Shown here: positions 1 through 64,000 of the stretch, piece after piece | Numbering within the stretch: the stretch's first letter is position 1 | Layout: every line of letters begins with the position of its first letter | NCBI RefSeq assembly: GCF_055900595.2 | Contig: NZ_CM148325.1 | Length of the DNA stretch: 64,000 bases | Reading direction: 5' to 3' (one strand) | Notes under the pieces: model-generated | Database searches by the model: none | What the model was told of the DNA's origin: nothing | Seen by the model: the letters and a program-made list of their open reading frames with translations, nothing else | Translations under genes and position numbers: made by a program

Positions 1-718
1 AACCGATGACGAACGCGCACAGCTTTTATATGAGCGCGGAGTGTTGTATGATAGTCTCGGTCTGAGGGCATTAGCGCGTAACGATTTTTCGCAAGCGCTG
101 GCAATCCGACCGGATATGCCTGAAGTATTCAATTACTTAGGCATATATTTAACGCAGGCAGGCAATTTTGATGCTGCCTATGAAGCGTTTGATTCTGTAC
201 TTGAGCTTGATCCAACTTACAACTACGCGCACTTGAATCGCGGGATCGCATTATATTACGGCGGTCGTGACAAGTTAGCGCAAGATGATCTGCTGGCGTT
301 TTATCAAGACGATCCCAATGATCCTTTCCGTAGTCTGTGGCTTTATCTCGCCGAGCAGAAGCTCGATGAGAAGCAGGCTAAAGAAGTGTTAAAACAGCAC
401 TTCGAAAAATCGGATAAGGAGCAGTGGGGATGGAACATTGTCGAGTTCTACCTGGGCAACATTAGCGAACAAACGTTAATGGAAAGGCTCAAGGCGGACG
501 CAACGGATAACACCTCGCTCGCTGAGCATCTCAGTGAAACCAACTTCTATTTAGGTAAGTACTACCTAAGTCTGGGGGATTTGGACAGCGCCACGGCACT
601 GTTCAAACTGGCGGTTGCCAACAACGTTCATAACTTTGTTGAGCACCGATACGCATTGTTGGAATTATCGCTCCTGGGCCAGGACCAAGATGACCTGGCA
701 GAATCGGACCAGCAATAG
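1..718 (+). CDS. nlpI: Lipoprotein NlpI, TPR-repeat protein; 5' end lies upstream of the window
   Basis: Reading frame is open from base 2; translation (…[26 protein letters not shown]…ESDQQ*) matches NlpI C-terminal region as I recall it; stop at 716-718. Confidence 0.9.
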
Positions 719-824
719 CTGACGTACACATCAGCCCGTAATCTTTTTTGATTGCCATCACCTTAACGGGTGAGGGCGTTGTTGTTCGTTAATACACCTA
801 CTTTGAGCCGGTTCACACTTTTCA

Positions 825-905
825 ATGAAAATTGCTGATCAATTTCATGATGAGTTATGTAGACTGGCCGCCATTAATTTTGAGGCACACGTACTACATG
901 GCTGA
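825..905 (+). CDS. yrbN: Small 26-aa upstream ORF ([26 protein letters not shown]) ending on the deaD start codon
   Basis: ATG at 825; TGA at 903-905 overlaps deaD ATG (898-900) in the sequence ATGGCTGA. Not in the ORF track (under 60 aa). Matches my recollection of the small protein YrbN. Confidence 0.55.
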
Positions 906-2787
906 ATTCGAAACCACTTTTGCAGATCTGGGCCTGAAGGCTCCTATCCTTGAAGCCCTTAACGATCTGGGTTACGAAAAACCATCTCCAATTCAGGCAG
1001 AGTGTATTCCACATCTGCTGAATGGCCGCGACGTTCTGGGTATGGCCCAGACGGGGAGCGGAAAAACGGCAGCATTCTCTTTACCTCTGCTGCAAAATCT
1101 TGATCCTGAGCTGAAAGCACCACAGATTCTGGTGCTGGCACCGACCCGCGAACTGGCGGTACAGGTTGCTGAGGCAATGACGGATTTCTCTAAACACATG
1201 CGCGGCGTAAACGTGGTTGCCCTGTACGGCGGCCAGCGTTATGACGTGCAATTACGCGCCCTGCGTCAGGGGCCGCAGATCGTTGTCGGTACTCCAGGCC
1301 GTCTGCTGGACCACCTGAAACGTGGCACTCTGGACCTCTCTAAACTGAGCGGTCTGGTTCTGGATGAAGCTGACGAAATGCTGCGCATGGGCTTCATCGA
1401 AGACGTTGAAACCATTATGGCGCAGATCCCGGAAGGTCATCAGACCGCTCTGTTCTCTGCAACTATGCCGGAAGCGATTCGTCGCATTACCCGCCGCTTT
1501 ATGAAAGAGCCGCAGGAAGTACGCATTCAGTCCAGCGTGACTACCCGTCCTGACATCAGCCAGAGCTACTGGACTGTGTGGGGGATGCGTAAAAACGAAG
1601 CGCTGGTACGTTTCCTGGAAGCGGAAGATTTTGATGCGGCGATTATCTTCGTTCGTACTAAAAACGCGACTTTGGAAGTGGCAGAAGCTCTTGAGCGTAA
1701 CGGCTACAACAGCGCTGCACTGAACGGTGACATGAACCAGGCGCTGCGTGAGCAGACTCTGGAACGCCTGAAAGATGGTCGTCTGGATATCCTGATTGCG
1801 ACCGACGTTGCGGCCCGTGGCCTGGACGTTGAGCGTATCAGCCTGGTAGTTAACTACGATATCCCGATGGATTCCGAGTCTTACGTTCACCGTATTGGTC
1901 GTACAGGCCGTGCGGGGCGTGCTGGTCGTGCGCTGCTGTTCGTTGAGAACCGCGAGCGTCGTCTGCTGCGCAACATTGAACGCACTATGAAGCTGACCAT
2001 TCCGGAAGTAGAACTGCCGAACGCAGAGCTGCTGGGCAAACGCCGTCTGGAAAAATTCGCCGCTAAAGTACAGCAGCAGCTGGAAAGCAGCGATCTGGAT
2101 CAATACCGTGCACTGCTGAGCAAAATTCAGCCGACTGCAGAAGGTGAAGAGCTGGATCTCGAAACTCTGGCAGCCGCACTGCTGAAAATGGCACAGGGTG
2201 AACGTACTCTGATCGTGCCGCCAGATGCGCCGATGCGTCCGAAACGTGAATTCCGTGACCGTGATGACCGTGGTCCGCGCGATCGTAACGACCGTGGCCC
2301 GCGTGGCGACCGTGAAGATCGTCCACGTCGTGAACGTCGTGATGTTGGCGATATGCAGCTGTACCGTATTGAAGTGGGCCGCGATGATGGTGTTGAAGTT
2401 CGTCATATCGTTGGCGCGATTGCTAACGAAGGTGACATCAGCAGCCGTTACATCGGTAACATCAAGCTGTTTGCTTCTCACTCCACCATCGAACTGCCGA
2501 AAGGTATGCCGGGTGAAGTGCTGCAACACTTTACGCGTACTCGCATTCTCAACAAGCCGATGAACATGCAGTTACTGGGCGATGCACAGCCGCATACTGG
2601 CGGTGAGCGTCGTGGCGGTGGTCGTGGTTTCGGTGGCGAACGTCGTGAAGGCGGTCGTAACTTCAGCGGTGAACGCCGTGAAGGTGGTCGTGGTGATGGT
2701 CGTCGTTTCAGCGGCGAACGTCGTGAAGGCCGCGCGCCGCGTCGTGATGACTCTACTGGTCGTCGTCGTTTCGGTGGTGATGCGTAA
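898..2787 (+). CDS. deaD: ATP-dependent DEAD-box RNA helicase DeaD/CsdA (629 aa)
   Basis: Helicase motifs in translation: [30 protein letters not shown]; RG/RGG-rich C-terminal tail. Start placed at MAEFETTF (898) rather than the ORF-track ATG at 832. Confidence 0.95.
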
Positions 2788-2810
2788 TTCGCTGACCCGC
2801 AGAACTCTGC

Positions 2811-2828
2811 CGTAAAGTAAAATATACA
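2811..2828. promoter_or_regulatory. Candidate TyrR box (cGTAAA-N6-TaTACA) upstream of mtr
   Basis: Sequence cgtaaagtaaaatataca resembles the TGTAAA-N6-TTTACA TyrR box consensus; mtr is a known TyrR/TrpR-regulated gene. Manual pattern match only. Confidence 0.35.
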
Positions 2829-2858
2829 GCCCCGATTTTAACAATCGGGGCTTTTTTT
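2829..2858 (+). terminator. Rho-independent terminator downstream of deaD
   Basis: Stem gccccgatt / aatcggggc with 5-nt loop followed by TTTTTTT (2852-2858). Confidence 0.75.
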
Positions 2859-2867
2859 CTGTCTTTT

Positions 2868-2885
2868 GTACTCGTGTACTGGTAC
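2868..2885. promoter_or_regulatory. Candidate TrpR operator in the mtr promoter
   Basis: gtACTcGTgtACTgGTAC resembles the trp operator core (ACTAGT-TA-ACTAGT-AC); located about 55-70 bp upstream of the mtr ATG. Confidence 0.45.
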
Positions 2886-2938
2886 AGTGCAATGCATAAC
2901 AACGCAGTCGCACTATTTTTCACTGGAGAGAAGCCCTC

Positions 2939-4183
2939 ATGGCAACACTAACCACCACCCAAACGTCACCGTCGCTGCTTGGCGGCGTGGTGATTATCGG
3001 CGGCACCATTATTGGCGCAGGGATGTTTTCTCTGCCAGTGGTCATGTCCGGGGCGTGGTTCTTCTGGTCAATGGCGGCGCTGATCTTTACCTGGTTCTGT
3101 ATGCTGCATTCCGGCTTGATGATTCTGGAAGCTAACCTGAATTATCGAATCGGTTCGAGTTTTGACACCATAACCAAAGATTTGCTAGGCAAAGGCTGGA
3201 ACGTGGTCAACGGCATTTCCATTGCCTTTGTGCTCTACATCCTGACTTACGCCTATATTTCTGCCAGCGGTTCGATTCTGTATCACACCTTCGCGGAGAT
3301 GTCGCTGAATGTTCCGGCACGAGCTGCAGGTTTTGGTTTTGCGCTACTGGTGGCGTTTGTGGTGTGGTTGAGCACCAAAGCCGTCAGCCGGATGACGGCG
3401 ATTGTGCTTGGGGCGAAAGTTATTACCTTCTTCCTCACTTTCGGCAGTTTGCTGGGGCATGTGCAGCCTGCGACATTGTTTAACGTCGCGGAAAGCAATG
3501 CGTCTTATGCACCGTATCTGTTGATGACCCTACCGTTCTGTCTGGCCTCATTTGGTTATCACGGTAACGTGCCGAGCCTGATGAAGTATTACGGCAAAGA
3601 TCCGAAAACTATCGTGAAATGCCTGGTCTACGGTACGCTGATGGCGCTGGCGCTGTATACCATCTGGTTGCTGGCGACGATGGGCAACATCCCTCGTCCG
3701 GAGTTTATCGGCATCGCCGAGAAGGGCGGTAATATTGATGTGCTGGTACAGGCGTTAAGCGGCGTGCTGAACAGCCGTAGTCTGGATCTGCTGCTGGTCG
3801 TGTTCTCAAACTTTGCGGTAGCGAGTTCGTTCCTCGGTGTTACGCTGGGTTTGTTTGACTATCTGGCAGATCTGTTTGGTTTCGATGACTCGGCTATGGG
3901 CCGCTTGAAAACGGCACTGTTGACCTTCGCACCGCCTGTTGTGGGTGGTTTGCTGTTCCCGAACGGATTCCTGTACGCCATTGGTTATGCTGGCTTAGCG
4001 GCTACCATCTGGGCGGCAATCGTTCCGGCGCTGCTGGCCCGCGCATCGCGTAAACGCTTTGGCAGCCCTAAATTCCGTGTCTGGGGCGGCAAGCCGATGA
4101 TTGCACTGATTCTGGTGTTTGGTGTTGGCAACGCACTGGTGCATATTTTATCGAGCTTTAATTTGCTGCCGGTGTATCAGTAA
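2939..4183 (+). CDS. mtr: Tryptophan-specific permease Mtr (414 aa)
   Basis: Translation matches Mtr as I recall it (aromatic amino acid permease family; paralog of TnaB/TyrP); multi-pass hydrophobic membrane protein. Confidence 0.95.
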
Positions 4184-4184
4184 T

Positions 4185-4290
4185 TAGCGGTGCCTTATCC
4201 GACATTTCTGCTGCCTACACAATGCCTGATGTGCTTCGCTTATCAGGCCTACGTAGGACAGCGTTGCCAGCTCGGATAAGGCTTCCCACG
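4185..4290. repeat. REP/BIME-type palindromic repeat cluster in the mtr-yhbW gap
   Basis: gccttatccgaca…ctgcctaca…gcctgatg…cgcttatcaggcctacgtagg…ggataaggc: typical REP palindromic units in convergent intergenic space. Confidence 0.6.
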
Positions 4291-4300
4291 TTAAAACACA

Positions 4301-5308
4301 CTATCCCAGTAACTCTTCCTTAACATCCATCGCCAGCTCAAACGAATGCAGGCGCGCCTGGTGATCGAAAATCTGCCCGTTAACCATAATCTCATCCGCG
4401 TCGGTTTCGCGCAGGATCGACTGCAAACCATGACGCACTTTCGCTTTATCACCCACCAGCGACATACTCAGCGCCTGCTGCACGCCATACTGCTCAGACG
4501 GTGACCAGAACTGATCCATATTTTGAATCGGTGGCGGCAGTTGCCCGGTTTCACCGCGGCGCAGCTTCACAAAGGCTTGCTGCATCGAGGTAAACAGGAA
4601 TTCGGCGTCGCGGTTGCTGTCGGCGGCGATAATATTGATGCACACCATCGCGTACGGTTTCTCCAGCCGCGCCGACGGTTTGAAGTTACTGCGATAAAGA
4701 TGCAGTGCCTGGAATAGCATATCCGGTGCGAAGTGTGAGGCAAACGCGAACGGCAGACCAAGCTGCGCCGCCAGTTGTGCACTGTAAAGGCTGGAGCCTA
4801 ATAACCACACGGGGATTTTCTCGCCATAGCCCGGTACAGGGCGCACATGCGGATTGGGATCACGGGCGTCAAACCAGTCCACCAGCTCCGCGACATCGCG
4901 GGGGAAATTATCAATATCGCCGCTCATATGGCGACGTAGTGCCATCATGGTTCGCTGGTCACTACCCGGAGCACGGCCCAGCCCCAAATCGATTCGCCCC
5001 GGATAGAGCGTATTGAGCGTACCGAACTGTTCGGCAATCACCAACGGTGAGTGGTTTGGTAACATCACGCCGCCAGACCCCAGATGCAGCGTGGTGGTAT
5101 TTGCCGCCAGATAGCCAATCAATACTGATGTTGCAGCACTGGCAATGCCGGTCATATTGTGGTGTTCCGCCAGCCAGTAGCGATGATAGCCGCGCTTTTC
5201 AGCCAGACGGGCGAGATCGAGAGAGTGGGAGAACGCTTCTCGCGCTGAAGAGCCTTCGGGGATGGGGGCCAGATCGAGTAGCGAAAACGCAATGGTTTTA
5301 TCAGTCAT
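4301..5308 (-). CDS. yhbW: Luciferase-like (LLM class) flavin-dependent monooxygenase, uncharacterised (335 aa)
   Basis: Translation recognised as YhbW; length matches. Confidence 0.9.
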
Positions 5309-5311
5309 AAC

Positions 5312-5382
5312 AGCTCACTTTGTTACCGATTAATCTTTAATACTGCATTAAAGAGTAGTTAAAGTTGTTAACAAAGTGAGCT
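5312..5382. repeat. Nested palindrome occupying the ubiV-yhbW gap
   Basis: Perfect 14-bp inverted repeat agctcactttgtta (5312-5325) / taacaaagtgagct (5369-5382) separated by 43 bp; inner 8-bp inverted repeat tctttaat / attaaaga (5334-5354) with 5-nt loop. Outer arm ends 4 bp from the yhbW start codon. Confidence 0.6.
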
Positions 5383-5388
5383 ATTTGC

Positions 5389-6267
5389 TTAGGCTTGCAG
5401 TTCCAGCCCAGCCAGCCGTCTCCAGTAGCCGTTACAGTCGCTGTTTGCCGTCAACGGGAGTGGTGCAGCGCCATTTTCATTAGCGCGGAAGGCGTCGAGC
5501 ATAGCGAAAGTGTCAGTACCCTGCGGTGACAGGCGGACCACATCAACCAGCCCCTGCATGGATGCCAGCTCGTTACCGAGGTTGTACACGTAGCCGCTCA
5601 TGGTCTGAATGCCATTGAGCACAAACACTTGTTGGTTTTCCTGCGACAGCACGTTGCGCCCGTTCGGATACTTAATGCAGCAGGTTTCACACTCATCTTT
5701 TGGGCGGTCTTCCGAACGCGCGGTAAAGCAGCGGGCGGAGTAGGCCAGCGGCAGATGACCGTAGCTCAAGACTTCCACTTCAAACTGGTTGCGAATGCCC
5801 AGCTCATCGCACTGATTAAGCAGATTCACCAGCCAGTCGCGGGAAAGTTCCACCGGCATACACCAGCGCATCATGCCCTGTTTGAGTAATATTTTCAGCG
5901 TCACCGCGTTGTAGCAGTTCAGCGCGTGTCCGGCGACGAACGGCAGTTTGCGCTCAGCGCACATATTCACCACGCCAAGATCGCTGGCTTCAATCAGAAA
6001 CTCACCGTTCTCAACATAGCGTTTCAGTTCGCCCAGTTCGGAGGATGCCTGCACCAGCGCCAGCGTGGAGAGCACAATCTGCTTGCCACTTCCGGCGAGC
6101 GATTTTGCCATCTCCAGCCAGTCGCCAACTTTGGTTGCCCGGCGTTTGCTACAGACCGCTTCACCGAGATAAATCACGTCTGCGCTGCTGGCGGCGGCCT
6201 GCTGATAAAAATCTTCCAGCGTCTCTTTTGGCCAGTACCACAGCACCGGCCCTAAGGAATATTTCAT
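5389..6267 (-). CDS. ubiV: U32-family protein UbiV (O2-independent ubiquinone biosynthesis; 292 aa)
   Basis: Translation recognised as YhbV/UbiV; start placed at MKYSLGPVLWYW (6267), overlapping the ubiU 3' end by a few nt. Confidence 0.85.
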   Translation of the reverse strand: MKYSLGPVLWYWPKETLEDFYQQAAASSADVIYLGEAVCSKRRATKVGDWLEMAKSLAGSGKQIVLSTLALVQASSELGELKRYVENGEFLIEASDLGVVNMCAERKLPFVAGHALNCYNAVTLKILLKQGMMRWCMPVELSRDWLVNLLNQCDELGIRNQFEVEVLSYGHLPLAYSARCFTARSEDRPKDECETCCIKYPNGRNVLSQENQQVFVLNGIQTMSGYVYNLGNELASMQGLVDVVRLSPQGTDTFAMLDAFRANENGAAPLPLTANSDCNGYWRRLAGLELQA

Positions 6268-6275
6268 TGCTCTTC

Positions 6276-7271
6276 TCACTGCCATTTACGGTGATACGCG
6301 CCAAGAGTGGTTTGCGTGCCTTCGGACATCGACCCGAGCGTCTCCATCCACGCGCTTTGTGGTACGAAGTTTTGCGGATCGGCCTTACAACGGTCGATAG
6401 CCTGACGCCAGACTTTTGCCACCTGGCTGACATACGCCGGGCTACGCTGGCGGCCTTCAATTTTCACCGAAGCGATATTCGCCGCCATTAACTCCGGCAG
6501 TAGCTCAAGGGTATTGAGACTGGTTGGTTCTTCCAGCGCGTGATAGCGCTCGCCGTCCACCAGATAACGCCCTTTACACAGTGTCGGATAACCTGCGTTT
6601 TCGCCGTCCTGATAACGGTCGATCAGCACTTCGTTCAGGCGAGATTCCAGCCCCTGCGGCGTTTGCTGCCAGCGCACGAAACGGGCCGGAGAACATGCCC
6701 CCACGGTGTTGGGCGACTCACCCGTCAGATACGACGACAGATAGCAACGACCTTCCGACATAATGCACAGACTGCCGAAAGCGAACACTTCCAGCGGTAC
6801 AGGCGTGACCCGCGCCAGTTGTTTCACCTGATGAATCGACAACACGCGCGGCAGCACCACGCGGGCAACGTCAAAATGGCGATGATAAAAGTGAATCGCC
6901 TCTTCATTGGTTGCTGAAGCCTGCACTGACACATGACGTTCAATATGCGGGTATCGCTGGGCGGCGTACTCCAGCATGGCGAGGTCGGCGAGAATCAGCG
7001 CATCGGCACCCAACTGCGCCGCCATATCCACGGCGCGCTGCCAGCGGGCGTAACCGTCCGGATGCGCAAAAGTGTTAATCGCGATGTGAAGTTTGCGGCG
7101 ATGTTGATGGACAAAACTCACCGCTTCCTGCAATTTTTTCTCGGTAAAGTTAAGGCCGGCGAAGTGACGGGCATTGGTATCATCTTTTAGCCCGATATAA
7201 ACAGCATCTGCGCCGTTTTCGATGGCCGCCTTAAGCGCCGGGAGATTTCCGGCAGGGCAGAGCAGCTCCAT
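6276..7271 (-). CDS. ubiU: U32-family protein UbiU (O2-independent ubiquinone biosynthesis; 331 aa)
   Basis: Translation recognised as YhbU/UbiU; start placed at MELLCPAGNL (7271) rather than the ORF-track ATG at 7298. Confidence 0.85.
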   Translation of the reverse strand: MELLCPAGNLPALKAAIENGADAVYIGLKDDTNARHFAGLNFTEKKLQEAVSFVHQHRRKLHIAINTFAHPDGYARWQRAVDMAAQLGADALILADLAMLEYAAQRYPHIERHVSVQASATNEEAIHFYHRHFDVARVVLPRVLSIHQVKQLARVTPVPLEVFAFGSLCIMSEGRCYLSSYLTGESPNTVGACSPARFVRWQQTPQGLESRLNEVLIDRYQDGENAGYPTLCKGRYLVDGERYHALEEPTSLNTLELLPELMAANIASVKIEGRQRSPAYVSQVAKVWRQAIDRCKADPQNFVPQSAWMETLGSMSEGTQTTLGAYHRKWQ

Positions 7272-7479
7272 AATTTTTCCTGAAGGGTGCGCTATCAAAA
7301 CGCAAAAATGTTAACGAACTGGGATTTTAGTTAACCTTGCAGCGACAATTTTTGATTTAAGGCAGTTAAAGTTGTATTGGTGGTAGCAGCAATTTCATAT
7401 GGAATTGTTGATTTATACCGCTATGTTATTTTTCTGATATGGCAAAATAGGATGATTGTTGAAACAGGGAGTAAAACTC

Positions 7480-8004
7480 GTGTTGGATAAACTGCGTTCC
7501 CGTATTGTGCATTTGGGGCCATCTCTGTTGAGTGTACCGGTAAAACTGACGCCATTTGCGCTAAAACGCCAGGTTCTTGAGCAGGTCTTAAGCTGGCAAT
7601 TCCGCCAGGCGCTGGATGATGGCGAGCTGGAGTTTCTTGAAGGGCGCCGGTTAAGTATTCATGTGCGTGATATTGACCTGCAATGGTTTACCTCGGTGGT
7701 GAATGGCAAACTGGTCGTTAGCCAGAACGCGCAAGCTGATGTGAGTTTTAGTGCCGACGCCAGCGATCTGCTGATGATTGCGGCGCGTAAACAAGATCCG
7801 GACACGCTCTTCTTCCAGCGTCGGCTGGTGATTGAAGGCGATACGGAGCTGGGGCTGTATGTGAAAAACCTGATGGACGCCATTGAACTGGAGCAAATGC
7901 CGAAAGCCTTACGCATGATGCTGCTGCAACTGGCGGATTTTGTTGAGGCGGGAATGAAAACCGCGCCTGAAACCAAACAGACATCGGTAGGTGAACCATG
8001 CTAA
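7480..8004 (+). CDS. ubiT: SCP2-domain protein UbiT (174 aa)
   Basis: Translation recognised as YhbT/UbiT; GTG start at 7480 preceded by GGGAG; divergent from ubiUV. Confidence 0.8.
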   Translation: MLDKLRSRIVHLGPSLLSVPVKLTPFALKRQVLEQVLSWQFRQALDDGELEFLEGRRLSIHVRDIDLQWFTSVVNGKLVVSQNAQADVSFSADASDLLMIAARKQDPDTLFFQRRLVIEGDTELGLYVKNLMDAIELEQMPKALRMMLLQLADFVEAGMKTAPETKQTSVGEPC

Positions 8005-8501
8005 TTCGAGTAGAAATTCCCATTGATGCGCCGGGTATTGATGCCCTGCTGCGTCGTTCATTCGAAAGTGATGCGGAAGCGAAGCTGGTTCACGATCTGC
8101 GTGAAGATGGCTTTCTGACGCTGGGGCTGGTGGCGACAGATGACGAAGGTCAGGTCATTGGCTATGTGGCATTCAGTCCGGTTGATGTGCAGGGCGAAGA
8201 CCTGCAATGGGTCGGCATGGCACCGCTGGCGGTAGATGAAAAATACCGTGGACAGGGGCTGGCACGCCAACTGGTCTATGAAGGACTCGATTCGCTTAAT
8301 GAGTTCGGCTATGCCGCAGTGGTGACGCTGGGCGATCCGGCGCTGTACAGTCGTTTCGGCTTTGAGCTGGCGGCGCATCACGATCTGCGTTGCCGCTGGC
8401 CGGGCACTGAAAGCGCCTTCCAGGTACATCGTTTAGCGGATGACGCGCTGAACGGCGTAACCGGTCTGGTTGAGTATCACGAGCACTTCAATCGCTTTTA
8501 A
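7998..8501 (+). CDS. yhbS: GNAT-family N-acetyltransferase (167 aa)
   Basis: Translation recognised as YhbS; start overlaps ubiT stop by 7 nt; 3' end overlaps yhbQ 3' end (convergent). Confidence 0.85.
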
Positions 8502-8790
8502 TCTTTGGGGTTTGCAGGCTGCTTATCAGCTCTGCAAACCCTGAGCCTTCCGCTACCAGACGTTCTTTTTGCCGTTTGGTCAGTTGTTTAACGCGATATT
8601 CCGCCCGTAGTGCCAGCGAACGGTCGCCCACTGGCGCGGAAAATGCCAGCGTCAGTTCACCTTTCCCACGCAGTGCTTTTGCGCCTTTGCCGCTTTGATG
8701 TTGCTGATAGCGGCGTTCGACATCCGTGGTGATCCCGGTATAAAGCTTATTGTCGGCGGTACGGATCAAGTAAAGAAACCAGGGTGTCAT
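8488..8790 (-). CDS. yhbQ: GIY-YIG domain protein (100 aa)
   Basis: GIY-YIG signature [23 protein letters not shown] in translation; start placed at MTPWFLY (8790); ORF track also allows 8802. Confidence 0.8.
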
Positions 8791-8840
8791 CGTCTGCGTC
8801 ACATGTTAAGGTCAGGCCCACAGTATAAAAGAGAACAGCT

Positions 8841-9263
8841 ATGGAAACACTCACCGCCATCAGCCGTTGGCTGGCAAAACAACATGTTGTCACTTGGTGT
8901 GTGCAGCAGGAAGGGGAATTGTGGTGCGCCAATGCCTTTTATCTTTTTGATGCACAGAAAGTTGCCTTCTACATTTTGACGGAGGAAAAAACGCGTCACG
9001 CGCAGATGAGTGGGCCGCAGGCGGCAGTTGCTGGAACGGTAAACGGTCAGCCGAAAACGGTAGCGTTAATTCGCGGCGTGCAGTTTAAAGGTGAGATCCG
9101 CAGACTGGAAGGTGAGGAAAGCGACTTTGCGCGCAAGGCGTATAATCGTCGCTTTCCGGTTGCCAGAATGCTGTCGGCGCCGGTGTGGGAAATCCGGCTT
9201 GATGAAATCAAATTCACTGACAACACGCTGGGCTTTGGTAAAAAAATGATTTGGCTACGTAGC

Positions 9264-9284
<21 letters not shown>
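8841..9284 (+). CDS. yhbP: Uncharacterised protein YhbP, pyridoxamine-5'-phosphate-oxidase-like fold (147 aa)
   Basis: Translation recognised as YhbP. Confidence 0.85.
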
Positions 9285-9820
<536 letters not shown>

Positions 9821-9821
9821 T

Positions 9822-9872
<51 letters not shown>

Positions 9873-9899
9873 GGGAGCGCAAGGCAGACAATTCTGTAA

Positions 9900-10545
<646 letters not shown>

Positions 10546-10617
10546 TTATTCCCAAGAATTGATAGTGAGCGTAATATTCACGCGCTTAATTATCATAATT
10601 TATTCCTGGGGAATGCT

Positions 10618-11658
10618 ATGACTGGTCAGTCTTCATCTCAGGCGGCAACGCCCATTCAGTGGTGGAAACCCGCGCTTTTCTTTCTCGTTGTCATTGCCGG
10701 ACTTTGGTATGTGAAATGGCAACCTTACTACGGTAAAGCCTTTACTGCCGCCGAAACTCACAGTATCGGTAAATCTATCCTTGCGCAGGCGGATGCTAAT
10801 CCGTGGCAAGCTGCGTGGGACTACGCGATGGTCTATTTCCTCGCGGTATGGAAAGCGGCGGTACTGGGGGTGATCCTCGGGTCGTTGATTCAGGTGCTGA
10901 TCCCTCGTGACTGGCTGCTACGCACGCTGGGGCAATCGCGCTTTCGCGGCACGCTGCTGGGAACGCTGTTTTCGCTGCCGGGCATGATGTGTACTTGCTG
11001 TGCGGCACCGGTCGCGGCGGGGATGCGTCGCCAACAGGTGTCGATGGGCGGGGCGCTGGCATTCTGGATGGGCAATCCGTTGTTAAACCCGGCGACGCTG
11101 GTGTTTATGGGTTTTGTCCTCGGCTGGGGCTTTGCGGCGATTCGTCTGGTGGCGGGACTGGTGATGGTGTTGCTGATTGCGACCCTGGTGCAAAAATGGG
11201 TGCGTGAAACACCGCAAACACAGGCACCGGTCGAAATTGACATGCCGGAAGTGCAGGGCGGATTCTTTAGCCGCTGGGGTAGGGCGCTATGGACGCTTTT
11301 CTGGAGTACGATCCCGGTATATATCCTTGCCGTACTGGCGTTGGGTGCCGCTCGCGTCTGGTTATTCCCCCATGCCGATGGTGCTGTCGATAACAGCCTG
11401 ATGTGGGTGATTGCGATGGCGGTAGCGGGATGCTTGTTTGTCATTCCCACGGCAGCAGAAATTCCGATTGTACAAACGATGATGCTGGCAGGTATGGGAA
11501 CCGCTCCGGCGCTGGCATTGTTGATGACGCTTCCTGCTGTAAGTTTGCCGTCGCTGATAATGTTGCGTAAAGCGTTCCCGGCGAAAGCCTTATGGCTGAC
11601 GGGTGCGATGGTGGCGGTGTCTGGTGTGATTGTCGGCGGGCTGGCGCTGTTGTTCTGA
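10618..11658 (+). CDS. yraQ: Inner-membrane permease YraQ (346 aa)
   Basis: Hydrophobic multi-pass protein; translation recognised as YraQ. Confidence 0.9.
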   Translation: MTGQSSSQAATPIQWWKPALFFLVVIAGLWYVKWQPYYGKAFTAAETHSIGKSILAQADANPWQAAWDYAMVYFLAVWKAAVLGVILGSLIQVLIPRDWLLRTLGQSRFRGTLLGTLFSLPGMMCTCCAAPVAAGMRRQQVSMGGALAFWMGNPLLNPATLVFMGFVLGWGFAAIRLVAGLVMVLLIATLVQKWVRETPQTQAPVEIDMPEVQGGFFSRWGRALWTLFWSTIPVYILAVLALGAARVWLFPHADGAVDNSLMWVIAMAVAGCLFVIPTAAEIPIVQTMMLAGMGTAPALALLMTLPAVSLPSLIMLRKAFPAKALWLTGAMVAVSGVIVGGLALLF

Positions 11659-11675
11659 TTTGAGGGAAAACATGT

Positions 11676-11858
11676 CGGATGCGGCGTAAACGCCTTATCC
11701 GACCTACGGTTTGCATCGTTGTAGGCCTGATAAGACGCGGCAAGCGTCGCATCAGGCAACGGCAGTCGGATGCGGCGCAGGCGCCTTATCCGACCTACGG
11801 TTTGCATCGTTGCAGGCCTGATAAGACGCGGCAAGCGTCGCATCAGGCATTACAAGGC
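11676..11858. repeat. Tandem pair of about 91-bp REP/BIME units
   Basis: gatgcggcg…cttatccgacctacggtttgcatcgttg[t/c]aggcctgataagacgcggcaagcgtcgcatcaggca occurs twice head-to-tail; ORF-track artefacts on both strands repeat the same peptides (MRRKRLIRPTVCIV…, MRRLPRLIRP…). Confidence 0.8.
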
Positions 11859-11862
11859 GTTG

Positions 11863-12438
11863 TTATTTAATGAACGTAAACGCCGTGGTTACCCGCTTCA
11901 CGCCGCTTACCCGGCTGGCAATATCTGCCGCCGCTTTCGCTTCACGTTCAGTCACCAGCCCCATCAGGAACACTTCACCGTTTTCGGTGGTCACTTTCAC
12001 GTTGGACGATTTCACCAGGTCGCTGGTTAAGAGCTGCGAACGCACTTTGGTGGTGATCCACGTATCGTTAGACGCTTCGCCCAGACCAATCGGCTGGCCC
12101 TGACGAATCTCGTTATACACTTCGTTGGCACCGTCTACGCCCATAGCAATCTGTTTGGCGCGAGCCGAAAGTTCAGCGTTTGGTGACTGCCCAACCAGCA
12201 GCACTTTGCCCTGATAGGCCGTTACATTAATGCGAGCTTCTTTCTTGATTTGTTCGTCTTTCGACAATGCGCTGTTCACGCGCACTTCCAGGGTTCCATC
12301 ATCCACCTGGGTGCCGACACTGCGTGGGTCAGTTGCGGCTTTTGTACCCACAGCCGCGGTGCCCACTACGGCGGCAGCAACGCAACCTTGCAACAGCAGT
12401 GCGGAAATAAGGACTGCGATTGGCGATAATGCCTTCAT
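11863..12438 (-). CDS. dolP: Outer-membrane lipoprotein DolP (YraP), dual BON domain (191 aa)
   Basis: Signal peptide with lipobox LLQGC; translation recognised as YraP. Confidence 0.9.
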   Translation of the reverse strand: MKALSPIAVLISALLLQGCVAAAVVGTAAVGTKAATDPRSVGTQVDDGTLEVRVNSALSKDEQIKKEARINVTAYQGKVLLVGQSPNAELSARAKQIAMGVDGANEVYNEIRQGQPIGLGEASNDTWITTKVRSQLLTSDLVKSSNVKVTTENGEVFLMGLVTEREAKAAADIASRVSGVKRVTTAFTFIK

Positions 12439-12447
12439 GTATTCTCC

Positions 12448-13038
12448 TTAAACATCCTGGTGAGGGAAAAGCGTGTTATCGATCAGATCGCACAAGCAAT
12501 TTACCGTCAGCATATGCATTTCCTGAATGCGAGCACTACGATGCGAAGGAATGCGGATCTCCACATCCTGTGGCCCTAACAACCCTGCAAGTTCACCGCC
12601 GTCATAGCCAGTCAATGCCACAATGGTCATATCACGCGTAACAGCAGCTTCTACTGCTTTTACGATATCGCGGCTGTTGCCACGGGTGGAAATGGCTAAC
12701 AACACATCTCCCGCATGCCCCAGCGCCCGCACCTGTTTTGCATACACTTCATCATGTAAGCGATCGTTGGCAATCGCCGTTAAGACAACATTATCAGTAT
12801 TTAGTGCAATGGCAGGTAAGCTGGGCCGCTCCGTTTCGAAACGGTTGATCATGCTGGCAGCAAAATGCTGTGCATTGGCAGCGGAAGTTCCATTACCACA
12901 ACAGAGGATTTTGTTGCCATTGAGCAGAGACTGAACCAGCGTCATGGCTGCACGGGAGATGGCATCCGGAAGCGCCTCTGCTGCCGCAATTTGAGTTTGA
13001 ATGCTTTCAGTGAAGCAAGCTTTAATTCGTTCTTGCAC
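12448..13038 (-). CDS. diaA: DnaA initiator-associating protein DiaA (SIS domain; 196 aa)
   Basis: Translation recognised as DiaA/YraO. Confidence 0.9.
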
Positions 13039-13057
13039 GCTAATCCTTAAACCTTAA

Positions 13058-13453
13058 TTATGAGTGGTCATTAAAGGCATCCTTAATCCACTCAACTTCA
13101 TTCCCGGTGAAGGCTACCACATCGAACCGGCAATCCACAGTATCAAAACTCCCATTATGACGCGCGAGCCACAAGCGGGCAGTCTGTAATAATTTGTGTT
13201 GTTTGCTGCGGGTCACACTGGCTGCCGCACCACCGTAAAGGGCTGAGCGGCGGTAACGCACCTCGACAAAAACGGTGGTCCTGCCTTCACGCATTATCAG
13301 ATCGATCTCGCCGCCACGCTCGTTCACGTTAGCGGCGACAAACCGCAGTCCTTTGCTCTCCAGCCAGCGACGCGCTTGTGCTTCCCACGCATCGCCGGTC
13401 TGTTTAGTGGTTAACTGGCGGGGACTACCTGACCTTGTTGGTACTGTAGCCAT
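13058..13453 (-). CDS. yraN: UPF0102 family protein YraN (131 aa)
   Basis: Translation recognised as YraN; annotated start overlaps the lpoA 3' end by 43 nt. Confidence 0.8.
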
Positions 13454-15447
13454 GATAACTTCCTGTTAATTACGCAATCCGGGTTAGCCGTCAGACTTCC
13501 GGTATTACCGTTGATTTCGAAACCCTGAACCTGGCGCATCTGTGAGAAATGATTTGCCAACGACCAGGCATCAACGCCCATCGCATACATGCGAGCCAGC
13601 GAATAATCGTTATTCACCGCACTGAGCGCCTGCTGCATTAATGGCAGATTACCGCCTGCCAGCATCGGGATTTCGCTATATTGCAAACCTTCCATTTCCA
13701 GACGGAAATCCGGACCCGCGGTGCCTTGTGCGCTGCGGGAACTGGCGTACAGCGTTGCACCACTCTGGCTACCGTTACGCATGGCGATCATCGGTTTGAT
13801 AAAAGCGATTTCACCCGGCGTTGCCACAATGTACACCGCATCGACACGACCGCCATTATTGGTGAACTGGTCATCGGTTGGCGTGGTTTGCAGCATTGGA
13901 TTGTTGGTCGTTATGCCTGAATCGGTTGTCGCTCTGGGAGTAATCGGGCTACCGGTTAAAGCGATACCAGAACCACCGTTAACTCCCGCGCGTAATTCGC
14001 TGGTGGAACCAAATTTTTGTTGCAAAACGGTGCCGCCGCCCAGCTTCTGCCACTCTTGCGCAAACGCATTGGCTACGCGATCGCCCAGCGAACTGCGAGG
14101 GATCAGCACCAGTGGCGCTTGTTTACCCTGGTCACGAATATGACGCGCTGCATCGCGCGCTTCGTCTTCCGGTGAAAGCGCGAAGTAACAAATATTGACG
14201 CGGTTTTCGATATTTTCCGGCTGGTTCAGTGCCAGCACGTTCAGCGGGGTGTTGCTTTTCAGTAACTCTTCAACGTTATTTTTCAGCAACGGACCGACCA
14301 CAATACTCGCGCCATCCTGCTGAACCTGGCTTAATATCTGGCTAAGCGGTTGTGATGAGGTATCATAAATTTTCAGCTCTGCGGATGGATTCGCGGGGGC
14401 GCTTACCGCCGCAGTGCTTGCCGCCGGGGCGCTTACAGGCACTGGTTGAGCCGCGGTTTCTTCGCCTGTCAGATCGCTAACCGAGGCTTGTGCCGGGCTG
14501 GCAACGCCGTCAACAGTTTGCTGCAGGGGTTGTTCTGCAACGTCTGCGATTGGTGCGGCAGTTGCCTGTGCCGCCACTGGCTGAGTGCCGATATTTTTCG
14601 CCGCTTCAAAGCCTTGCTGAATAGTGCGACCAAATACCGCTGCCTGGCCATTCAGTGGCAACAGCAGGGCGATTTTGTTGGTTGACGCTGGTTTAAATGC
14701 TTTTACGTTTACCAACTGCGTAGGCAGCATTTTCGCGCCCGGGTTGTTCGGATAACGTTTCTGCCAGTCGGCGATCCCAGCTTTCATCATGCCGGGATCG
14801 TTACGGTTATCAAACCAGACGCGCTGCAGATCAAGCCAGCCTTGCAGAATATTTTCGTCGGCGTTGATCACCAGCGTATTCGCCTGGTCCTGAGTCATGG
14901 AGGAGAGTGCCTGCCATGTAGCATCAATATTCTGTTGCTTTTCTTTCGCGCCGAGCAGGGGTTCCTGAGCAATTAAGGCGCGCAGTAAATCAATGGAAGG
15001 ACGCCCCTGACTGGCATCGATTTTTGCCTGCCAGTAACGCGCCTGCTGGTTTTGATCTAAATCGGCAGGTGTGATTTTCGCCAGCAGGGTTTGTGCGCCA
15101 GCAAAATCTTTCTGCGCCAGCTTAATTTCTACTGCCAGAAGAGTTTTCTCGCGACGCTGGTAATCGTTCAGTTCCTGCGGCAGTTGGTTAAACAGCTCCA
15201 CCGCCTGCCCGGTTTTACCTTCTTTCACCAGTGCACGAATGGCGAGTAATTGCCAGTTGATCCTGGTATCATCAGCGCTTTGCTGCATCTGCTGAAGATA
15301 AAAGGCAGAATCAGCCTGCGCCGTGCCCTGCATATAGGCAGTGGACTGATCGGGAGTATGGGTGCCACAACCGGCGAAAATCAGGGCTGCCAGAACAACA
15401 GGCAGACAACGCGCGGCTTTCAAACGAGAAAATGTTGAGGGTACCAT
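13411..15447 (-). CDS. lpoA: Penicillin-binding protein activator LpoA (678 aa)
   Basis: Lipoprotein signal (LIFAGC) plus TPR-like N-domain; start placed at MVPSTFSRL (15447) rather than the ORF-track ATG at 15477. Confidence 0.9.
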
Positions 15448-15511
15448 AATGTATCCAGTGATATTTTTTTTACGCAATGCTCAATATTAAATCGGCAATA
15501 CGGACGACACA

Positions 15512-16375
15512 ATGAAACAACACCAATCGGCGGATAATTCTCAGGGCCAGCTTTACATTGTACCGACGCCAATCGGCAATCTGGCAGATATCACCCAGCG
15601 TGCGTTGGAGGTTTTACAGGCCGTTGATCTGATTGCCGCCGAGGATACGCGTCATACCGGTTTACTGCTGCAACATTTTGGAATTAACGCCAGGTTGTTC
15701 GCCTTGCACGACCATAACGAACAACAGAAAGCCGAAACGTTACTGGCGAAGCTGCAGGAAGGGCAAAACATTGCGCTGGTGTCCGATGCCGGAACGCCAC
15801 TGATTAACGATCCCGGCTATCATCTGGTGCGTACCTGCCGAGAAGCGGGGATTCGCGTGGTGCCACTACCGGGGCCGTGTGCTGCTATCACTGCATTAAG
15901 TGCTGCGGGTTTACCATCCGATCGTTTTTGTTATGAAGGTTTCCTGCCTGCCAAATCAAAAGGCCGTCGTGATGCGCTAAAAGCCATTGAAGCGGAGCCG
16001 CGTACGCTGATTTTTTATGAATCCACCCACCGTCTGTTAGATAGCCTGGAAGATATCGTTGCTGTGCTGGGTGAGTCCCGTTACGTGGTGCTGGCGCGTG
16101 AGCTCACCAAAACCTGGGAAACCATTCACGGCGCGCCCGTTGGCGAGCTGCTGGCGTGGGTCAAAGAAGATGAAAACCGTCGCAAAGGTGAAATGGTGCT
16201 GATTGTTGAAGGCCATAAAGCACAGGAAGAAGACTTACCTGCCGATGCCCTGCGCACGCTGGCGTTGTTACAGGCTGAGCTTCCGCTGAAGAAAGCGGCG
16301 GCGCTGGCAGCAGAGATTCACGGCGTGAAAAAAAACGCGCTGTATAAGTATGCGCTGGAACAGCAGGGGGAGTGA
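15512..16375 (+). CDS. rsmI: 16S rRNA (cytidine1402-2'-O)-methyltransferase RsmI
   Basis: Translation recognised as YraL/RsmI; divergent from lpoA. Confidence 0.9.
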
Positions 16376-16380
16376 TTACA

Positions 16381-16411
16381 GGCGTCGCAGCAAGAATAGA
16401 GCTGCAACGCC
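16381..16411. other. Imperfect hairpin between convergent rsmI and agaI
   Basis: ggcgtcgcagc (16381-16391) / gctgcaacgcc (16401-16411), one mismatch; no flanking U-run, so not a canonical intrinsic terminator. Confidence 0.4.
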
Positions 16412-16424
16412 TACACCGGGCGAT

Positions 16425-17192
16425 TTAACGACGACACATCTCATCAATCATGCATGTGAAATAGTTATGCAGCCATAAAAACGAAGCCGGGATAGCGGTA
16501 GAGACTTTAGCCGTGAGAAAACGTTCTGTCGCATCCTGCTTTCCTTCGCCAGTTATCAGTAACAAAACTTCGCGGGCATTGAGAATATCCTTCAGGCCTA
16601 AAGTGATCCCACGAGTCACGGGGCGACCCGCGGTTTTTAACATCTCATGTTGTTGCGTTCTGGTATCAAGCTGGCTGATATGGCTTGCTGGTTGCAGACT
16701 TTCTCCCGGTTCGTTCAGCCCAAGATGGCCGTTTTTTCCCAATCCGAGAACGCATAAATCCAGACCGCCTTTGCGCGCAATCAGGTTCGTTACCCGTTCG
16801 CACTCTGTCTCATTTATCTCTTCAGAGCGAAAGCTGATGAGCTGGTCTTCACGTAGCCCCAGCGGCTGCACGATATGCTGTTGAAGGAAAGTTTCGCAGG
16901 TGCCAGGCATCGTTAATGGCAGATCCACCCATTCGTCGAGCTTCACGAAGGTCAGTTGGCTGACATCAACCTGCTGCTGGTGGATTTTTTCTACCAGATA
17001 ATGATACGTCAGTAATGGCGTGGCTCCGGTCGCCAGGCAAATCACGGCATCCGGTTTGCTACGGATCACGGCCAATAAATATTCGCTGGCACGTTCACTT
17101 AACGCCGTATAGTTTTCAACTTGTTGAAGGGTTTGCACAGGATGAAATTCCTTTAGTAAAGAGGCACCACCAGACGCAGTGCCTCGTTCCAT
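16425..17192 (-). CDS. agaI: Putative galactosamine-6-phosphate deaminase/isomerase AgaI (NagB family)
   Basis: Translation recognised as AgaI; start codon uncertain (ORF-track start used). Confidence 0.85.
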   Translation of the reverse strand: MERGTASGGASLLKEFHPVQTLQQVENYTALSERASEYLLAVIRSKPDAVICLATGATPLLTYHYLVEKIHQQQVDVSQLTFVKLDEWVDLPLTMPGTCETFLQQHIVQPLGLREDQLISFRSEEINETECERVTNLIARKGGLDLCVLGLGKNGHLGLNEPGESLQPASHISQLDTRTQQHEMLKTAGRPVTRGITLGLKDILNAREVLLLITGEGKQDATERFLTAKVSTAIPASFLWLHNYFTCMIDEMCRR

Positions 17193-17984
17193 TTACAAAA
17201 TGCCGAATGCGGAACAAACAATAGAGAGCACAAAAGTCACGCCGATTAACAGCACCGGATGCGCTTTTTTCACCCGCAGGAAGTAATACATCAGCAGGGT
17301 GTAGGCCATCGGTAAAATGTTCGGGAAGACTTTATCGAAGAAATCCTGCTGCAGCGCGACGCTGTGGGTACTGTCGATGGCAAACGATGTCACCACGTTA
17401 ATATGCACATACGAAGCGATCAGCCCGCCGATTACCGTGATCCCGAGGATGGTTGCCGAACGAGCAATCATCTGCGAGTTCTCTCGCACTTTATCGATCG
17501 CCTTCACGCCGACTGAATAACCGACGTGGGTCCAGCCGACGCGCAGGAAGAAGATAAGCAGGTAAACGGCGAAAAATAGAATCGGCCCCAGCAAGTTTCC
17601 CTGGCTGGCAAATGATGAGCAAATTCCCGCCATAATCGGCAATAAGGTAAACCAGAAAATCGCATCGCCAATCCCGGCGATTGGGCCAAACAGTGCCACT
17701 TTGAGGCCTTTAATGGTGTCGCGGTTTTCTCCTTTTTCTTCCATCGAAATTAATAACCCCATCAGGAATCCGACCAGATTCGGGTGGGTATTAATAAATT
17801 CGAGATTATCTTTCATCGCCGCGCTTAGGCCCGGTTTGTCGTCCTTATAAATCTTTTTCAGGATCGGCAACATCGCCCAGGTAAAACCTCCCGCCTGCAT
17901 CCTTTCGTAGTTAAAGCTCGCTTGCAGGAGTGACGAACGAAAGCCCAGACGGGTGATATCTTTTTTACTGATTTCAGATCCCAT
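17193..17984 (-). CDS. agaD: PTS mannose-family EIID component for N-acetylgalactosamine (263 aa)
   Basis: Translation recognised as AgaD; start at MGSEISKK (17984). Confidence 0.9.
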   Translation of the reverse strand: MGSEISKKDITRLGFRSSLLQASFNYERMQAGGFTWAMLPILKKIYKDDKPGLSAAMKDNLEFINTHPNLVGFLMGLLISMEEKGENRDTIKGLKVALFGPIAGIGDAIFWFTLLPIMAGICSSFASQGNLLGPILFFAVYLLIFFLRVGWTHVGYSVGVKAIDKVRENSQMIARSATILGITVIGGLIASYVHINVVTSFAIDSTHSVALQQDFFDKVFPNILPMAYTLLMYYFLRVKKAHPVLLIGVTFVLSIVCSAFGIL

Positions 17985-18777
17985 TGCTGTAGTCCTCTTC
18001 TTCATTTTTACTGGCAACGGGCTGCGGTTGCGCTTGCTGCCGGGATTTCGCATTGAAAAACTCATACACCGCAAAGCCTGCACCCAGTACGGCAACTGGC
18101 AACAGGTTGCTGACCTGGATGTAGCAAACAAACAAGAAACCGGCGATCAGGTAAGGGATATATTGCGCTTTGAACATCACGCGCAGCAGCAGGCCAAAAC
18201 CAACGGCAGGCAGAATGCCGCCAGCCACTTCAAAGCCGTGGGTCAGCCAGGCGGGCATCGCTTTCACCAGCGCCTGCATCGCCCCTTGCGCCAGGTAAGT
18301 ACAGAGGAAAGCAATCACCGCATACGCTGAAGCGACGATGAGCATCGTTGTCCAGTTAAGTCGGGAAAACGCTGCTGTATCCGCCTCTTTCGCACATTTA
18401 TCGGCTTTGGTCATAAATAATGAGAATGCCGAATAGAAGAACAGAATGACGTACTGCATTAACAAACTAAACGGCAGACCAAGGCCAATTGCCGTTTTGG
18501 CATCGACGCCAGTAGACCACGCAATGACGGTAGTCATCAGACCCGCCATAATTGGGTTGGGCGGCTGTACACCACCTGCGGGGGTTAATCCGGCGAAAGC
18601 CAGTTCTGTTAGGCCACCGGTAATTAAGCCAGTCTGAATATCACCGAGAATAGCACCTGTAAGGGTACAAACGATTATCGGGCGGAATAAAAATAAGGCT
18701 TCCAGCCAAAAATCAATCCCCAGAACGAAAACTAACGCCGCCAGGGATAATCCCTGAATTAGGGTTATTTCATGCAT
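17974..18777 (-). CDS. agaC: PTS mannose-family EIIC component for N-acetylgalactosamine (267 aa)
   Basis: Translation recognised as AgaC; overlaps agaD start by 11 nt. Confidence 0.9.
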   Translation of the reverse strand: MHEITLIQGLSLAALVFVLGIDFWLEALFLFRPIIVCTLTGAILGDIQTGLITGGLTELAFAGLTPAGGVQPPNPIMAGLMTTVIAWSTGVDAKTAIGLGLPFSLLMQYVILFFYSAFSLFMTKADKCAKEADTAAFSRLNWTTMLIVASAYAVIAFLCTYLAQGAMQALVKAMPAWLTHGFEVAGGILPAVGFGLLLRVMFKAQYIPYLIAGFLFVCYIQVSNLLPVAVLGAGFAVYEFFNAKSRQQAQPQPVASKNEEEDYSNGI

Positions 18778-18816
18778 TTTTATTACCTCAAACCAGTATT
18801 AAGGCGATTTTTGAAT

Positions 18817-19293
18817 TTAGTCAGGGATTTGTTCTTTTTGATCGCCGGGGACGTCCTGAATAAAAATATTCACACCGCGTTGTTTAATAAAGCGTAAGTC
18901 CGCGAGATCTTGATCGTCGATATAAACTTTACTGCTGATTTGCTTTTTACCTTCCGAGAAATGCATATTGCCGACGTTGACATCTTTCAGGTCAATGCCA
19001 CCTTCTATCAATTTACGTACCGTTTGCGGCGTACGGCAAATCAAGAAGATTTTCTGATGCGGTGCAGCTTTGCCGATGACGTTAATGGTTTTTTCGATAG
19101 TAAAGAAACGAATGCCAAAGCCGTAGGTTTCCGCGGTAATACCCATTAATTTTTGTTGAATATCATCGTTAGCGACAACATCATCCACGACTACCAGCAG
19201 ATTTGCACCGATGGTAGATGTCCAGGTCACACCAACCTGACCGTGAACCAGACGGTTATCAATACGGGTTAAGAGAATATTTGGACTGCTCAT
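18817..19293 (-). CDS. agaB: PTS mannose-family EIIB component (158 aa)
   Basis: Phosphorylatable His context RIDNRLVHGQV in translation. Confidence 0.9.
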   Translation of the reverse strand: MSSPNILLTRIDNRLVHGQVGVTWTSTIGANLLVVVDDVVANDDIQQKLMGITAETYGFGIRFFTIEKTINVIGKAAPHQKIFLICRTPQTVRKLIEGGIDLKDVNVGNMHFSEGKKQISSKVYIDDQDLADLRFIKQRGVNIFIQDVPGDQKEQIPD

Positions 19294-19459
19294 TGTGTAA
19301 TCCTCACCATAAAGTTGAATAATATAATTTTTTTAAATATATTATTGTTGCGATATTTTACTGATGTATTTATTAAGGTTTAGTTATCTCCTTTACCATT
19401 AAGGCACTCCCCGATATTAATCGGGAAGTACATTGGGATAAATCATAAAAAACTAATGA

Positions 19460-20332
<873 letters not shown>

Positions 20333-21487
20333 TTATGCCTGCCACGGATGAATGATTACGCCTTGCACCACACGGTTAACGGTGCCGCTGGCTGATGGGG
20401 TATCCGGCGTATTGCCCATGTGCAGCGACTGCATCAGTGCAAACGTCTGGGCGTACATCAGGAAGCAAAATGCCTGCTCAACGTCGATAAAGTGACGTGA
20501 CGGCGGCAGGATGATATGTGGACCGGCGGTAATAACGTCGTTGCCTTCCGCGGCGATGGCGATTACGCGCATTGCCTGGTTGTCACGGCGGAGTTCTGCC
20601 AGCAGATCAAGATCATACTGACGCGTATAGGGGTGGCTGGAGACAAACACCACCACCAGCGTTTCGTCATCGACCAGTGATTTAGGCCCATGACGGAATC
20701 CGGTCGGGGAATCATAAAAGGCCGCCAGTTTACCCGCCGTCAGTTCCAGTACTTTCAGCGCCGACTCGCGTGCTGCGCCCTGTAAGCCACCGCTGCCGAG
20801 ATAAACGATCCGTTTCCACGGTGCGTAACCAAACACACCTTCGCTGAAATCGCCCAGTGAGGTCAGGATCGCCTGGCAACGATCCGCTACGTCGCGGAAG
20901 GTCTGGCTATTGATTGTCTCAGGTGCGAAAACCGCGAGGCAGCTGGCCATCATAGTGGTAATGCTGCTTGTCATCGCAAAGCCGCGATCGTGCGTTTCTG
21001 CGGGCATCAGCAGGGCAAACGCGTTGTCGCTGTTGATCGCGTTTTGGTAAAGAGCGCCCGCTTCGTTGCAGGTGATCGGCAGGTGATAGCATTCCGGTAC
21101 AAACTGATTCGCCAGTTCCACGGCGGCGACGCTTTCCGGGCTGTTGCCAGATCGACCGAAGGAGATCAACAGCAGTGGATGCGCTGGGTTCAGGTATTCC
21201 ATTGGATTGGTGACCAGATCGGTGGTCGGTACGGCGCTGACGTTTTTGCCGGTATGGCTGGCAAGCCACGGCGCGATGATGTCACCGATAAATGCCGAGG
21301 TTCCGGCTCCGGTCAGAATGATCCGCAGATTCTCTTTGCGCAGTAACGGTTCAAGGAAGTTATTGAGAGCTGTACGTAACGCGTCGATGTTGGTGAGTGA
21401 ACGGATCCATGCGCGAGGCTGATGGCGGATCTCTTCTTCAGTCCATGTGCCGGTGGTGGCGGCCGCTGGGGTGTAATTTTCTGGCAT
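20333..21487 (-). CDS. agaS: SIS-domain sugar isomerase/deaminase AgaS (384 aa)
   Basis: Translation recognised as AgaS. Confidence 0.9.
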   Translation of the reverse strand: MPENYTPAAATTGTWTEEEIRHQPRAWIRSLTNIDALRTALNNFLEPLLRKENLRIILTGAGTSAFIGDIIAPWLASHTGKNVSAVPTTDLVTNPMEYLNPAHPLLLISFGRSGNSPESVAAVELANQFVPECYHLPITCNEAGALYQNAINSDNAFALLMPAETHDRGFAMTSSITTMMASCLAVFAPETINSQTFRDVADRCQAILTSLGDFSEGVFGYAPWKRIVYLGSGGLQGAARESALKVLELTAGKLAAFYDSPTGFRHGPKSLVDDETLVVVFVSSHPYTRQYDLDLLAELRRDNQAMRVIAIAAEGNDVITAGPHIILPPSRHFIDVEQAFCFLMYAQTFALMQSLHMGNTPDTPSASGTVNRVVQGVIIHPWQA

Positions 21488-21837
21488 AACTCAATCCTTA
21501 GTCTGATGAACTTGACTTCCGGCATTGCAGGTTTCGCTTGCCTTTCGTTTCATTTCACTTGGTGATTCGTTTCGTTGATTAAAATCTATAGAAAAGAAAT
21601 CGAAAGTTCAATGGAGAAAAAAGAAATAAAACGAAATTTGTGATCGTTGAAAGAAAAGACAAGGGAAGATTAAAGGATTGCGTGATGACGTCGCTATGTG
21701 TACCGATTGCTGGAAGCGGCGTACCGTAGAGCGGATAAGACGCGCCAGCGTCGCATTCGACACCACTGCACAGATTAAAACGAAAGAAAAAGAAAGGCCT
21801 TACGGGGGAAGTGAAGGCCCAATAAAGGAGCAAACCA
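21488..21837. promoter_or_regulatory. agaS promoter region with AgaR-type operator repeats and a REP remnant
   Basis: Multiple CTTTCGTTTC / AACGAAA motifs (cctttcgtttcatttcac; gaaatcgaaagttc; aaataaaacgaaattt) consistent with DeoR-type AgaR operators; REP-like ggataagacgcgccagcgtcgcat near 21733-21760. Confidence 0.5.
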
Positions 21838-22971
21838 TCAAAACGAAGCTAATTGACCCTGAATCCAGATTTGTTGCACATACAGTCCGCTATTCAGCGC
21901 AACGACGCTGGCGCGTTTGCCCGGTTTAAGTGATCCCAGAACACCATCAACACCCAGCATTCGCGCCGGATGCAGCGATGCCATATGGATGGCTTCCGCA
22001 GGCGTTACGCCCGTCAACTCGACCATGTTGCGCACTGCCGCATCGACAGACAGCGTACTGCCCGCCAGCCCACCGGACGCGGTACGGACAACGCCACCGC
22101 GCATCTGCACTTCTTCACCACATAACGTATATTGACCATCCGGCATCCCGGCTGCCTGCATCGCATCAGTTATCAGCACTATTCTCTCTTTCGCACAGCA
22201 ACAACACAGCGACATCGCCGCCGGATGTACATGATGCCCATCGGCTATCAATTCCAGCCAGGCGCGCTTGTCCGTTAAACCCGCGCCAACCATTCCCGGT
22301 TCGCGGTGATGTAATCCTGTCATCCCGTTATAGCAATGCACCAGGCCGTCTGCGCCAGCATCAAATACGGCGCGGGTTTGTTGCCAGGTTGCTGCGCTAT
22401 GTCCCAGCATTACCCGCACGTTCTGCTGTTTAAGATGACGAATGGCTTGTAACGCGCCCGTTTTTTCCGGTGCCAGCGCCACCACGCGCAAGGTATGCCG
22501 TGAAACAGCAATCAATTGATCCAGCTCGGCAATTTCCAGCTCGCGAAACAGCTCCGGCGGATGTGCGCCTTTATTCTGCGGCGTGAAGTACGGTCCTTCG
22601 AGATAACTCCCCAGCACTTGCGCACCAGGTCCACCGCGCTGGCAGCGTAGAGCAATACGTTCCAGCGCCGCATGAATGGTATTAAGCGGCGCGGTTACGG
22701 TAGTCGGCAACCAACTGCCGACACCTTCCCGTGCCTTGTGCATTGCCAGCTTGTCGAGCACATCCGGCGCGTCATCCATAACATCAACGCCCGCACCACC
22801 GTGTACATGGGTATCGATATAAGCGGGGCAGAGCAGTTCCGCATCGCGTTCAGTCACGCCCACTGGAATCGGTTCGATTGCTGCAATTACACCGTCAGCA
22901 ATATGCAACTGATGATCATCAAGCCAGCCCTCCTCAGTCAGCAGTCTTCTGGCGCGCAGAACGTGTGTCAT
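21838..22971 (-). CDS. agaA: N-acetylgalactosamine-6-phosphate deacetylase AgaA, full length (377 aa)
   Basis: NagA-family metal-binding motif (YIDTHVHGGAG) in translation; start at MTHVLRARR (22971). Confidence 0.85.
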   Translation of the reverse strand: MTHVLRARRLLTEEGWLDDHQLHIADGVIAAIEPIPVGVTERDAELLCPAYIDTHVHGGAGVDVMDDAPDVLDKLAMHKAREGVGSWLPTTVTAPLNTIHAALERIALRCQRGGPGAQVLGSYLEGPYFTPQNKGAHPPELFRELEIAELDQLIAVSRHTLRVVALAPEKTGALQAIRHLKQQNVRVMLGHSAATWQQTRAVFDAGADGLVHCYNGMTGLHHREPGMVGAGLTDKRAWLELIADGHHVHPAAMSLCCCCAKERIVLITDAMQAAGMPDGQYTLCGEEVQMRGGVVRTASGGLAGSTLSVDAAVRNMVELTGVTPAEAIHMASLHPARMLGVDGVLGSLKPGKRASVVALNSGLYVQQIWIQGQLASF

Positions 22972-23402
22972 ATTCCTTCCTCGACCGGACATTCTTCATG
23001 GCAGCGGCCTAACTCGTCTACCAGACTGGTCAGCCCACGGTGTCCACACTCCAGCGCCTGCACACGGAATTCTTCACCGCTTAACCCTTCGCGCTCCAGC
23101 ACCATTTCCAGTAACAGTTGCAAATTGGTGCCGGTGATCACTTCATAGCCCGGTTTTTGCATCGCCAGCGTTGAAGCCACGCGAAACGGTGTGCCGCCCA
23201 GCAAATCTGTCAGAAAAACAATGCCGTCTTCACAATCCAGTTGGGCGATGGCTTCTTCAAGCTGCGATGTAAGCAGCGCAGTGCTTGAGGTTTCCGGAAA
23301 ATCAATGGCGATAAACTGCGACTGCTCGCCGAGGATTTGCTTCATTGCTTTTTCCATGCCGCTGGCAAATCCGCCATGCCCTGTCAAAATAATACTTAAC
23401 AT
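22968..23402 (-). CDS. agaF: PTS mannose-family EIIA component (144 aa)
   Basis: Translation recognised as AgaF; overlaps agaA start. Confidence 0.85.
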   Translation of the reverse strand: MLSIILTGHGGFASGMEKAMKQILGEQSQFIAIDFPETSSTALLTSQLEEAIAQLDCEDGIVFLTDLLGGTPFRVASTLAMQKPGYEVITGTNLQLLLEMVLEREGLSGEEFRVQALECGHRGLTSLVDELGRCHEECPVEEGI

Positions 23403-23419
23403 CTAATACCTCATTGTAT

Positions 23420-24304
23420 TTAAAGGAAATGACAGAATTTACCGACGATGCCAAGAACCACGGTAACCGCAATCAGGCGCAGCGGACTCCAGCCGCGGCG
23501 TACCAGCCAGAACATGGTCAGGGTGTAGACCAGCGGTAAGAAGGCAGGCATCAGTTTGTCGATAACGTCAGCCTGCAGCTTAACCACTGCGTCGCCCGCC
23601 GTGATTTCCAGCGTGGTGCTTAAACGAACATAGGTTGCCACCAGCGCGCCGATTACCGTCATCCCAACGATTGACGCAGCATGGCCGACTTTTTTGGTAT
23701 TCGCTTTAATGAGTGGAATCGCCGCCACGCCCATGCGGTAAGCATAATGCGCCAGACCAAAACGCAGCCCCAGGTGTACCACGTTGAACAGCACAATAAA
23801 GACGACTGCGCCAAGAATAGAGCCTTGCAATGCCAGACTGGCTCCAATCCCGCCACAAATCGGCAGTAACGTTAGCCAGAACATGGCATCGCCAATCCCG
23901 CCGAGCGGCGCACCGACGGCAATTTTGGTGCTCTGAATACTGTTAACGTCCTGCTTAGAACGCTCCATCGCAAGGATAATGCCGATAACAAACGTCACCA
24001 GAAACGGATGGGTATTGAAGAAACCCATATGTCCCTTCATGGCGCGCGCCAGGTCGCGTTTATTAGTGTGGATCTTTTTCAGAGCAGGCAGCAGACCGTA
24101 CAACCAGCCGGAAGCCTGCATACGTTCGTAGTTAAAAGACGCTTGTAACAGCATGGAACGCCAGGCGACGCGGTTGATATCTTTTTTCGTCAGCTCTGCG
24201 CCAATGCTCTGATCTTCATACACGTTTTCATTGACGCCTGTCAGCAGTGTCTCTTCATTTTCGCTGACGTTCGGCAGGGTGGTTTGATTAGATGCCATCT
24301 TCAA
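23420..24304 (-). CDS. agaE: PTS mannose-family EIID component (galactosamine)
   Basis: Paralog of AgaD in translation. Confidence 0.85.
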   Translation of the reverse strand: MKMASNQTTLPNVSENEETLLTGVNENVYEDQSIGAELTKKDINRVAWRSMLLQASFNYERMQASGWLYGLLPALKKIHTNKRDLARAMKGHMGFFNTHPFLVTFVIGIILAMERSKQDVNSIQSTKIAVGAPLGGIGDAMFWLTLLPICGGIGASLALQGSILGAVVFIVLFNVVHLGLRFGLAHYAYRMGVAAIPLIKANTKKVGHAASIVGMTVIGALVATYVRLSTTLEITAGDAVVKLQADVIDKLMPAFLPLVYTLTMFWLVRRGWSPLRLIAVTVVLGIVGKFCHFL

Positions 24305-25067
24305 ATTCCTCTTTCTGTGCCGCAGGTTGAGTCGGTTCAGGAGATTTACGCAGCAAGTCGATCAGCGCCATCGCCAGCGCGGCGGCAGCAATAGCCAGCA
24401 CCGGTAACTTGAGCCAGGCTGCGGCAACAAAGCCCAGGATGAAGTAGGGGATGTAGACGTTTTTCATCATGATTTTCAGCAGCACGGCAAAACCGATTGC
24501 TGGCATGATGCCACCCGCGACGCCGAGGCCGTCGATTAATCGTTGCGGCAGGACATCAATGATGGTTTTGGCATGTTCTGCGCCGAAGTAGATAGGCAGG
24601 AAAGCGCAGAGAAAATAGAACGTGCCGAGTGCCAACAGTGCCAGATAGTTCACGCGTTCAATGCCGCGTGTATCGGCGTTCTCCGCCATCCGGTCGCAGC
24701 GGGACATTACGCCAGACATCACCGAGAACAGGAAGGTAATCCCCATCTGTACTGCGACAGCGAAAGGTACGGCGACACCGACCGCGACATCCGGTTTCAC
24801 GCCAGTAGTAATGGCAAACGCCGTGCCGACGATAGTTCCGATAATCACGTTAGGCGGCTGTGCGCCCGCCAGTGGTGCCAGCCCCATCCACACCAGTTCC
24901 AGCGTACCGCCGGTTAAAATACCGGTATGCAGATCGCCAAGCACCAACCCAACTAACGGGCCGAGGACCACCGGGCGGTGCATATGGGTCAAGCCGTTAA
25001 ACATATCCAGGCCAGCGATAAAGGCGATAATGCCCAACGCAAATGCCTGCAACAGACTGATTTCCAT
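24288..25067 (-). CDS. agaW: PTS mannose-family EIIC component, full length (259 aa)
   Basis: Paralog of AgaC in translation; overlaps agaE start by 17 nt. Confidence 0.85.
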   Translation of the reverse strand: MEISLLQAFALGIIAFIAGLDMFNGLTHMHRPVVLGPLVGLVLGDLHTGILTGGTLELVWMGLAPLAGAQPPNVIIGTIVGTAFAITTGVKPDVAVGVAVPFAVAVQMGITFLFSVMSGVMSRCDRMAENADTRGIERVNYLALLALGTFYFLCAFLPIYFGAEHAKTIIDVLPQRLIDGLGVAGGIMPAIGFAVLLKIMMKNVYIPYFILGFVAAAWLKLPVLAIAAAALAMALIDLLRKSPEPTQPAAQKEEFEDGI

Positions 25068-25077
25068 AATGAATCCC

Positions 25078-25551
25078 TCAAAGTAATTTAAAGAGGTCCA
25101 CAGCAGGTTCTGTCGGAACGCCCTGAACGAAGCATTCCACCCCAGCGGCTTTCAGGTCGTTAAATGCCGCGATATCGCTCGCATCCACAGAAACCGTTTT
25201 GGCAATTTGCTGCTTGCCATTGGCATAGTGCATGTTGCCAACGTTAATGCGACTCACCGGGACCCCACCTTTAACCAGCATCAGGAAATCGGCAGGTGTT
25301 TTACAAACCAGCAGAATTTTCTGCCGATCGGCGGCGCGGTGGATGTTGTCGATCACTTTTTGCAGCGTCCAGAAACGTACGGCGATCCCTTCAGCCAGTA
25401 CCATTTCCATCAGGTTTTGTTGTACCGGATCTTCGGCAACCTCATCATTGGCTACCAGCACCAGATTTGCCCCCGCAAATCCGACCCACTGAACGCCGAC
25501 CTGACCGTGAATCAAGCGTTCATCAATCCGGCTTAAAACAATATTTGGCAT
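25078..25551 (-). CDS. agaV: PTS mannose-family EIIB component (157 aa)
   Basis: Paralog of AgaB; start at MPNIVLSRIDER (25551) with AGAGGA SD. Confidence 0.85.
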   Translation of the reverse strand: MPNIVLSRIDERLIHGQVGVQWVGFAGANLVLVANDEVAEDPVQQNLMEMVLAEGIAVRFWTLQKVIDNIHRAADRQKILLVCKTPADFLMLVKGGVPVSRINVGNMHYANGKQQIAKTVSVDASDIAAFNDLKAAGVECFVQGVPTEPAVDLFKLL

Positions 25552-25573
25552 AGCGTGTTCCTCTTTGTTTTGC

Positions 25574-26854
25574 TTATTGGCCTTCACAGGCTGTGTGGTA
25601 CTGCGCCAGGATGTCCTGAATATGGTTGATAATGAGTTCCCGTGGCGTTGGCTGCAGCTCGCCGGAGCGAACTTTCACGTATTGCAGCGGCAGGTACTGA
25701 CTGATGAGCGGCAGCGGAATTGGTGCATCCGCCAGGTTACGAACCAGATGGGCGAAAGCGTCATCAATCTGGCTGTCCGGCCAGTAATAGCGCACGCGAT
25801 CCGAGTAGCTATAACCACGCGCCAGACGACGCGCGTTGCCATCACCGTGGTAGTGGCTTTGCCAGTATTCCGGGCGGTCGAGCATCACGTTTTCCAGCAC
25901 CTGACGCAGACCGGAACAGGCTTTTGCTGGCACCAGTTCTTCTTCAATCGCCGCCAGAGAGAACAGAGCTTCACGCAGGGCGAAGGTGAGCGCCGGACCA
26001 ACTTTCAGAATGGCAAAGTGGTCAATCACCAGCTGGCGCAGCGATTGCGGCGTTTGGTAATCGGTAGAGTGCGCTTCGAAAATCAGCGTTTCGTAGTTTT
26101 CGACCATCTGGCTTAAGGCGGTCGCTTTAGCTGGCTGATAATCAATAACGTTGGTGTGATCGAATTCGACGCCGGGTTGTACCACCAGAGCAATGATGCG
26201 TGGCCAGATGGCATTCAGACCTTGCTTTTCAAAGGCGTGACGATGGGCTTCCAGCGTGGCGCGGGCGGCATCCGGCGTAGTGACCGCCAGCTCGCTTAAG
26301 GTTTCATGCGCGCCGCCAGGTACCGGCACTTCGGTACCAATGACATACACCAGATCGGCTTCGCCAAAGTGTTCACGGCAGGTTTCTTCCGCGACTTTAG
26401 CCAGTCGGGCGGCGCGTTCAGCCACGATGTCATCGGTTAAGGGAACCGGATCGTCCTGACAGGACATGCTGCAATCAAGGTGAATTTTTTTGAATCCTGC
26501 CGCCACGTAGCTTTTAATCAAATCATCGGCATTTGCCATCGCCTGAGCTGCAGGCAGGTTTTGCCAGCGGTTTGGCCCCAGATGATCGCCACCCAGAATC
26601 AACGCGTCTTGTGGGAAATTCAATGAGTCGGCGAGCTGACAAACAAAGCCGCGAAAATCGGCGGGTGTCATTCCGGTATAACCACCGAACTGGTCCACCT
26701 GATTGGATGTCGCTTCAATCAGTAACGGTGTTTGGTTTACACTGGCGTAGCGGATTGCAGCTTCCAGCACCAGCGGGTGTGCGGAACAAACGGCATAAAT
26801 CCCATTTGTTTTGCCCTCTTTGTGCTGCCTCACCATTTCTGTCAGATGTTTCAC
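25574..26854 (-). CDS. kbaZ: Tagatose-bisphosphate aldolase non-catalytic subunit KbaZ (426 aa)
   Basis: Translation recognised as KbaZ/AgaZ; GTG start at 26854 preceded by GGAGAGG; ORF track extends further upstream. Confidence 0.8.
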
Positions 26855-27102
26855 TTTCCTCTCCAGTTCAGATTGCTGCGATATTAATCTTTCGTTTTGT
26901 TTCAGTTGATACTGCGTCATGGTGAGATAAAAATAAAACGAAAGATAATAGTTTTCTGATCTGATTCACAAAAGAAACATAATGAAAGTCACTGAAACGA
27001 GAGTAGCTTGCGTCAATGGGCAAGGTGGGCTTGCATTTGCTCAATAGAAAGGCGTTAATAGGCAAAACGAAATGAAACGAAAGTTTTACGAAAGGACTTA
27101 CT
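26855..27102. promoter_or_regulatory. Divergent kbaZ / agaR promoter region with AgaR-type operator repeats
   Basis: Repeated AACGAAA / CGAAAG motifs (aaacgaaagataatag; gcaaaacgaaatgaaacgaaagttttacgaaagg). Confidence 0.5.
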
Positions 27103-27912
27103 ATGAGTAATACCGACGCTTCAGGCGAGAAGCGAGTGACAGGCACCAGCGAGCGACGAGAACAAATCATTCAGCGCCTGCGACAGCAAGGGAGTGTGCA
27201 GGTTAACGATCTGTCGGCATTGTATGGCGTATCTACTGTGACGATCCGCAACGATCTGGCGTTTCTGGAAAAGCAGGGGATCGCTGTGCGGGCCTATGGC
27301 GGCGCGTTGATCTGCGATAGCACGACGCCGTCAGTCGAGCCATCAGTGGAAGATAAAAGCGCGCTGAACACTGCGATGAAACGCAGCGTTGCGAAAGCTG
27401 CCGTTGAGTTGATTCAGCCAGGTCATCGGGTGATCCTCGATTCCGGGACCACCACGTTTGAGATTGCTCGTCTGATGCGCAAGCACACTGACGTAATTGC
27501 GATGACCAATGGTATGAACGTAGCCAATGCACTGCTGGAAGCAGAAGGCGTTGAACTTCTTATGACCGGCGGGCATCTGCGGCGTCAGTCGCAATCTTTT
27601 TACGGCGATCAGGCTGAACAATCGCTACAAAATTACCACTTCGATATGCTGTTTCTTGGCGTAGATGCTATTGATCTGGAGCGCGGCGTCAGCACGCATA
27701 ATGAAGATGAAGCCCGTTTAAACCGTCGGATGTGCGAAGTTGCGGAACGGATCATCGTGGTCACCGATTCCAGTAAGTTCAACCGTTCCAGTTTACATAA
27801 GATCATTGATACTCAACGTATCGACATGATCATTGTTGATGAAGGCATTCCTGCGGATAGTCTGGAAGGACTGCGAAAGGCTGGGGTTGAAGTGATTCTG
27901 GTCGGGGAGTGA
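27103..27912 (+). CDS. agaR: DeoR-family transcriptional repressor AgaR (269 aa)
   Basis: Translation recognised as AgaR. Confidence 0.9.
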
Positions 27913-27966
27913 GAAATGGTGCCCGCTGGTCAACACCAATGCGTTCGGCGGGCATTGTGAACACCA

Positions 27967-28431
27967 TCAATGGTTTTCTTCTGTCTCTTGGGTGAGGCTT
28001 TCCCAGTCGGCAGGAGGATGTCCTCTTTTTAACATTTTACTGAATACGGTATAGGCATCTGTTTTTTTACCGTAGGTGCGCAGCGTGTTTTCATCGTTCA
28101 TCCATCCCAGAATGATGACTTTCTCTTTTTCACTGTAACGAAAGAAGAGACGATAGCGACCAGCACCAAATTTTACCCGTGACCAGTCTTTATTTTTCCC
28201 AGAGCCTAACGACTTGCCATGACGGAATGCCGGTGATGATGGATTGACCGTGATATGCTCCTCAATCACTTTATGGACCACCGCCAATAACTTTGTGGCA
28301 GCTTTTCTCTGATAATTTTCAGGATCTTTTCCCTTTAATGCCTCGACTTCGGCAACTAAAGCATCGTAGGTTTCCTGAAAACAGGGATGAGCATATAGCG
28401 CCCAACCATTAACCCTTTGTGGAAAATCCAT
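27967..28431 (-). CDS. yhaV: Toxin YhaV, ribosome-dependent mRNA interferase (154 aa)
   Basis: Translation recognised as YhaV; ATG overlaps the prlF stop (TAATG). Confidence 0.9.
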   Translation of the reverse strand: MDFPQRVNGWALYAHPCFQETYDALVAEVEALKGKDPENYQRKAATKLLAVVHKVIEEHITVNPSSPAFRHGKSLGSGKNKDWSRVKFGAGRYRLFFRYSEKEKVIILGWMNDENTLRTYGKKTDAYTVFSKMLKRGHPPADWESLTQETEENH

Positions 28432-28766
28432 TATTCGTCGTCGCCAATCTCATCGTCAATGTTGACGTCCATGCCAGCGACAAGTTTCTTTCCTTGTTGA
28501 ATGTCGAATGGACGAGTTTTTTGCGGGTTGTTCTGGATATCTGCATCCAGAAAACGCAAAAATGCATTCATAGTATGATCCTCCTGTTCATCTCCCAGTC
28601 GGCACATAAATACTTGCCCACCAGGCAGAATTTCGTAATGAATGCTGTCCAGGCCTGGCTTCAGTTTTAAGGCCTCACGCACTGGCGCGGGGATAGTTGT
28701 TTGTCCGCGTATCGTGACCTTTGATTCAGTGGTCAGTACAGCGTTAGAGCGAGCATTAGCGGGCAT
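28431..28766 (-). CDS. prlF: Antitoxin PrlF/SohA (AbrB-fold; 111 aa)
   Basis: Translation recognised as PrlF; acidic C-terminus (DDEIGDDE). Confidence 0.9.
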   Translation of the reverse strand: MPANARSNAVLTTESKVTIRGQTTIPAPVREALKLKPGLDSIHYEILPGGQVFMCRLGDEQEDHTMNAFLRFLDADIQNNPQKTRPFDIQQGKKLVAGMDVNIDDEIGDDE

Positions 28767-28821
28767 TATTTACTGTCCTTTTACAGCCTGTTTTCTGCTC
28801 AAATTATAAGCTTGAACTAAG

Positions 28822-28837
28822 GTAATGCAAATGCATT
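28822..28837. promoter_or_regulatory. Candidate prlF-yhaV operator palindrome
   Basis: Perfect inverted repeat TAATGCA-AA-TGCATTA about 55-70 bp upstream of the prlF ATG; TA modules are typically autoregulated at such palindromes. Confidence 0.4.
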
Positions 28838-28914
28838 ATTAATGGATGTGTGGACTTTAAACAATAAAAACATGGCACTAAGGCCATGTTTTGCGAGGGA
28901 CGTTCCAAAAGAAA

Positions 28915-30486
28915 TCAGGTCACCGGTGCCGGGTTAAACACCGCCAGCTGGTTATGCAGTCCCCATTGATCTGAGAAGGTTTTCTTCTTCCCGCTGGCGA
29001 CGTCGAGAATAAAGTGGAACAGCTTCCAGCCCACTTCTTCTATGGTTTCTTCGCCGGTGGCGATGGTGCCTGCGTTGATATCCATTAAGTCAAACCAACG
29101 GTTTGCCAGTTCGGTGCGGGTCGCCATTTTAATGACGGGTACTACCATCAGGCCATATGGCGTGCCGCGACCGGTCGTAAACACTTGCACGGTAATCCCT
29201 GATGCCACCTGTTGCGTGCCACAGACAAAATCGCTGGCTGGCGTCGCGGCGTAAATTAATCCGCGTTTAGTCGGGCGTTGACCGGGCGATAGCACTTCAA
29301 CAATTGCGCTTTTACCCGATTTAGCAATGGAGCCGAGAGCCTTCTCCACTACGTTTGCCAGACCGCCTTTCTTGTTGCCCGGAGAAGGGTTGGCGCTGCG
29401 GTCGGTTTTTCCCATATTCAGATAGTTATCGTACCACTCCATCTCTTCCAGCAGACGCTTGCCGACCTCTTCGTTCACTGCGCGCGGCGTCAGCAGATGG
29501 ATCGCGTCACGCACTTCTGTGACTTCCGAGAACATCACTGTTGCACCGCAGCGCACCAGTAGATCAGACGCATACCCAACCGCTGGATTTGCCGTTACGC
29601 CAGAAAACGCATCGCTGCCACCGCACTGCATGCCGACAACCAGTTCTGAAGCCGGACAGGTTTCTCGCTGACGTTGATTCAGTTTTTGTATATGGCGTTC
29701 GGCGACCTGCAAAATATCCTCGACCATGGACTGAAAACCGACATGCTTTTCATCCTGCAAACTGACAATGCTGGCGCTTTCTACTGGAATAGCTTGCACA
29801 TCATCCGTTCCAGTCAGCAGGCGCTCAGGCTGCAACTTTTCACAACCCAGACCAATCACCATTACTTCGCCGCCAAAGTTAGGGTTCAGCGAAATATTGT
29901 GAATGGTACGGATAGGCACAACTGCCGCCGGTGCGTTAATCGCCACGCCACAACCGTACAAATGATTCAGCCCCACCACGCCATCGACGTTCGGGTATTT
30001 CGGTAGCAGATCGCGTTCAATGATTTTTACTACGTAGTCCACCACGCCTGCCACACAGTGGACGCTGGTGGTGATGCCGAGCAGGTTTTTGGTGCCCACG
30101 CTGCCATCAGCATTGCGATAGCCCTCAAAGGTGTATCCTTCCAGCGGCGGTAAGGGTTCCGGGACTTTGGTTGCCAGTGGCAGTGTGTGTAACGGCGGCG
30201 CTTCCGGTAGTACAACCATTGATTCGTCGATCCAGCTTCCGCGTGGGATTGCGCGCACGGCGTAACCAATCACTTCACCATAACGAATAATTTCACCATT
30301 AGCCGGAATGTCCAGCAATGCGACTTTATGCCCCTGGGGAATATGTTCAATTAATTCCAGCCCATCCGGAAAACGCGTTCCTGCTTTCAGGCCATTATCA
30401 TTAACAATAATTGCCACATTATCTGTGTCATGAACTTTTATATAAAACGCAGTTGGCGTTTCTTGTCTGATTTCGATGTTGGCCAT
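28915..30486 (-). CDS. garD: Galactarate dehydratase GarD (523 aa)
   Basis: Translation recognised as GarD. Confidence 0.95.
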
Positions 30487-30861
30487 TGTGCAATATTCTC
30501 CAGCCAGGGGTTATTAAAATGAGGATCTGGTCTCATTTAAAAAATAAATGACTTCATTGGGTGAAATAAGAATGTCAGGAGTTTAAACGCAGAAATGTGA
30601 TCAATGTCAATCATTTCAGGGATTGCAGTGCCGCCCGGCAGGGTAAAGCGCAAATCTGTGCTTTAGCGCGCAACCTTATGTGCATATGCTCAAAATAATA
30701 TTTAAATAGTAATAATAAAATTAGCATTTGCACAATGATTATTATTCTCTCGCTGCTTATACTAATTCCTGAGTTCATTGTCGTAACGGCATAAATAAAA
30801 CTCATAAATAACACATTCCCCATAATAATAAAAATCAGCATAAGTACCCGAGGTAAATAAA

Positions 30862-32196
30862 ATGATTCTGGACACCGTTGACGTAAAAAAGAAAGGCGTG
30901 CATACCCGCTATTTAATATTACTGATTATTTTTATTGTTACCGCCGTTAACTACGCCGATCGTGCAACGCTGTCTATTGCTGGTACCGAAGTGGCAAAAG
31001 AGTTGCAGTTAAGTGCGGTTTCGATGGGTTACATCTTTTCTGCTTTTGGCTGGGCCTACTTGCTGATGCAAATCCCCGGCGGCTGGCTGCTTGATAAGTT
31101 TGGCTCGAAAAAAGTTTACACCTACAGCCTCTTTTTCTGGTCGCTATTCACCTTCCTGCAAGGCTTTGTTGATATGTTCCCGCTGGCCTGGGCAGGGATC
31201 TCCATGTTCTTTATGCGCTTTATGCTCGGCTTCTCGGAAGCGCCATCATTCCCGGCGAACGCCCGTATTGTCGCCGCCTGGTTCCCGACGAAAGAACGTG
31301 GTACTGCCTCCGCCATCTTTAACTCGGCGCAATATTTCTCGCTGGCGCTCTTTTCGCCTCTGCTTGGCTGGCTGACTTTCGCCTGGGGATGGGAGCACGT
31401 CTTTACCGTTATGGGGGTGATTGGTTTTGTGCTGACGGCGCTGTGGATCAAGTTGATTCATAACCCGACAGATCACCCACGTATGTCTGCGGAAGAGCTG
31501 AAGTTTATATCTGAAAATGGCGCGGTGGTCGATATGGACCACAAAAAGCCGGGCAGCGCGGCAGCAAGCGGTCCCAAACTGCATTACATCAAGCAATTGC
31601 TCTCTAACCGCATGATGCTGGGTGTATTTTTCGGGCAATATTTTATCAACACCATCACCTGGTTCTTCCTTACCTGGTTCCCGATTTATCTGGTGCAGGA
31701 AAAAGGCATGTCGATTCTGAAAGTGGGTCTGGTCGCCTCGATTCCGGCACTGTGTGGTTTTGCGGGCGGCGTGCTCGGTGGTGTCTTCTCGGATTATCTG
31801 ATCAAACGCGGTTTGTCCCTGACCCTGGCACGTAAGTTACCGATTGTGCTGGGAATGTTGCTGGCTTCCACCATCATCTTATGTAACTACACCAACAACA
31901 CCACGCTGGTGGTCACGCTGATGGCGCTGGCTTTTTTTGGCAAAGGATTTGGTGCTCTGGGCTGGCCGGTGATTTCTGACACCGCGCCGAAAGAGATTGT
32001 TGGCCTCTGCGGCGGCGTCTTTAACGTCTTTGGAAATGTTGCCTCCATTGTCACTCCACTGGTGATTGGCTACCTGGTAAGTGAACTGCACTCCTTCAAT
32101 GCAGCACTGGTTTTCGTGGGATGTTCAGCGCTGATGGCGATGGTCTGCTACCTCTTCGTAGTTGGCGACATTAAACGTATGGAATTGCAGAAATAA
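30862..32196 (+). CDS. garP: MFS galactarate/glucarate/glycerate transporter GarP (444 aa)
   Basis: Translation recognised as GarP. Confidence 0.9.
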   Translation: MILDTVDVKKKGVHTRYLILLIIFIVTAVNYADRATLSIAGTEVAKELQLSAVSMGYIFSAFGWAYLLMQIPGGWLLDKFGSKKVYTYSLFFWSLFTFLQGFVDMFPLAWAGISMFFMRFMLGFSEAPSFPANARIVAAWFPTKERGTASAIFNSAQYFSLALFSPLLGWLTFAWGWEHVFTVMGVIGFVLTALWIKLIHNPTDHPRMSAEELKFISENGAVVDMDHKKPGSAAASGPKLHYIKQLLSNRMMLGVFFGQYFINTITWFFLTWFPIYLVQEKGMSILKVGLVASIPALCGFAGGVLGGVFSDYLIKRGLSLTLARKLPIVLGMLLASTIILCNYTNNTTLVVTLMALAFFGKGFGALGWPVISDTAPKEIVGLCGGVFNVFGNVASIVTPLVIGYLVSELHSFNAALVFVGCSALMAMVCYLFVVGDIKRMELQK

Positions 32197-32211
32197 GCAA
32201 AGGTATAAGCG

Positions 32212-32982
32212 ATGAATAACGATGTTTTCCCGAATAAATTCAAAGCCGCACTGGCTGCGAAACAGGTACAAATTGGTTGCTGGTCAGCACTCTCTAACCC
32301 GATTAGCACTGAAGTTCTTGGTTTGGCTGGGTTTGACTGGCTGGTGCTGGATGGCGAACATGCGCCAAACGATATCTCCACGTTTATTCCGCAGTTAATG
32401 GCCCTGAAAGGCAGCGCCAGCGCGCCAGTAGTGCGAGTGCCGACCAACGAGCCGGTAATTATAAAGCGTCTTCTGGATATCGGTTTCTATAACTTCCTGA
32501 TTCCTTTTGTAGAAACAAAAGAGGAAGCAGAGCAGGCGGTGGCATCAACCCGTTACCCACCGGAAGGCATTCGCGGCGTCTCCGTTTCTCACCGCGCCAA
32601 TATGTTTGGCACCGTGGCGGATTATTTCGCTCAGTCGAACAAGAACATCACCATTCTGGTCCAGATAGAAAGTCAGCAGGGCGTAGATAACGTCGATGCC
32701 ATTGCCGCTACCGAAGGTGTAGACGGTATCTTTGTCGGCCCCAGCGATCTGGCTGCGGCATTAGGCCATCTCGGCAATGCCTCGCACCCGGATGTACAAA
32801 AAGCAATCCAGCATATTTTTAACCGTGCCAGTGCGCACGGCAAACCCAGCGGTATCCTCGCGCCGGTCGAAGCCGATGCGCGTCGTTATCTGGAATGGGG
32901 CGCGACGTTTGTGGCTGTCGGCAGCGATCTCGGCGTCTTCCGCTCTGCCACTCAGAAACTGGCTGATACCTTTAAAAAATAA
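32212..32982 (+). CDS. garL: 5-keto-4-deoxy-D-glucarate aldolase GarL (256 aa)
   Basis: Translation recognised as GarL (HpcH/HpaI aldolase family). Confidence 0.9.
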
Positions 32983-33011
32983 CCACCACCGCAACAAGAG
33001 AGATGATTGAT

Positions 33012-33902
33012 ATGACTATGAAAGTTGGTTTTATTGGCCTGGGGATTATGGGTAAACCAATGAGTAAAAACCTTCTGAAAGCAGGTTACTCGCTGGTGGT
33101 TGCTGACCGTAACCCAGAAGCTATTGCTGACGTGATTGCTGCAGGTGCAGAAACAGCTTCTACGGCTAAAGCGATCGCTGAACAGTGCGACGTCATCATA
33201 ACCATGCTGCCAAACTCCCCTCATGTGAAAGAGGTGGCGCTGGGTGAGAATGGCATTATTGAAGGCGCGAAGCCAGGTACAGTATTGATCGATATGAGTT
33301 CTATTGCACCGCTGGCAAGCCGTGAAATAAGCGAAGCGCTGAAAGCGAAAGGCATTGATATGCTGGACGCCCCGGTGAGCGGCGGTGAACCGAAAGCCAT
33401 CGACGGTACGCTGTCAGTGATGGTGGGCGGCGACAAGGCTATTTTCGACAAATACTATGATTTGATGAAAGCGATGGCGGGTTCCGTGGTGCATACCGGG
33501 GAAATCGGTGCAGGTAACGTCACCAAACTGGCAAATCAGGTCATTGTGGCGCTGAATATTGCCGCGATGTCAGAAGCGTTAACGCTGGCAACCAAAGCGG
33601 GCGTTAACCCGGATCTGGTGTATCAGGCAATTCGCGGTGGACTGGCGGGCAGTACCGTGCTGGATGCCAAAGCGCCGATGGTGATGGACCGCAACTTCAA
33701 GCCGGGCTTCCGTATTGATCTGCATATTAAGGATCTGGCAAATGCGCTGGATACTTCCCACGGCGTCGGCGCGCAACTGCCGCTCACAGCTGCGGTTATG
33801 GAGATGATGCAGGCACTGCGAGCAGATGGTTTAGGAACGGCGGATCATAGCGCCCTGGCGTGCTACTACGAAAAACTGGCGAAAGTCGAAGTTACTCGCT
33901 AA
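33012..33902 (+). CDS. garR: Tartronate semialdehyde reductase GarR
   Basis: NAD-binding GFIGLGIMG motif; start placed at MTMKVGF (33012); 33003 and 33018 are alternatives. Confidence 0.85.
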   Translation: MTMKVGFIGLGIMGKPMSKNLLKAGYSLVVADRNPEAIADVIAAGAETASTAKAIAEQCDVIITMLPNSPHVKEVALGENGIIEGAKPGTVLIDMSSIAPLASREISEALKAKGIDMLDAPVSGGEPKAIDGTLSVMVGGDKAIFDKYYDLMKAMAGSVVHTGEIGAGNVTKLANQVIVALNIAAMSEALTLATKAGVNPDLVYQAIRGGLAGSTVLDAKAPMVMDRNFKPGFRIDLHIKDLANALDTSHGVGAQLPLTAAVMEMMQALRADGLGTADHSALACYYEKLAKVEVTR

Positions 33903-33998
33903 TGACGTCGTGCCCGGATGGCGTATTGCAATCCGGGCCTGGAATCCAGGCCGAATAAGAGAAACGCCCTCCGGCGTCATGTGGTAACAGGCATAGGT

Positions 33999-35144
33999 AT
34001 GAAAATCGTAATCGCCCCAGACTCTTATAAAGAAAGTTTATCTGCCAGCGAGGTTGCGCAGGCGATAGAAAAAGGATTTCGGGAAATTTTTCCTGATGCA
34101 CAGTATGTTTCCGTTCCGGTTGCCGACGGTGGTGAAGGAACGGTGGAAGCCATGATTGCAGCCACCCAGGGGGCTGAACGTCACGCCTGGGTTACAGGGC
34201 CGCTGGGCGAGAAAGTGAATGCCAGTTGGGGGATCTCCGGCGATGGCAAAACCGCGTTTATCGAAATGGCGGCGGCCAGTGGGCTGGAACTGGTACCTGC
34301 GGAAAAACGCGATCCACTTGTGACCACTTCACGCGGTACTGGCGAGTTAATCCTGCAGGCGCTGGAGAGCGGCGCGACAAACATTATTATCGGCATTGGC
34401 GGCAGCGCCACCAACGACGGCGGCGCAGGCATGGTGCAGGCGCTGGGGGCGAAATTATGCGATGCCAACGGCAATGAAATTGGTTTTGGCGGCGGTAGCC
34501 TTAATACTCTGAATGATATTGATATTTCCGGCCTCGATCCGCGCTTAAAAGATTGTGCTATTCGCGTCGCTTGTGATGTCACCAATCCGCTGGTGGGCGA
34601 TAACGGCGCATCGCGCATCTTTGGCCCACAAAAGGGAGCCAGTGAAGCGATGATTGTCGAGCTGGACAATAACCTCTCTCACTATGCCGATGTCATTAAA
34701 AAAGCGCTGCATGTTGATGTGAAAGATGTCCCCGGCGCAGGAGCTGCGGGCGGTATGGGCGCGGCGCTGATGGCGTTTCTTGGTGCGGAACTGAAAAGTG
34801 GTATTGAAATCGTCACGACGGCGCTGAATCTGGAGGAACATATTCACGATTGTACGCTGGTGATCACCGGTGAAGGGCGTATTGACAGCCAGAGTATACA
34901 CGGCAAGGTTCCGATTGGCGTCGCAAACGTGGCGAAAAAGTACCATAAACCGGTGATTGGCATTGCGGGTAGCCTGACCAATGATGTTGGCGTTGTACAT
35001 CAGCATGGCATTGATGCGGTCTTCAGCGTATTGACCAGTATTGGTACGTTGGACGAAGCATTCCGCGGGGCTTATGACAATATTTACCGTGCTTCACGTA
35101 ATATCGCCGCGACACTGGCGATTGGAATGCGCAACGCGGGGTGA
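33999..35144 (+). CDS. garK: Glycerate 2-kinase GarK (381 aa)
   Basis: Translation recognised as GarK; start at MKIVIAPDSYK (33999) rather than the ORF-track ATG at 33918. Confidence 0.9.
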   Translation: MKIVIAPDSYKESLSASEVAQAIEKGFREIFPDAQYVSVPVADGGEGTVEAMIAATQGAERHAWVTGPLGEKVNASWGISGDGKTAFIEMAAASGLELVPAEKRDPLVTTSRGTGELILQALESGATNIIIGIGGSATNDGGAGMVQALGAKLCDANGNEIGFGGGSLNTLNDIDISGLDPRLKDCAIRVACDVTNPLVGDNGASRIFGPQKGASEAMIVELDNNLSHYADVIKKALHVDVKDVPGAGAAGGMGAALMAFLGAELKSGIEIVTTALNLEEHIHDCTLVITGEGRIDSQSIHGKVPIGVANVAKKYHKPVIGIAGSLTNDVGVVHQHGIDAVFSVLTSIGTLDEAFRGAYDNIYRASRNIAATLAIGMRNAG

Positions 35145-35176
35145 CAAGGGCGCGCAAACCCTCTATACTGCGCGCC
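35145..35176 (+). promoter_or_regulatory. rnpB promoter (-10 TATACT with GC-rich discriminator)
   Basis: ggtgacaagggcgcgcaaaccctctatactgcgcgcc immediately 5' of the mature M1 RNA; the -35 region overlaps the garK stop codon. Confidence 0.5.
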
Positions 35177-35553
<377 letters not shown>

Positions 35554-35564
35554 ATTTTAACGAA

Positions 35565-35596
35565 AACCCGCCAGCGTAAACTGGCGGGTTTTTGCT
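35565..35596 (+). terminator. Rho-independent terminator of rnpB
   Basis: cccgccag-cgtaaa-ctggcggg hairpin followed by TTTTT. Confidence 0.7.
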
Positions 35597-35825
35597 TTTG
35601 AGGAGGGTGGTCGGAAAGATGAACGTCTTATCTGGCCTACAAAACAACGAAAATTCAATATATTGCACAGAGGCAATGTAGGCCTGATAAGCGTAGCGCC
35701 TCAGGCAATTTTGTGTTTATCATCAGTCTCGAATCTGCTTCGGCAAGCTTTTACTTTTGGTGCAGACGGAAAGATGAACGAATATCTAAGCTATTAATAA
35801 TAGACTTTGCAAGAAATCATTACAT

Positions 35826-36995
35826 TTATATTTCATTTAAAAGATCGTAATCATACGTATATTCTTTGCTAATAAAACGACACTCGTTGAAGCTAAATTC
35901 ATCGTCTGAAAAGGAATTGTCAACAGAATCTCTTTCTTCCTCCAGGCTATTATCTGAAAGCAAGTCGTTTGAGTTAGTATAATCTAGGTTGTAATCGACA
36001 GTATAATTAATTTCTGGATTGGTTTGGTAATCATTTTTTTTGACGCAATCATATTCCTCAATAATTTTGTCGATATAATCATATGCTTTTTCTAATGAGA
36101 AGTTTTTCATCTCTGGTAATTTAACTTTGCTCAAATAATTATTAATTTTTGAGGAGTTTTTATATATGCTTTTTGTTAATTCTTTTTCTAATTTGTCTGT
36201 TATATTTGCTGTTGGTATGGATTTTATAATCGCATATCTCATGATTTTTAATTGATCTTCGGTTAAATCTCCAAGCTCATTTAAACAACTTTCGACAAAG
36301 TTGATTTTTTCTCTGGAATAATCATCGCTGATACTTGTTAACGCTGGGGTGATTTTTAATAAAGAATTCCATGAGATAGTACCATTGTGTGTCGAACGCA
36401 TAAAATTTATATTGTACATATTGGTTTTAGTAAACTTTGTTGCAAACAATGTAAAGGGATCTAAAGTCGCGTAAGCCATATGTTTATTTGAAAAATCATA
36501 ACCAGTTAAATCGACGTTATGCAAGTCCAGATAGGATAAATCTATTACGTCGCCTGCTCCAGAGCTAAAGATTACATTTAATCTTCTGATTTCATTGTAA
36601 ATTCCCTCTAATGAACAATTTGTGTTCATGATGTCTGCTGAAATTTTTATGTTATTTAACGGTTCACAAATTATAAGCTTGCAGGTATTGTCTGATCGTT
36701 GCGTTATTTGGGCATTATAACCTAAAAAGTCTATGCGAAGAGACGAGTTATTATAAAGTATTACATTTTTTAAGTATGCTAATTCTTGTTGAAAATCACC
36801 ATCGATAATACATGTTCCACCAGGTTGCAACGCGCAGATTAACGTGAGCATTTGATTAGAAGTCTGTTTTAGTTTTACTACACCTGGTGCTAGTGCTTTG
36901 AGGTCATTTATTATGGGGGTTTCAGGAATGTCATTCATTTTTATACGTACTAAATCATTACCTAAGTCATTACCTATTGATGAAACCGGGAACAT
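35826..36995 (-). CDS. yhaC: Uncharacterised protein YhaC, AT-rich gene (389 aa here)
   Basis: Long ORF with Asn/Ile/Tyr/Lys/Asp-rich composition and low GC; pentapeptide-repeat-like stretch (DLSYLDLHNVDLTGYDFS); acidic Ser/Asp/Glu-rich C-terminus. Confidence 0.8.
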   Translation of the reverse strand: MFPVSSIGNDLGNDLVRIKMNDIPETPIINDLKALAPGVVKLKQTSNQMLTLICALQPGGTCIIDGDFQQELAYLKNVILYNNSSLRIDFLGYNAQITQRSDNTCKLIICEPLNNIKISADIMNTNCSLEGIYNEIRRLNVIFSSGAGDVIDLSYLDLHNVDLTGYDFSNKHMAYATLDPFTLFATKFTKTNMYNINFMRSTHNGTISWNSLLKITPALTSISDDYSREKINFVESCLNELGDLTEDQLKIMRYAIIKSIPTANITDKLEKELTKSIYKNSSKINNYLSKVKLPEMKNFSLEKAYDYIDKIIEEYDCVKKNDYQTNPEINYTVDYNLDYTNSNDLLSDNSLEEERDSVDNSFSDDEFSFNECRFISKEYTYDYDLLNEI

Positions 36996-37016
36996 TATTT
37001 TATCCTTTTTAAATAA

Positions 37017-37556
37017 TCAATGAGAATCATGATTAAAATGATCTGGTGAAAAAAAGAGAATTTGCCAACAATCTGAAACATTGTCAGTTTTATTAAAATG
37101 ATTAAATTCCGTTAAGATAACTTCTTTTTGCGTGAACTTTGCGCAAAACTTAAAAATTGTCTCCTTGATACACTCCAGATCTTTTCTATTGATGGCTGAA
37201 CAAGTACATTTTTCGCCAAAAGGTGAAAATGTGCCTACATCTAAAGTTTGTATTATATAATCATCATTTACTCCTGTAGAAATATCTATGATGAATGGAC
37301 TTCTATTTTCCGGTTGGATTCGGATCATTACAGAAGAAACATCACCTTTATAGACATTCAATGCAGTAATCGCAGATAATATTCTCCGCAATTCATTGCT
37401 TATGCTGTAAATTTCATTAACGTCATTTGTCGATATAATCTCGGCAAATTTTATTTTTACCTTCCAATAATCAATGTTTCTATTATAAGTGTTAACAGTT
37501 TCGTACATTGGTGGTATCGAAGGGGGTAAAAAATGTGAAACCGAATAACCTTTCAT
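37017..37556 (-). CDS. yhaB: Uncharacterised protein YhaB (179 aa)
   Basis: AT-rich ORF 21 bp downstream of yhaC on the same strand; start placed at MKGYSVSHF (37556); ORF track extends to 37586. Confidence 0.75.
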   Translation of the reverse strand: MKGYSVSHFLPPSIPPMYETVNTYNRNIDYWKVKIKFAEIISTNDVNEIYSISNELRRILSAITALNVYKGDVSSVMIRIQPENRSPFIIDISTGVNDDYIIQTLDVGTFSPFGEKCTCSAINRKDLECIKETIFKFCAKFTQKEVILTEFNHFNKTDNVSDCWQILFFSPDHFNHDSH

Positions 37557-37794
37557 TGATGCCTGCCTTGTCATCATGACAAACAATAATCAATGCTTAT
37601 TTTCCTTGCACGGTTCGCTCACAACTATCAAAAAACGCTCAATTACCTGGCATTACAGTCAACGAAGCAAAATTCTGTGGTCTACAACGATGTAAAGCAC
37701 AACGAAAATCCTCCTTGTTCTCTTATTCTGATCGTATAGCGATGAACATCAATTATTCGTTTTGTGATCATCAACACAAAATGCTATTTAGTAA

Positions 37795-38169
37795 CTATGG
37801 TGACAGTAGAAACGAGGGGAAACGATTGCATTCACAAAATGACGTCCTGTAAGAAGGGTGAAAGTTGATGTTAATCAATTGTTCGAGATGATCAATATCT
37901 GTATTCGAAATTTTAAAACATTGATAAAATAAATGTTTGCCCTCCAACAAATAGCGAGAAAAAATGTGACGTGCCGCATTATTTATCGCTGAAAATGATT
38001 TATTTATAATAAAATTTGATAACTTGCTCATAAAATTTAACTCAAAATTTGCCTGGTAATTATCCGCTAATTGCTTGAAATATGGTCGCAGCTGCTTTTT
38101 TTTATTAACCACATAACGAATGATGTTATCGCCATAAAATATGGTTATCCCTGTCATTTTTTTTGACAA
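37795..38169 (-). CDS. tdcR: Putative threonine dehydratase operon activator TdcR; start codon uncertain
   Basis: AT-rich ORF divergent from tdcA at the position where tdcR lies; in-frame alternative starts at MTGITIFYG and MSKLSNF; the annotated protein may be shorter than the 124-aa ORF. Confidence 0.55.
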   Translation of the reverse strand: MSKKMTGITIFYGDNIIRYVVNKKKQLRPYFKQLADNYQANFELNFMSKLSNFIINKSFSAINNAARHIFSRYLLEGKHLFYQCFKISNTDIDHLEQLININFHPSYRTSFCECNRFPSFLLSP

Positions 38170-38266
38170 AAATCAGGGTTTATGCTGATTTATATACTTT
38201 AACTTATTGATATATAAAAGCATTTAATTGATACAGTGATATCCAGAAAAGTATTGAAAGTTAATT

Positions 38267-38282
38267 TGTGAGTGGTCGCACA
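38267..38282. promoter_or_regulatory. Candidate CRP site in the tdc promoter
   Basis: TGTGA-gtggtc-gCACA (one mismatch from TGTGA-N6-TCACA), about 70 bp upstream of the tdcA ATG; tdc is known to be cAMP-CRP dependent. Confidence 0.5.
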
Positions 38283-38345
38283 TATCCTGTTCATTTCATT
38301 TTGATACACTTCATGCCGTCAATGAGGTTATTAACGTAGGTAGTT

Positions 38346-39284
38346 ATGAGCACTATTCTTCTTCCGAAAACGCAGCATCTGGTAGTCTTTCAGGAAGTCA
38401 TTAGAAGTGGCTCTATCGGCTCGGCTGCAAAAGAATTAGGGTTAACTCAACCCGCCGTCAGTAAAATCATTAACGATATTGAAGACTATTTTGGTGTGGA
38501 ATTAGTGGTGCGGAAAAATACCGGTGTAACATTAACACCTGCCGGTCAATTGTTACTCTCCCGTTCCGAATCCATTACCCGTGAAATGAAAAATATGGTG
38601 AATGAGATAAGCGGTATGTCTTCTGAGGCGGTGGTGGAAGTCTCGTTTGGTTTTCCTTCATTGATTGGTTTTACTTTTATGTCCGGGATGATCAACAAGT
38701 TCAAAGAGGTGTTCCCGAAAGCGCAGGTTTCTATGTATGAAGCGCAACTGTCTTCGTTCCTACCGGCAATCCGCGACGGTCGCCTGGATTTTGCGATTGG
38801 TACGTTAAGCGCAGAAATGAAGCTTCAGGATTTACATGTTGAGCCACTGTTCGAGTCCGAGTTTGTGCTGGTAGCCAGTAAGTCCCGAACATGCACCGGC
38901 ACCACCACGCTGGAGTCGTTGAAGAACGAACAGTGGGTGTTGCCACAAACCAATATGGGGTACTACAGCGAGCTGCTCACCACGTTACAAAGAAATGGCA
39001 TCAGTATTGAAAACATCGTTAAAACCGACTCAGTCGTGACAATTTATAATCTTGTTCTCAATGCTGATTTCTTAACTGTAATTCCTTGTGATATGACTTC
39101 ACCTTTTGGTTCTAATCAATTTATTACTATTCCGGTTGAAGAAACATTACCTGTGGCACAATATGCCGCGGTATGGTCGAAAAATTATCGTATTAAAAAA
39201 GCAGCATCGGTTTTGGTGGAATTAGCCAAAGAGTATTCATCTTATAATGGGTGTAGACGAAGGCAATTAATTGAAGTTGGTTAG
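38346..39284 (+). CDS. tdcA: LysR-family transcriptional activator TdcA (312 aa)
   Basis: Translation recognised as TdcA; N-terminal HTH. Confidence 0.95.
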   Translation: MSTILLPKTQHLVVFQEVIRSGSIGSAAKELGLTQPAVSKIINDIEDYFGVELVVRKNTGVTLTPAGQLLLSRSESITREMKNMVNEISGMSSEAVVEVSFGFPSLIGFTFMSGMINKFKEVFPKAQVSMYEAQLSSFLPAIRDGRLDFAIGTLSAEMKLQDLHVEPLFESEFVLVASKSRTCTGTTTLESLKNEQWVLPQTNMGYYSELLTTLQRNGISIENIVKTDSVVTIYNLVLNADFLTVIPCDMTSPFGSNQFITIPVEETLPVAQYAAVWSKNYRIKKAASVLVELAKEYSSYNGCRRRQLIEVG

Positions 39285-39382
39285 TTATTTGTTTTTATTT
39301 AAACATAAATAATCCACCTGTCTGTTTTGCAGGTGTCGGTTACGGTTACCTACATATTTAATTCAGGCTAAGAGGTTTTATA

Positions 39383-40372
39383 ATGCATATTACATACGAT
39401 CTCCCGGTTGCTATTGATGACATCATTGAAGCAAAACAACGACTGGCTGGGCGAATTTATAAAACAGGCATGCCTCGCTCCAACTATTTTAGTGAACGTT
39501 GCAAAGGTGAAATATTCCTCAAATTCGAAAACATGCAGCGTACCGGTTCATTTAAAATTCGTGGCGCATTTAATAAATTAAGTTCACTGACCGATGCGGA
39601 AAAACGTAAAGGTGTAGTGGCCTGCTCTGCGGGCAACCATGCGCAAGGGGTTTCGCTCTCCTGCGCGATGCTGGGTATCGACGGTAAAGTGGTGATGCCA
39701 AAAGGCGCGCCGAAATCCAAAGTAGCGGCAACGTGCGACTACTCCGCTGAAGTTGTTTTGCATGGTGATAACTTCAACGACACTATCGCTAAAGTGAGCG
39801 AAATTGTCGAAATGGAAGGCCGTATTTTTATCCCACCTTATGATGATCCGAAAGTGATTGCCGGTCAGGGAACGATTGGTCTGGAAATTATGGAAGATCT
39901 CTATGATGTCGATAACGTGATTGTGCCAATTGGCGGTGGCGGTTTAATTGCTGGTATTGCGGTAGCGATTAAATCAATTAACCCGACTATTCGTGTTATT
40001 GGTGTACAGTCAGAAAACGTTCACGGCATGGCGGCTTCTTTCCACTCCGGAGAAATAACCACGCACCGAACTACCGGCACCCTGGCGGATGGTTGTGATG
40101 TCGCCCGCCCGGGTAATTTAACTTACGAAATCGTTCGTGAATTAGTCGATGACATCGTGCTGGTCAGCGAAGACGAAATCAGAAACAGTATGATTGCCTT
40201 AATTCAGCGCAATAAAGTCGTCACCGAAGGCGCAGGCGCTCTGGCATGTGCTGCATTATTAAGCGGTAAATTAGACCAATATATTCAAAACAGAAAAACC
40301 GTCAGTATTATTTCCGGCGGCAATATCGATCTTTCTCGCGTCTCTCAAATCACCGGTTTCGTTGACGCTTAA
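39383..40372 (+). CDS. tdcB: Catabolic threonine dehydratase TdcB (PLP-dependent; 329 aa)
   Basis: PLP-lysine context SFKIRGA in translation. Confidence 0.95.
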
Positions 40373-40390
40373 TTAATTCGTTGAGGATAG

Positions 40391-41725
<1,335 letters not shown>

Positions 41726-41750
41726 TCCGTAACTCAGGATGAGAAAAGAG

Positions 41751-42959
41751 ATGAATGAATTTCCGGTTGTTTTGGTTATTAACTGTGGTTCGTCTTCGAT
41801 TAAGTTTTCCGTGCTCGATGCCAGCGACTGTGAAGTATTAATGTCAGGTATTGCCGACGGTATTAACTCGGAAAATGCATTCTTATCCGTAAATGGGGGA
41901 GAGCCAGCACCGCTGGCTCACCACAGCTACGAAGGTGCATTGAAGGCAATTGCATTTGAACTGGAAAAACGGAATTTAAATGACAGCGTGGCCTTAATTG
42001 GCCACCGCATCGCTCACGGCGGCAGTATTTTTACCGAGTCCGCCATTATTACCGATGAAGTCATTGATAATATCCGTCGCGTTTCTCCACTGGCACCCCT
42101 GCATAATTACGCCAATTTAAGTGGTATTGAATCGGCGCAGCAATTATTCCCGGGCGTAACTCAGGTGGCGGTATTTGATACCAGTTTCCACCAGACGATG
42201 GCTCCGGAAGCTTATTTATACGGCCTGCCGTGGAAATATTATGAAGAGTTAGGTGTACGCCGTTATGGTTTCCACGGCACGTCGCACCGCTACGTTTCCC
42301 AGCGCGCGCATTCTTTGCTGAATCTGGCGGAAGATGACTCCGGCCTGGTCGTGGCGCATCTTGGCAATGGCGCGTCAATCTGCGCAGTTAGCAACGGTCA
42401 GAGTGTTGACACCTCAATGGGAATGACGCCGCTGGAAGGCTTGATGATGGGTACCCGCAGTGGCGATGTCGACTTTGGGGCGATGTCTTGGGTCGCCAGT
42501 CAAACCAACCAGAGCCTGAGTGACCTGGAACGCGTAGTGAATAAAGAGTCGGGATTATTAGGTATTTCCGGTCTTTCTTCGGATTTACGTGTTCTGGAAA
42601 AAGCGTGGCATGAAGGACACGAACGCGCGCAACTGGCAATTAAAACCTTTGTTCACCGAATTGCCCGTCATATTGCCGGACACGCAGCCTCATTACGTCG
42701 CCTGGATGGAATTATATTCACCGGCGGAATAGGAGAGAACTCAAGTTTAATTCGTCGTTTGGTCATGGAGCATTTGGCTGTATTAGGCGTAGAGATTGAT
42801 ACAGAAATGAATAACCGCTCTAACTCCTTTGGTGAGCGAATTGTTTCTAGTGAAAATGCGCGTGTCATTTGCGCCGTTATTCCGACTAACGAAGAAAAAA
42901 TGATTGCTTTGGATGCCATTCATTTAGGCAAAGTTAACGCGCCCGCAGAATTTGCATAA
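41751..42959 (+). CDS. tdcD: Propionate/acetate kinase TdcD (402 aa)
   Basis: Acetate-kinase family; start at [16 protein letters not shown] (41751). Confidence 0.9.
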
Positions 42960-42992
42960 TTTAGTTGAAGTATTGTAGAGAGATTATTTTTC

Positions 42993-45287
42993 ATGAAGGT
43001 AGATATTGATACCAGCGATAAGCTGTACGCCGACGCATGGCTTGGCTTTAAAGGTACGGACTGGAAAAACGAAATTAATGTCCGCGATTTTATTCAACAT
43101 AACTATACACCGTATGAAGGCGATGAATCTTTTCTCGCCGAAGCGACGCCAGCCACCACGGAATTGTGGGAAAAAGTAATGGAAGGCATCCGTATCGAAA
43201 ACGCGACTCACGCGCCATTGGATTTCGATACTAATATTGCCACCACTATTACCGCTCATGATGCGGGATATATTGACCAGCCGCTGGAAAAAATTGTTGG
43301 CCTGCAAACGGATGCACCATTAAAGCGCGCGCTGCATCCGTTCGGCGGTATTAATATGATTAAAAGTTCATTCCACGCATATGGCCGTGAAATGGACAGT
43401 GAATTTGAGTACATCTTTACCGATCTGCGTAAAACCCATAATCAGGGCGTATTTGATGCGTACTCACCGGATATGCTGCGCTGCCGTAAATCGGGTGTAC
43501 TGACTGGTTTGCCAGACGGTTATGGTCGTGGGCGTATTATCGGTGACTACCGCCGCGTGGCGCTTTACGGCATCAGTTATCTGGTACGTGAACGCGAACT
43601 GCAATTTGCCGATCTCCAGTCTCGTCTGGAAAAAGGCGAAGATCTCGAAGCCACTATCCGTCTGCGTGAGGAGCTGGCGGAACATCGTCGTGCGCTGTTG
43701 CAGATTCAGGAAATGGCGGCGAAATACGGTTTTGATATCTCCCGTCCGGCGCAGAATGCGCAGGAAGCGGTGCAGTGGCTTTACTTCGCTTACCTAGCGG
43801 CAGTGAAATCACAGAACGGCGGCGCAATGTCTCTTGGCCGTACGGCATCGTTCCTCGATATCTACATTGAGCGCGACTTTAAAGCTGGCGTGCTCAATGA
43901 GCAGCAGGCACAAGAACTGATCGACCACTTCATTATGAAGATCCGTATGGTGCGCTTCCTGCGTACGCCGGAATTTGATTCGCTGTTCTCTGGCGACCCG
44001 ATCTGGGCGACGGAAGTGATCGGTGGGATGGGGCTGGACGGTCGTACGCTGGTGACCAAAAACTCTTTCCGTTATCTGCACACCCTGCACACTATGGGGC
44101 CAGCACCGGAACCAAACCTGACCATTCTGTGGTCGGAAGAATTACCGATCGCCTTCAAAAAATATGCCGCGCAGGTGTCTATCGTCACCTCTTCCTTGCA
44201 GTATGAAAACGACGATCTGATGCGTACTGACTTCAACAGCGACGATTACGCGATTGCCTGCTGCGTTAGCCCGATGGTGATTGGTAAGCAAATGCAGTTC
44301 TTTGGTGCACGCGCTAACCTGGCGAAAACGCTGCTCTACGCAATTAACGGCGGGGTGGACGAGAAGCTGAAGATTCAGGTCGGCCCAAAAACAGCACCGC
44401 TGATGGACGACGTGTTGGACTACGACAAAGTGATGGACAGCCTCGACCACTTTATGGACTGGCTGGCGGTGCAGTACATCAGCGCGCTGAACATCATCCA
44501 CTACATGCACGACAAGTACAGCTACGAAGCCTCGCTGATGGCGCTGCATGATCGTGATGTCTATCGCACTATGGCGTGTGGCATCGCGGGCCTGTCAGTG
44601 GCGACGGACTCCCTGTCTGCCATCAAATATGCCCGCGTGAAACCAATCCGTGACGAAAACGGCCTGGCGGTGGACTTTGAAATCGATGGCGAATATCCGC
44701 AGTACGGCAACAATGATGAGCGTGTAGACAGTATTGCCTGCGACCTCGTTGAACGTTTTATGAAGAAAATTAAAGCGCTGCCGACCTATCGCAACGCCGT
44801 CCCTACCCAGTCGATTCTGACTATCACTTCTAACGTGGTGTACGGGCAGAAAACCGGTAACACGCCGGACGGTCGTCGCGCCGGAACACCGTTCGCACCG
44901 GGCGCTAACCCGATGCACGGTCGTGACCGTAAAGGTGCCGTGGCCTCGCTGACGTCGGTGGCGAAACTGCCGTTCACTTACGCCAAAGACGGTATCTCGT
45001 ACACCTTCTCAATTGTCCCGGCGGCGTTGGGCAAAGAAGATCCAGTACGTAAAACCAACCTTGTCGGCCTGCTGGATGGGTATTTCCACCACGAAGCGGA
45101 TGTCGAAGGCGGTCAACACCTCAACGTCAACGTAATGAATCGGGAAATGCTGCTGGATGCCATCGAGCACCCGGAAAAATATCCTAACCTGACAATCCGT
45201 GTCTCTGGCTACGCCGTGCGCTTCAACGCACTGACCCGTGAACAGCAACAAGATGTTATTTCACGTACTTTTACCCAGGCGCTCTGA
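42993..45287 (+). CDS. tdcE: 2-ketobutyrate/pyruvate formate-lyase TdcE (glycyl radical enzyme; 764 aa)
   Basis: C-terminal glycyl-radical motif RVSGYAVRF. Confidence 0.95.
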
Positions 45288-45300
45288 CGCCGGAGGATGT

Positions 45301-45690
45301 ATGAAAAAGATTATCGAAACGCAACGTGCCCCAGGCGCAATCGGCCCTTATGTTCAGGGTGTTGATTTAGGCAGCATGGTCTTCACCTCCGGGCAAATTC
45401 CGGTTTGCCCGCAGACAGGTGAGATCCCGGCTGATGTGCAAGATCAGGCGCGTTTAAGCCTCGAAAACGTCAAAGCGATCGTGGTTGCTGCCGGGCTGAG
45501 CGTGGGTGATATCATCAAGATGACCGTGTTCATCACCGATCTGAATGATTTTGCCACCATCAATGAAGTCTATAAGCAGTTCTTCGATGAGCATCAGGCG
45601 ACCTACCCGACCCGGAGCTGTGTGCAGGTCGCGCGTTTGCCGAAAGATGTGAAGCTGGAAATTGAAGCCATCGCAGTACGTAGTGCGTAA
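45301..45690 (+). CDS. tdcF: RidA-family enamine/imine deaminase TdcF (129 aa)
   Basis: Translation recognised as TdcF; start at MKKIIETQ (45301). Confidence 0.9.
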   Translation: MKKIIETQRAPGAIGPYVQGVDLGSMVFTSGQIPVCPQTGEIPADVQDQARLSLENVKAIVVAAGLSVGDIIKMTVFITDLNDFATINEVYKQFFDEHQATYPTRSCVQVARLPKDVKLEIEAIAVRSA

Positions 45691-45761
45691 AGCCTCGTGA
45701 GCGGGACGGTCGCAAGGTCGTTCCGCTCCACTTCACTGAACGGCAATCCGAGGGTGTGGAT

Positions 45762-47126
45762 ATGATTAGTGCATTCGATATTTTCAAAATTGGGATTGGA
45801 CCCTCCAGTTCGCATACCGTGGGGCCGATGAATGCCGGAAAAAGTTTTATTGATCGGCTGGAAAATAGCGGCTTATTAACCGCGACGAGCCATATTATGG
45901 TCGATCTGTACGGGTCGTTGTCACTGACGGGCAAAGGCCATGCCACGGATGTCGCCATCATCATGGGACTAGCAGGAAACAGTCCGCAGGATGTTGTTAT
46001 TGATGAGATCCCTGCATTTATTGAGTTAGTGACGCGCAGCGGGCGGTTGCCGGTGGCTTCTGGGGCGCATGTTGTTGATTTTCCTGTAGCAAAGAACATT
46101 GTTTTCCATCCTGAAATGTTGCCTCGTCATGAGAACGGGATGCGGATTACTGCCTGGAATGGGCAGAAAGAGCTATTAAGCAAAACTTACTACTCAGTCG
46201 GTGGCGGATTTATCGTTGAAGAAGAACACTTCGGTCTGTCGCACGATGTCGAAACCCTCGTACCTTACGATTTTCACTCAGCAGGTGAACTGCTGAAAAT
46301 GTGTGATTACAACGGCCTGTCTATTTCTGGCCTAATGATGCACAACGAGCTGGCGCTGCGCAGCAAAGCGGAAATTGATGCCGGGTTTGCCCGTATCTGG
46401 CAAGTGATGCACGACGGCATTGAACGCGGGATGAATACCGAAGGCGTGCTGCCAGGACCGCTTAATGTGCCTCGTCGTGCCGTTGCGTTGCGTCGCCAGC
46501 TGGTTTCCAGCGATAACATCTCTAACGATCCGATGAACGTCATCGACTGGATCAACATGTACGCGCTGGCAGTGAGTGAAGAAAACGCAGCCGGTGGGCG
46601 CGTAGTAACAGCGCCGACCAATGGGGCGTGCGGCATTATTCCGGCTGTGTTGGCTTATTATGATAAGTTCCGTCGCCCAGTAAATGAGCGGTCGATTGCC
46701 CGCTATCTACTGGCAGCGGGGGCTATTGGCGCGCTGTATAAAATGAACGCTTCCATCTCTGGCGCGGAAGTCGGCTGTCAGGGGGAAATTGGCGTGGCCT
46801 GTTCAATGGCGGCGGCAGGGTTAACTGAACTACTGGGCGGCAGTCCTGCGCAGGTATGCAATGCGGCGGAAATTGCGATGGAGCATAACCTTGGTCTGAC
46901 CTGCGATCCGGTTGCCGGACAGGTGCAAATCCCATGTATTGAACGTAATGCCATTAATGCCGTGAAAGCAGTAAACGCTGCGCGGATGGCGATGCGCCGC
47001 ACCTCGGCACCGCGTGTTTCACTCGATAAAGTGATCGAGACGATGTATGAAACCGGCAAAGATATGAACGATAAATACCGCGAAACATCACGCGGAGGAC
47101 TGGCCATTAAAGTGGTCTGCGGTTGA
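45762..47126 (+). CDS. tdcG: L-serine dehydratase TdcG, intact (454 aa)
   Basis: Fe-S L-serine dehydratase (SdaA/SdaB paralog); single uninterrupted frame. Confidence 0.9.
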   Translation: MISAFDIFKIGIGPSSSHTVGPMNAGKSFIDRLENSGLLTATSHIMVDLYGSLSLTGKGHATDVAIIMGLAGNSPQDVVIDEIPAFIELVTRSGRLPVASGAHVVDFPVAKNIVFHPEMLPRHENGMRITAWNGQKELLSKTYYSVGGGFIVEEEHFGLSHDVETLVPYDFHSAGELLKMCDYNGLSISGLMMHNELALRSKAEIDAGFARIWQVMHDGIERGMNTEGVLPGPLNVPRRAVALRRQLVSSDNISNDPMNVIDWINMYALAVSEENAAGGRVVTAPTNGACGIIPAVLAYYDKFRRPVNERSIARYLLAAGAIGALYKMNASISGAEVGCQGEIGVACSMAAAGLTELLGGSPAQVCNAAEIAMEHNLGLTCDPVAGQVQIPCIERNAINAVKAVNAARMAMRRTSAPRVSLDKVIETMYETGKDMNDKYRETSRGGLAIKVVCG

Positions 47127-47150
47127 CATTGCTGTCAGCTTTCATCCTTG

Positions 47151-47176
47151 GGTGCACAAATGTGCACCTTTTTTTT
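47151..47176 (+). terminator. Rho-independent terminator after tdcG
   Basis: ggtgcaca-aa-tgtgcacc perfect hairpin followed by TTTTTTTT. Confidence 0.8.
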
Positions 47177-47400
47177 GTGATCTGCCGCAAATAGAGAATG
47201 AATATTCTCTTGCGGTTAATTTAGTAGAAAATTCTTATCCATCTCCGTTATTTCAAAGTCTTGATTGTGAAGATTTTCTCTGACCTCGCGCGTATCATTT
47301 CCTTATTCTAATAACTCGCCTGCAAAAATGTAGACCGCATATCGCCTTGATGCGGCTCGGAAAAAAATAATAAGCCCTACAAAATATTGAGCGAGAAATT

Positions 47401-48732
47401 ATGGAAATTGCATCGAATAAAGGCGTCATTGCAGACGCTTCGACCCCGGCAGGTCGTGCTGGAATGAGTGAGAGCGAGTGGCGAGAAGCGATCAAATTCG
47501 ACAGTACTGACACCGGCTGGGTGATTATGAGTATCGGGATGGCGATTGGCGCGGGGATTGTTTTTCTCCCGGTGCAGGTCGGTTTGATGGGATTGTGGGT
47601 ATTTTTGCTCTCATCGGTGATTGGTTACCCGGCAATGTATCTGTTTCAGCGGTTGTTTATTAATACGCTGGCAGAATCACCAGAGTGTAAAGATTACCCC
47701 AGCGTCATCAGCGGTTATTTAGGTAAAAACTGGGGCATCCTGTTAGGTGCGCTCTATTTCGTGATGTTGGTGATCTGGATGTTCGTCTATTCCACCGCCA
47801 TCACCAACGATAGTGCTTCCTACCTGCATACCTTCGGTGTGACGGAAGGGTTGCTGTCAGACAGTCCCTTTTATGGTCTGGTACTGATTTGCATTCTGGT
47901 GGCGATCTCCTCACGCGGCGAGAAATTGTTATTCAAAATTTCGACTGGCATGGTGCTGACTAAGCTGCTGGTGGTTGCGGCGCTGGGCGTGTCGATGGTG
48001 GGAATGTGGCATCTGTATAACGTCGGTTCGCTACCGCCGCTGGGGCTACTGGTGAAAAACGCCATTATTACTCTGCCGTTTACCCTGACGTCGATTCTGT
48101 TTATCCAGACGTTAAGCCCGATGGTGATCTCTTATCGCTCGCGGGAAAAATCAATTGAAGTGGCGCGGCATAAAGCATTGCGGGCAATGAATATCGCGTT
48201 TGGCATTTTGTTTGTCACCGTCTTTTTCTACGCCGTGTCGTTCACGCTGGCGATGGGACATGACGAAGCGGTAAAAGCCTACGAGCAGAATATTTCCGCG
48301 CTGGCAATTGCGGCGCAGTTTATTAGCGGTGACGGCGCAGCGTGGGTGAAAGTGGTCAGCGTCATTCTTAATATTTTTGCCGTAATGACTGCATTCTTTG
48401 GTGTCTATTTAGGTTTTCGCGAAGCAACGCAAGGGATCGTAATGAACATCCTGCGTCGTAAGATGCCCGCCGAGAAGATTAACGAAAATCTCGTTCAGCG
48501 CGGCATCATGATTTTCGCCATTTTGCTGGCCTGGAGCGCCATCGTACTGAACGCACCGGTGTTGAGCTTCACCTCTATCTGTAGCCCGATTTTCGGCATG
48601 GTAGGGTGCTTGATCCCGGCGTGGCTGGTTTACAAAGTACCGGCATTGCACAAATACAAAGGGATGTCTCTGTACCTGATTATCGTCACTGGTTTGTTGC
48701 TTTGTGTATCTCCGTTCCTGGCATTTTCTTGA
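47401..48732 (+). CDS. cyuP: Cysteine/serine transporter CyuP (YhaO; 443 aa)
   Basis: Translation recognised as YhaO; paralogous to TdcC/SdaC. Confidence 0.9.
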   Translation: MEIASNKGVIADASTPAGRAGMSESEWREAIKFDSTDTGWVIMSIGMAIGAGIVFLPVQVGLMGLWVFLLSSVIGYPAMYLFQRLFINTLAESPECKDYPSVISGYLGKNWGILLGALYFVMLVIWMFVYSTAITNDSASYLHTFGVTEGLLSDSPFYGLVLICILVAISSRGEKLLFKISTGMVLTKLLVVAALGVSMVGMWHLYNVGSLPPLGLLVKNAIITLPFTLTSILFIQTLSPMVISYRSREKSIEVARHKALRAMNIAFGILFVTVFFYAVSFTLAMGHDEAVKAYEQNISALAIAAQFISGDGAAWVKVVSVILNIFAVMTAFFGVYLGFREATQGIVMNILRRKMPAEKINENLVQRGIMIFAILLAWSAIVLNAPVLSFTSICSPIFGMVGCLIPAWLVYKVPALHKYKGMSLYLIIVTGLLLCVSPFLAFS

Positions 48733-48759
48733 TTTACCTGAAATTTTAAGGTTTTTATT

Positions 48760-50070
48760 ATGTTTGATTCGACTTTAAATCCGTTATGGCAGCGTTACAT
48801 CCTCGCCGTTCAGGAGGAAGTAAAACCGGCGCTGGGATGTACTGAACCAATTTCACTGGCGCTGGCGGCGGCGGTTGCTGCGGCAAAACTGGAAGGTCCG
48901 GTTGAACGTGTAGAAGCCTGGGTTTCGCCAAATCTGATGAAGAACGGTCTGGGCGTCACCGTTCCCGGCACGGGAATGGTGGGGCTGCCGATTGCGGCGG
49001 CGCTGGGCGCGTTAGGTGGTAATGCCAATGCCGGGCTGGAGGTGCTGAAAGACGCAACGGCGCAGGCAATTGCCGATGCCAAAGCACTGCTGGCGGCGGG
49101 GAAAGTCTCGGTTAAGATCCAGGAACCTTGCGATGAAATCCTCTTCTCACGCGCCAAAGTCTGGAGCGGTGAGAAGTGGGCGTGTGTCACCATCGTTGGC
49201 GGGCATACCAACATTGTGCATATTGAGACGCACAATGGCGTGGTGTTTACCCAGCAGGCCAGTGTGGCAGAGGGCGAGCAAGAGTCGCCACTGACGGTGC
49301 TCTCCAGAACGACGCTGGCTGAGATCCTGAAGTTCGTCAATGAAGTGCCGTTTTCGGCGATCCGCTTTATTCTCGATTCCGCGAAGTTAAATTGCGCGTT
49401 ATCGCAGGAAGGTTTGAGTGGTAACTGGGGGCTACATATTGGCGCGACGCTGGAGAAACAGTGTGCACGCGGTTTGCTGGCGAAAGATCTCTCTTCATCC
49501 ATTGTGATTCGTACCAGCGCGGCATCCGATGCGCGTATGGGCGGTGCTACGCTTCCGGCAATGAGTAACTCCGGCTCGGGTAACCAGGGGATCACTGCAA
49601 CAATGCCTGTGGTGGTGGTAGCAGAACACTTCGGGGCCGATGATGAACGGCTGGCGCGTGCGCTGATGCTTTCGCATTTGAGCGCGATTTACATCCATAA
49701 CCAGTTACCGCGTTTGTCTGCGCTTTGTGCCGCAACGACCGCAGCAATGGGGGCCGCCGCCGGGATGGCATGGCTGGTGGATGGGCGTTATGAAACCATC
49801 TCGATGGCGATCAGTAGTATGATCGGCGATGTCAGCGGCATGATTTGCGATGGTGCGTCCAACAGCTGCGCGATGAAGGTTTCGACCAGTGCTTCGGCTG
49901 CGTGGAAAGCAGTGTTAATGGCGCTGGATGATACCGCTGTGACCGGTAATGAAGGTATTGTGGCGCATGATGTTGAGCAGTCGATTGCCAACCTGTGTGC
50001 GCTGGCAAGCCATTCGATGCAGCAAACGGATCGGCAGATTATCGAGATTATGGCGAGCAAGGCCAGATAA
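48760..50070 (+). CDS. cyuA: L-cysteine desulfidase CyuA (YhaM; 436 aa)
   Basis: Translation recognised as YhaM. Confidence 0.9.
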
Positions 50071-50084
50071 ACGCCTGGTTTTGG

Positions 50085-50195
<111 letters not shown>

Positions 50196-50202
50196 CTTGT
50201 CT

Positions 50203-50367
50203 TTACGCGGTAGCTTCATCCTCGGCTAAACGCGTTTCAGCATCCGCGACAATGGCTTCCAGTTCGCTCAACATCTCTTCATAGCCAAAATTATTGGCGG
50301 TGCGAGCCGGTTCCTTCGCCACCACGGGCTTCACCGGCTGACGCTTTTTGGCCGATTTTTTACTCAT
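50203..50367 (-). CDS. yhaL: Small protein YhaL (54 aa; MSKKSAKKRQPVKPVVAKEPARTANNFGYEEMLSELEAIVADAETRLAEDEATA)
   Basis: Not in the ORF track (under 60 aa); ATG at 50367 with AGGGAG SD; 22 bp upstream of yhaK on the same strand. Confidence 0.6.
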   Translation of the reverse strand: MSKKSAKKRQPVKPVVAKEPARTANNFGYEEMLSELEAIVADAETRLAEDEATA

Positions 50368-50389
50368 CTTCATCTCCCTGTAAAAACAA

Positions 50390-51091
50390 CTAGACAGGCA
50401 AATCTATCAGCAAAGCGCGCAGTGGGGAATCGGCAACCAGCGTAATGTTAGCCTCGTCACGAATAAACGCCCCATCACCGCAGGTCAGCGCCGCTTTCTC
50501 TTCATGATGCGTAAGCGCATGAAATTGCCCGTGAATCGATTGCAAATACGCGCGTGGTCCATGCAACTGGAAATTCGCACTTTCGCCTTTGTCGAGCACA
50601 ATATGATGCAGCCATACTTGCTGGCGCAACTGCAGGCTTCCCATCGCCCCCTCTGGCGAGGCGATTAATTGCTGCTTGTCCATATTAAGCGCCAGCTTTT
50701 GAATCAGCGGATTCTCTCGCTGCGGGCAGGCATCCAGCCAAAGCTGCATTCGCGTTAACGGTTTGTCTTTGCTGAGATTGTGTTCGCTATAGCTGACACC
50801 CGGCTGGGTAGAGAGCAGCAACGCTTCACCTGCGTAGGCCTGAATATGATTGCCTTCGCTGTCGCGATACTCAGCTTCTCCATCCAGAATCACATTTAAA
50901 ATATCGACTTTGGGATAGGTTCGTGGCTGAAAGGCGGCACCTGGGGCCAGAACTTCCTGGTTAAGCACACGCAGGGAGGCATAACCTAACAATTTCGGGT
51001 CGAAGTAGTGTCCAAAGGAAAAAGTATACCGGGCCTGCAACCATCCGTAGTCTGCTTGTCCACACTGCCTGGCAGTTCGGGTAGTAATCAT
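50390..51091 (-). CDS. yhaK: Pirin-like cupin protein YhaK (233 aa)
   Basis: Translation recognised as YhaK. Confidence 0.9.
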   Translation of the reverse strand: MITTRTARQCGQADYGWLQARYTFSFGHYFDPKLLGYASLRVLNQEVLAPGAAFQPRTYPKVDILNVILDGEAEYRDSEGNHIQAYAGEALLLSTQPGVSYSEHNLSKDKPLTRMQLWLDACPQRENPLIQKLALNMDKQQLIASPEGAMGSLQLRQQVWLHHIVLDKGESANFQLHGPRAYLQSIHGQFHALTHHEEKAALTCGDGAFIRDEANITLVADSPLRALLIDLPV

Positions 51092-51195
51092 AATTCTTGA
51101 CCTCTCTTTACTTCCTTTTATGGTAAGGGGCTGGACGCTACATTGTTAGCCAGATATTCTGCCCGGTATGTTCAAATTTCCTGAATGAGAACGAA

Positions 51196-52092
51196 ATGGC
51201 CAAAGAAAGGGTATTAACGCTGGAAGCACTACGGGTTATGGATGCGATCGATCGCCGGGGCAGTTTTGCGGCGGCGGCGGATGAGCTGGGACGCGTGCCT
51301 TCCGCACTTAGCTACACCATGCAAAAACTAGAAGAAGAGCTGGATGTGGTGTTGTTTGACCGCTCGGGCCATCGCACCAAATTCACCAATGTCGGGCGAA
51401 TGTTGCTGGAGCGAGGGCGCGTTTTGCTGGAAGCCGCAGATAAACTGACTACCGATGCGGAAGCTCTCGCGCGCGGTTGGGAAACGCATCTCACCATTGT
51501 GACCGAAGCGCTGGTACCGACACCTGCCTTTTTCCCGTTAATTGACAAACTGGCGGTAAAAGCCAATACCCAACTGGCAATCATCACTGAAGTGCTGGCA
51601 GGGGCGTGGGAACGGCTGGAGCAGGGGCGGGCGGATATTGTTATCGCGCCGGATATGCATTTTCGCTCCTCGTCGGAGATCAACTCGCGCAAACTCTATA
51701 CCTTAATGAACGTCTATGTTGCCGCGCCTGATCACCCGATTCATCAGGAGCCGGAACCGTTATCTGAAGTGACGCGCGTGAAATATCGTGGAATTGCGGT
51801 GGCGGATACCGCTCGTGAGCGCCCGGTGTTGACCGTACAGCTGCTGGACAAACAGCCGCGCTTAACGGTGAGCACGATTGAAGATAAACGTCAGGCATTA
51901 CTGGCGGGGCTTGGCGTGGCGACGATGCCGTATCCGATGGTCGAAAAAGATATTGCGGAAGGGCGGTTGCGTGTCGTCAGCCCGGAATCGACCAGCGAGA
52001 TCGATATTATTATGGCCTGGCGTCGTGACAGTATGGGGGAAGCGAAATCCTGGTGTCTGCGGGAAATTCCCAAACTTTTTAGCGGAAAATAA
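51196..52092 (+). CDS. yhaJ: LysR-family transcriptional regulator YhaJ (298 aa)
   Basis: Translation recognised as YhaJ; N-terminal HTH. Confidence 0.9.
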   Translation: MAKERVLTLEALRVMDAIDRRGSFAAAADELGRVPSALSYTMQKLEEELDVVLFDRSGHRTKFTNVGRMLLERGRVLLEAADKLTTDAEALARGWETHLTIVTEALVPTPAFFPLIDKLAVKANTQLAIITEVLAGAWERLEQGRADIVIAPDMHFRSSSEINSRKLYTLMNVYVAAPDHPIHQEPEPLSEVTRVKYRGIAVADTARERPVLTVQLLDKQPRLTVSTIEDKRQALLAGLGVATMPYPMVEKDIAEGRLRVVSPESTSEIDIIMAWRRDSMGEAKSWCLREIPKLFSGK

Positions 52093-52109
52093 TATTTGTT
52101 ATTTTTAAT

Positions 52110-52132
52110 AAAAAGGGGCGAAATATCGCCCC
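52110..52132 (-). terminator. Hairpin terminator downstream of yhaI (also 3' of yhaJ)
   Basis: ggggcg-aaatat-cgcccc; on the minus-strand transcript the hairpin is followed by UUUUU. Confidence 0.55.
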
Positions 52133-52142
52133 AATTCTAAGA

Positions 52143-52499
52143 TTAATTTGAACCAAACTTCGGATCGTTTCCGTAACGATTGCTGCCAGAATTGCCTTCT
52201 AAACAGGCAAATACAAACAGAACTAACCAGCCAATGACCGGTACCAGATAGAGAAGCGCCCACGCACCTGAACGGTCAGTATCGTGCAGACGACGAACGC
52301 ACAGAGCAATGACCGGAATGATTGTTGCTGCCAGGTAAATGAGAGAAAGGAATGGAAACTCTAAACCTAAAATCAATTGAATGACATTGATAATAGTGCC
52401 GACGATGGCGTTAATCAGAGTAAACATCCAGTACTCTTTACGACGTGCACGACCAGAGAAACCAACATAATTTTTTAATACGGCTAAATACAACTGCAT
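52143..52499 (-). CDS. yhaI: DUF805 inner-membrane protein YhaI (118 aa)
   Basis: Paralog of YhaH (shared LKNYVGF-GRARRKEYWMF…RRLHDTDRS motifs). Confidence 0.85.
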   Translation of the reverse strand: MQLYLAVLKNYVGFSGRARRKEYWMFTLINAIVGTIINVIQLILGLEFPFLSLIYLAATIIPVIALCVRRLHDTDRSGAWALLYLVPVIGWLVLFVFACLEGNSGSNRYGNDPKFGSN

Positions 52500-52740
52500 A
52501 AAAACATCCCTTTAATTAAAAGTTGCGAAAGTCTATTCCGGAGATGGAGTAAATGCTATTCGTATCTTTCTTTTTCGGATGTTATAAAGGTTTTGATATT
52601 TAAGATAAATACATGGCCGTTTTTTATATGTAATTTATATAACGACATTGAAATAATTTAAATAAACATTAGTAGATTATTTATTCATCAACATGATGAT
52701 AAAAGCCGGATGAGTCAGACATCCGGCGAGGAGATTTGTT

Positions 52741-53106
52741 TTAAGGTTCCAGTTTCGGATCTGGTCCAAAGCGGTTTTCGCCTGGCGTACCTGCCTGGCA
52801 GTTAAAGACGATGATAATCAGCCAGCCGATAAACGGAATTAAGAACAGCAGTGCCCACCACGCCGAGCGGTCGGTGTCGTGCAGGCGGCGGAACTGAACT
52901 GCCCACCATGGTAAAAACACCAGAATACCGTAGATTGTCGTCAGGATGCCTTCGCCACCGGCGCGTTGCCAGCCTAACATTTTATCCAGCAGCCCCAGCA
53001 CGAACGTAAAGATGATGTTGACCAGAATAAACATCCAGTACTCTTTGCGCCGCGCACGGCCCCGGAAACCGACATAATTTTTTAGTACTTTCAGATACCA
53101 GTCCAT
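52741..53106 (-). CDS. yhaH: DUF805 inner-membrane protein YhaH (121 aa)
   Basis: Start at MDWYLKVLKNYV (53106); paralog of YhaI. Confidence 0.85.
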   Translation of the reverse strand: MDWYLKVLKNYVGFRGRARRKEYWMFILVNIIFTFVLGLLDKMLGWQRAGGEGILTTIYGILVFLPWWAVQFRRLHDTDRSAWWALLFLIPFIGWLIIIVFNCQAGTPGENRFGPDPKLEP

Positions 53107-53229
53107 TTTTGCCTCAATTTTGCTCAATCACTTGTTTTTAAAGCAGCAAATTAAGAATAGACGTGAATGAAATGGCAGTAAATATTATCTCGATGAATTA
53201 ATAAGGCGCTGTGAAGGATAAGGGCAAGC

Positions 53230-53352
53230 GCAAAATTGCCAGATGCGCTACGCTTATCTGGACTGCGCGGTCATTGCAACATATTGAATATAAATGTTTT
53301 GTAGGTTTGATAAGGCGTTTACGCCGCATCCGACATGAACAACACGCACTTA
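53230..53352. repeat. Diverged copy of the REP module found upstream of yqjG
   Basis: gcaaaattgccagatgcgctacgcttatctgg…attgaatataaatgttttgtaggtttgataaggcgtttacgccgcatccgacatgaacaacacgcactt aligns by eye with the 54397-54780 repeat units. Confidence 0.55.
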
Positions 53353-53388
53353 GCTAATTATCAGAGGCACCTCGTAAGGTGCCTTTTT

Positions 53389-54375
53389 TTAACCGAAGCG
53401 AACATCTCGTCCATGCGGTTCATCGAGATCCTGCCACGGACCAATTGAAATAATCCCCGTAGGGTTGATGGTCTTATGGCTGCGGAAGTAATGATTACGG
53501 ATGTGATCGAAATTGACGGTTTCGGCAATTCCCGGCATCTGGTAGATATCGCGCAGGAAGCCATACAGATTCAGGTAATCGCTGATGCGGTGCTTATCAC
53601 ACTTGAAGTGGGTCACATACACTGGATCAAAACGCACCAGCGTGGTCCACAGGCGAATATCGGCTTCGGTTAGCTGGTTGCCGGTCAGGTAACGGTGCTG
53701 ACCTAAAATCTGTTCCAGTCGCGCCAGCGATTCAAACACTTTCGCCACCGCCTCGTCGTAGGCTTGCTGGCTGGTGGCAAAACCGGCTTTATACACGCCA
53801 TTGTTAACGGTGTCGTAAATCCAGCCATTAAGTTCGTCAATTTTCGTTTGCAGGGCTGAAGGGTAGTAATCTCCAGCTTTCGCACCCAGCGCATCAAACG
53901 CGGTATTAAACATGCGGATGATTTCCGCTGATTCGTTGCTGACAATGGTGTGGTTCTTCTTGTCCCAGAGTACGGGAACAGTAACTCGTCCGCTGTAGTG
54001 TGGATCGGCGTGGAGATAAAGCTGATACAGAAATTCATGTTGATAGAGCGTATCGCCGGTTGCTCCCGGAAAACTGTCATCAAAGGTCCAGCCGTTTTCC
54101 AGCATTAACGGGTTCACTACGGAAACGGAAATAAACGGTTCCAGCCCTTTGAGTTTACGCATGATCAGCGTGCGGTGCGCCCACGGGCAGGCGAGTGAAA
54201 CATAGAGATGATAACGATCTTTCTCTGCGGCAAAACCGCCTTTGCCAGTGGGGCCTGGCGCGCCATCGGCAGTGAGCCAGTTACGAAATGCGGAAGCTGA
54301 ACGTTGAAATTTACCGCCGGTGGATTTGGTGTCGTACCAGGTGTCATGCCAGACGCCGTCAATCAGTTGACCCAT
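53389..54375 (-). CDS. yqjG: Glutathionyl-hydroquinone reductase YqjG (Xi-class GST; 328 aa)
   Basis: Start at MGQLIDGVWHD (54375) with GGAGGAGAG SD; the ORF-track 448-aa version is an artefactual upstream extension through the tandem repeats. Confidence 0.9.
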   Translation of the reverse strand: MGQLIDGVWHDTWYDTKSTGGKFQRSASAFRNWLTADGAPGPTGKGGFAAEKDRYHLYVSLACPWAHRTLIMRKLKGLEPFISVSVVNPLMLENGWTFDDSFPGATGDTLYQHEFLYQLYLHADPHYSGRVTVPVLWDKKNHTIVSNESAEIIRMFNTAFDALGAKAGDYYPSALQTKIDELNGWIYDTVNNGVYKAGFATSQQAYDEAVAKVFESLARLEQILGQHRYLTGNQLTEADIRLWTTLVRFDPVYVTHFKCDKHRISDYLNLYGFLRDIYQMPGIAETVNFDHIRNHYFRSHKTINPTGIISIGPWQDLDEPHGRDVRFG

Positions 54376-54396
54376 TTTTCTCTCCTCCAATAGCAA

Positions 54397-54780
54397 AAAC
54401 GAGGAGCGTTTCTCCTCGTTTGAGACTGATGGCAAACGCAAAACTGCCTGATGCGCTATGCTTATCAGGCCTACGAGGTTTCTGCAATGTATTGAATTTG
54501 CATGTTTTTGTAGGCCGGATAAGGCGTTCACGCCGCATCCGGCATGAACAACGTGCACTTTGTCAACAATCTGAAACGAGGAGCGTTTCTCCTCGTTTGA
54601 GACTGATGGCAAACGCAAAACTGCCTGATGCGCTATGCTTATCAGGCCTACGAGGTTTCTGCAACGTATTGAATTTGCATGTTTTTGTAGGCCGGACAAG
54701 GCGTTCACGCCGCATCCGGCATGAACAACGCGCACTTTGTCAACAATCTGAAACGAGGAGTGTTCCCCCTCGTTTTTTAT
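54397..54780. repeat. Tandem array (about 2.2 copies) of a 177-bp composite unit: perfect hairpin plus REP pair
   Basis: Units begin at 54397, 54574 and 54751 (partial); each carries aaacgaggagcgtttctcctcgttt followed by REP units (gcctgatgcgctatgcttatcaggcctac…gtaggccggataaggcgttcacgccgcatccggca); the two full copies differ at 3 positions. Confidence 0.8.
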
Positions 54781-54799
54781 CGTTAAGTATAGCGCGTAC

Positions 54800-55192
54800 T
54801 TACCACTTTTTATTCAACAGACGGTCGATGCTATACGCGCCCGGACCGGTAATCGCCAGCAGCAGGAATCCGCCAGAAATAGTCAGGTTTTTCATAAACA
54901 TCAGCGAGTTCATGCCTTCTGCAAAATTGCTGTGAAATAAAAATGCCGTCAGCAGCGTAAAGCCCGCAGTAAACAGGGCAGTGGTACGTGTCAGGAAACC
55001 AAACAGGATTGCCAGACCACCACCAAACTCAAGCAGAATCACCAGTGGCAGCATAAAGCCTGGGACACCCATCGCTTCCATATATTGTTGCGTACCCGCG
55101 TAGCCAGTAATTTTTCCCCAACCTGCCGTAATAAACAGAATCGGCATTAAAATGCGTGCGACCAGTACCCCAACATCTTCTAATTTTTTCAT
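54800..55192 (-). CDS. yqjF: DoxX-family inner-membrane protein YqjF (130 aa)
   Basis: Start at MKKLEDVGVL (55192); ORF track extends to 55282. Confidence 0.85.
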   Translation of the reverse strand: MKKLEDVGVLVARILMPILFITAGWGKITGYAGTQQYMEAMGVPGFMLPLVILLEFGGGLAILFGFLTRTTALFTAGFTLLTAFLFHSNFAEGMNSLMFMKNLTISGGFLLLAITGPGAYSIDRLLNKKW

Positions 55193-55378
55193 CTTACTCT
55201 CCACTGCGCCGCTCAGGCTGCTGATTGTTTTTTTGTGCAAGGGCGCGGTATTAGCGTCGTTGCTTTCGATGGAGAGAATCATAAACGTGGCGAAGCGTGA
55301 TTGTTAGCAAGGAAAACTGTCAAATATTTTCAAAAAATTTGAGGAATAAGGCCGGAATGTCTCCGGCCAGAGAGGAAG

Positions 55379-55678
55379 TTAACCGCGAAGCTGTTGTTGC
55401 TTGAGGGTTGTTTTCACCAGACGCCAGGCGCTCCATACACCAAAACCGCGTCTGGCCCAGCGGACCAGCATATTGGGATGACGAATCGTCCAGATAGCCA
55501 TCACACTACTGCCAACCAGCGCCCAGGAGCGCAGACTCAGCAGCATATTCCAGCGACGATCATAAGCGCCTGTCGCCTCCAGCCATTCACGACGACTGGC
55601 GGAAAGATCCAGCCGTTGTTGCTGGATCTGGCTAAGCAGTTGCGCCTTACGTCGTTCACGTTCGACTTTACTGCTCAC
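55379..55678 (-). CDS. yqjK: Small uncharacterised protein YqjK (99 aa)
   Basis: GTG start at 55678 (VSSKVERERRK), overlapping the yqjE 3' end by 11 nt. Confidence 0.7.
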   Translation of the reverse strand: MSSKVERERRKAQLLSQIQQQRLDLSASRREWLEATGAYDRRWNMLLSLRSWALVGSSVMAIWTIRHPNMLVRWARRGFGVWSAWRLVKTTLKQQQLRG

Positions 55679-56072
55679 GGGACTCCTCCTCGAGCAGTTG
55701 CCGATCGTTTGCCAGCTCATGGCGCGTATGGCGCAGTAAGGTGGATTTACGCGATTTACGTAACGTCCAGATACCGCCAATGAGTGCCAGTAGCAGCAAC
55801 ACCACGGTGGTGGCAATCATCGCATTCAGGCGATATTGCGGATCAACCGCCCAGATAATCAGCACCATCAGGCTCATAAGACCAAATGCAGCGAAAAGCA
55901 TCGTCAGGCCCAGCATCAGTAAAAGCTGAAAGAGATTGGCTTTTTCCTCTTCCAGCTCCACCACCGCCAGCCGCAGACGTGTCTCCACCATTTCAACCAT
56001 GATGGAAACAATTCGCTGCCCGATGCCCAGAACGCTTTTACCGGGCCCTTGCGCGTGATGAGTGTCCGCCAT
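55668..56072 (-). CDS. yqjE: Inner-membrane protein YqjE (134 aa)
   Basis: Start at MADTHHAQGPG (56072). Confidence 0.85.
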   Translation of the reverse strand: MADTHHAQGPGKSVLGIGQRIVSIMVEMVETRLRLAVVELEEEKANLFQLLLMLGLTMLFAAFGLMSLMVLIIWAVDPQYRLNAMIATTVVLLLLALIGGIWTLRKSRKSTLLRHTRHELANDRQLLEEESREQ

Positions 56073-56074
56073 AA

Positions 56075-56380
56075 TTAACGACGCGACAGCAGAACGCCGA
56101 GCACTACACCGATTGCAGCGCCAATGCCCACGCCCGTCCACGGATTTTCACGCACATACTCATCGGCACGCGCCGCCGCGACACGGGTTTGTTTGGCAAT
56201 GGCATCACCGGTTTCACCCAGGCGATAACGGCTCTGTTTCAGTGCCTGCTCCGCTTTGCTACGAATCTTACTCAACTCTTCTTTCGACTTCTCGCCAGAT
56301 GAGCTAAGCACCTCTTCCAGCGTATCGGAAAGGGATTTCAACTCAGCACGCAGATGTTCCGTAGTGTGTTCTTTCGACAT
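56075..56380 (-). CDS. yqjD: Ribosome-associated membrane-anchored protein YqjD (ElaB/YgaM family; 101 aa)
   Basis: Translation recognised as YqjD; C-terminal transmembrane anchor. Confidence 0.9.
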   Translation of the reverse strand: MSKEHTTEHLRAELKSLSDTLEEVLSSSGEKSKEELSKIRSKAEQALKQSRYRLGETGDAIAKQTRVAAARADEYVRENPWTGVGIGAAIGVVLGVLLSRR

Positions 56381-56417
56381 AGTTTTCTCCAGGTGAGTAA
56401 GTAGTGACTATTGTGAG

Positions 56418-56786
56418 TTAGTAGTCGCGCGCTTCCAGCTTTTTCAGCTCTTCCTGCGCTTCTGCCAGTTTCCGTTCGCGTTTGGCAATCTTATCGGCAT
56501 CGCCTTTTTGCTTCGCCTCGGCTAAATCTTGCTGGCGTTCCGCCACCTCATCTTTCTGCTTTGCGATTTTCTTCTGATGATCGGCACGCAGCTGGCTATC
56601 TGAACAGTTGGCCCGGACTTCACTCAGGGCTTTATTCAGACCGTCAATACGATTCTGGTTTTGGTGTTTTTCGGCATAGCTGATCTCCTTAAGGATATTT
56701 TGCTCCTTTTCCTGACACAGGGTAGTGGCATAACTACCGGTACTAAGAGCAAAAAGAGAAACAGCTAAAGCGATGCGGTATTTCAT
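56418..56786 (-). CDS. yqjC: Periplasmic DUF1090 protein YqjC (122 aa)
   Basis: Signal peptide followed by a coiled-coil-like K/E-rich region; start at MKYRIALAV (56786). Confidence 0.85.
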   Translation of the reverse strand: MKYRIALAVSLFALSTGSYATTLCQEKEQNILKEISYAEKHQNQNRIDGLNKALSEVRANCSDSQLRADHQKKIAKQKDEVAERQQDLAEAKQKGDADKIAKRERKLAEAQEELKKLEARDY

Positions 56787-56932
56787 TCTTGAACCTTCCA
56801 TTGTGATTCGGACCTATTACAAAGGAACGATTGTCCAGACAACGAAGCGGTAGTGTTAACCACCGCCTCATTAATCATAGACAGTTACGGTGAAATCACC
56901 AAAGTGAGTGATCTGTTTCGGATAACAGGAAG

Positions 56933-57316
56933 TTATCCGAAGCGATGAGAGTTATCCCGCAATCGGGTTAGCCACTGCATAGCCTGACTATTATTGTCCT
57001 GCTGCGCAATGATGTAGCCATGGGGCAATGTTCTGTCGAGAACCGCTTTTGCTGCGGCACTCTGGTCGCTGGAGTCAAACGTAATTAACAGAGTGTCGTT
57101 TTTAGGGGTGATGCTTTTGAAAGGGATGCCGTGAGCGTCAAGGTGATGCCAGATTGAAAAACCGTCTGGCATCGTTGTGCCTTGATGAACGGCACGAATC
57201 GCCAGCGTAGACTCTTGCTGGCGAACCGCGGACCAGGCCAGCAACAGCGTGCCGACCAGAAGTAAAACAGCGCCGGACCAGGTTAGCTGGCGAAGCGACA
57301 TGCGAGGTATTAGCAT
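56933..57316 (-). CDS. mzrA: Modulator of EnvZ/OmpR MzrA (YqjB; 127 aa)
   Basis: Translation recognised as MzrA. Confidence 0.85.
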   Translation of the reverse strand: MLIPRMSLRQLTWSGAVLLLVGTLLLAWSAVRQQESTLAIRAVHQGTTMPDGFSIWHHLDAHGIPFKSITPKNDTLLITFDSSDQSAAAKAVLDRTLPHGYIIAQQDNNSQAMQWLTRLRDNSHRFG

Positions 57317-57319
57317 CCC

Positions 57320-57982
57320 TTACCCCCGATTTCCATATTTCTTTTTCCATAACACGACCAGAGAACCTGCCAGGCCAAACACCAGCAGCACCACCGGGAG
57401 CAGCATCAGGCATGACATCAGCTGGTCCTCGTACTTTAAAAATACCGGCGTTTTGCCGAGCATGTAACCCAGAGTTGTCAGGATTAATACCCACAGCAGA
57501 CCGCTCATCCAGTTGAAGAACTGAAAGCGCGCGTTATTCAGCCCTGATAACCCGGCAATCGTCGGCAGCAGTGTTCTGACAAACGCAATAAAGCGACCAA
57601 TTAACAGCGCCGATAAACCGTGTTTATGAAAAAGATGGTGTGCGCGTTGATGATAATGCGCGGGTAAATGAGATAGCCAGTTTTGTACGGTGCGGGTATT
57701 GCCCAGCCATCGCCCCTGAATATAGCTGACCCAGCAGCCGAGGCTGGCGGCAACGGTCAGTAGCAGAATCGTTTGCGGATAGCCCATCGCGCCTTTCGCA
57801 ATCAATACGCCGACCAACACCAGTAAACTGTCGCCCGGTAAAAAGGCCGCCGGAAGCAAGCCGTTTTCAAGGAACAAAATTACAAATAAAACAAAATAGA
57901 GCATGCCAATCATCGACGGATTGGCCAGGGTTTCAAAATCCTGCGCCCACAGGGCTTGCAGCAATTGGGTCAAAAGTTCCAT
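57320..57982 (-). CDS. yqjA: DedA-family inner-membrane protein YqjA (220 aa)
   Basis: Translation recognised as YqjA. Confidence 0.9.
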
Positions 57983-58326
57983 TCATTATTCCTGGTGAAT
58001 CGGTTAACGCCACGCTGGTTTTAAAAGATGCACTACCGCAATGTTATTGCTGTTTTGGTATGTTCTGCGGGTTTGATACATCAACACAGCCTGAACTATT
58101 CCCTGTTAAATCGTGAGATAAGAAAGCATTCAAAAGCATAAATTCAAATTGAATCTAATTGTAACAAAGGTCAACGTTGTTCGTTATCAAAATTACATGT
58201 CCGTGGTGTCTGATTTTGCTGAATGCAGGGGAGGGTGGCGAGAGGATTTACACAGGCTGACACTTTATACTTTTCGCTTACCGACGAGGCAAACAGGCGC
58301 GTCGTTGCGCCTGCCGAATGGGGATT

Positions 58327-59103
58327 TCATTTGCTGCCGCTGGTGGCCGTATCAAGATGCACAACGGGATTTTCGGCGAACAGATAGCGGTCGGCATTGA
58401 ACTCGAAATCGTCGCTGGTTTCGTTAAATAACATGATCTTGGTGTTTTCCAGATGCTGCCACATTGCCAGCTTCGCGGCATGGGGATCTTTACGAATTAA
58501 CGCTTTGAGGATCTGATCGTGGTCATCGCACCAGTTATCGACAGTACGGGCATCAATATGCTCGTGCAGTTTTTTCCAGTATGGGTTATGGCTACGTTGG
58601 GTCCACATTTTTTCAACGATGGCTGCCAGGGCGGAGTTCTGCGTCGCCAGGGCAACCTGAATATGGAACTGCAAATCCCATTCGGAATCACGGAAGCATT
58701 GTTCGCCGCGCGCCTGCTCCTGGATGGCCATCAGTTTCATGATGTCCTGTTTGGTTACCTGGGTCGCTGCGAACTCGGCAATATTACTTTCGATGAGCTG
58801 ACGTGCCTGAAGCAGCTCAAACGGACCGTAATTGGCGAATTCCATATTAGTGTCAGCCGACTGCTGATGGCGCGGCTGGTTGGAAACCACATGAATACCC
58901 GAGCCTTTACGCACCTCTACATAGCCTTCAACTTCAAGCATGATGATGGCTTCACGAACCACGGTGCGACTGACGTTTTTTTCATCGGCAATAAAGCGCT
59001 CAGCAGGCAGTTTATCACCCACCAGATAGACGCCCTGTTCGATGCGCTCTTTCAGATCAGCGGCAAGTTGTTGATACAAACGGCGTGGTTCAGTGATTTC
59101 CAT
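58327..59103 (-). CDS. exuR: GntR-family hexuronate regulon repressor ExuR (258 aa)
   Basis: Start at [12 protein letters not shown] (59103). Confidence 0.9.
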
Positions 59104-59232
59104 ATGCGCTCCAGGCATGATACGGCAGACTATATTTGTTATACCACTTTTGCGAGTTTAGCTCTACTCGCAGTGATGAAAAAGCCGCCTGAGAAGGCGG
59201 CTTTGAAGGGAAACTAAAACTTACACGAAGCC

Positions 59233-60531
59233 TTAATGTTGCGGTGCGGGATCGTTATGTGATTCCTGCGCCACCTCAATCGCCGGTTTGTTCTGCAACA
59301 CGGTCCAGATAACCAGCGCACCCAGCAGGTCGAATACTGCCAGAACTGCGAACAGCGGGCTGAAGCCGATGGTGTCAGCCAGTGCACCGACTACCAGTGC
59401 AAACAGCGTACTTGCCAGCCATGCGGACATCCCGGTTAAACCGTTCGCCGTCGCCACTTCGTTACGACCGAACACGTCAGAAGAGAGCGTAATCAGTGCG
59501 CCAGACAGGGCCTGGTGAGCAAAACCACCGATACACAGCAGCATAATCGCGACATACGGGTTAGTGAACAGACCGATCATACCTGGGCCAATCATCAGCA
59601 CCGCACCCAGCGTTACTACCATCTTACGGGAAACGATCAGGTTCACGCCAAACCAACGCTGGAACAGCGGCGGCAGGTAACCACCGAGGATACAACCAAG
59701 GTCAGCAAACAGCATTGGCATCCAGGCGAACATCGCGATCTCTTTCAGGTTAAAGCCGTAAACTTTAAACATGAACAGCGGGATCCACGCGTTAAAAGTA
59801 CCCCAGGCAGGTTCAGCCAGGAAACGCGGTAGCGCGATACCCCAGAACTGACGGTTACGCAGGATCTGACCAACGGACATTTTCTTCGCTGTGTCAACCT
59901 GGTGCTGGGCTTCCTGACCATTAATAATGTAGTCACGTTCTTCATCGGTCAGATGTTTTTGGTCGCGCGGATGCTTGTAGAAAATCAGCCATGCCATCGC
60001 CCAGATAAAGCTCAACGCACCGGAGATGATAAATGCCATCTGCCAGCTGTGCATCACGATTGCCCATACCACCAGCGGCGGCGCAATCATCGCACCAATC
60101 GAAGAACCTACGTTAAAGTAGCCGACCGCGATGGAACGCTCTTTTGCCGGGAACCATTCGGAACTGGCTTTCAGACCCGCCGGGATCATCGCCGCCTCTG
60201 CAGCACCTACCGCACCACGAGCAACCGCCAGGCCACCCCAGCTACCTGCCAGCGCGGTTGCGCCACAGAACACAGCCCACAGTACAGCAAACATTGCGTA
60301 ACCGATTTTCGTACCCAGCACATCCAGTACATAACCTGCTACCGGTTGCATGACCGTATAAGCAGCAGAATAGGCTGCGATGATATAGGAATACTGTTGG
60401 GTGGAGATGTTTAACTCTTCCATCAGAGTTGGCGCAGCTGCCGCCACAGTGTTACGCGTCAGGTAACCAAGCACGGTGCCGAGCGTCACCAGTGCGATCA
60501 TATACCAACGTAACCCTTTAATTTTACGCAT
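59233..60531 (-). CDS. exuT: Hexuronate (glucuronate/galacturonate) MFS transporter ExuT (432 aa)
   Basis: Start at MRKIKGLRWYM (60531); the ORF-track 472-aa version is an upstream extension. Confidence 0.9.
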   Translation of the reverse strand: MRKIKGLRWYMIALVTLGTVLGYLTRNTVAAAAPTLMEELNISTQQYSYIIAAYSAAYTVMQPVAGYVLDVLGTKIGYAMFAVLWAVFCGATALAGSWGGLAVARGAVGAAEAAMIPAGLKASSEWFPAKERSIAVGYFNVGSSIGAMIAPPLVVWAIVMHSWQMAFIISGALSFIWAMAWLIFYKHPRDQKHLTDEERDYIINGQEAQHQVDTAKKMSVGQILRNRQFWGIALPRFLAEPAWGTFNAWIPLFMFKVYGFNLKEIAMFAWMPMLFADLGCILGGYLPPLFQRWFGVNLIVSRKMVVTLGAVLMIGPGMIGLFTNPYVAIMLLCIGGFAHQALSGALITLSSDVFGRNEVATANGLTGMSAWLASTLFALVVGALADTIGFSPLFAVLAVFDLLGALVIWTVLQNKPAIEVAQESHNDPAPQH

Positions 60532-60784
60532 GTAAAACCTCATCGTTTTGTTATATCCGCAGGAAGCGCGGCCATCATCCCGCCAGAGGCTGAAGATGTT
60601 AGTTACGACCGGGTAACCGAAAAAAAACCGGCACGCCCCGAACGTTGCCATGAAAGTTTCGTGCTAATTCGGCTTCCGTACCGGTTAACCCGATTCATCT
60701 AACAAATGAATGAATCGGCAATTTGCATTCCGTCGACTTATGATTTGCGACGGCAGAAAGATAACTTGTCATACAACTTTAAAA

Positions 60785-60800
60785 GGTGAGAGCCATCACA
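60785..60800. promoter_or_regulatory. Candidate CRP site in the divergent exuT / uxaCA control region
   Basis: gGTGA-gagcca-TCACA (one mismatch from TGTGA-N6-TCACA); hexuronate genes are known to be CRP-activated. Confidence 0.3.
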
Positions 60801-60911
60801 AATGTGGGAATATTTGTAGGGACATTACCTGATGACAGCGAGGCCAGTACTGGCGCGGCTTGCAGCGAGATTTACCACTTTGAGAGTAATTTTTTTAACT
60901 ACGTTTATTGA

Positions 60912-62426
<1,515 letters not shown>

Positions 62427-62440
62427 GGTCTGGGGTTGAT

Positions 62441-63928
62441 ATGCAATACATCAAGATCCATGCGCTGGATAACGTCGCGGTTGCTTTAGCAGATTTGGCG
62501 GAAGGCATAGAAGTCAGTGTCGATAACCAGACTGTTACGCTGCGCCAGGATGTTGCTCGTGGACATAAATTTGCGTTAACGGATATCGCAAAAGGGGCCA
62601 ACGTCATTAAATATGGCCTGCCGATTGGTTATGCATTGGCGGATATTGCGGCGGGGGAACACGTTCACGCCCACAATACGCGCACGAATCTGAGCGATCT
62701 GGATCAGTATCGCTATCAACCTGATTTTCAGGATCTGCCTGCGCAAGCGGCAGATCGTGAAGTGCAGATCTATCGTCGCGCGAACGGCGATGTCGGGGTG
62801 CGTAATGAGCTGTGGATCCTGCCAACCGTGGGCTGTGTCAACGGCATCGCGCGGCAGATCCAGAACCGTTTCCTGAAAGAGACCAACAACGCCGAAGGTA
62901 CTGACGGCGTGTTCCTCTTCAGCCACACCTACGGCTGCTCACAGCTGGGCGACGATCACATCAATACCCGCACCATGCTGCAAAATATGGTGCGCCACCC
63001 GAACGCGGGCGCAGTGCTGGTGATTGGTCTGGGCTGTGAAAACAACCAGGTTGCCGCATTCCGTGAAACGTTGGGCGATATCGATCCTGAACGCGTTCAT
63101 TTCATGATCTGCCAACAGCAGGATGATGAGATCGAAGCCGGGATCGAGCATTTGCATCAGCTGTATAACGTGATGCGCAACGACAAGCGTGAGCCAGGCA
63201 AACTCAGCGAACTGAAGTTTGGTCTGGAGTGCGGTGGTTCTGACGGTCTTTCTGGTATTACTGCTAACCCGATGCTGGGGCGTTTCTCTGACTACGTGAT
63301 TGCTAACGGCGGTACTACCGTACTGACCGAAGTGCCGGAGATGTTTGGCGCAGAGCAGTTGCTGATGGACCATTGCCGCGACGAAGCAACGTTTGAAAAA
63401 CTGGTCACTATGGTCAACGACTTCAAACAGTACTTTATTGCCCATGACCAGCCGATCTATGAAAACCCATCGCCGGGGAACAAAGCGGGCGGTATCACCA
63501 CGCTGGAAGACAAATCACTTGGCTGTACCCAGAAAGCGGGTTCCAGCGTCGTGGTTGACGTGCTGCGTTACGGCGAGCGTCTGAAAACGCCGGGGCTGAA
63601 CTTGTTAAGTGCGCCGGGTAACGATGCCGTAGCGACCAGCGCCCTGGCGGGTGCGGGCTGCCATATGGTGCTGTTCAGTACTGGTCGTGGCACGCCGTAT
63701 GGTGGATTTGTGCCGACGGTGAAAATCGCCACCAACAGTGAACTGGCGGCGAAGAAAAAACACTGGATCGACTTTGACGCGGGTCAGCTGATCCACGGTA
63801 AAGCGATGCCGCAGTTGCTGGAAGAATTTATCGACACCATCGTTGAGTTTGCCAACGGTAAGCAAACCTGCAACGAGCGTAACGACTTCCGCGAACTGGC
63901 GATCTTTAAAAGCGGCGTAACGCTATAA
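62441..63928 (+). CDS. uxaA: Altronate dehydratase UxaA (495 aa)
   Basis: Translation recognised as UxaA. Confidence 0.95.
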   Translation: MQYIKIHALDNVAVALADLAEGIEVSVDNQTVTLRQDVARGHKFALTDIAKGANVIKYGLPIGYALADIAAGEHVHAHNTRTNLSDLDQYRYQPDFQDLPAQAADREVQIYRRANGDVGVRNELWILPTVGCVNGIARQIQNRFLKETNNAEGTDGVFLFSHTYGCSQLGDDHINTRTMLQNMVRHPNAGAVLVIGLGCENNQVAAFRETLGDIDPERVHFMICQQQDDEIEAGIEHLHQLYNVMRNDKREPGKLSELKFGLECGGSDGLSGITANPMLGRFSDYVIANGGTTVLTEVPEMFGAEQLLMDHCRDEATFEKLVTMVNDFKQYFIAHDQPIYENPSPGNKAGGITTLEDKSLGCTQKAGSSVVVDVLRYGERLKTPGLNLLSAPGNDAVATSALAGAGCHMVLFSTGRGTPYGGFVPTVKIATNSELAAKKKHWIDFDAGQLIHGKAMPQLLEEFIDTIVEFANGKQTCNERNDFRELAIFKSGVTL

Positions 63929-63950
63929 AGTCGAAATGAGTTGTTAATAA

Positions 63951-63990
63951 AAAACGGCGTTTCATAATGTGAAGCGCCGTTTGCTTTTCC
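63951..63990 (+). terminator. Probable rho-independent terminator of uxaCA
   Basis: aaacggcg…(ttca/tgaa inner pairing)…cgccgttt hairpin followed by a T-rich tract (gcttttcc). Confidence 0.55.
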
Positions 63991-64000
63991 ATACCTGCTA

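Follow-up and report, generated by a model that had tools for sequence, protein, structure and literature searches.

The junction between rsmI and agaI in the window (the whole stretch of 64,000 nucleotides analysed here, from contig NZ_CM148325.1 of assembly GCF_055900595.2) belongs to a variant of this locus that is old, frequent and known from earlier work. We consider it very probable that the junction represents an old unoccupied haplotype of the known yra presence/absence polymorphism, with rsmI and the aga/gam operon running towards each other across a 49-bp gap; the hairpin lying in this gap would most likely serve as a transcript-end structure. The empty state is old and probably ancestral, a polarity that rests on parsimony.

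Anatomy of the junction

As the preliminary description had reported, rsmI and agaI are convergent and exactly 49 bp apart, at the coordinates given in Table 1, with no fimbrial operon between them. The spacer reads TTAC-AGGCGTCGCAGC-AAGAATAGA-GCTGCAACGCCT-ACACCGGGCGAT and holds no ORF, the two genes being directly adjacent as in the empty haplotype, and tblastn found no homologue of YraH, YraI, YraJ or YraK within the 64-kb window. The AgaI C-terminus encoded within 16413-16445 reads ...D-E-M-C-R-R before the stop. The neighbours are lpoA, yraN and diaA on the rsmI side and agaD, agaC, agaB and kbaY on the agaI side; agaI is the final gene of an agaS-kbaY-agaBCDI unit, according to the RefSeq annotation of E. 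coli Z0117EC0005 (NZ_CP098223.1). This complete chromosome is 99.97% identical to the window and collinear with it over all 64 kb, and 1,835 complete genomes have the same junction. That the operon was dropped in assembly, through collapse or mis-joining of the contig, is for these reasons scarcely conceivable.

Table 1. Features of the rsmI-agaI junction, with positions counted in the window.
Feature	Position	Strand	Description
rsmI	15512-16375	+	287 aa, ending ...EQQGE before the stop; 16S rRNA C1402 2'-O-methyltransferase; ORF list, NCBIfam PRK14994 (629 bits)
agaI	16425-17192	-	255 aa; galactosamine-6-phosphate isomerase family; NCBIfam PRK09762 (468 bits)
Convergent intergenic spacer, 49 bp	16376-16424		Unoccupied form of the K-12 yraHIJK site
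Conserved hairpin	16380-16412		Arms 16380-16391 and 16401-16412, loop 16392-16400
Segment specific to the empty haplotype, about 30 bp	16413-16445		12-nt spacer tail, agaI stop and last six codons; from blastn breakpoints and AgaI C-termini

Comparison with K-12 and marks of the yra haplotype

The MG1655 annotation gives the order agaI-yraH-yraI-yraJ-yraK-rsmI, as the preliminary description had stated, and the junction was rightly called non-K-12-like there, since yraHIJK is present here in K-12 and absent from the window. When the window was compared with K-12 by blastn, the alignment was lost between window positions 16370 and 16467, opposite 5,483 bp of K-12. There, about 5.4 kb (yraKJIH plus a 400-bp leader of 27% GC) replaces about 30 bp of the window (16413-16445), and the yra-haplotype block spans from the hairpin to about codon 249 of agaI. 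An allele of this kind, made up of yraKJIH and the AT-rich leader, is the alternative to the empty one in K-12, in the E/B1/A lineage and in E. whittamii.

Each border carries its own marks. The rsmI gene ends GGG-GAG-TGA in the window (...QQGE, then stop) and GGG-TAA in K-12 (...QQG, then stop), the yra-type allele being one codon shorter. A related hairpin follows the rsmI stop in both; the yra-type version, GCGTTGCGTT/AACGCAACG, has the pattern GCGTTGCG(T/C)T...(A/G)(A/C)CGCAACG and is followed by a T-run and then at once by the yraK stop codon. With this T-run on its 3' side, the yra-type hairpin looks like a canonical terminator for rsmI. The suggestion that the hairpin sequence be sought at the borders of yraHIJK was thus borne out at the rsmI-proximal border only, the other border having none. 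On the agaI side, homology between the two AgaI proteins runs through FLWLH..F.C.I, after which the tails diverge, to ...MIDEMCRR in the window and to ...LINT (CLINT, then stop) in K-12. These junction marks are common to K-12, A28, 2015C-3121 and E. whittamii.

Two possible clues at these borders were considered and set aside. The likeness of the window tail ACCGGGCGAT to the K-12 sequence ACCGCACGAT after the hairpin is a chance one: the bases of the latter encode the conserved YraK C-terminus ...TITVIVR, followed by the stop, and the motif is missing from other empty genomes. The C-terminal tail of AgaI is uninformative as a marker of polarity, because what follows the conserved CxID motif differs from genus to genus.

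The yra genes have a GC content of 44-48% and their leader of 27%, against 50-55% for the flanks. No direct or inverted (terminal) repeats bracketing yraHIJK were found at its borders in K-12, and the K-12 block contains no integrase or transposase, its annotation consisting of the four fimbrial genes only, which is not the make-up of a mobile island. Given this lack of mobile-element marks, the yra block probably moves between lineages through homologous recombination in the flanking core genes.

Over the whole 64 kb, the window is about 96% identical to K-12. This uniformity led us to reject the idea of an imported segment, in which the roughly 5% divergence of the window from other E. coli would have been confined to the junction; it indicates instead a deep-branching lineage whose divergence is not special to this site.

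Several other differences from K-12 were seen along the window. At 22397-24691, agaW-agaE-agaF-agaA (the last nagA-like) is intact, so the window has a complete 13-gene aga/gam cluster, whereas K-12 has a 2.3-kb deletion there that makes pseudogenes of agaW and agaA. The yhaB/yhaC region (35001-38000) is a hyperdivergent allele, with 78-89% identity to K-12 against about 96% elsewhere in the window; the RefSeq genome that matches the window has two hypothetical proteins annotated there. Two REP-containing units are repeated in tandem: one of 91 bp in the dolP-yraQ spacer (11674-11849; 1.9 copies, 95% match), where K-12 aligns as though it were single-copy, and one of 177 bp between yqjF and yqjG (54397-54775; 2.1 copies, 97% match), where most of the insert is missing in K-12. 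Weaker copies of the 177-bp unit lie at about 35620, 50114, 52404, 53011 and 53223.

Distribution and age of the two haplotypes

Among 5,426 complete E. coli genomes, rsmI and agaI are contiguous in 1,835 (34%), and yraHIJK DNA is present in 3,523 (65%), always on the chromosome and covering at least 80% of the operon in 3,264; none of the 5,426 has a yra match below 95% identity. The annotated gap is 49 bp, exactly as in the window, in Ec-U18, ST131 2017_APHA, ES11 and ECAMP047. The spacer of the window aligns without gaps to those of these four E. coli, of the divergent 'E. coli' E69 and of the type strain of E. albertii, with a mean column identity of 95%. The empty allele is old, being shared base for base in register by about one third of E. 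coli, a divergent 'E. coli' lineage and E. albertii. Beyond Escherichia, rsmI is directly followed by agaI in Citrobacter youngae, C. werkmanii, Citrobacter FP75 and Phytobacter, and Citrobacter species show the order rsmI, homologous hairpin, agaI, with no fimbrial operon.

The preliminary description had left the choice between an ancestral empty site and a clean deletion scar. The first is favoured by the spacer common to E. coli, E69 and E. albertii, and the second, taken as the scar of a recent deletion of the K-12 type, failed because the marks of the yra haplotype are absent. A recent, lineage-specific and clean loss of yraHIJK from a K-12-like ancestor might seem attractive, since K-12 and 65% of E. 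coli have the operon at exactly this place and since rearrangements do occur here, as in strain EC25, in which 136 bp separate the end of agaI from an IS1 element that abuts an mtr fragment. Such a loss is nonetheless very improbable. The window retains neither the rsmI end ...QQG nor the hairpin with its T-run, the AgaI end ...CLINT or any remnant of the AT-rich leader, and its 49-bp spacer, in register with those of B2 E. coli, E69 and E. albertii, has kept pace with the flanks in its divergence. Even the rearrangement in EC25 keeps the K-12-type end of AgaI, 136 bp of AT-rich leader and the IS1, none of which is found in the window.

As for EC25 itself (NZ_CP035123.1; locus L093, 6001-7100), the IS1 and the mtr fragment are followed by deaD, and an IS1-bounded rearrangement (deletion or inversion) has removed yraHIJK-rsmI-lpoA...yhbW from its position.

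The occupied state has its own history. An orthologous yra operon stands at this site in E. whittamii, with 80-85% nucleotide identity against 89-95% for the flanks, within an Escherichia sampling for empty and yra states that left out E. fergusonii, E. marmotae and E. ruysiae. Operons resembling yra are also found next to rsmI in the Klebsiella oxytoca group, Citrobacter sp. MGH106, Superficieibacter and Escherichia sp. MOD1-EC7003. The occupied state is thus old too, and polarity has to be argued by parsimony. These same observations would suit a single ancient deletion, in which a yra or yra-like operon stood beside rsmI in the Escherichia ancestor and the empty haplotype arose once, before or around the split of E. 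albertii and E. coli, then persisted or was spread by recombination: the yra operon of E. whittamii is at least as diverged as its flanks, and related operons sit beside rsmI in the other taxa just named. We nevertheless consider this history unlikely. In the Citrobacter that have the homologous hairpin, agaI adjoins it and no fimbrial genes are present; identity to YraJ is only 58% for the usher of MOD1-EC7003 and 64-69% for those of Klebsiella and Citrobacter, so that these operons are not simple vertical orthologues; the lower GC content of yra and its 27%-GC leader suggest a foreign origin; and a published reconstruction infers a gain of yra, acquired by the E/B1/A lineage (PMC6896753). 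An old, probably ancestral empty site therefore remains our preferred reading. The yra-negative state has been reported outside the E/B1/A lineage (PMC6896753; PMC4128348), and yra transcripts were seen solely in A/B1 isolates (PMC4128348).

The flanking genes group by lineage and not by haplotype, with a slight excess of similarity between K-12 and E. whittamii only in the last 300 nt of agaI. A trans-species balanced polymorphism, in which the flanks would cluster by haplotype, was rejected on this ground. Flanks that follow lineage, together with two alleles that are both old, would fit repeated exchange of the whole segment by homologous recombination.

The same slot is differently filled in two further genomes. 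In MOD1-EC7003 (locus L018, 1680-7100), it holds a distinct yra-like chaperone-usher operon whose products are 53-65% identical in amino acids to YraH, YraI, YraJ and YraK, with about 19 nt between the stops of rsmI and of the yraK-like gene. In E. coli SCPM-O-B-8794, a separate GTDB species representative (locus L007, 10864-11320), homology to the window ends exactly at the rsmI stop and resumes at about window position 28531, on the prlF/garD side; the 12-kb aga/gam cluster and the hairpin are missing, and a different hairpin, GTGGCCCC...GGGGCCAC, follows rsmI.

Regarding rsmI itself, the protein is 100% identical in the window, the E. albertii type strain and E69, and in nucleotide sequence the window gene shares only about 92-93% identity with that of every other Escherichia sampled, other E. 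coli included. This combination points to near-saturated synonymous divergence under strong purifying selection. A 259-bp fragment that is 86% identical to the 3' part of rsmI, annotated as '16S rRNA methyltransferase', was also seen on a 37.8-kb E. coli plasmid (NZ_CP148478.1, 37542-37799).

The hairpin between the convergent genes

The hairpin consists of the 5' arm AGGCGTCGCAGC, a 9-nt loop and the 3' arm GCTGCAACGCCT. Its 12-position stem has 11 Watson-Crick pairs and one further position that is a C·A mismatch on the + strand and pairs as G·U on the - strand. The hairpin that had been noticed from the letters, imperfect and lacking a U-run, is therefore real, and a consensus terminator scan found no site in the 49-bp spacer. 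The predicted fold has -19.5 kcal/mol on the + strand (z -1.9, 11 of 200 shuffles being as good) and -26.2 kcal/mol on the - strand (z -5.5, none of 200). Downstream of the stem come ACACCGGG on the + strand and GUAAUCAC on the - strand, with no U-run on either side. The window hairpin has the GC-rich stem-loop of a Rho-independent terminator and lacks its U-tract, so it is not a canonical intrinsic terminator. The Rfam covariance models gave no match to the spacer, the sole match being a chance-level isrK inside rsmI (E 9.3).

Across 13 distinct versions of the hairpin from Escherichia and Citrobacter, 81% of the cells are paired and both partners have changed in 6 of the 14 pairs. Thus the empty type has GCAGC/GCTGC where the yra type has GCGTT/AACGC, and E69 shows G-C to A-T. 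The covariation score was reached by none of 500 shuffles, and register-shifted controls fall to 17-46% paired. Such covariation indicates structural selection on the hairpin in a supportive rather than conclusive manner, because few versions were compared and the structure was itself derived from these 13 sequences. Since the strand that carries the mismatch varies among genomes, the hairpin cannot be assigned to one strand in preference to the other.

Judged from these sequences, the most likely role of the hairpin would be that of a shared 3'-end structure for both convergent transcripts. Under structural selection, it might stabilise the 3' ends of the rsmI and agaI mRNAs or terminate these transcripts weakly, without the help of a U-tract.

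A Fic-wHTH gene downstream of rsmI

The position directly 3' of rsmI that the hairpin occupies is, in other Enterobacteriaceae, that of a gene. In Citrobacter sp. Res13, a 333-aa gene (locus L021, 9701-10702) begins on the rsmI side and fills the interval between the rsmI and agaI stops but for 3 nt at each end; its product has a Fic/DOC domain (Pfam, 3.9e-21) and a C-terminal winged HTH. A full-length Fic+wHTH gene lies directly 3' of rsmI in 11 genera or species, starting 3-8 nt past the rsmI stop (loci L021 plus L013, L017, L026, L029, L030, L048, L054, L056, L058, L063 and L032). The homologues in this position, 66-81% identical in amino acids, come from Citrobacter R56, Kluyvera, Lelliottia, Atlantibacter, Klebsiella grimontii, Leclercia, Pseudescherichia and others. 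In C. youngae, C. werkmanii and other Citrobacter, only a relic is left, in which a SEEMSEEM repeat is joined to the last 24 codons (...KALQLKGKLQRVGAIKRRMWRLL, then stop). In the tail of this relic (...KALQLKGKLQRVG..., then stop), the codons for ALQ and LQR form a hairpin. Indeed, the inverted repeat GCGTTGCAG...CTGCAACGC corresponds to the wHTH codons ALQ...LQR, and its predicted fold has -16 to -19 kcal/mol in the Citrobacter genes and -6 to -9 kcal/mol in those of Kluyvera, K. grimontii and Leclercia.

The presence of the Fic+wHTH gene 3' of rsmI in many genera of Enterobacteriaceae points to an early linkage of rsmI with fic, later subject to decay in Citrobacter and Escherichia. Aligned with Citrobacter R56 by means of one 1-nt gap, the window hairpin agrees in 24 of 30 positions; judged by composition-matched random hairpins, a match of this kind has p of about 0.001-0.008. 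When the whole window was searched without restriction by nhmmer, using a profile of the Citrobacter fic 3' end, the site had E = 15 and better chance matches lay elsewhere, and blastn found no fic-like DNA in the 5,426 complete E. coli genomes. As the hairpin covaries between Escherichia and Citrobacter and lies within the last codons of the Citrobacter Fic-wHTH gene, the Escherichia hairpin may be a fossil of the last codons of this rsmI-linked gene, which we regard as plausible, at roughly even odds. A wider proposal, falling somewhat short of an even chance, is that the region 3' of rsmI has been a variable slot in Enterobacteriaceae since ancient times, filled in different lineages by Fic-wHTH, by several unrelated yra-type alleles, or by aga/gam or nothing, and that the hairpin would be an exapted fossil of the ALQ...LQR codons, kept for tens of millions of years to end or stabilise the convergent rsmI and agaI transcripts.

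Significance of the junction

The junction may be used as a lineage marker, for a yra-negative, deep-branching E. coli lineage with an intact aga/gam cluster, and it provides an example of an indel polymorphism in which each allele bears its own junction signature. It would be mildly new that the remains of a coding sequence may persist between convergent genes as an element with a structural role in RNA or DNA; an exapted Fic fossil would, if true, be a modest curiosity. The yra operon has reportedly been described as cryptic and variably present by Korea et al. in 2010 and by Wurpel et al. in 2013. The main text of the latter (PMC3559732) does not mention Yra by name, and we found no description of the junction anatomy (the 49-bp spacer, the breakpoints in the last codons of agaI and rsmI, and the haplotype-specific hairpins) in the yra literature examined.

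Relation to known systems

Three known systems resemble what is seen at this locus. With the hairpins of convergent genes, namely bidirectional intrinsic terminators and 3'-end stabilising stem-loops, the junction shares a GC-rich stem of 12-14 bp between convergent stops and compensatory changes, and the K-12 version is then followed by TCTTCTTTT, like a canonical rsmI terminator. The window differs in having no U-tract on either strand.

The Fic-wHTH gene 3' of rsmI in Citrobacter, Kluyvera, Lelliottia, Leclercia, Atlantibacter, Klebsiella grimontii and Pseudescherichia occupies the same position as the Escherichia hairpin, and the Citrobacter genes and relics hold the same inverted repeat, GCGTTGCAGC...CTGCAACGC, in their wHTH codons. 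Escherichia differs in that it would retain at most about 30 nt of the gene, out of frame and with a stop codon.

The closest counterpart is the cryptic chaperone-usher fimbrial polymorphism of E. coli, yraHIJK (Yra). The window shows the same locus, between the same two flanking genes, in its yra-negative state, and it differs from this polymorphism in nothing essential.

Follow-up and report, generated by a model that had tools for sequence, protein, structure and literature searches.

The interval at positions 16425–27912 of the window (the whole 64,000-nucleotide stretch of DNA analyzed here) very probably carries a complete aga/gam regulon of the Escherichia coli chromosome, in the ancestral state. 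The cluster is an already known system; a 13-gene aga/gam cluster of E. coli was reportedly described by Reizer in 1996 and Brinkkotter in 2000.

Gene content and layout

The interval starts at the stop codon of agaI and ends with that of agaR at 27912. agaR lies on the plus strand, and kbaZ-agaV-agaW-agaE-agaF-agaA and agaS-kbaY-agaB-agaC-agaD-agaI both lie on the minus strand, so that the gene order given in a preliminary description of this DNA runs from right to left in the window. The content and order are those of the E. coli aga/gam regulon, with agaR divergent from kbaZ-agaVWEFA, followed by agaS-kbaY-agaBCDI. Annotation of the flanks placed the cluster between rsmI/lpoA and yhaV-prlF-garD, a synteny shared with K-12, E. 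coli C, UTI89 and EBJ003. Translation of the annotated frames revealed that all 13 are open and full length, without internal stops or frameshifts. All 13 products scored above the NCBIfam curated cut-offs, mostly over the full profile length; 11 passed Aga/Kba-specific equivalog models, while AgaA passed the nagA equivalog only and AgaS the agaS_fam subfamily model only. The preliminary description had claimed 13 uninterrupted genes, with agaE and agaF present and agaW and agaA full length; the open frames and NCBIfam scores agree with this, and translation of agaW, agaE, agaF and agaA revealed none of the frameshifts or premature stops that would have counted against it. All 13 aga/gam genes are named in the RefSeq annotation of strain E200086, which is 100% identical. 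The window does not include nagA or the genes for the general PTS proteins and the tagatose-6-P kinase.

The transporter genes, all on the minus strand, show the architecture of the mannose-family PTS, with two IIB/IIC/IID sets and one IIA. The N-acetylgalactosamine set comprises agaV (EIIB; 25078–25551; 157 aa; NF008508, 320 bits, cut-off 180, 1–157 of 157), full-length agaW (EIIC; 24288–25067; 259 aa; NF040757, 411 bits, cut-off 300, whole profile) and agaE (EIID; 23420–24298; 292 aa; NF040760, 618 bits, cut-off 500, 1–292 of 292), the last two overlapping by 11 bp. AgaW is identical in E. coli C, and AgaE differs there by one residue. The galactosamine set comprises agaB (EIIB; 18817–19293; 158 aa; NF007288, 281 bits, cut-off 180), agaC (EIIC; 17974–18777; 267 aa; NF007289, 408 bits, cut-off 300) and agaD (EIID; 17193–17984; 263 aa; NF007359, 457 bits, cut-off 400), whose product is identical in E. 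coli C. The EIIA common to both transporters is encoded by agaF (22968–23402; 144 aa; NF040761, 218 bits, cut-off 130, 1–144 of 144). AgaF differs from its E. coli C counterpart by a single change, C86Y, five residues away from the site at which a substitution costs O157:H7 its Aga use. From established knowledge of ManX, we take the phosphorylation sites to be His9 of AgaF, in TGHGG, and His15 of AgaV (IHGQV motif) and His17 of AgaB, both in R-L-[IV]-H-G-Q-V.

The enzyme genes, also on the minus strand, include kbaZ (agaZ), which encodes the non-catalytic subunit of tagatose-1,6-bisphosphate aldolase from a GTG start (25574–26854; 426 aa; NF012002 KbaZ equivalog, 897 bits, cut-off 707, full length), and kbaY (agaY), which encodes the class II catalytic subunit (19460–20320; 286 aa; NF009375, 666 bits, cut-off 542, 1–286 of 286). 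The N-acetylgalactosamine-6-phosphate deacetylase gene agaA is full length (21838–22971; 377 aa; TIGR00221 nagA equivalog, 284 bits, cut-off 226, 5–379 of 380), and its product has the same 377 aa in EDL933 and E. coli C (PMC3668189). agaS (20333–21487; 384 aa; TIGR02815 agaS_fam, 632 bits, cut-off 529) is assigned the galactosamine-6-phosphate deaminase/isomerase role from the literature (PMC3668189). The NagB-like product of agaI (16425–17192; 255 aa; NF007291, 468 bits, cut-off 271) is annotated as galactosamine-6-phosphate isomerase, but its role in the pathway is doubtful; AgaI is reported to be dispensable (PMC3668189). The pathway implied by the preliminary description has to be corrected, the literature giving the deaminase step to AgaS rather than AgaI.

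Secondary hits link the products to the families of two paralogous systems: the ManXYZ mannose PTS shares the mannose/sorbose-type IIA, IIB, IIC and IID families, and the GatYZ galactitol aldolase shares the class II tagatose-bisphosphate aldolase and Z subunit families. However, the window's proteins did not reach the curated cut-offs when scored with the ManX, ManY, ManZ and GatZ models, and they exceeded the cut-offs set for the Aga and Kba models.

Control regions and operator-like repeats

agaR (27103–27912, plus strand) encodes the DeoR-family repressor of the regulon in an open frame of 269 aa (NF040755, 465 bits, cut-off 260). The AgaR equivalog matches residues 13–267 and PRK09802 residues 1–269 of 269; the protein has the same accession as in E. 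coli C, WP_000072187.1, with no amino acid difference. DeoR-family repressors have an N-terminal HTH and a C-terminal sugar-phosphate-binding domain, and AgaR fits this layout at full length. Operator-like sites were scored against a 24-nt AgaR consensus that we take to be that of Ray and Larson 2004, and all mismatch counts rest on it.

The divergent kbaZ/agaR control region (26855–27102; 248 bp, 37% GC) contains four copies each of AACGAAA and CTTTCG, and 245 of its 248 columns (98.8%) are the same in the window, K-12 and E. coli C, against about 4% difference in the flanking genes. A site at 26886–26909 (plus strand; three mismatches) adjoins the kbaZ start and forms an arm of inverted repeats I1 and I2, with the partner arm of I1 at 26924–26947 (minus strand; four mismatches). 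Another lies at 26968–26991 (minus strand; one mismatch), and a group with three TTTCRTTT cores is located just upstream of agaR at 27058–27086 (minus strand), where 27063–27086 has no mismatch and the overlapping 27058–27081 has four, suggesting autoregulation. A CRP-like sequence, TCTGATCTGATTCACA, at 26955–26970 has one mismatch to TGTGA-N6-TCACA and may function as a CRP site. Each of these sites is invariant in the three genomes. Besides the agaS control region, the agaA/agaS gap (21488–21837) includes a REP-like element and the point where the first operon ends. Operator-like sites lie there at 21539–21562 (no mismatch), 21586–21609 (five), 21617–21640 (one) and 21776–21799 (four); in this gap the operator columns are 94.8% conserved, compared with 77.6% for the remaining columns.

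Analysis of the distribution of these motifs revealed strong clustering. Of the 21 AACGAAA copies in the window 8, and of its 15 TTTCRTTT copies 9, lie in the two aga intergenic gaps, which account for 0.93% of its length; an unbiased repeat search recovered a six-copy family, AAATAAAACGAAAG, confined to the same two gaps. All five sites with three or fewer mismatches in the 64-kb window fall inside the two control regions, and both perfect consensus matches sit just upstream of agaS and agaR. The site sequences are the same as in K-12. The AACGAAA/CTTTCG repeats that the preliminary description had placed before kbaZ, agaS and agaR are thus real, far above chance and conserved, and would be expected to bind AgaR. 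A simple sigma-70 scan found no convincing promoters.

A hairpin directly after the agaA stop (21777–21820, minus strand) has a 9-bp stem followed by the U-rich tract UUUCUUUUUCUUUCGUUUU (dG −10.9 kcal/mol, z −1.5), is invariant in three genomes and may serve as a terminator. Another lies between the convergent rsmI and agaI (16379–16413; 13-bp stem, dG −25.6 kcal/mol, z −4.8 on the agaI strand), with no U tract after it. An invariant 12-bp hairpin at 19404–19431 (dG −20.4 kcal/mol, z −3.6) belongs to the AT-rich kbaY/agaB spacer (19294–19459, minus strand; 166 bp), which shows 98–99% identity in five divergent genomes, against 2–6% difference in the flanking genes, and contains no AgaR motif; a comparison with Rfam gave no match. 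The spacer is a rather doubtful candidate for a cis-acting element of the agaS-kbaY-agaBCDI operon that has not been described before, and could be an RNA stabiliser, a processing site or an internal promoter region. In that case the genes of the galactosamine transporter would be set to a level separate from that of agaS-kbaY, which is needed for both sugars.

Predicted use of both sugars

The pathway and its regulation have been documented (PMC3668189, PMC9628945, PMC4694137), and the steps given here are carried over by homology from published work on E. coli C, K-12 and O157:H7. N-acetylgalactosamine (GalNAc) would be imported and phosphorylated by a mannose-family PTS formed by AgaV (IIB), AgaW (IIC) and AgaE (IID), and galactosamine (GalN) imported via AgaB (IIB), AgaC (IIC) and AgaD (IID), with AgaF as the single IIA serving both. 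AgaA (or NagA) would deacetylate GalNAc-6-P to GalN-6-P, which AgaS would deaminate and isomerise to tagatose-6-P. A kinase whose gene lies elsewhere would phosphorylate this product, and the KbaY/KbaZ aldolase would then split tagatose-1,6-bisphosphate into triose phosphates. The DeoR-type AgaR, acting on CTTTCG/AACGAAA-type operator arrays at the kbaZ, agaS and agaR promoters, would silence both operons and agaR itself until an amino sugar is present.

We compared the locus with that of E. coli C (ATCC 8739, NC_010468.1 601335–612809), the experimentally studied Aga+ Gam+ reference. The two agree in the order and orientation of all 13 genes, in the control regions and, except for agaI, in gene length. 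AgaR, AgaW and AgaD are identical and the other proteins 96.8–99.7% identical; over the whole set there are 0–12 amino acid changes per protein (AgaA 12, AgaS 10, KbaZ 10), and the DNA is about 3.9% divergent, with 93.8–98.6% identity per gene. AgaI has 251 aa in E. coli C, compared with 255 in the window, and its last eight or so residues are unlike those of both E. coli C and K-12. Between its agaI and rsmI genes E. coli C also carries the yraHIJK fimbrial operon, which the window lacks at that place. The pooled pN/pS was 0.044 (dN/dS about 0.04), indicating continuing purifying selection; the value for AgaA, with its 12 differences, was a dN/dS of 0.07.

O157:H7 EDL933 and Sakai contain a full-length cluster including agaWEFA, as in the window, but their agaC is interrupted by an amber at codon 8 and their agaI by one at codon 72, and the spinach-outbreak isolates also carry AgaF G91S. 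In O157:H7, Aga use was lost via AgaF G91S and Gam use via the one agaC amber codon (PMC3668189). None of these known inactivating lesions, nor the K-12 deletion, occurs in the window: codon 8 of agaC and codon 72 of agaI both encode Gln, and AgaF retains Gly91. Given the intact genes, the absent lesions, the low dN/dS and the conserved operator-like repeats, it is a well-founded prediction that the strain can grow on GalNAc as well as on GalN.

Alternatively, the locus could be intact in sequence and yet non-functional for one or both sugars, if a missense change specific to the lineage or some defect elsewhere in the genome blocked the pathway. The O157:H7 point mutations show that small changes suffice and that sequence intactness is no guarantee of phenotype; one missense difference from E. 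coli C could be harmful, with the AgaF of the window carrying C86Y and its AgaS a cluster of five changes at residues 315–320. However, the dN/dS values are low for agaF (0.016) and agaS (0.063) as well as overall, the residues hit in O157:H7 are wild type, and every product clears the equivalog cut-offs by a wide margin, which makes such a loss of function quite unlikely.

The K-12 deletion

K-12 MG1655 has the same agaR, kbaZ, agaV, agaS, kbaY and agaBCDI at the same chromosomal position, with the same operators, but alignment revealed a 2305-bp deletion relative to the window at an imperfect 10-bp repeat. The blastn match stops at window position 22396 and restarts at 24692, the two matches sharing 10 bp, GGTCGCAGCG, in K-12; the copies of the junction repeat in the window are GGTTGCTGCG at 22387–22396 and GGTCGCAGCG at 24692–24701. 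These break points and the repeat define the missing segment as 22397–24691. The deletion removes agaE and agaF whole and cuts off half of agaW at its 3′ end and half of agaA at its 5′ end. In the RefSeq K-12 record the annotated IIC gene (agaW′) lacks its C-terminal part and the deacetylase gene (′agaA) its N-terminal part, with no gene between the two. The pairwise alignment thus maps directly the deletion that the preliminary description had attributed to K-12, namely loss of agaE and agaF with truncation of agaW and agaA. E. coli C, with all 13 genes, has the Aga+ Gam+ phenotype, whereas the deletion makes K-12 Aga− Gam− (PMC3668189, PMC9628945).

A search with 2.1 kb inside the segment as query (window 22600–24700), counting a match over at least 80% of the query length as presence, found the segment in 4930 of 5426 complete E. 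coli genomes (~91%); the K-12 junction occurs in just 371 of the complete genomes. With the intact cluster in about nine-tenths of E. coli genomes, the state seen here is ordinary and K-12 is the exception. That the agaW-agaE-agaF-agaA segment is instead an island gained by the present strain, as its label OI#126 (‘O-island’) in EDL933-versus-K-12 comparisons might suggest, is refuted to the point of being negligible by the truncated agaW and agaA remnants abutting at the 10-bp repeat in K-12, a deletion signature, by the predominance of the segment over the K-12 junction, and by a divergence of the segment from other E. coli equal to that of its flanks.

Discussion

The practical value of a complete aga/gam locus in this strain is small, and no open question is advanced by it. 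GalNAc and GalN are components of gut mucin. The aga/gam locus is induced in vivo in EHEC. The strain belongs to a rare, comparatively deep-branching E. coli lineage from human stool and has kept the full mucin-sugar pathway that was lost in laboratory K-12; metabolic models based on K-12 would therefore under-predict its abilities.

Gene content and layout of the aga/gam locus

The ORF listing and frame translation revealed 13 uninterrupted genes at 16425–27912 of the window, with no internal stop in any of the 13 frames; agaR lies on the plus strand and the other 12 genes on the minus strand. Families were assigned with NCBIfam models at their curated cut-offs (bits and cut-off given in that order). 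The repressor gene agaR (27103–27912; 465, 260) is followed leftward by kbaZ, also called agaZ (25574–26854; 897, 707), agaV (25078–25551; 320, 180), agaW (24288–25067; 411, 300), agaE (23420–24298; 618, 500), agaF (22968–23402; 218, 130) and agaA (21838–22971; 284 on the nagA equivalog, 226), and then by agaS (20333–21487; 632, 529), kbaY (19460–20320; 666, 542), agaB (18817–19293; 281, 180), agaC (17974–18777; 408, 300), agaD (17193–17984; 457, 400) and agaI (16425–17192; 468, 271). All 13 products thus exceeded the cut-off of their own model, most over the full profile length, and the paralogous Man and Gat models gave only below-cut-off scores for proteins of the locus. Overlaps of 11 bp (agaW/agaE and agaC/agaD) and 4 bp (agaF/agaA), together with the abutting agaD and agaI, form a compact arrangement typical of co-translated operons.

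E. coli strain E200086 (from human stool, Mali) matches this stretch at 100% identity, and its RefSeq annotation carries the same 13 gene names at the same positions; the remainder of the window is ordinary E. coli chromosome from nlpI to uxaA. The preliminary description of a complete 13-gene locus, with agaE and agaF present and agaW and agaA full length, was therefore borne out by the open frames, the family scores and the RefSeq names. It is a textbook locus, already known, and is present here in the complete form in which it usually occurs.

The K-12 deletion and the frequency of the intact state

Alignment of K-12 MG1655 with the window by blastn covered 16468–22396 and 24692–29500 and nothing in between. 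On the K-12 side the two alignments share 10 bp, GGTCGCAGCG, and in the window the break points carry an imperfect repeat, GGTTGCTGCG at 22387–22396 and GGTCGCAGCG at 24692–24701; recombination at this short imperfect repeat therefore removed 2305 bp from K-12. The K-12 record retains as remnants an IIC gene without its C-terminus and a deacetylase gene without its N-terminus. The loss mapped here agrees with the published 2.3-kb deletion that renders K-12 Aga- Gam- (PMC3668189; PMC9628945). The deletion named in the preliminary description proved correct, with the pairwise alignment confirming the difference.

A 2.1-kb query from inside the deleted segment, counted as present when at least 80% of it was matched, was found in 4930 of the 5426 complete E. 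coli genomes. The contiguous K-12 junction was found in 371 genomes; among sampled matches of the junction query, the two halves align at separate places. An intact locus is normal for E. coli, K-12 and its relatives being the exception.

Operator-like repeats in the two intergenic gaps

The kbaZ/agaR (26855–27102) and agaA/agaS (21488–21837) gaps together make up 598 bp, or 0.93% of the window, and contain 8 of its 21 copies of AACGAAA and 9 of its 15 copies of TTTCRTTT; the operator-like repeats noted earlier in front of kbaZ, agaS and agaR are thus real. A blind repeat search yielded a six-copy family, AAATAAAACGAAAG, confined to these two gaps, and inverted repeats that pair sites within the kbaZ/agaR region. 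Ray and Larson reportedly described, in 2004, a 24-nt AgaR operator consensus, WRMMTTTCRTTTYRTTTYNYTTKK, and we scanned the window with this sequence. It was matched perfectly before agaS (21539–21562) and before agaR (27063–27086), with one mismatch each at 21617–21640 and 26968–26991, and more weakly at 26886–26909, 26924–26947, 21776–21799 and 21586–21609. At five or fewer mismatches, 10 of 18 matches fell in the 598 bp, compared with about 4 in total in shuffled windows.

In a three-genome alignment, 245 of 248 columns of the kbaZ/agaR region were invariant, and operator columns of the agaA/agaS gap were 94.8% conserved versus 77.6% elsewhere in that gap. Direct binding and repression of agaZ (kbaZ), agaS and its own gene by AgaR have been reported (PMC4694137), as has derepression of the PTS genes upon loss of agaR (PMC9628945). 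A CRP-like site with one mismatch lies at 26955–26970. The promoter/terminator scan returned fewer promoter-like sites than in shuffled sequence and none at the expected kbaZ and agaS promoters; it carries no information on these promoters, which are weak and probably depend on CRP. Rfam at the gathering threshold produced no match in the locus.

The agaA/agaS gap also holds a single REP-like element (21700–21760; ...GATAAGACGCGCCAGCGTCGCATTCGACA...). The gap is least conserved in this part, whose arrangement in K-12 is different. A perfect inverted repeat of 14 nt between this element (21740–21753) and agaA coding sequence (21903–21916) looked non-random and was rejected, as it is conserved in neither K-12 nor E. 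coli C.

Between kbaY and agaB lies an AT-rich spacer of 166 bp (19294–19459); comparison with K-12, E. coli C, UTI89 and EBJ003 gave 98–99% identity here, against differences of 2–6% in the flanking genes. An invariant 12-bp hairpin in the spacer (19404–19431, minus strand; dG -20.4 kcal/mol, z -3.6) lacks a U tract, there is no AgaR motif, and Rfam at E<=1 gave only a meaningless match in the spacer. Exceptional conservation was ruled out, since the garR/garK, tdcA/tdcB and ubiU/ubiT spacers are equally conserved.

Divergence and surroundings of the locus

The segment from mtr to agaR (2939–27912) showed 95.3–96.3% identity to phylogroup A and B2 strains and EBJ003, which are 97.2–98% identical among themselves, and the aga locus was at least 99% identical in only eight complete genomes. 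Seven genomes nearly identical to E200086 are E400634, E600003, E500002, 100117, 100248, Z0117EC0005 and AST85. The gar genes to its right are less divergent (97–97.6% identity). Horizontal replacement specific to aga, prompted by the only ~96% identity to other E. coli, was rejected because divergence is as great or greater in the left flank, from mtr to rsmI; the divergence is not specific to the locus. These identities and the few close genomes suggest a rare, comparatively deep-branching Escherichia lineage of mosaic make-up, which may be a cryptic clade.

At the left end, the window (16376–16468) lacks the 5.5-kb yraHIJK fimbrial operon that separates agaI from rsmI in K-12 and E. coli C, and 1821 of 5426 genomes share the direct rsmI/agaI junction. 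The junction break is located within the 3'-terminal part of agaI, with the result that the protein ends in ...NYFTCMIDEMCRR in the window versus ...SNFICLINT in E. coli C. A strong hairpin (16379–16413; dG -25.6, z -4.8) lies between the convergent rsmI and agaI. On the other side, agaR is followed by the yhaV-prlF toxin-antitoxin pair in the window as well as in K-12, E. coli C and EBJ003; the pair is missing from UTI89 (26101–26977 of its own locus coordinates), in which the agaR annotation is 15 bp longer.

Divergence in the window peaks by a wide margin at 35554–37794, where two hypothetical genes in the yhaB/yhaC position and their flanks share only 79–89% identity with K-12. Between yqjG and yqjF (54418–54754), a ~160-bp element with 88% identity to K-12 sequence adjoining rnpB is inserted as two tandem copies. 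Rfam matches were ES036 (CssrF) at 54467–54507 and naRNA4 (CssrE) at 11724–11795.

Predicted function

The 13-gene cluster of E. coli C ATCC 8739 has been shown to give growth on both N-acetylgalactosamine and galactosamine (PMC3668189). Gene-by-gene comparison with this locus gave nucleotide identities of 93.8–98.6%; at the amino acid level, AgaR, AgaW and AgaD do not differ, AgaC, KbaY, AgaF and AgaE differ at one position each, AgaB and AgaV at three each, AgaI at six, AgaS and KbaZ at ten each and AgaA at 12. Pooled pN/pS was 0.044, which indicates strong purifying selection on every gene. Translation revealed none of the lesions that abolish use in O157:H7 (AgaF G91S, agaC codon 8 amber and agaI codon 72 amber; PMC3668189), the window encoding G91, Q8 and Q72 instead, and the IIA and IIB proteins keep their conserved histidines. 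Because the deaminase/isomerase is AgaS, the intactness of agaI is hardly informative on phenotype, and NagA is able to replace AgaA (PMC3668189); nagA, the general PTS proteins and tagatose-6-P kinase are encoded outside the window. From the low divergence from E. coli C, the purifying selection, the conserved histidines and the lack of known lesions, we infer that the window strain would be Aga+ Gam+, a prediction that is well supported.

Follow-up and report, generated by a model that had tools for sequence, protein, structure and literature searches.

The PrlF-YhaV toxin-antitoxin operon of Escherichia coli on a probably acquired 1004-bp cassette between agaR and garD

In the 64,000-nucleotide stretch of DNA analysed here (contig NZ_CM148325.1 of RefSeq assembly GCF_055900595.2; hereafter the window), the minus-strand gene pair lying between agaR and garD is the PrlF-YhaV type II toxin-antitoxin operon already characterised in E. 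coli, and it very probably resides on a horizontally acquired cassette of 1004 bp (27910-28913). The system itself is already known and adds no new biology. What is added here are the base-pair boundaries of the cassette, the ancestral empty allele, a rewritten agaR 3' end and an apparent exchange between E. coli and E. albertii, useful and modestly informative details that do not make a new kind of system. The E. coli pair is said to have been described in 2007 as a RelE-like toxin with an AbrB/MazE-like antitoxin and a palindromic operator.

Gene content and protein families

The pair and its neighbours are laid out as follows:

27103-27912, plus strand: agaR
27967-28431, minus strand: yhaV, toxin gene for a RelE/ParE-fold ribonuclease (154-aa ORF; Pfam PF11663)
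28429-28433, minus strand: TAATG stop/start overlap, a probable site of translational coupling (read from the ORFs and the sequence)
28431-28766, minus strand: prlF (sohA), antitoxin gene (111-aa ORF; Pfam PF15937, NCBIfam NF007429)
28496-28509, minus strand: heptamer pair ATTCGAC-ATTCAAC within prlF
28915-30486, minus strand: garD

The identity of the genes, already proposed in the first-pass annotation, was borne out by profile searches and by the annotation of near-identical sequences. YhaV matched the Pfam family Toxin_YhaV (PF11663; 6.6e-54, 182.1 bits, cut-off 35) over 137 of the 138 profile positions, and PrlF matched both PrlF_antitoxin (PF15937; 4.1e-41, 139.6 bits, cut-off 32) and the NCBIfam PrlF equivalog NF007429 (7.5e-50, 167.6 bits, cut-off 125). 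YhaV was matched by no NCBIfam model, and neither protein by the PADLOC defence models. The region 27880-28930 was 100% identical to a canine E. coli isolate and 97.7% identical to K-12 BW25113, and the RefSeq annotation of these 97.7-100% identical matches agrees with a prlF-yhaV pair. In an Rfam scan of 27600-29200 the sole match was a chance-level one to isrF (14 bits against a cut-off of 40).

As had been noted, the pair is inserted between agaR and garD with very short flanks: 54 bp separate yhaV from the agaR stop and 148 bp separate prlF from the garD stop, the same distances published for K-12 (PMC5120126). The plus strand at 28429-28433 reads CATTA, that is, TAATG on the coding strand, with the TAA of prlF and the ATG of yhaV sharing one A, so the nucleotide previously described as common to the antitoxin stop and the toxin start is found in the ORFs and in the sequence alike. 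This 1-nt T(A/G)ATG overlap was kept in all five close homologous loci. According to an RNA-seq meta-analysis, prlF and yhaV share one transcript (antitoxin/toxin mRNA ratio, 1.11), the difference between both products being made at translation (PMC5535158).

YhaV was modelled with AlphaFold2 from its alignment with high confidence (pLDDT 96.1, pTM 0.90), and the top Foldseek matches of the model in the PDB were chains of the PfiAT complex, E. coli RelE, HigB2, M. tuberculosis RelE, YoeB and ParE (probabilities of 0.97-1.0). Since the model is confident and its best matches belong to that superfamily, the predicted RelE/ParE fold of YhaV is verified here at the level of the model. One of the PfiAT chains matched is presumably the toxin of that complex. 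A search of the PDB by sequence found no relatives of YhaV or PrlF. Across 52 diverse YhaV homologues, from a family of 984 clusters at 50% identity, residues P64, R85, R94, F96, W110, N112, R118, D125 and Y127 were invariant. The PrlF and YhaV proteins of the window are approximately 96-98% identical to those of K-12, and every family-invariant residue is kept. Of the invariant residues, the arginines R85, R94 and R118 fit the conserved basic active-site residues of RelE/ParE toxins, and a review states that YhaV activity is lost when two conserved arginines are replaced (PMC5408214). Growth arrest by YhaV and its neutralisation by PrlF are likewise known from what is written on the K-12 orthologue in passages of two reviews (PMC7781912, PMC5408214), and DNA binding, toxicity, Lon dependence and ribosome-dependent cleavage are all taken from the literature, not from this analysis.

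PrlF is putatively a DNA-binding antitoxin of the AbrB/MazE type. Its residues 15-43 resembled MazE_antitoxin (17.5 bits, below the cut-off of 24.7), the TIGR01439 AbrB domain (26.4 bits, below the cut-off of 28.3) and, weakly, AbrB-family PDB chains (E 0.14-0.21). The AlphaFold model of the PrlF monomer was poor (pLDDT 68) and gave no meaningful Foldseek match, as is to be expected of an obligate swapped-hairpin dimer, a fold that requires both chains. The heptamer pair in prlF, which we take to be the site of the prlF1 7-bp duplication hot spot, is imperfect in this strain, the Asp88 codon of the window breaking the perfect ATTCAAC-ATTCAAC tandem of K-12. Natural PrlF variants of 118/125 aa and of 130/137/144/151 aa hold extra heptamer units.

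The palindrome at the prlF promoter

Two overlapping elements lie upstream of prlF:

28803-28831, minus strand: predicted sigma-70 promoter with -35 TTTGCA at 28831-28826, a 17-nt spacer and -10 TATAAT at 28808-28803 (10 of 12 consensus matches)
28823-28838, no strand assigned: candidate operator palindrome TAATGCA-N2-TGCATTA, with arms at 28823-28829 and 28832-28838 (inverted repeat, 100% complementary, 2-nt spacer)

A perfect TAATGCA-AA-TGCATTA repeat had been pointed out upstream of prlF and proposed as a plausible autoregulatory operator. The repeat was indeed located at 28823-28838, 57-72 nt upstream of the prlF ATG, and the exact 16-mer occurs once in the 64-kb window. The -35 TTTGCA sits inside the palindrome, at its centre, so that any protein occupying the repeat would keep RNA polymerase off the promoter. 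Taken by itself the palindrome is not significant, because a perfect 7+7 palindrome with a spacer of up to 4 nt appeared in 5.9% of the shuffles of the 148-nt spacer; it is the position and the conservation of the repeat that carry weight. The full palindrome was invariant among the window, K-12, E. albertii and Pseudocitrobacter, and the core AATGCA-N2-TGCATT recurred ahead of prlF homologues in six settings with non-alignable flanks, namely the E. coli locus and the following:

Pseudocitrobacter and Enterobacteriaceae G50: gene order garD-prlF-yhaV-PfkB kinase
Salmonella prophage-like island: adjoining an antirepressor gene, motif GTAATGCATTTGCATTAC
Cedecea davisae type III secretion (T3SS) cluster: motif ATGGTAATGCAATTGCATTACCAT
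Pantoea megaplasmid: between malM and malQ, two tandem copies of the motif
Metagenome contig L092: core motif kept

Among the homologues, the distance from the core to the ATG is 72-86 nt in five loci and 54-72 nt on the Pantoea plasmid; a -10-like hexamer (TATAAT, TATATT or TATACT) follows at a fixed distance.

The literature points in the same direction. In a passage of a review that refers to Schmidt et al. (2007), a PrlF2-YhaV4 hexamer is described as binding to a palindrome of the promoter that precedes prlF and as dimerising cooperatively on binding (PMC7781912), and a second review lists prlF-yhaV among the modules whose toxin may serve as co-repressor (PMC8138530). A full-text literature search for the operator sequence returned no relevant paper printing it. 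Given the review statement and the phylogenetic footprint obtained here, the 16-mer at 28823-28838 is in all likelihood the palindrome bound in Schmidt et al. (2007). The reading of the palindrome as the PrlF-YhaV autoregulatory operator is thus supported by its overlap with the -35 box, by the conservation of its core in six contexts and by the binding described in the review.

It could be argued instead that the repeat arose by chance or serves another regulator, autoregulation being exerted elsewhere. Such a proposal would find some backing in the frequency of comparable palindromes in the shuffled spacers, in the F-plasmid PrlF/YhaV homologue (44% identity), in which the motif is absent, and in the fact that the match to the literature binding site goes back to a passage in a review and not to primary footprint or EMSA data. 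Nevertheless, the 14-nt core is kept next to unrelated neighbours and within non-alignable flanks, which by chance would be expected about 1e-5 times in a 150-bp region; the palindrome also covers the -35 box, and the review passage itself has the complex binding a palindrome in this very promoter (PMC7781912). Furthermore, the sole locus with a damaged motif, in which the left arm is mutated, is that of a decayed prlF pseudogene. A function other than that of the PrlF-YhaV operator is consequently extremely improbable.

With the palindrome read as the PrlF-YhaV operator, the single sigma-70 promoter (-35 TTTGCA, -10 TATAAT) would give rise to a bicistronic prlF-yhaV mRNA, on which, as we infer from the TAATG overlap, translation of yhaV would be coupled to termination of prlF, keeping the antitoxin in excess. 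PrlF in complex with YhaV would then bind the 16-bp palindrome on the -35 box and repress the operon, and upon degradation of PrlF the RelE-fold ribonuclease YhaV would cleave mRNA and bring about growth arrest.

Boundaries, empty alleles and origin of the cassette

The segment considered here comprises more than the two genes, and was delimited through homology breakpoints against empty alleles:

27910-28913, minus strand: whole cassette, probably acquired (1004 bp), comprising the agaR stop codon, a downstream hairpin, yhaV, prlF, the promoter/operator and an upstream terminator
27910-27912, plus strand: agaR stop codon TGA, attributed to the cassette (empty alleles end in ...VG(E/D)HASSL*, an island remnant in ...VGELASSL*)
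27920-27954, no strand assigned: hairpin between the convergent yhaV and agaR (TGCCCGC/GCGGGCA), candidate weak bidirectional terminator
28857-28892, minus strand: predicted intrinsic terminator of garD (10-bp stem at 28867-28892, 6-nt loop, T-run; fold -13 kcal/mol, z = -2.4)

Of 5426 complete E. coli genomes, 5132 (approximately 95%) carried the cassette. A probe made of the joined flanks uncovered an empty allele in strain E2348/69, in which no more than 51 bp separate agaR from garD. Homology of the window with this allele, with the corresponding junction of E. whittamii and with the island remnant ends with the GAG at 27909 and is found again from 28914, 1 nt ahead of the garD stop. The empty allele holds 69 bp of its own sequence, which extend agaR by five codons (...HASSL*) and include a bidirectional, strongly folding hairpin (z = -3.2 and -3.9). 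As judged from these alignments, the cassette appears to have taken the place of some 70-80 bp between agaR and garD, among them the ancestral bidirectional terminator and the five codons that closed agaR, and with the agaR 3' end replaced the present TGA would belong to the cassette, leaving an AgaR of 269 aa against the ancestral 274 aa.

The 69-bp empty junction was matched at 99% identity or more by 188 E. coli genomes, among them UTI89, S88, APEC O2:K1:H5, E2348/69 and the type strain ATCC 11775. A joined agaR-garD junction was found in 635 genomes, but these are not 635 empty sites, as approximately 340-450 of them represent a second, 89%-diverged junction that the 69-nt probe (188 genomes) separates from the first: a second agaR-garD copy, located in a malX-linked island, also has an empty-type junction. 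EC23HZZ201, a further candidate, was discarded as an empty site, since it carries an IS1-mediated deletion of prlF-yhaV together with the whole aga cluster. A third allele follows garD in E. coli SCPM-O-B-8794, where the remains of a decayed prlF are joined to rsmI. The absence of yhaV from some B2 strains, e.g., HM605, had been noted before (PMC7232551).

Outside E. coli, loci were surveyed by a GarD search with one genome per species (80 loci; E. fergusonii, E. marmotae and E. ruysiae are not among them). Among these 80 loci, the cassette lay between garD and agaR only in E. albertii. A cassette-free garD-agaR-kbaZ arrangement was found in E. whittamii, three Citrobacter, six Kluyvera, several Enterobacter, Trabulsiella, Phytobacter, Klebsiella indica, Salmonella enterica subsp. 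arizonae and Pluralibacter. E. whittamii aside, cassette-free garD-agaR adjacency was seen in about 20 species representatives from some ten Enterobacteriaceae genera. A survey of presence and absence at this position across Enterobacterales had been suggested as a check on acquisition, and the absence of the pair in those representatives means that it is not universal. Both the junction of E. whittamii and the island remnant show clear homology to the empty allele of E2348/69, and therefore the empty state is taken as ancestral. Base composition is suggestive too: cassette GC is 44.8% versus 52-54% in the flanking genes, and GC3 41-46% versus 55-58%, values consistent with acquisition that place the cassette only within the lowest 10% of 1-kb windows here. 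The ancestral empty allele (188 E. coli genomes and E. whittamii), the cassette-free adjacency in many genera and the lower GC together support prlF-yhaV being a horizontally acquired cassette, in line with the small acquired module envisaged in the first-pass annotation.

The cassette of E. albertii is 98.7-100% identical to that of the window, whereas garD and agaR are 88.6% and 88.1% identical, respectively. The tract of high identity runs from ~29100 to ~27950 and decays inside the flanks (garD 3' end). An almost identical cassette within flanks of about 88% identity argues for a recent import and not for vertical inheritance, and the exchange between E. coli and E. albertii probably took place by recent homologous recombination through the flanking genes. 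The cassette would thus have replaced the ancestral spacer and subsequently spread by homologous recombination via conserved flanks, also between both species.

The opposite scenario, in which the cassette was ancestral at this site and was deleted wherever it is now missing, might be entertained given that ~95% of E. coli carry it, as does the more distant E. albertii, and deletions do occur, as illustrated by the IS1-mediated event of EC23HZZ201 and the decayed prlF of SCPM-O-B-8794. The empty allele is not a deletion scar, however, because it holds 69 bp of its own sequence, with agaR codons and a strong terminator, homologous to the junctions of E. whittamii and of the 89%-diverged island. 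Cassette-free garD-agaR in about 20 species representatives of some ten other genera and the import signature of E. albertii weigh in the same direction. On these alignments deletion from an ancestral cassette appears largely refuted, and we grant it next to no probability.

The hairpins bordering the cassette require separate consideration. Terminator-like hairpins had been reported on both sides of the pair, and both exist: the first lies at 27920-27954, as claimed, and the second at 28867-28892 instead of 28880-28905, about 13 nt away. The latter, in which the minus-strand stem-loop at 28892-28867 is followed by TTTTTATTGTTT as in Rho-independent terminators, is on sequence grounds a canonical intrinsic terminator, predicted to act on garD. 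The hairpin at 27920-27954 has a stem of 7-14 bp and a large loop, its z is close to -1 whichever strand is folded, and the yhaV strand offers no T-run; it was not called in a terminator consensus scan, and its role as a terminator is uncertain. The description of the hairpins as terminator-like flanks is therefore apt for the garD side and applies to the agaR side as a weak candidate, and neither of the two points to the end of a mobile element. The hairpin motif CATGGCCTTAGNGCCATG was found only in cassette-bearing loci, which suggests that the garD-side terminator arrived with the cassette; in Pseudocitrobacter, this hairpin stands at both cassette ends. In the operon, the garD-side hairpin would end garD transcription and, as we infer, shield the prlF promoter from read-through, and the agaR-side hairpin may separate the convergent yhaV and agaR.

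The cassette ends in E. coli, TGAGAAATGG... and ...CCAAAAGAA, show neither terminal inverted repeats nor a target-site duplication, and ORFs of at least 40 aa in the cassette are limited to prlF, yhaV and three overlapping ORFs, with no transposase or integrase among them. The hallmarks of a mobile element that were looked for (transposase/integrase, terminal inverted repeats, target-site duplication, attC) were thus not found in the cassette. A 6-nt AGAAAT occurs near both cassette ends, probably by chance. In Pseudocitrobacter and G50, a cassette of 77-78% nucleotide identity starts right after the garD stop, preceded by the same upstream hairpin and followed by a PfkB kinase gene. A garD-anchored transfer is plausible, but one-sided, homology-anchored transfer from a Pseudocitrobacter-like donor was not demonstrated, the garD 3' end being only marginally more similar (90% versus 84-86%).

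Could the flanking hairpins be the functional ends of a small non-autonomous mobile element that targets hairpins or terminators? The confinement of CATGGCCTTAGNGCCATG to cassette-bearing loci and its duplication in Pseudocitrobacter would fit such an element, as would the start of the cassette 1 nt after the garD stop in Escherichia and in Pseudocitrobacter/G50 despite different downstream neighbours, and the occurrence of prlF-yhaV homologues in many unrelated intergenic spots. Yet the 1004 bp lack a transposase or integrase ORF, the E. coli ends lack terminal repeats and target-site duplication, and 70-80 bp were replaced, which is not a simple insertion. Moreover, the two E. coli hairpins differ from each other, the Salmonella, Cedecea and Pantoea homologues have other or no flanking hairpins, and the transfer between E. 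coli and E. albertii resembles ordinary homologous recombination mediated by the flanks, all of which makes such an element quite unlikely. A related idea, that the cassette is a self-contained "plug-in" unit with its own operator/promoter and terminators that lodges by the garD stop and terminator through a hairpin- or terminator-directed route without a recombinase of its own, would, if true, explain the garD junction common to Escherichia and Pseudocitrobacter and the duplicated Pseudocitrobacter hairpin; we consider it very unlikely. Acquisition by replacement of the ancestral spacer, followed by flank-mediated recombination, is the reading retained here.

The empty site persists alongside the occupied one in E. 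coli today, for instance in the B2 lineages of UTI89, S88, E2348/69 and the type strain. This bears on the treatment of prlF-yhaV as "core", as approximately 3.5% of the complete genomes are without the cassette at this site, the B2 sublineages having either retained or re-imported the empty allele. The natural empty and occupied alleles also provide isogenic-like material for testing the cost or the contribution of a chromosomal toxin-antitoxin cassette.

Comparison with known systems

In keeping with acquisition of the cassette, YhaV homologues were found on 328 plasmids, 175 of them conjugative, and in one Vibrio phage record. The plasmid PrlF/YhaV modules (Pantoea, Acetobacter, the Roseobacter group and E. 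coli F plasmids) share the two-gene architecture and the Pfam families of the window pair, but are only 37-54% identical to it. In the Pantoea module the AATGCA-N2-TGCATT operator is kept, in two tandem copies, whereas the E. coli F-plasmid homologue has an intergenic gap in place of the 1-nt overlap and is devoid of the palindrome.

With RelBE, HigBA and PfiAT, the resemblance is structural. The YhaV model can be superposed on RelE, on HigB2 and on chains of the PfiAT complex (Foldseek E 1e-4 to 1e-2, probability ~1.0), and the arginines are conserved, but sequence identity to these toxins is only 9-17% and YhaV is larger (154 aa versus ~90-110) owing to extra N-terminal helices. Its partner, putatively AbrB/MazE-like, also differs from the RelB- and HigA-like antitoxins of RelBE and HigBA. 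Conversely, PrlF resembles MazE and AbrB through the weak matches of residues 15-43, all of them below curated thresholds, and through its probable action on a palindromic operator at its own promoter, and departs from them in being paired with a RelE-type instead of a MazF-type toxin.

The closest known system is PrlF(SohA)-YhaV of K-12, which occupies the same locus in the same order (garD, 148 bp, prlF-yhaV, 54 bp, agaR), with an identical promoter, palindrome, terminator stem and TAATG overlap. The differences are allelic only, amounting to 24 in 1051 bp (97.7% nucleotide identity), and in PrlF they include Asn8, Leu39 and Asp88 in the window in place of His, Gln and Asn in K-12, respectively.

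Heptamer repeat within prlF

The classic prlF1 7-bp duplication maps within prlF, to window 28496-28509 (- strand). The K-12 gene carries here a perfect tandem heptamer, ATTCAAC-ATTCAAC, and the strain of the window has ATTCGAC-ATTCAAC, giving Asp88 where K-12 has Asn; with this arrangement, slippage should be lower. Among public PrlF sequences, the 118-aa and 125-aa variants contain in-frame FNIQHST units, and those of 130, 137, 144 and 151 aa, many of them from Shigella sonnei, are frameshifted. These length variants show natural variation in heptamer copy number, resembling that of a contingency locus. Asp is also found at position 88 in distant homologues, and for this reason the slippery K-12 allele looks derived.

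Mosaic flanks, deletions and a second agaR-garD junction

Comparison of the window with K-12 revealed 97-99% identity over the cassette and the 5' half of garD, only 89-95% over the 3' half of garD (window 28915-29700) and 89% over a 100-bp block of agaR (window 27487-27586). Such mosaic flanking genes suggest that recombination is frequent around the locus. Two large deletions, independent of each other, begin at the cassette. An extra agaR-garD junction, ~89% diverged, is present in about 340-450 E. coli genomes.

Rearranged or additional loci in other E. coli genomes
L001 5284-6076 (EC23HZZ201): IS1A-mediated deletion that begins upstream of prlF, takes out the entire aga cluster and extends to yraI
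L081 5573-6030 (SCPM-O-B-8794): prlF remnant fused to rsmI by the second large deletion
L003 10695-13336 (E. coli CUVET21-1780): example of the second junction, matching window 27513-27912 and 28915-29314

The prlF remnant of SCPM-O-B-8794 retains 79% identity, with one operator arm mutated and both the RBS and the ATG removed by a 60-bp deletion. At the second junction agaR is intact (274 aa), garD is a pseudogene and there are fragments of aldolase; the whole sits within an island, adjoining malX, an enterotoxin gene and IS elements. This copy, which keeps the cassette-free agaR-garD arrangement, is a fossil of a foreign chromosome segment.

Two further features of the neighbourhood concern gene starts and regulation. 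The kbaZ ORF (window 25574-26920, - strand) encodes 448 aa counted from the first ATG; since KbaZ of K-12 and E2348/69 has 426 aa (1281 nt) in the RefSeq annotation, translation probably begins at an internal ATG located 22 codons further on. The AT-rich region (GC 36-40%) between the divergent garD and garP genes, window 30487-30861, is probably the gar regulatory region.

Cassette ends in Pseudocitrobacter

The Pseudocitrobacter prlF-yhaV cassette carries at both ends the hairpin ACATGGCCTTAGGGCCATGT, the same one that lies upstream of prlF at window 28867-28892.

Copies of the hairpin in a Pseudocitrobacter MAG
L012 5600-5617: ACATGGCCTTAGGGCCATGT, one end of the cassette
L012 6540-6557: ACATGGCCTTAGGGCCATGT, the other end

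In Pseudocitrobacter and E. coli alike, the cassette starts 1 nt past the garD stop codon, whereas its downstream neighbour differs between them, being a PfkB kinase gene in Pseudocitrobacter.

Follow-up and report, generated by a model that had tools for sequence, protein, structure and literature searches.

A rare, divergent yhaB-yhaC haplotype in the AT-rich DNA between rnpB and tdcA of Escherichia coli

Genes and features between rnpB and tdcA

The stretch of E. coli DNA analyzed here (64,000 nucleotides, hereafter the window) includes an interval bounded by two conserved genes. The left anchor is the RNase P RNA gene rnpB (35177..35553, plus strand; Rfam RF00010, 320 bits, E 4e-105), which is 99.5% identical to rnpB of other E. 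coli and 93.6% identical to that of Salmonella and Citrobacter. It is followed by its intrinsic terminator hairpin (35563..35592, plus strand), in which the 12-nt arms are 100% complementary and precede a T run. The right anchor is tdcA (38346..39284, plus strand), encoding a protein identical to TdcA of strain K-12 at a dS of 0.084. The only long ORFs between the two anchors are yhaC, yhaB, and tdcR, and none of them matches a recombinase family in Pfam or NCBIfam.

Both yhaC (35826..36995, minus strand; 389 aa, pI 4.6, no transmembrane segment) and yhaB (37017..37556, minus strand; 179 aa, with in-frame upstream starts possible to 37586) are present as divergent alleles. A gap of 21 nt separates yhaB from yhaC, which follows it on the same strand, and Shine-Dalgarno sequences are present, that of yhaC being AAGGA, 8 nt upstream of the start. 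The pair is a bicistronic minus-strand operon for two soluble, acidic (pI of YhaB, 5.7) and taxonomically restricted proteins. YhaC aligned from residues 1-389 with positions 1-395 of the equivalog model of the YhaC family (NCBIfam NF007262; 570.1 bits, E 2e-171). This score is lower than the cut-off of 765, making the protein a clear homolog outside the equivalog threshold; its homology to family members is collinear over the full length and the gene order rnpB-yhaC-yhaB-tdcR is kept. Searches with YhaB in Pfam, NCBIfam, and PDB returned no match, PF27690 (UCP004546) being absent from the direct Pfam profile search and NCBIfam offering no matching model, although PF27690 appears in the precomputed annotation of all 26 YhaB relatives found, one of them 99% identical to the window protein. 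Because of the score below the NCBI family cut-off, the genomes that carry these alleles annotate yhaB and yhaC as "hypothetical protein". Other than their own families, neither protein matched any family in Pfam, NCBIfam, PADLOC, or PHROG. The third ORF, tdcR (37795..38031, minus strand; 78 codons), matched NCBIfam NF008507 with 144.6 bits for a cut-off of 100.

Composition and extent of the AT-rich stretch

The first-pass annotation, made from the letters of the window, had described a sharp fall in GC content just past the rnpB terminator and an AT-rich, Asn/Ile/Tyr/Lys-heavy codon usage in yhaC, yhaB, and tdcR. Both descriptions held. By position, the GC content goes from 0.59-0.60 (35.0-35.6 kb) to 0.28-0.36 (35.8-38.4 kb) and then to 0.45-0.49 (38.4-39.0 kb), the surrounding DNA having 0.50-0.60. 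GC3 is 0.30 in yhaC, 0.26 in yhaB, and 0.34 in tdcR versus 0.43-0.60 in the gar and tdc genes, and Asn, Ile, Tyr, Lys, and Phe together make up 0.37-0.41 of the residues encoded by the three genes versus 0.21-0.28 for gar and tdc.

The same annotation had taken yhaC-yhaB-tdcR as one islet, of which only the yhaB-yhaC part could be retained as inserted DNA. The garK-rnpB-tdcA synteny is kept in Salmonella and Citrobacter, where the garK-tdcA gap is approximately 1.2 kb and gene-free. Their DNA can be aligned with the window up to ~35,599 and again from ~37,752, with just ~110-190 nt in between. The foreign look given to yhaB and yhaC agrees with their absence from both genera at an otherwise syntenic junction, whereas tdcR is ancestral, as the DNA to the right of ~37,752 aligns with Salmonella and Citrobacter at ~67%. 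We infer that the AT-rich stretch is a composite of an insertion (~35.60-37.75 kb) and ancestral tdc control DNA (~37.75-38.35 kb), and that tdcR and the tdc promoter, as part of this AT-rich control DNA, lie outside the insertion. The Escherichia-specific DNA, or actual insertion (35600..37751), consists of a repeat and REP zone, yhaC, yhaB, and the yhaB leader. It is ~2.1 kb long, and its place and borders are identical in every E. coli examined.

The palindrome TGTGATcatcaACACA (37763..37778), which has a single mismatch with the CRP consensus, marks where the ancestral tdc control DNA begins on the left. Its core and flanks do not vary among E. coli, E. albertii, Salmonella, and Citrobacter, and its K-12 counterpart has been listed as an in-vitro CRP site with the label "yhaB" (PMC12871828). 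Another CRP-consensus-like site (38267..38282), also with one mismatch, is found 64-79 nt upstream of the tdcA start, inside a 25-nt block that is invariant save one position across four genera. The TdcR protein is poorly constrained: compared with K-12, tdcR has 1 synonymous and 14 nonsynonymous changes, it contains an internal stop in ST131, and its frame is broken in Salmonella. A perfect FNR box, TTGATgttaATCAA, is located inside tdcR (37865..37878) and is the sole perfect match in the 64 kb. This box is not conserved outside E. coli and corresponds to a K-12 FNR ChIP target labeled "yhaB" (PMC1802558).

The rnpB end and the mode of insertion

Downstream of the rnpB terminator, we found a 14-nt direct repeat and a REP element. 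Copy 1 of the repeat, CGGAAAGATGAACG (35612..35625, plus strand), belongs to the tail of the rnpB terminator unit and corresponds to the "...TTTTGCTTTTGGAGGGGCAGAAAGATGAA..." part of a 113-bp unit that is present 3.5 times downstream of rnpB in K-12. Copy 2 (35767..35780, plus strand) lies in a second, degenerate terminator unit (~35,725-35,785), its sequence ctgcttcggcaagcttttacttttggtgcagacggaaagatgaacg being similar to cccgcttcggcgggtttttgcttttggaggggcagaaagatgaatg of the K-12 unit. Only 0.02 copies of the 14-mer are expected by chance. Between the two copies lies a REP/BIME inverted pair (35627..35691) with 15-nt arms that are 93% complementary; relatives of it are found elsewhere in the window (~53.2 and 54.4-54.75 kb) and also 3' of rnpB in K-12. 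A short direct repeat had been reported to flank the islet, with its second copy at 35770. The repeat exists and does bracket the REP pair, but the second copy starts at 35767 and the repeat does not flank the islet, since both copies sit in the spacer that separates the rnpB terminator from the 3' end of yhaC and bracket just the REP pair. The 14-nt repeat is a degenerate copy of the terminator repeat of rnpB.

These observations bear on the proposal that yhaC-yhaB-tdcR is a horizontally acquired islet, integrated at the stable-RNA gene rnpB and bounded by the short direct repeat. The GC content does fall abruptly directly past the rnpB terminator, copies of the rnpB 3' end or terminator do lie downstream (the 3.5 units of K-12, one partial copy 3' of rnpB in Salmonella, and the 14-mer pair here), and Salmonella and Citrobacter lack yhaBC. 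However, the two repeat copies are both on the rnpB side with the REP pair alone between them, and the far border has no such repeat, as a search of 37.5-37.95 kb for rnpB-3'-like sequence gave no above-chance match. The interval contains no integrase or other mobility gene, and no yhaB-yhaC copies were found in the phage, plasmid, and viral collections. Furthermore, place and borders are constant in all E. coli examined, a yhaB remnant exists in E. albertii, and tdcR and the tdc promoter are common to Salmonella and Citrobacter. Integration at a stable-RNA gene was thus not borne out; this reading is already largely refuted and we regard it as highly improbable. We favor an ancient, Escherichia-restricted insertion that carries the yhaB-yhaC operon and separates the rnpB terminator from the ancestral tdc control DNA.

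Distribution, age, and loss of the operon

The products of yhaB and yhaC, described in the first-pass annotation as having no assigned function, are orphans without homologs outside Escherichia and Shigella. Among 5.8 billion proteins, only E. coli and Shigella matches were obtained; 1.84 billion representatives gave only one full-length cluster, and no species representative carried yhaBC beyond two contaminated MAG contigs. The segment occurs at full length in ~78% of complete genomes. At the matching site, E. albertii lacks yhaC and retains only a stub of yhaB (aa 8-48, 58% identity). Because of this remnant, the acquisition is old: the insertion is genus-restricted and predates the split of E. 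coli and E. albertii. The operon has also been lost repeatedly, as seen from deletion scars in ST131, the yhaB stub of E. albertii, IS1 insertion, and frameshifts, many of them in YhaB. Such frequent pseudogenization could point to an ongoing decay of the module in numerous lineages.

The two genes evolve as protein-coding genes. The dN/dS ratio ranges from 0.30 to 0.43 in yhaC and from 0.13 to 0.25 in yhaB, with dS values of up to 0.65; it is 0.32 and 0.24, respectively, for the alleles of the window, and it is lower than 1 in each 50-codon window. With ratios well below 1, yhaB and yhaC are real genes kept by purifying selection. In an alignment of 20 YhaC alleles covering both allele classes, more than 100 residues are invariant. 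One of these alleles, P0008, is a possible mosaic.

The K-12 counterpart of this region has been predicted by several methods to be horizontally acquired and is listed as foreign by Nakamura and by Lawrence-Ochman, and it includes a 706-bp "promoter island" in yhaC that is silent and bound by H-NS in all ChIP studies (PMC3661553). According to the K-12 literature, H-NS covers and silences this DNA, so that the yhaBC operon is probably expressed only conditionally. The silent island (PMC3661553), the low-confidence structure predictions of both proteins, and the frequent frameshifts, IS1 insertion, and deletions could also suggest that yhaB and yhaC are relics in decay or reading frames that arose by chance in an AT-rich spacer, the segment being just H-NS-binding DNA near the tdc promoter. 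We find this very unlikely in view of dN/dS values of 0.13-0.43 at dS 0.5-0.65 with frames and length kept in both allele classes, the invariant YhaC residues, the proportion of genomes with a full-length segment, and the Shine-Dalgarno sequences.

A rare and deep-branching haplotype

The yhaBC haplotype of the window was found in 18-19 of 5,426 complete genomes. Compared with K-12, yhaC has 77% nucleotide and 65% amino acid identity and yhaB has 83% and 77% (the latter over the full length), while the flanks are 97-98% identical at the nucleotide level. The synonymous divergence of 0.5-0.65 in yhaBC versus 0.06-0.13 in the flanking genes amounts to 5-7 times the flank dS. Of all alignable parts of the 64 kb, yhaBC is also the most divergent, other AT-rich stretches being 97.6-98.6% identical. 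In this strain, the whole segment is present as a rare, deep-branching haplotype, with a ~20% DNA difference from that of nearly all other E. coli. Over the 41 codons that can be compared with E. albertii, the dS is 0.79 between the window and K-12 and 0.56-0.65 between each of them and E. albertii. Other strain pairs already have a yhaBC dS of 1.4-3 times the flank dS, and a locus-specific fast clock could account for part of the depth at which the alleles split. The yhaB-yhaC insertion itself is already catalogued in E. coli K-12, and the new point is the rare divergent allele. As a whole, the account of a composite stretch with an ancient, Escherichia-only yhaB-yhaC insertion, present here as a rare deep-branching haplotype, seems to us reasonably probable.

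Deep alleles are also what a conflict module might show, for example one acting in phage defense, in abortive infection, or in a toxin-antitoxin-like manner, with old alleles kept by diversifying or balancing selection. Deep allelic classes occur here together with presence/absence polymorphism at a fixed locus, the dS between the window and K-12 over the 41 codons is as large as that of either versus E. albertii, allele P0008 may be a mosaic, and yhaC was among the top 14 "positively selected" genes of 92 wastewater E. coli genomes (PMC9110714). This published signal may instead be an artifact of recombination among divergent alleles. Neither YhaB nor YhaC matched PADLOC-DB 2.0 at E <= 1, no nuclease, ATPase, or other effector domain was found in them, the dN/dS ratio stays under 1 along both genes, and defense genes are absent nearby. 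Moreover, the carriers of the window allele have one common flanking haplotype, so spread across lineages is not shown. Such a conflict module is, in our opinion, an improbable explanation.

The YhaC and YhaB proteins

Two features that had been noticed in YhaC were found again. The pentapeptide-repeat-like stretch corresponds to ten pentads at residues 151-200 (36396..36545, minus strand), a period-5 L/F/M run. The ten pentads are consecutive, with a central L/F/M, in both YhaC alleles, and 0 of 2000 shuffles reached 8. Generic pentapeptide-repeat proteins match YhaC profile positions ~140-215 (E 1e-9 to 1e-3). Pfam PF00805 had no significant match to window YhaC (E 7.4), and among 20 YhaC alleles PF13599 reached E <= 0.1 in eight and <= 0.001 in none. 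Ten pentads are short for a stable beta-helix. The second feature is the acidic tail, rich in Asp, Glu, Asn, Ser, and Tyr (residues 321-389; 35829..36035, minus strand; pI 4.05). It is the most variable part of YhaC (dN 0.30-0.41) and ends in YTY(D/N)YDLLN(A/E)I, a terminal motif conserved in 20 alleles. AlphaFold2 gave no confident fold for YhaC (mean pLDDT 35.7) and the YhaB prediction was also of low confidence (pLDDT ~36).

Going by sequence periodicity and a low-confidence secondary structure, YhaC might contain a 2.5-turn pentapeptide beta-helix that follows an alpha/beta region at the N terminus and precedes a helical region bearing an acidic, Tyr-rich tail, and YhaB might be its co-translated partner. 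The two would then form a dispensable accessory module that acts on another macromolecule, with no metabolic role. The idea that YhaC serves, without enzymatic activity, as a scaffold for binding or mimicry, with YhaB as partner in such a module, is tentative and rather doubtful. It is also unlikely that yhaB-yhaC would be a genus-specific conflict or interaction module, such as a new type of defense system or an effector pair, in which the beta-helix and acidic tail mimic a nucleic acid or protein; its alleles would be as old as the E. coli/E. albertii split and kept in the species by balancing selection or introgression, the window allele being one of the rare, ancient ones.

Alternatively, YhaC could be a type III secretion effector with a PipB2/EspX-like pentapeptide-repeat core, and YhaB a small acidic chaperone encoded just upstream. 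The repeats, the AT-rich and genus-restricted DNA bound by H-NS in K-12, the small acidic partner gene directly upstream, and a YhaC protein in which no signal peptide or membrane segment was found are all consistent with this, as is the deletion of the operon in the single B2 strain examined (ST131). Phylogroup B2 is also not known to have the ETT2 secretion system. This co-absence is one phylogenetic event, however. Purifying selection persists in K-12-like commensals, and K-12 is not known to have a working injectisome. E. albertii, a LEE-positive species, has lost yhaBC. In addition, YhaC had no PipB, PipB2, SopA, or HECT-effector NCBIfam match at E <= 1 and has generic repeat similarity only, and YhaB matches no chaperone family. 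We consider an effector with its chaperone to be quite unlikely.

Significance and comparison with known systems

yhaB and yhaC are E. coli K-12 genes without an assigned function, for which the possibilities are now narrower. They are real, Escherichia-only, old, never found on mobile elements, repeatedly lost, and unusually polymorphic. A natural second allele, with 65% (YhaC) and 77% (YhaB) identity to K-12, is useful for structure prediction, covariation, and allele swaps. The division between the insertion and the ancestral tdc control DNA matters for the status of tdcR and for how the binding of H-NS, CRP, and FNR at the tdc promoter is interpreted. If the deep alleles are maintained by selection, the locus would join a small set of E. 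coli chromosomal loci with ancient polymorphism; if they are not, yhaBC is an ordinary silenced orphan operon.

The closest known system is the yhaB-yhaC pair of K-12 (b3120-b3121; NF007262, PF27690). The position between rnpB and tdcR, the strand, the order, and the 21-nt spacing are the same, and the proteins (389 versus 395 aa for YhaC, 179 versus 179 aa for YhaB) align over their full length, including the pentapeptide segment and the C-terminal motif. The window alleles differ in being just 65% and 77% identical at the amino acid level, with a dS of 0.5-0.65. As in H-NS-silenced xenogeneic DNA and "promoter islands" (PMC3661553), yhaBC has ~30% GC, encodes Asn/Ile/Lys/Tyr-rich orphans, and is missing from sister genera; unlike recent arrivals, it is older than the E. 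coli/E. albertii split and under purifying selection. Its resemblance to genomic islands at stable-RNA genes lies in the foreign-looking DNA that starts directly past rnpB and in the duplication of the rnpB 3' end nearby, but the segment is only ~2.1 kb, has neither integrase nor distal direct repeat, was not found on a mobile element, and is fixed in place throughout the species. With respect to pentapeptide-repeat proteins (PF00805), which include the Qnr/MfpA DNA mimics, the PipB2 and SopA effector beta-helices, and HetL, YhaC has ten A(D/N)(L/F)XX-like pentads, and the profile matches with generic repeat proteins are reciprocal, with E values as low as 3e-9. However, the repeat accounts for 13% of YhaC, and no similarity to characterized members was seen outside it. 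YhaC is acidic overall, like Qnr and MfpA, which have at least 8 helical turns compared with ~2.5 in YhaC.

Composition and Borders of the AT-Rich Islet

The window, which is 99.96% identical to Escherichia coli strain Z0117EC0005 over 18.8 kb, carries rnpB at 35177-35553 (Rfam, 320 bits), followed by a perfect terminator hairpin (35563-35592). GC content fell from 0.59-0.60 over rnpB to 0.28 by 35.8 kb, stayed at 0.28-0.36 up to 38.4 kb and returned to 0.45-0.49 in tdcA. Three minus-strand ORFs occupy this trough, namely a yhaC-like ORF (35826-36995, 389 aa), a yhaB-like ORF (37017-37556, 179 aa) and tdcR (37795-38031). Their GC3 was 0.26-0.34, compared to 0.43-0.60 for the gar and tdc genes, and Asn, Ile, Tyr, Lys and Phe together made up 37-41% of their residues, compared to 21-28%. 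The drop in composition and the AT-rich codon usage noted in the first-pass annotation are therefore correct. The start of yhaC lies 21 nt past the yhaB stop codon and is preceded by an AAGGA Shine-Dalgarno sequence, which is consistent with a single yhaB-yhaC operon. The sole match in an Rfam search was rnpB, and no riboswitch or sRNA was found in the islet.

The order garK, rnpB, tdcA is kept in Salmonella enterica and Citrobacter freundii, where only about 1.2 kb without any called gene extends from garK to tdcA. The DNA of these species aligned with the window up to approximately 35,599 (93.6% identity) and again from approximately 37,752 to tdcA (about 67% identity). A six-way alignment upstream of tdcA revealed blocks invariant across four genera, including a palindrome at 37763-37778 and a CRP-like site at 38267-38282, just upstream of tdcA. 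The Salmonella counterpart of the interval holding tdcR and the tdc promoter also had a GC content of 22-37%. This cross-genus conservation indicates that tdcR and the tdc promoter are ancestral AT-rich control DNA, and the Escherichia-specific part is limited to about 35.60-37.75 kb. Counting tdcR as part of an acquired yhaC-yhaB-tdcR unit, as had been proposed, does not hold, since its interval is alignable in Salmonella and Citrobacter.

As a protein, tdcR appears unconstrained (compared loci L003, 8360-8578; L012, 5477-5673; L021, 5477-5686). The window and K-12 versions differed by 14 nonsynonymous changes and one synonymous change, dN/dS between E. coli and E. albertii was about 0.67, and the E. 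albertii ORF starts with ATA instead of ATG. An internal stop was present in ST131, and in Salmonella and Citrobacter the ORF is split across frames. At the DNA level the region is alignable between genera and contains invariant blocks, and it may act mainly as regulatory DNA. The palindrome (TGTGATcatcaACACA), about 580 nt upstream of tdcA, marks where the ancestral tdc control region ends on the side away from tdcA. Its core and flanks did not vary among E. coli, E. albertii, Salmonella and Citrobacter, even though Salmonella and Citrobacter lack yhaB. An in vitro CRP footprint labelled 'yhaB' in K-12 corresponds to this palindrome (PMC12871828). Likewise, a K-12 FNR ChIP target labelled 'yhaB' (PMC1802558) corresponds to a perfect FNR box inside tdcR (TTGATnnnnATCAA, 37865-37878), the sole perfect match to the consensus in the 64 kb. 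K-12 reads TTGACgttaATCAA at this position, and conservation of the site does not extend to E. albertii or Salmonella. In a database search, a TdcA-related E. coli protein of 496 aa (P0164) was 100% identical to the query over the query's whole length and had a reverse transcriptase Pfam match (PF00078) between its HTH and LysR substrate domains, which could stem from an inserted group II intron or retron, or from erroneous gene calling.

Direct Repeat and Integration at rnpB

The first-pass annotation had described a short direct repeat flanking the islet and proposed integration at the stable-RNA gene rnpB. The repeat, CGGAAAGATGAACG, is present twice (35612 and 35767; chance expectation, 0.02 copies). 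All that they enclose is a REP inverted pair (35627-35691), and the two copies are confined to the stretch that separates the rnpB terminator from the end of yhaC. The same interval of K-12 holds a 113-bp unit repeated 3.5 times in tandem, made of the final 45 nt or so of rnpB, the terminator and a stretch containing TTTTGCTTTTGGAGGGGCAGAAAGATGAATGAC; of the two 14-mers of the window, one belongs to a good copy of this unit and the other to a decayed copy. When the rnpB 3' end was aligned locally with the far border (37.5-37.95 kb), the score did not exceed that of shuffled sequence. With both copies on the rnpB side and no match at the far border, the repeat is not a boundary of the islet. 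The islet ORFs include no recombinase or integrase gene. Integration at the stable-RNA gene was rejected because both a distal repeat and an integrase are missing, and we regard an integration island as very improbable.

The copy number of the 113-bp unit after rnpB differs among lineages (window 35,553-35,790 compared with K-12 locus L001, 7569-7961). This strain has the REP pair between its unit and the decayed second one, ST131 has a single copy without REP, and Salmonella has one partial extra copy.

Age, Losses and Distribution of yhaB-yhaC

At the same site, E. albertii retains a yhaB stub (residues 8-48, 58% identity, out of frame thereafter) and lacks yhaC. Three scars are left in ST131: the terminal 60 nt of yhaC, an internal fragment of 58 nt, and the yhaB 5' end. 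Strain HCP30S3_I2 carries an IS1 in yhaC as well as a frameshifted yhaB, strain KFu022 has a frameshift in yhaC, and numerous frameshifted YhaB forms were found in the protein database. At least 80% of yhaC-yhaB was covered in 4,253 of 5,426 complete genomes. Taken together, these remnants and the coverage indicate that the insertion is older than the split between E. coli and E. albertii and was lost several times. The two yhaC inactivations named above, by IS1 insertion and by frameshift, are independent of each other and were located at compared loci L011 (4984-6947) and L009 (6205-7393).

No relatives of YhaB or YhaC outside E. coli and Shigella were found among 5.8 billion proteins, and a YhaC profile searched against 1.84 billion cluster representatives retrieved one full-length cluster only. 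When one genome per species was scanned, the only matches were two short contigs, JAIJJM010000798.1 (L004) and CAUHML010000178.1 (L005), from species-representative MAGs of Collinsella sp. and an uncultured Bacteroides sp. L005 carries yhaC, yhaB and tdcR, with YhaB and TdcR identical to K-12 and YhaC at 98%, while the YhaC of L004, a different E. coli allele, is 87% identical to K-12. Both contigs are E. coli contamination. Phage, viral-contig and plasmid collections contained no genuine copy, and four 'plasmid' matches were really chromosomes of 4.8-4.9 Mb or a 354-kb record with chromosomal DNA. Hence, a mobile-element origin was rejected.

A Rare Divergent Haplotype

Only 18-19 of the 5,426 complete genomes carried the window haplotype at 98.4% identity or more; the remaining ones were 80-90% identical or lacked yhaB-yhaC. 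Compared with six K-12-type strains, nucleotide identity was 77% in yhaC, 83-84% in yhaB, 83% in the yhaB-tdcR spacer, 90% in tdcR and 92% in the tdcR-tdcA spacer, and it reached 98% in tdcA, 97% in garK and 99.5% in rnpB. In 500-nt segments over the 64 kb, identity to K-12 had a median of 96.4% and a minimum of 75.6% within yhaC. AT-richness alone is not the cause of this divergence, since other AT-rich stretches (19.0-19.7, 30.25-31.0 and 39.0-39.5 kb) were 97.6-98.6% identical to K-12.

Two other spots of the window stood out in the K-12 comparison. A second AT-rich stretch in the yhaI/yhaH area (52,000-52,750, GC 0.37-0.42) was unusually divergent (88-90% identity, against the median of 96.4%). 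About 2.3 kb of the aga (N-acetylgalactosamine) cluster (approximately 22,400-24,700) had no counterpart in a K-12-like genome, and two truncated pseudogenes are annotated in the K-12 cluster, so the cluster appears to be undeleted in this strain.

By Nei-Gojobori counting, dS between the window and K-12 was 0.65 for yhaC and 0.52 for yhaB. The flanking genes had a dS of 0.06-0.13, so that of the islet is 5-7 times higher. This ratio was 1.4-3 for other strain pairs, except for yhaC between two K-12-type subclasses about 8% apart (5.3). Between E. coli and E. albertii, dS of the flanking genes was 0.38-0.79. For the 41 yhaB codons retained by E. albertii, dS was 0.79 between the two E. coli alleles and 0.56-0.65 between either allele and E. 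albertii; on these values, which rest on about a dozen synonymous changes, the two alleles appear as far apart as each is from E. albertii. Two readings are offered, an old allele that was kept or imported by the window lineage, or a fast-clock locus in a deep lineage.

The same 18 genomes were the only ones with at least 99% identity in the gar flank, so the haplotype is confined to one rare lineage. Movement between lineages was not seen among these carriers, which share the gar flank. An 80%-identical protein (P0008) seems to combine an N-terminal part of the K-12 type with a C-terminal part of the window type; its only source is one 1.5-kb assembly, and it may be chimeric.

Selection on yhaB and yhaC

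Between the window and K-12, dN was 0.205 for yhaC and 0.124 for yhaB (dN/dS of 0.32 and 0.24), and dN/dS ranged from 0.30 to 0.43 for yhaC and from 0.13 to 0.25 for yhaB in all other strain pairs. These values show that both are real, constrained protein-coding genes. That they are decaying relics, as the scars and frameshifts in some strains might suggest, seems quite unlikely to us. In E. coli from wastewater, yhaC has been ranked near the top for positive selection (PMC9110714). Pairwise counts did not reproduce this signal, since no 50-codon window had a dN/dS above 1. Recombination among divergent alleles could be the source of the published signal.

YhaC and YhaB Proteins

Profile searches with Pfam, NCBIfam, PADLOC, PHROGs and PDB gave nothing significant besides the proteins' own families. 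Matches to Pox_VLTF3 (E 5e-4 to 2e-3) and 5zf1 (E 0.007) were judged spurious, due to a low-complexity or helical stretch. The products thus remain orphans, as the first-pass annotation had it, and the structure models it had called for gave no confident fold, with a mean pLDDT of only 35.7 for both YhaC (20-sequence alignment) and YhaB (8-sequence alignment; AlphaFold2). We give little credence to a conflict or defence module in the light of these searches.

YhaC is acidic (pI 4.6), without a membrane segment. Residues 151-200 form ten pentads in a row, each centred on L, F or M (IDLSY LDLHN VDLTG YDFSN KHMAY ATLDP FTLFA TKFTK TNMYN INFMR), which K-12 YhaC has in the same register; none of 2000 shuffles attained eight. 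The Pfam pentapeptide model was not significant on YhaC, and the low-scoring matches of the profile search were bona fide pentapeptide-repeat proteins that aligned with exactly this segment (E 3e-9 to 1e-3). The final 69 residues form a tail rich in Asp, Glu, Asn, Ser and Tyr (pI 4.05) that closes with the conserved motif YTY(D/N)YDLLN(A/E)I. YhaB is mildly acidic, and its C-terminal half contains five invariant cysteines. Tentatively, YhaC could be a non-enzymatic binding or mimicry scaffold, with a short beta-helix and an acidic tail, that partners with YhaB in an accessory module whose expression is conditional. An effector-chaperone pair, a reading that the two-gene layout would also accommodate, is unlikely.

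Relation to the Known K-12 Locus

Two K-12 'promoter islands' have been described, one of 706 bp inside yhaC and a second one in the tdcR-tdcA interval; both were flagged as foreign by two gene-level methods, and the yhaC island was H-NS-bound in all ChIP studies (PMC3661553). The earlier observation holds for the most part. Of its interpretation, foreign origin and, from these K-12 data, H-NS binding stand; a repeat-delimited, recent unit including tdcR does not. Overall, yhaB-yhaC is an old, genus-restricted and non-mobile insertion encoding two constrained orphan proteins and often lost, the window version is a rare deep allele of it, and H-NS coats the DNA in K-12, as reported in the literature.

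The literature searched, including by b-numbers, assigned no function to yhaB or yhaC, and 'tdcR' returned unrelated acronyms only. Window YhaC scored 570 bits against the YhaC family model NF007262, below its cut-off of 765, and as a result both genes are annotated as 'hypothetical protein' in all carrier genomes. In a phylostratigraphic study, yhaB-yhaC was classed as a homogeneous operon of young age and without known function (PMC12218254). Hence, the novel element is the divergent allele, and the locus itself is a known, uncharacterised operon.

Follow-up and report, generated by a model that had tools for sequence, protein, structure and literature searches.

The two small membrane protein genes yhaH and yhaI lie head-to-tail between yqjG and yhaJ in the window (the whole 64,000-nucleotide stretch of DNA analysed here), and they are probably best explained overall as two separate single-gene units, a core yhaH and an accessory, cassette-borne yhaI. 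Together with the spacer in front of it, yhaI is a compact, low-GC, strain-variable cassette that represents an old, fast-evolving paralog lineage, and it exists in E. coli as two major allele classes. Both genes are already annotated and belong to a known family. The positions of all features are listed in Table 1.

Table 1. Features of the yhaH-yhaI region, in window coordinates.
Feature	Position	Strand	Description
yhaJ	51196-52092	+	LysR-type regulator, convergent with yhaI; bounds the variable slot on its right-hand side
Accessory cassette	52094-52745	-	652 bp, 36.8% GC; replaced by a 40-bp filler in yhaI-less strains
yhaI terminator hairpin	52115-52132		GGGGCGA-UAUU-UCGCCCC; between the convergent yhaI and yhaJ; from scan
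yhaI	52143-52499	-	118 aa + stop; DUF805 inner-membrane protein; accessory, apparently fast-evolving copy, allele class 1
Mosaic core of yhaI	52185-52364	-	Codons 46-105: end of loop 1, TM2, cytoplasmic loop, TM3
AT-rich spacer	52500-52740		241 bp; includes the terminator of yhaH and, presumably, promoter and leader of yhaI
yhaI Shine-Dalgarno	52507-52512	-	AAGGGA; read from the sequence
-10-like hexamer	52530-52535	-	TAGACT; candidate proximal yhaI promoter (inferred)
Conserved upstream block	52577-52597	-	ATCAAAACCTTTATAACATCC; contains -10-like TATAAC; candidate distal promoter or regulator site
yhaH intrinsic terminator	52695-52727	-	8-bp stem, 7-nt loop, then UUUUAUCAUC; from terminator scan
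yhaH	52741-53106	-	121 aa + stop, from ATG; DUF805 inner-membrane protein, conserved core copy
Candidate yhaH promoter	53154-53182	-	TTTACT, 17-nt spacer, TATTCT; inferred from sequence

The original prediction had described the two genes as tandem DUF805 paralogs, a reading that depended on significant similarity between their products, and this similarity was found by BLASTP (62/118 identities, or 53%, with an E-value of 3e-43). The shared N-terminal (VLKNYVGF[S/R]GRARRKEYWMF) and central (RRLHDTDRS..WALL) motifs that it had quoted were seen in the same alignment, and both open reading frames were located on the minus strand in the predicted head-to-tail layout, although the ORF prediction gave yhaH a longer form with a TTG start at 53127. 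Both products matched the PF05656 (DUF805) profile, YhaI with 108.5 bits over positions 1-110 and YhaH with 120.9 bits over positions 1-111 of the 111 in the profile, for a gathering cut-off of 25.7 bits. Pfam DUF805 comprises three-helix membrane proteins of ~110 aa, and the end-to-end matches and the invariant motifs place both proteins squarely within it; nothing sets YhaH or YhaI apart from the family.

The gene names also agreed with the RefSeq annotation of E. coli, which describes each product as a 'DUF805 domain-containing protein', and with the gene order of K-12. The order yqjF-yqjG-yhaH-yhaI, followed by the convergent yhaJ and then yhaK, is reproduced in the window, where the successive products from yqjF to yhaK carry DoxX, GST-like, DUF805, DUF805, LysR and pirin domains. 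The yhaJ product contains the Pfam domains HTH_1 and LysR_substrate and is annotated as YhaJ, and the gene is syntenic at every enterobacterial locus examined. By this position and by their high identity to the K-12 genes, the two genes are the orthologs of K-12 yhaH (b3103) and yhaI (b3104), which they match in location between yqjG and yhaJ, strand, lengths and terminators. YhaH is 100% identical in amino acid sequence to its K-12 counterpart (dN = 0). The window is E. coli DNA: its 1.4-kb region was matched in 5,422 of 5,426 complete E. coli genomes, where yqjG, yhaH and yhaJ are annotated as such and yhaI either by name or, unnamed, by its DUF805 domain. In 2024, both were still listed by a survey of uncharacterised E. 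coli genes as part of a dense uncharacterised cluster amid repeat sites (PMC11551758).

The distribution of yhaI among E. coli genomes was then clearly uneven. At a threshold of at least 80% coverage, yhaI and the spacer were present in 4,357 of the 5,426 complete genomes (about 80%), and about 1,060 genomes were without yhaI. Comparison with the yhaI-less strain Ecol_276 gave the exact junctions of the cassette, which is bounded by the penultimate yhaH codon and the yhaJ stop codon. It comprises the last codon and stop of yhaH, the spacer with the yhaH terminator, and yhaI with its own terminator. YhaH ends in ...LEP with the cassette and in ...LEQE in the yhaI-less strains. The 40-bp filler that takes its place holds a hairpin (AAGCACCTTGTAAAAGGTGCTT) different from the cassette hairpins. 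With a 120-bp probe over the filler junction, this allele was detected in 1,008 genomes (about 19%), among them CFT073, which, like NC101, we take to belong to phylogroup B2. The filler hairpin is common to yhaI-less E. coli, E. albertii and Escherichia sp. E1V33, and was also found in another E. coli-labelled representative genome; in some cases, a REP insertion interrupts it.

Neither mobility genes nor repeats were found flanking the cassette, and a search for its donor returned no close yhaI homolog in phage or plasmid collections. Matches of 96-97% to yhaI in 'plasmid' entries were set aside, as these E. coli records are very large or even the size of a chromosome and probably represent misfiled chromosomal DNA. 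The protein closest to YhaI outside Escherichia was found in Superficieibacter, with 64% identity.

This distribution may reflect either gain or loss. It is quite possible, if short of probable, that the Escherichia ancestor had both genes and that the cassette was deleted in E. albertii, E1V33 and CFT073-type E. coli, since the layout with both genes is older than Escherichia and the sequences beside the cassette show no foreign divergence, being 98-99% identical to those of the yhaI-less strain. However, the same filler hairpin is found in all three groups, so that a single empty state in the ancestor is a more parsimonious explanation than deletion on three occasions. Salmonella and Klebsiella are likewise single-copy, the cassette has a low GC content, and one of its alleles carries an imported core with saturated dS, all of which count against a loss. 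As the empty state is common to sister species, we lean towards a gain of the cassette by most E. coli at a site that was empty in the ancestor.

The number of DUF805 genes in the slot between yqjG and yhaJ was variable across the Enterobacteriaceae. Only yhaH is present in Salmonella, K. pneumoniae and Silvania, only a yhaI-type gene in Intestinirhabdus alba, and both, separated by a 224-bp spacer, in C. amalonaticus; two Superficieibacter species have three or four DUF805 genes, and Lelliottia and Huaxiibacter have yhaH and a separate yhaH-like duplicate. Two elements recur with the yhaI-type genes across genera, the conserved ribosome-binding sequence TTAATTAAAGGGATGTTTTTATG and terminators homologous to one another (GGGGC...GCCCC). 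Their products are 58-73% identical to one another and 50-59% identical to YhaH, and the YhaH orthologs from the same genomes are 74-87% identical. In a neighbour-joining tree, YhaH formed a clade with short branches and 83% bootstrap support; the yhaI group had long branches and bootstrap values below 40%, and the deep nodes were not resolved.

These data bear on whether yhaI arose by a recent local tandem duplication of yhaH within E. coli and diverged later, as could be proposed from two adjacent, co-oriented genes of similar length whose products are 53% identical, and as the pair in Lelliottia and Huaxiibacter, which does resemble a yhaH duplicate, might suggest. This origin is largely refuted and, in our view, extremely improbable. 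Indeed, three other genera have yhaI-type genes (58-66% identity) at this very position, and the ribosome-binding region and the terminator are conserved among them. The identity of E. coli YhaI to the adjacent YhaH (53-56%) does not exceed that to DUF805 proteins from Actinomycetes or Bacilli (53-58%). Moreover, the composition of the two genes differs, with a GC content of 42.9% (GC3 41%) for yhaI versus 52.2% (GC3 63%) for yhaH, a GC3 gap of 22 points. Altogether, the presence of yhaI-type genes in the same slot elsewhere, the identities and the composition indicate that the duplication is old. Judging from these comparisons, yhaI appears to be an old, faster-evolving paralog lineage and not a recent yhaH duplicate; DUF805 copies appear to have been lost differentially, and the YhaI lineage to evolve two to three times faster than YhaH.

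Where the window departs from K-12 is in yhaI itself, as it has the other major allele, with 83% amino acid identity to K-12 YhaI. DNA identity between the window and K-12 fell to 74-86% inside yhaI, compared with 93-100% in most of the flanking 100-bp bins, and this divergence was concentrated in a mosaic core of 180 bp that distinguishes the two E. coli allele classes. Codons 46-105 had a dS of 1.45 and a dN of 0.20, compared with a dS of 0.07 for codons 1-45, and codons 106-118 were identical (dS 0). This mosaic suggests that one of the two allele classes carries a core of ~180 bp imported from a distant yhaI-type gene. The window-type allele (at least 94% identity) is present in about 2,300 genomes and the K-12 type (87-88%) in about 2,060, and database proteins include both allele classes as well as recombinants, such as P0004 and P0007. 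In RefSeq, the K-12-type allele is the one named yhaI and the window-type allele bears no gene name.

The imported core is under purifying selection, with a dN/dS of 0.14, a value that led us to reject positive selection on the variable core. Gene conversion from yhaH to yhaI was also considered as the source of the allele classes and rejected, the two cores being just 53% and 56% identical to yhaH at the amino acid level.

The AT-rich spacer of 241 bp described in the original prediction proved to be exactly of that length, with a GC content of 29.5% versus 50.7% for the whole window, and it is 93-95% identical to the K-12 spacer. The hairpin terminator that had been proposed within it was recovered by the terminator scan. 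The hairpin, GCCGGAUG-N7-CAUCCGGC (52727-52705), begins 13 nt past the yhaH stop codon and is followed by UUUUAUCAUC; its predicted fold of -15 kcal/mol (z -4.93) was equalled in stability by 0 of 200 shuffled sequences, and its stem is identical in K-12. As its U-tract is interrupted, some read-through past the terminator may occur. The hairpin downstream of yhaI had a predicted fold of -16.3 kcal/mol (z -4.83 versus shuffled sequences), and homologous hairpins are found 3' of the yhaI-type genes of C. amalonaticus and Intestinirhabdus. Both predicted sites thus have the GC-rich stem-loop and the directly following U-run of rho-independent terminators.

We also looked for RNA elements between positions 51900 and 53500. 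A scan with Rfam 15 (E-value up to 5) found no family of leader RNA or sRNA within the spacer; the four hits obtained were all sub-threshold and unrelated, the best being a partial REP-type naRNA4 outside the spacer. Rfam contains DUF805 and DUF805b RNA motifs, and their covariance models gave no match upstream of the DUF805 genes in this region.

The promoters of the two genes were analyzed next. Upstream of yhaH, a candidate promoter matches the consensus at 8 of 12 positions, under the threshold of the scanner (9/12), and its position fits the 43-nt leader of a Salmonella yhaH::gfp fusion (PMC5137417). A sigma-70 consensus scan of 51900-53500 returned 0 sites versus 2.9 expected by chance, so that cross-genus conservation is the one line of evidence pointing to the candidate yhaI promoters. 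The -10-like hexamer TAGACT, which begins 36 nt and ends 30 nt upstream of the yhaI ATG, aligns with TATACT, TATATT and TAGACT in other genera; the poor -35 element of this candidate is what would be expected of an activator-dependent or silenced promoter. In an alignment of yhaI upstream regions, the block ATCAAAACCTTTATAACATCC proved conserved in E. coli and the two Superficieibacter species. The ribosome-binding block of yhaI, TTAATTAAAGGGATGTTTTTATG, was likewise conserved in C. amalonaticus and Intestinirhabdus.

Published expression data were then compared with this arrangement. In K-12 cells overproducing CpxR, yhaI was upregulated 3.2-fold on arrays and 40.3-fold by qPCR, and yhaH 1.9-fold (PMC2731931). 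In EHEC, yhaI was increased 36-fold with Ler, the strongest activation by Ler outside the LEE, and yhaH is absent from the Ler-activated genes named in that study (PMC3891560). In Salmonella, a yhaH fusion spanning -43 to +45 was repressed by the sRNA SdsR, and the amount of YhaH protein increased toward stationary phase (PMC5137417).

These observations make it distinctly unlikely that yhaH and yhaI form one operon in which the hairpin acts as an attenuator or processing site and read-through sets the level of yhaI. The genes are on the same strand, the interrupted U-tract could leak, and the sigma-70 scan found no consensus promoter in the spacer; 'yhaH yhaI yhaJ' were also presented as one putative unit with all three genes upregulated (PMC2731931). 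Nevertheless, yhaJ lies on the other strand and this table grouping therefore does not define an operon, and the induction of yhaI and yhaH upon CpxR overproduction differs at least 20-fold. The strength of the yhaH terminator hairpin and the activation by Ler of yhaI, without yhaH among the genes named (PMC3891560), argue in the same direction. Finally, Intestinirhabdus has a yhaI-type gene with no yhaH beside it and a similar AT-rich region upstream, and this gene must thus have its own promoter. Two insulated units under different control are therefore the best reading, with read-through from yhaH being possible. The independent control that had been predicted is supported indirectly, by a strong terminator for each gene and by sharply different published expression, even though the sigma-70 scan of the spacer was empty.

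Ler antagonises H-NS on AT-rich DNA. The spacer and the cassette (29.5% and 36.8% GC) are both well under the 50.7% of the window, as is typical of H-NS-silenced loci, whose AT-rich DNA falls well under the genome average, and a search for the H-NS nucleation motif in the spacer gave one match with 2 mismatches, which is not distinctive. The activation of yhaI by Ler and the AT content of its upstream region thus fit silencing by H-NS without proving it. As for the control by stress that the original prediction had raised as a possibility, yhaI rises with CpxR overproduction in the published data; a direct role of Cpx is not supported, as no CpxR box (GTAAA-N5-GTAAA) was found in the spacer. 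The sole match was on the opposite strand (52662-52676) with 2 mismatches, and such matches are common, with 76 in the window versus 51 expected. The region therefore lacks the CpxR box upstream of a promoter that marks direct members of the regulon. The authors of the CpxR study state that many CpxR effects may be indirect and that many targets have no CpxR box (PMC2731931).

The yhaI cassette resembles phage morons and xenogeneically silenced, H-NS-bound islets in being a predicted compact promoter-gene-terminator unit of low GC content, variable between strains and strongly activated by Ler. In contrast to morons, which are independent units inside a prophage, it has the unit architecture and the deviant GC content but lies outside any prophage, with core chromosomal genes and no phage genes in its flanks. 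A PHROG in the category 'moron, auxiliary metabolic gene and host takeover' is matched by DUF805 proteins, and the Stx phages 75/02 and POCJ13 each contain one intact, unannotated DUF805 copy. Around DUF805 genes at about 55 non-enterobacterial loci, the 100 neighbours contained 122 Pfam families, none of them in more than 4 proteins, and the orientations of the neighbours were random; gene neighbourhood thus gave no pointer to a function, and a DUF805 gene is typically stand-alone.

At the protein level, an AlphaFold2 model of YhaI (pLDDT 89.3, from an 82-sequence alignment) predicted a short N-terminal helix followed by long helices at residues 20-44, 50-73 and 78-99, the third of which is kinked at the invariant proline P87, in agreement with the three membrane helices expected of a DUF805 protein. 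Eight further residues, R17, R20, E22, R69, R70, L71, H72 and D73, were invariant in this alignment, which included both window proteins, and the motifs of the family, GRxxRxEYW at the N-terminus and RRLHD after the second helix, are present. A clade-specific feature of YhaH is a longer periplasmic loop, WQRAGGEG. The mean number of K and R residues was 5.3 in the N-terminal segment, 3.0 in loop 2, 0.2 in loop 1 and 2.0 in the C-terminal tail, a distribution that, by the positive-inside rule, predicts an N-in/C-out topology with GRxRRxEYW and RRLHD together on the cytoplasmic face. YhaH-GFP was found to be localised to the membrane (PMC3225971). The GFP screen of that study took in only proteins whose C-terminus was predicted or measured to be cytoplasmic, and the place of YhaH in this screen conflicts with the N-in/C-out prediction. 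Neither protein matched a PADLOC-DB anti-phage defence profile at an E-value of up to 1.

ManYZ and PtsG are inner-membrane host factors for lambda DNA entry. YhaH is comparable to such factors, which phages use after adsorption, in that it is needed by the phages PhiWec188 and PhiWec190: a yhaH frameshift/stop mutant of E. coli TK001 resists both, and complementation restores infection (preprint and follow-up paper). The authors of that preprint and follow-up paper describe YhaH as a required inner-membrane protein, and it should be kept in mind that automated annotation may assign the name yhaH to either paralog. The statement that DUF805 has no established function still holds, yet two phages are thus reported to need yhaH.

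Taken together, these data lead us to propose the following scheme for the two separate units. Transcripts of yhaH, produced from its own promoter, would rise in stationary phase, be trimmed by SdsR and stop at the spacer hairpin. For yhaI, transcription would start at a weak promoter within the proximal spacer half. H-NS bound to the AT-rich DNA would keep this promoter silent, and the antagonist Ler would open it, as would, probably by an indirect route, envelope-stress signalling through Cpx. Both proteins would have a cytoplasmic N-terminus, and GRxRRxEYW and RRLHD could bind a partner or an anionic lipid at the cytoplasmic face of the membrane. YhaH might then be a constitutive membrane platform, exploited by some phages during entry, and YhaI an alternative subunit induced by stress or virulence signals. 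This model of the proteins, with its platform YhaH, inducible YhaI and cytoplasmic motif face, is the weakest part of the explanation, and we regard it as doubtful. It is also unlikely that DUF805 proteins are, instead of a membrane platform, oligomeric channels or exporters for small solutes or ions. We consider it very unlikely that YhaI serves YhaH as a decoy or switchable partner, joining or replacing it once silencing by H-NS is lifted, with balancing selection keeping the polymorphism. If this were nonetheless true, silencing would be lifted by Ler in attaching-effacing strains or by envelope stress, YhaI would change a YhaH-dependent property, including susceptibility to YhaH-requiring phages, and both the presence/absence of the cassette and the two old allele classes of the transmembrane core would be kept by phages or by the host niche.

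As an annotation of two uncharacterised 'y' genes, the yhaH/yhaI pair is textbook material and adds little, and what is reported here is a modest contribution at the population-genomic level rather than a new type of system. Its added value lies in showing one strongly conserved core paralog next to another that is borne on a small, strain-variable and probably silenced cassette of two ancient allele classes; the slot between yqjG and yhaJ gains and loses DUF805 genes across the Enterobacteriaceae. Natural yhaI-less strains, such as CFT073, are ready controls, and the published links of YhaH to phage infection and of yhaI to the Ler and Cpx regulons provide handles for a first function in this widespread family.

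Beyond Escherichia, the interval from yqjG to yhaJ in two Superficieibacter species (loci L003 and L004) carried three and four DUF805 genes. One type among them is very divergent, sharing about 33% identity with YhaH and YhaI, and the spacers of the interval contained REP-like insertions. The DUF805 ORF found in the Shigella Stx phage 75/02 (locus L085), which is also present in phage POCJ13, encodes at most 129 aa with 38.5% identity to YhaI, and its placement in the nin region, antisense to its neighbours, is moron-like.

Features in the window and in the compared loci
Feature	Location	Strand	Description
AT-rich block	window 36001-39600		3.6 kb, 29-36% GC; spans tdcR and the yhaB/yhaC position
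Short ORF	window 52556-52648	minus	30 aa, in the AT-rich yhaH-yhaI spacer
yhaH terminator stem	window 52705-52727		GCCGGATG...CATCCGGC
REP-like DNA	window 53200-53388		yqjG-yhaH interval
naRNA4 match	window 53304-53340		partial, sub-threshold; REP-derived RNA
Mechanical ORF	window 53389-54735	minus	448 aa
yqjG proper	start 54375	minus	328 aa
REP/BIME-type tandem duplication	window 54397-54775		177-bp intergenic unit, 2.1 copies, 97% match; between yqjG and yqjF
Superficieibacter slot	L003 2697-4357		three DUF805 genes
Superficieibacter slot	L004 2769-4830		four DUF805 genes
Phage 75/02 ORF	L085 2453-2842	antisense to neighbours	unannotated, intact, DUF805; nin region

The window version of the AT-rich block was about 88% identical to most E. 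coli versions, and window-like versions (at least 95% identity) were found in only 27 of 5,426 genomes; in the closest of these, yhaB and yhaC were replaced in the annotation by two "hypothetical proteins". The 30-aa spacer ORF, for which no Shine-Dalgarno sequence was recognisable, is probably spurious, although K-12 has an uninterrupted copy that differs by two substitutions.

The 448-aa ORF corresponds to yqjG prolonged upstream across the REP repeats, and the repeated peptide strings in several ORFs listed around it were rejected as genes, being translated REP DNA. Compared with K-12 and the yhaI-less strain Ecol_276, the yqjG-yqjF repeat represents about 350 bp of extra sequence, absent from both. 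The REP-like DNA between yqjG and yhaH was only 84-91% identical to that of K-12, with indels.

The start of the yhaH terminator stem resembles a REP element (GCCGGATGCGGCG...), and full REP copies were inserted at the equivalent position in yhaI-less Escherichia genomes. This resemblance and these insertions hint that REP-type sequences participate in the remodelling of the yqjG-yhaJ slot.
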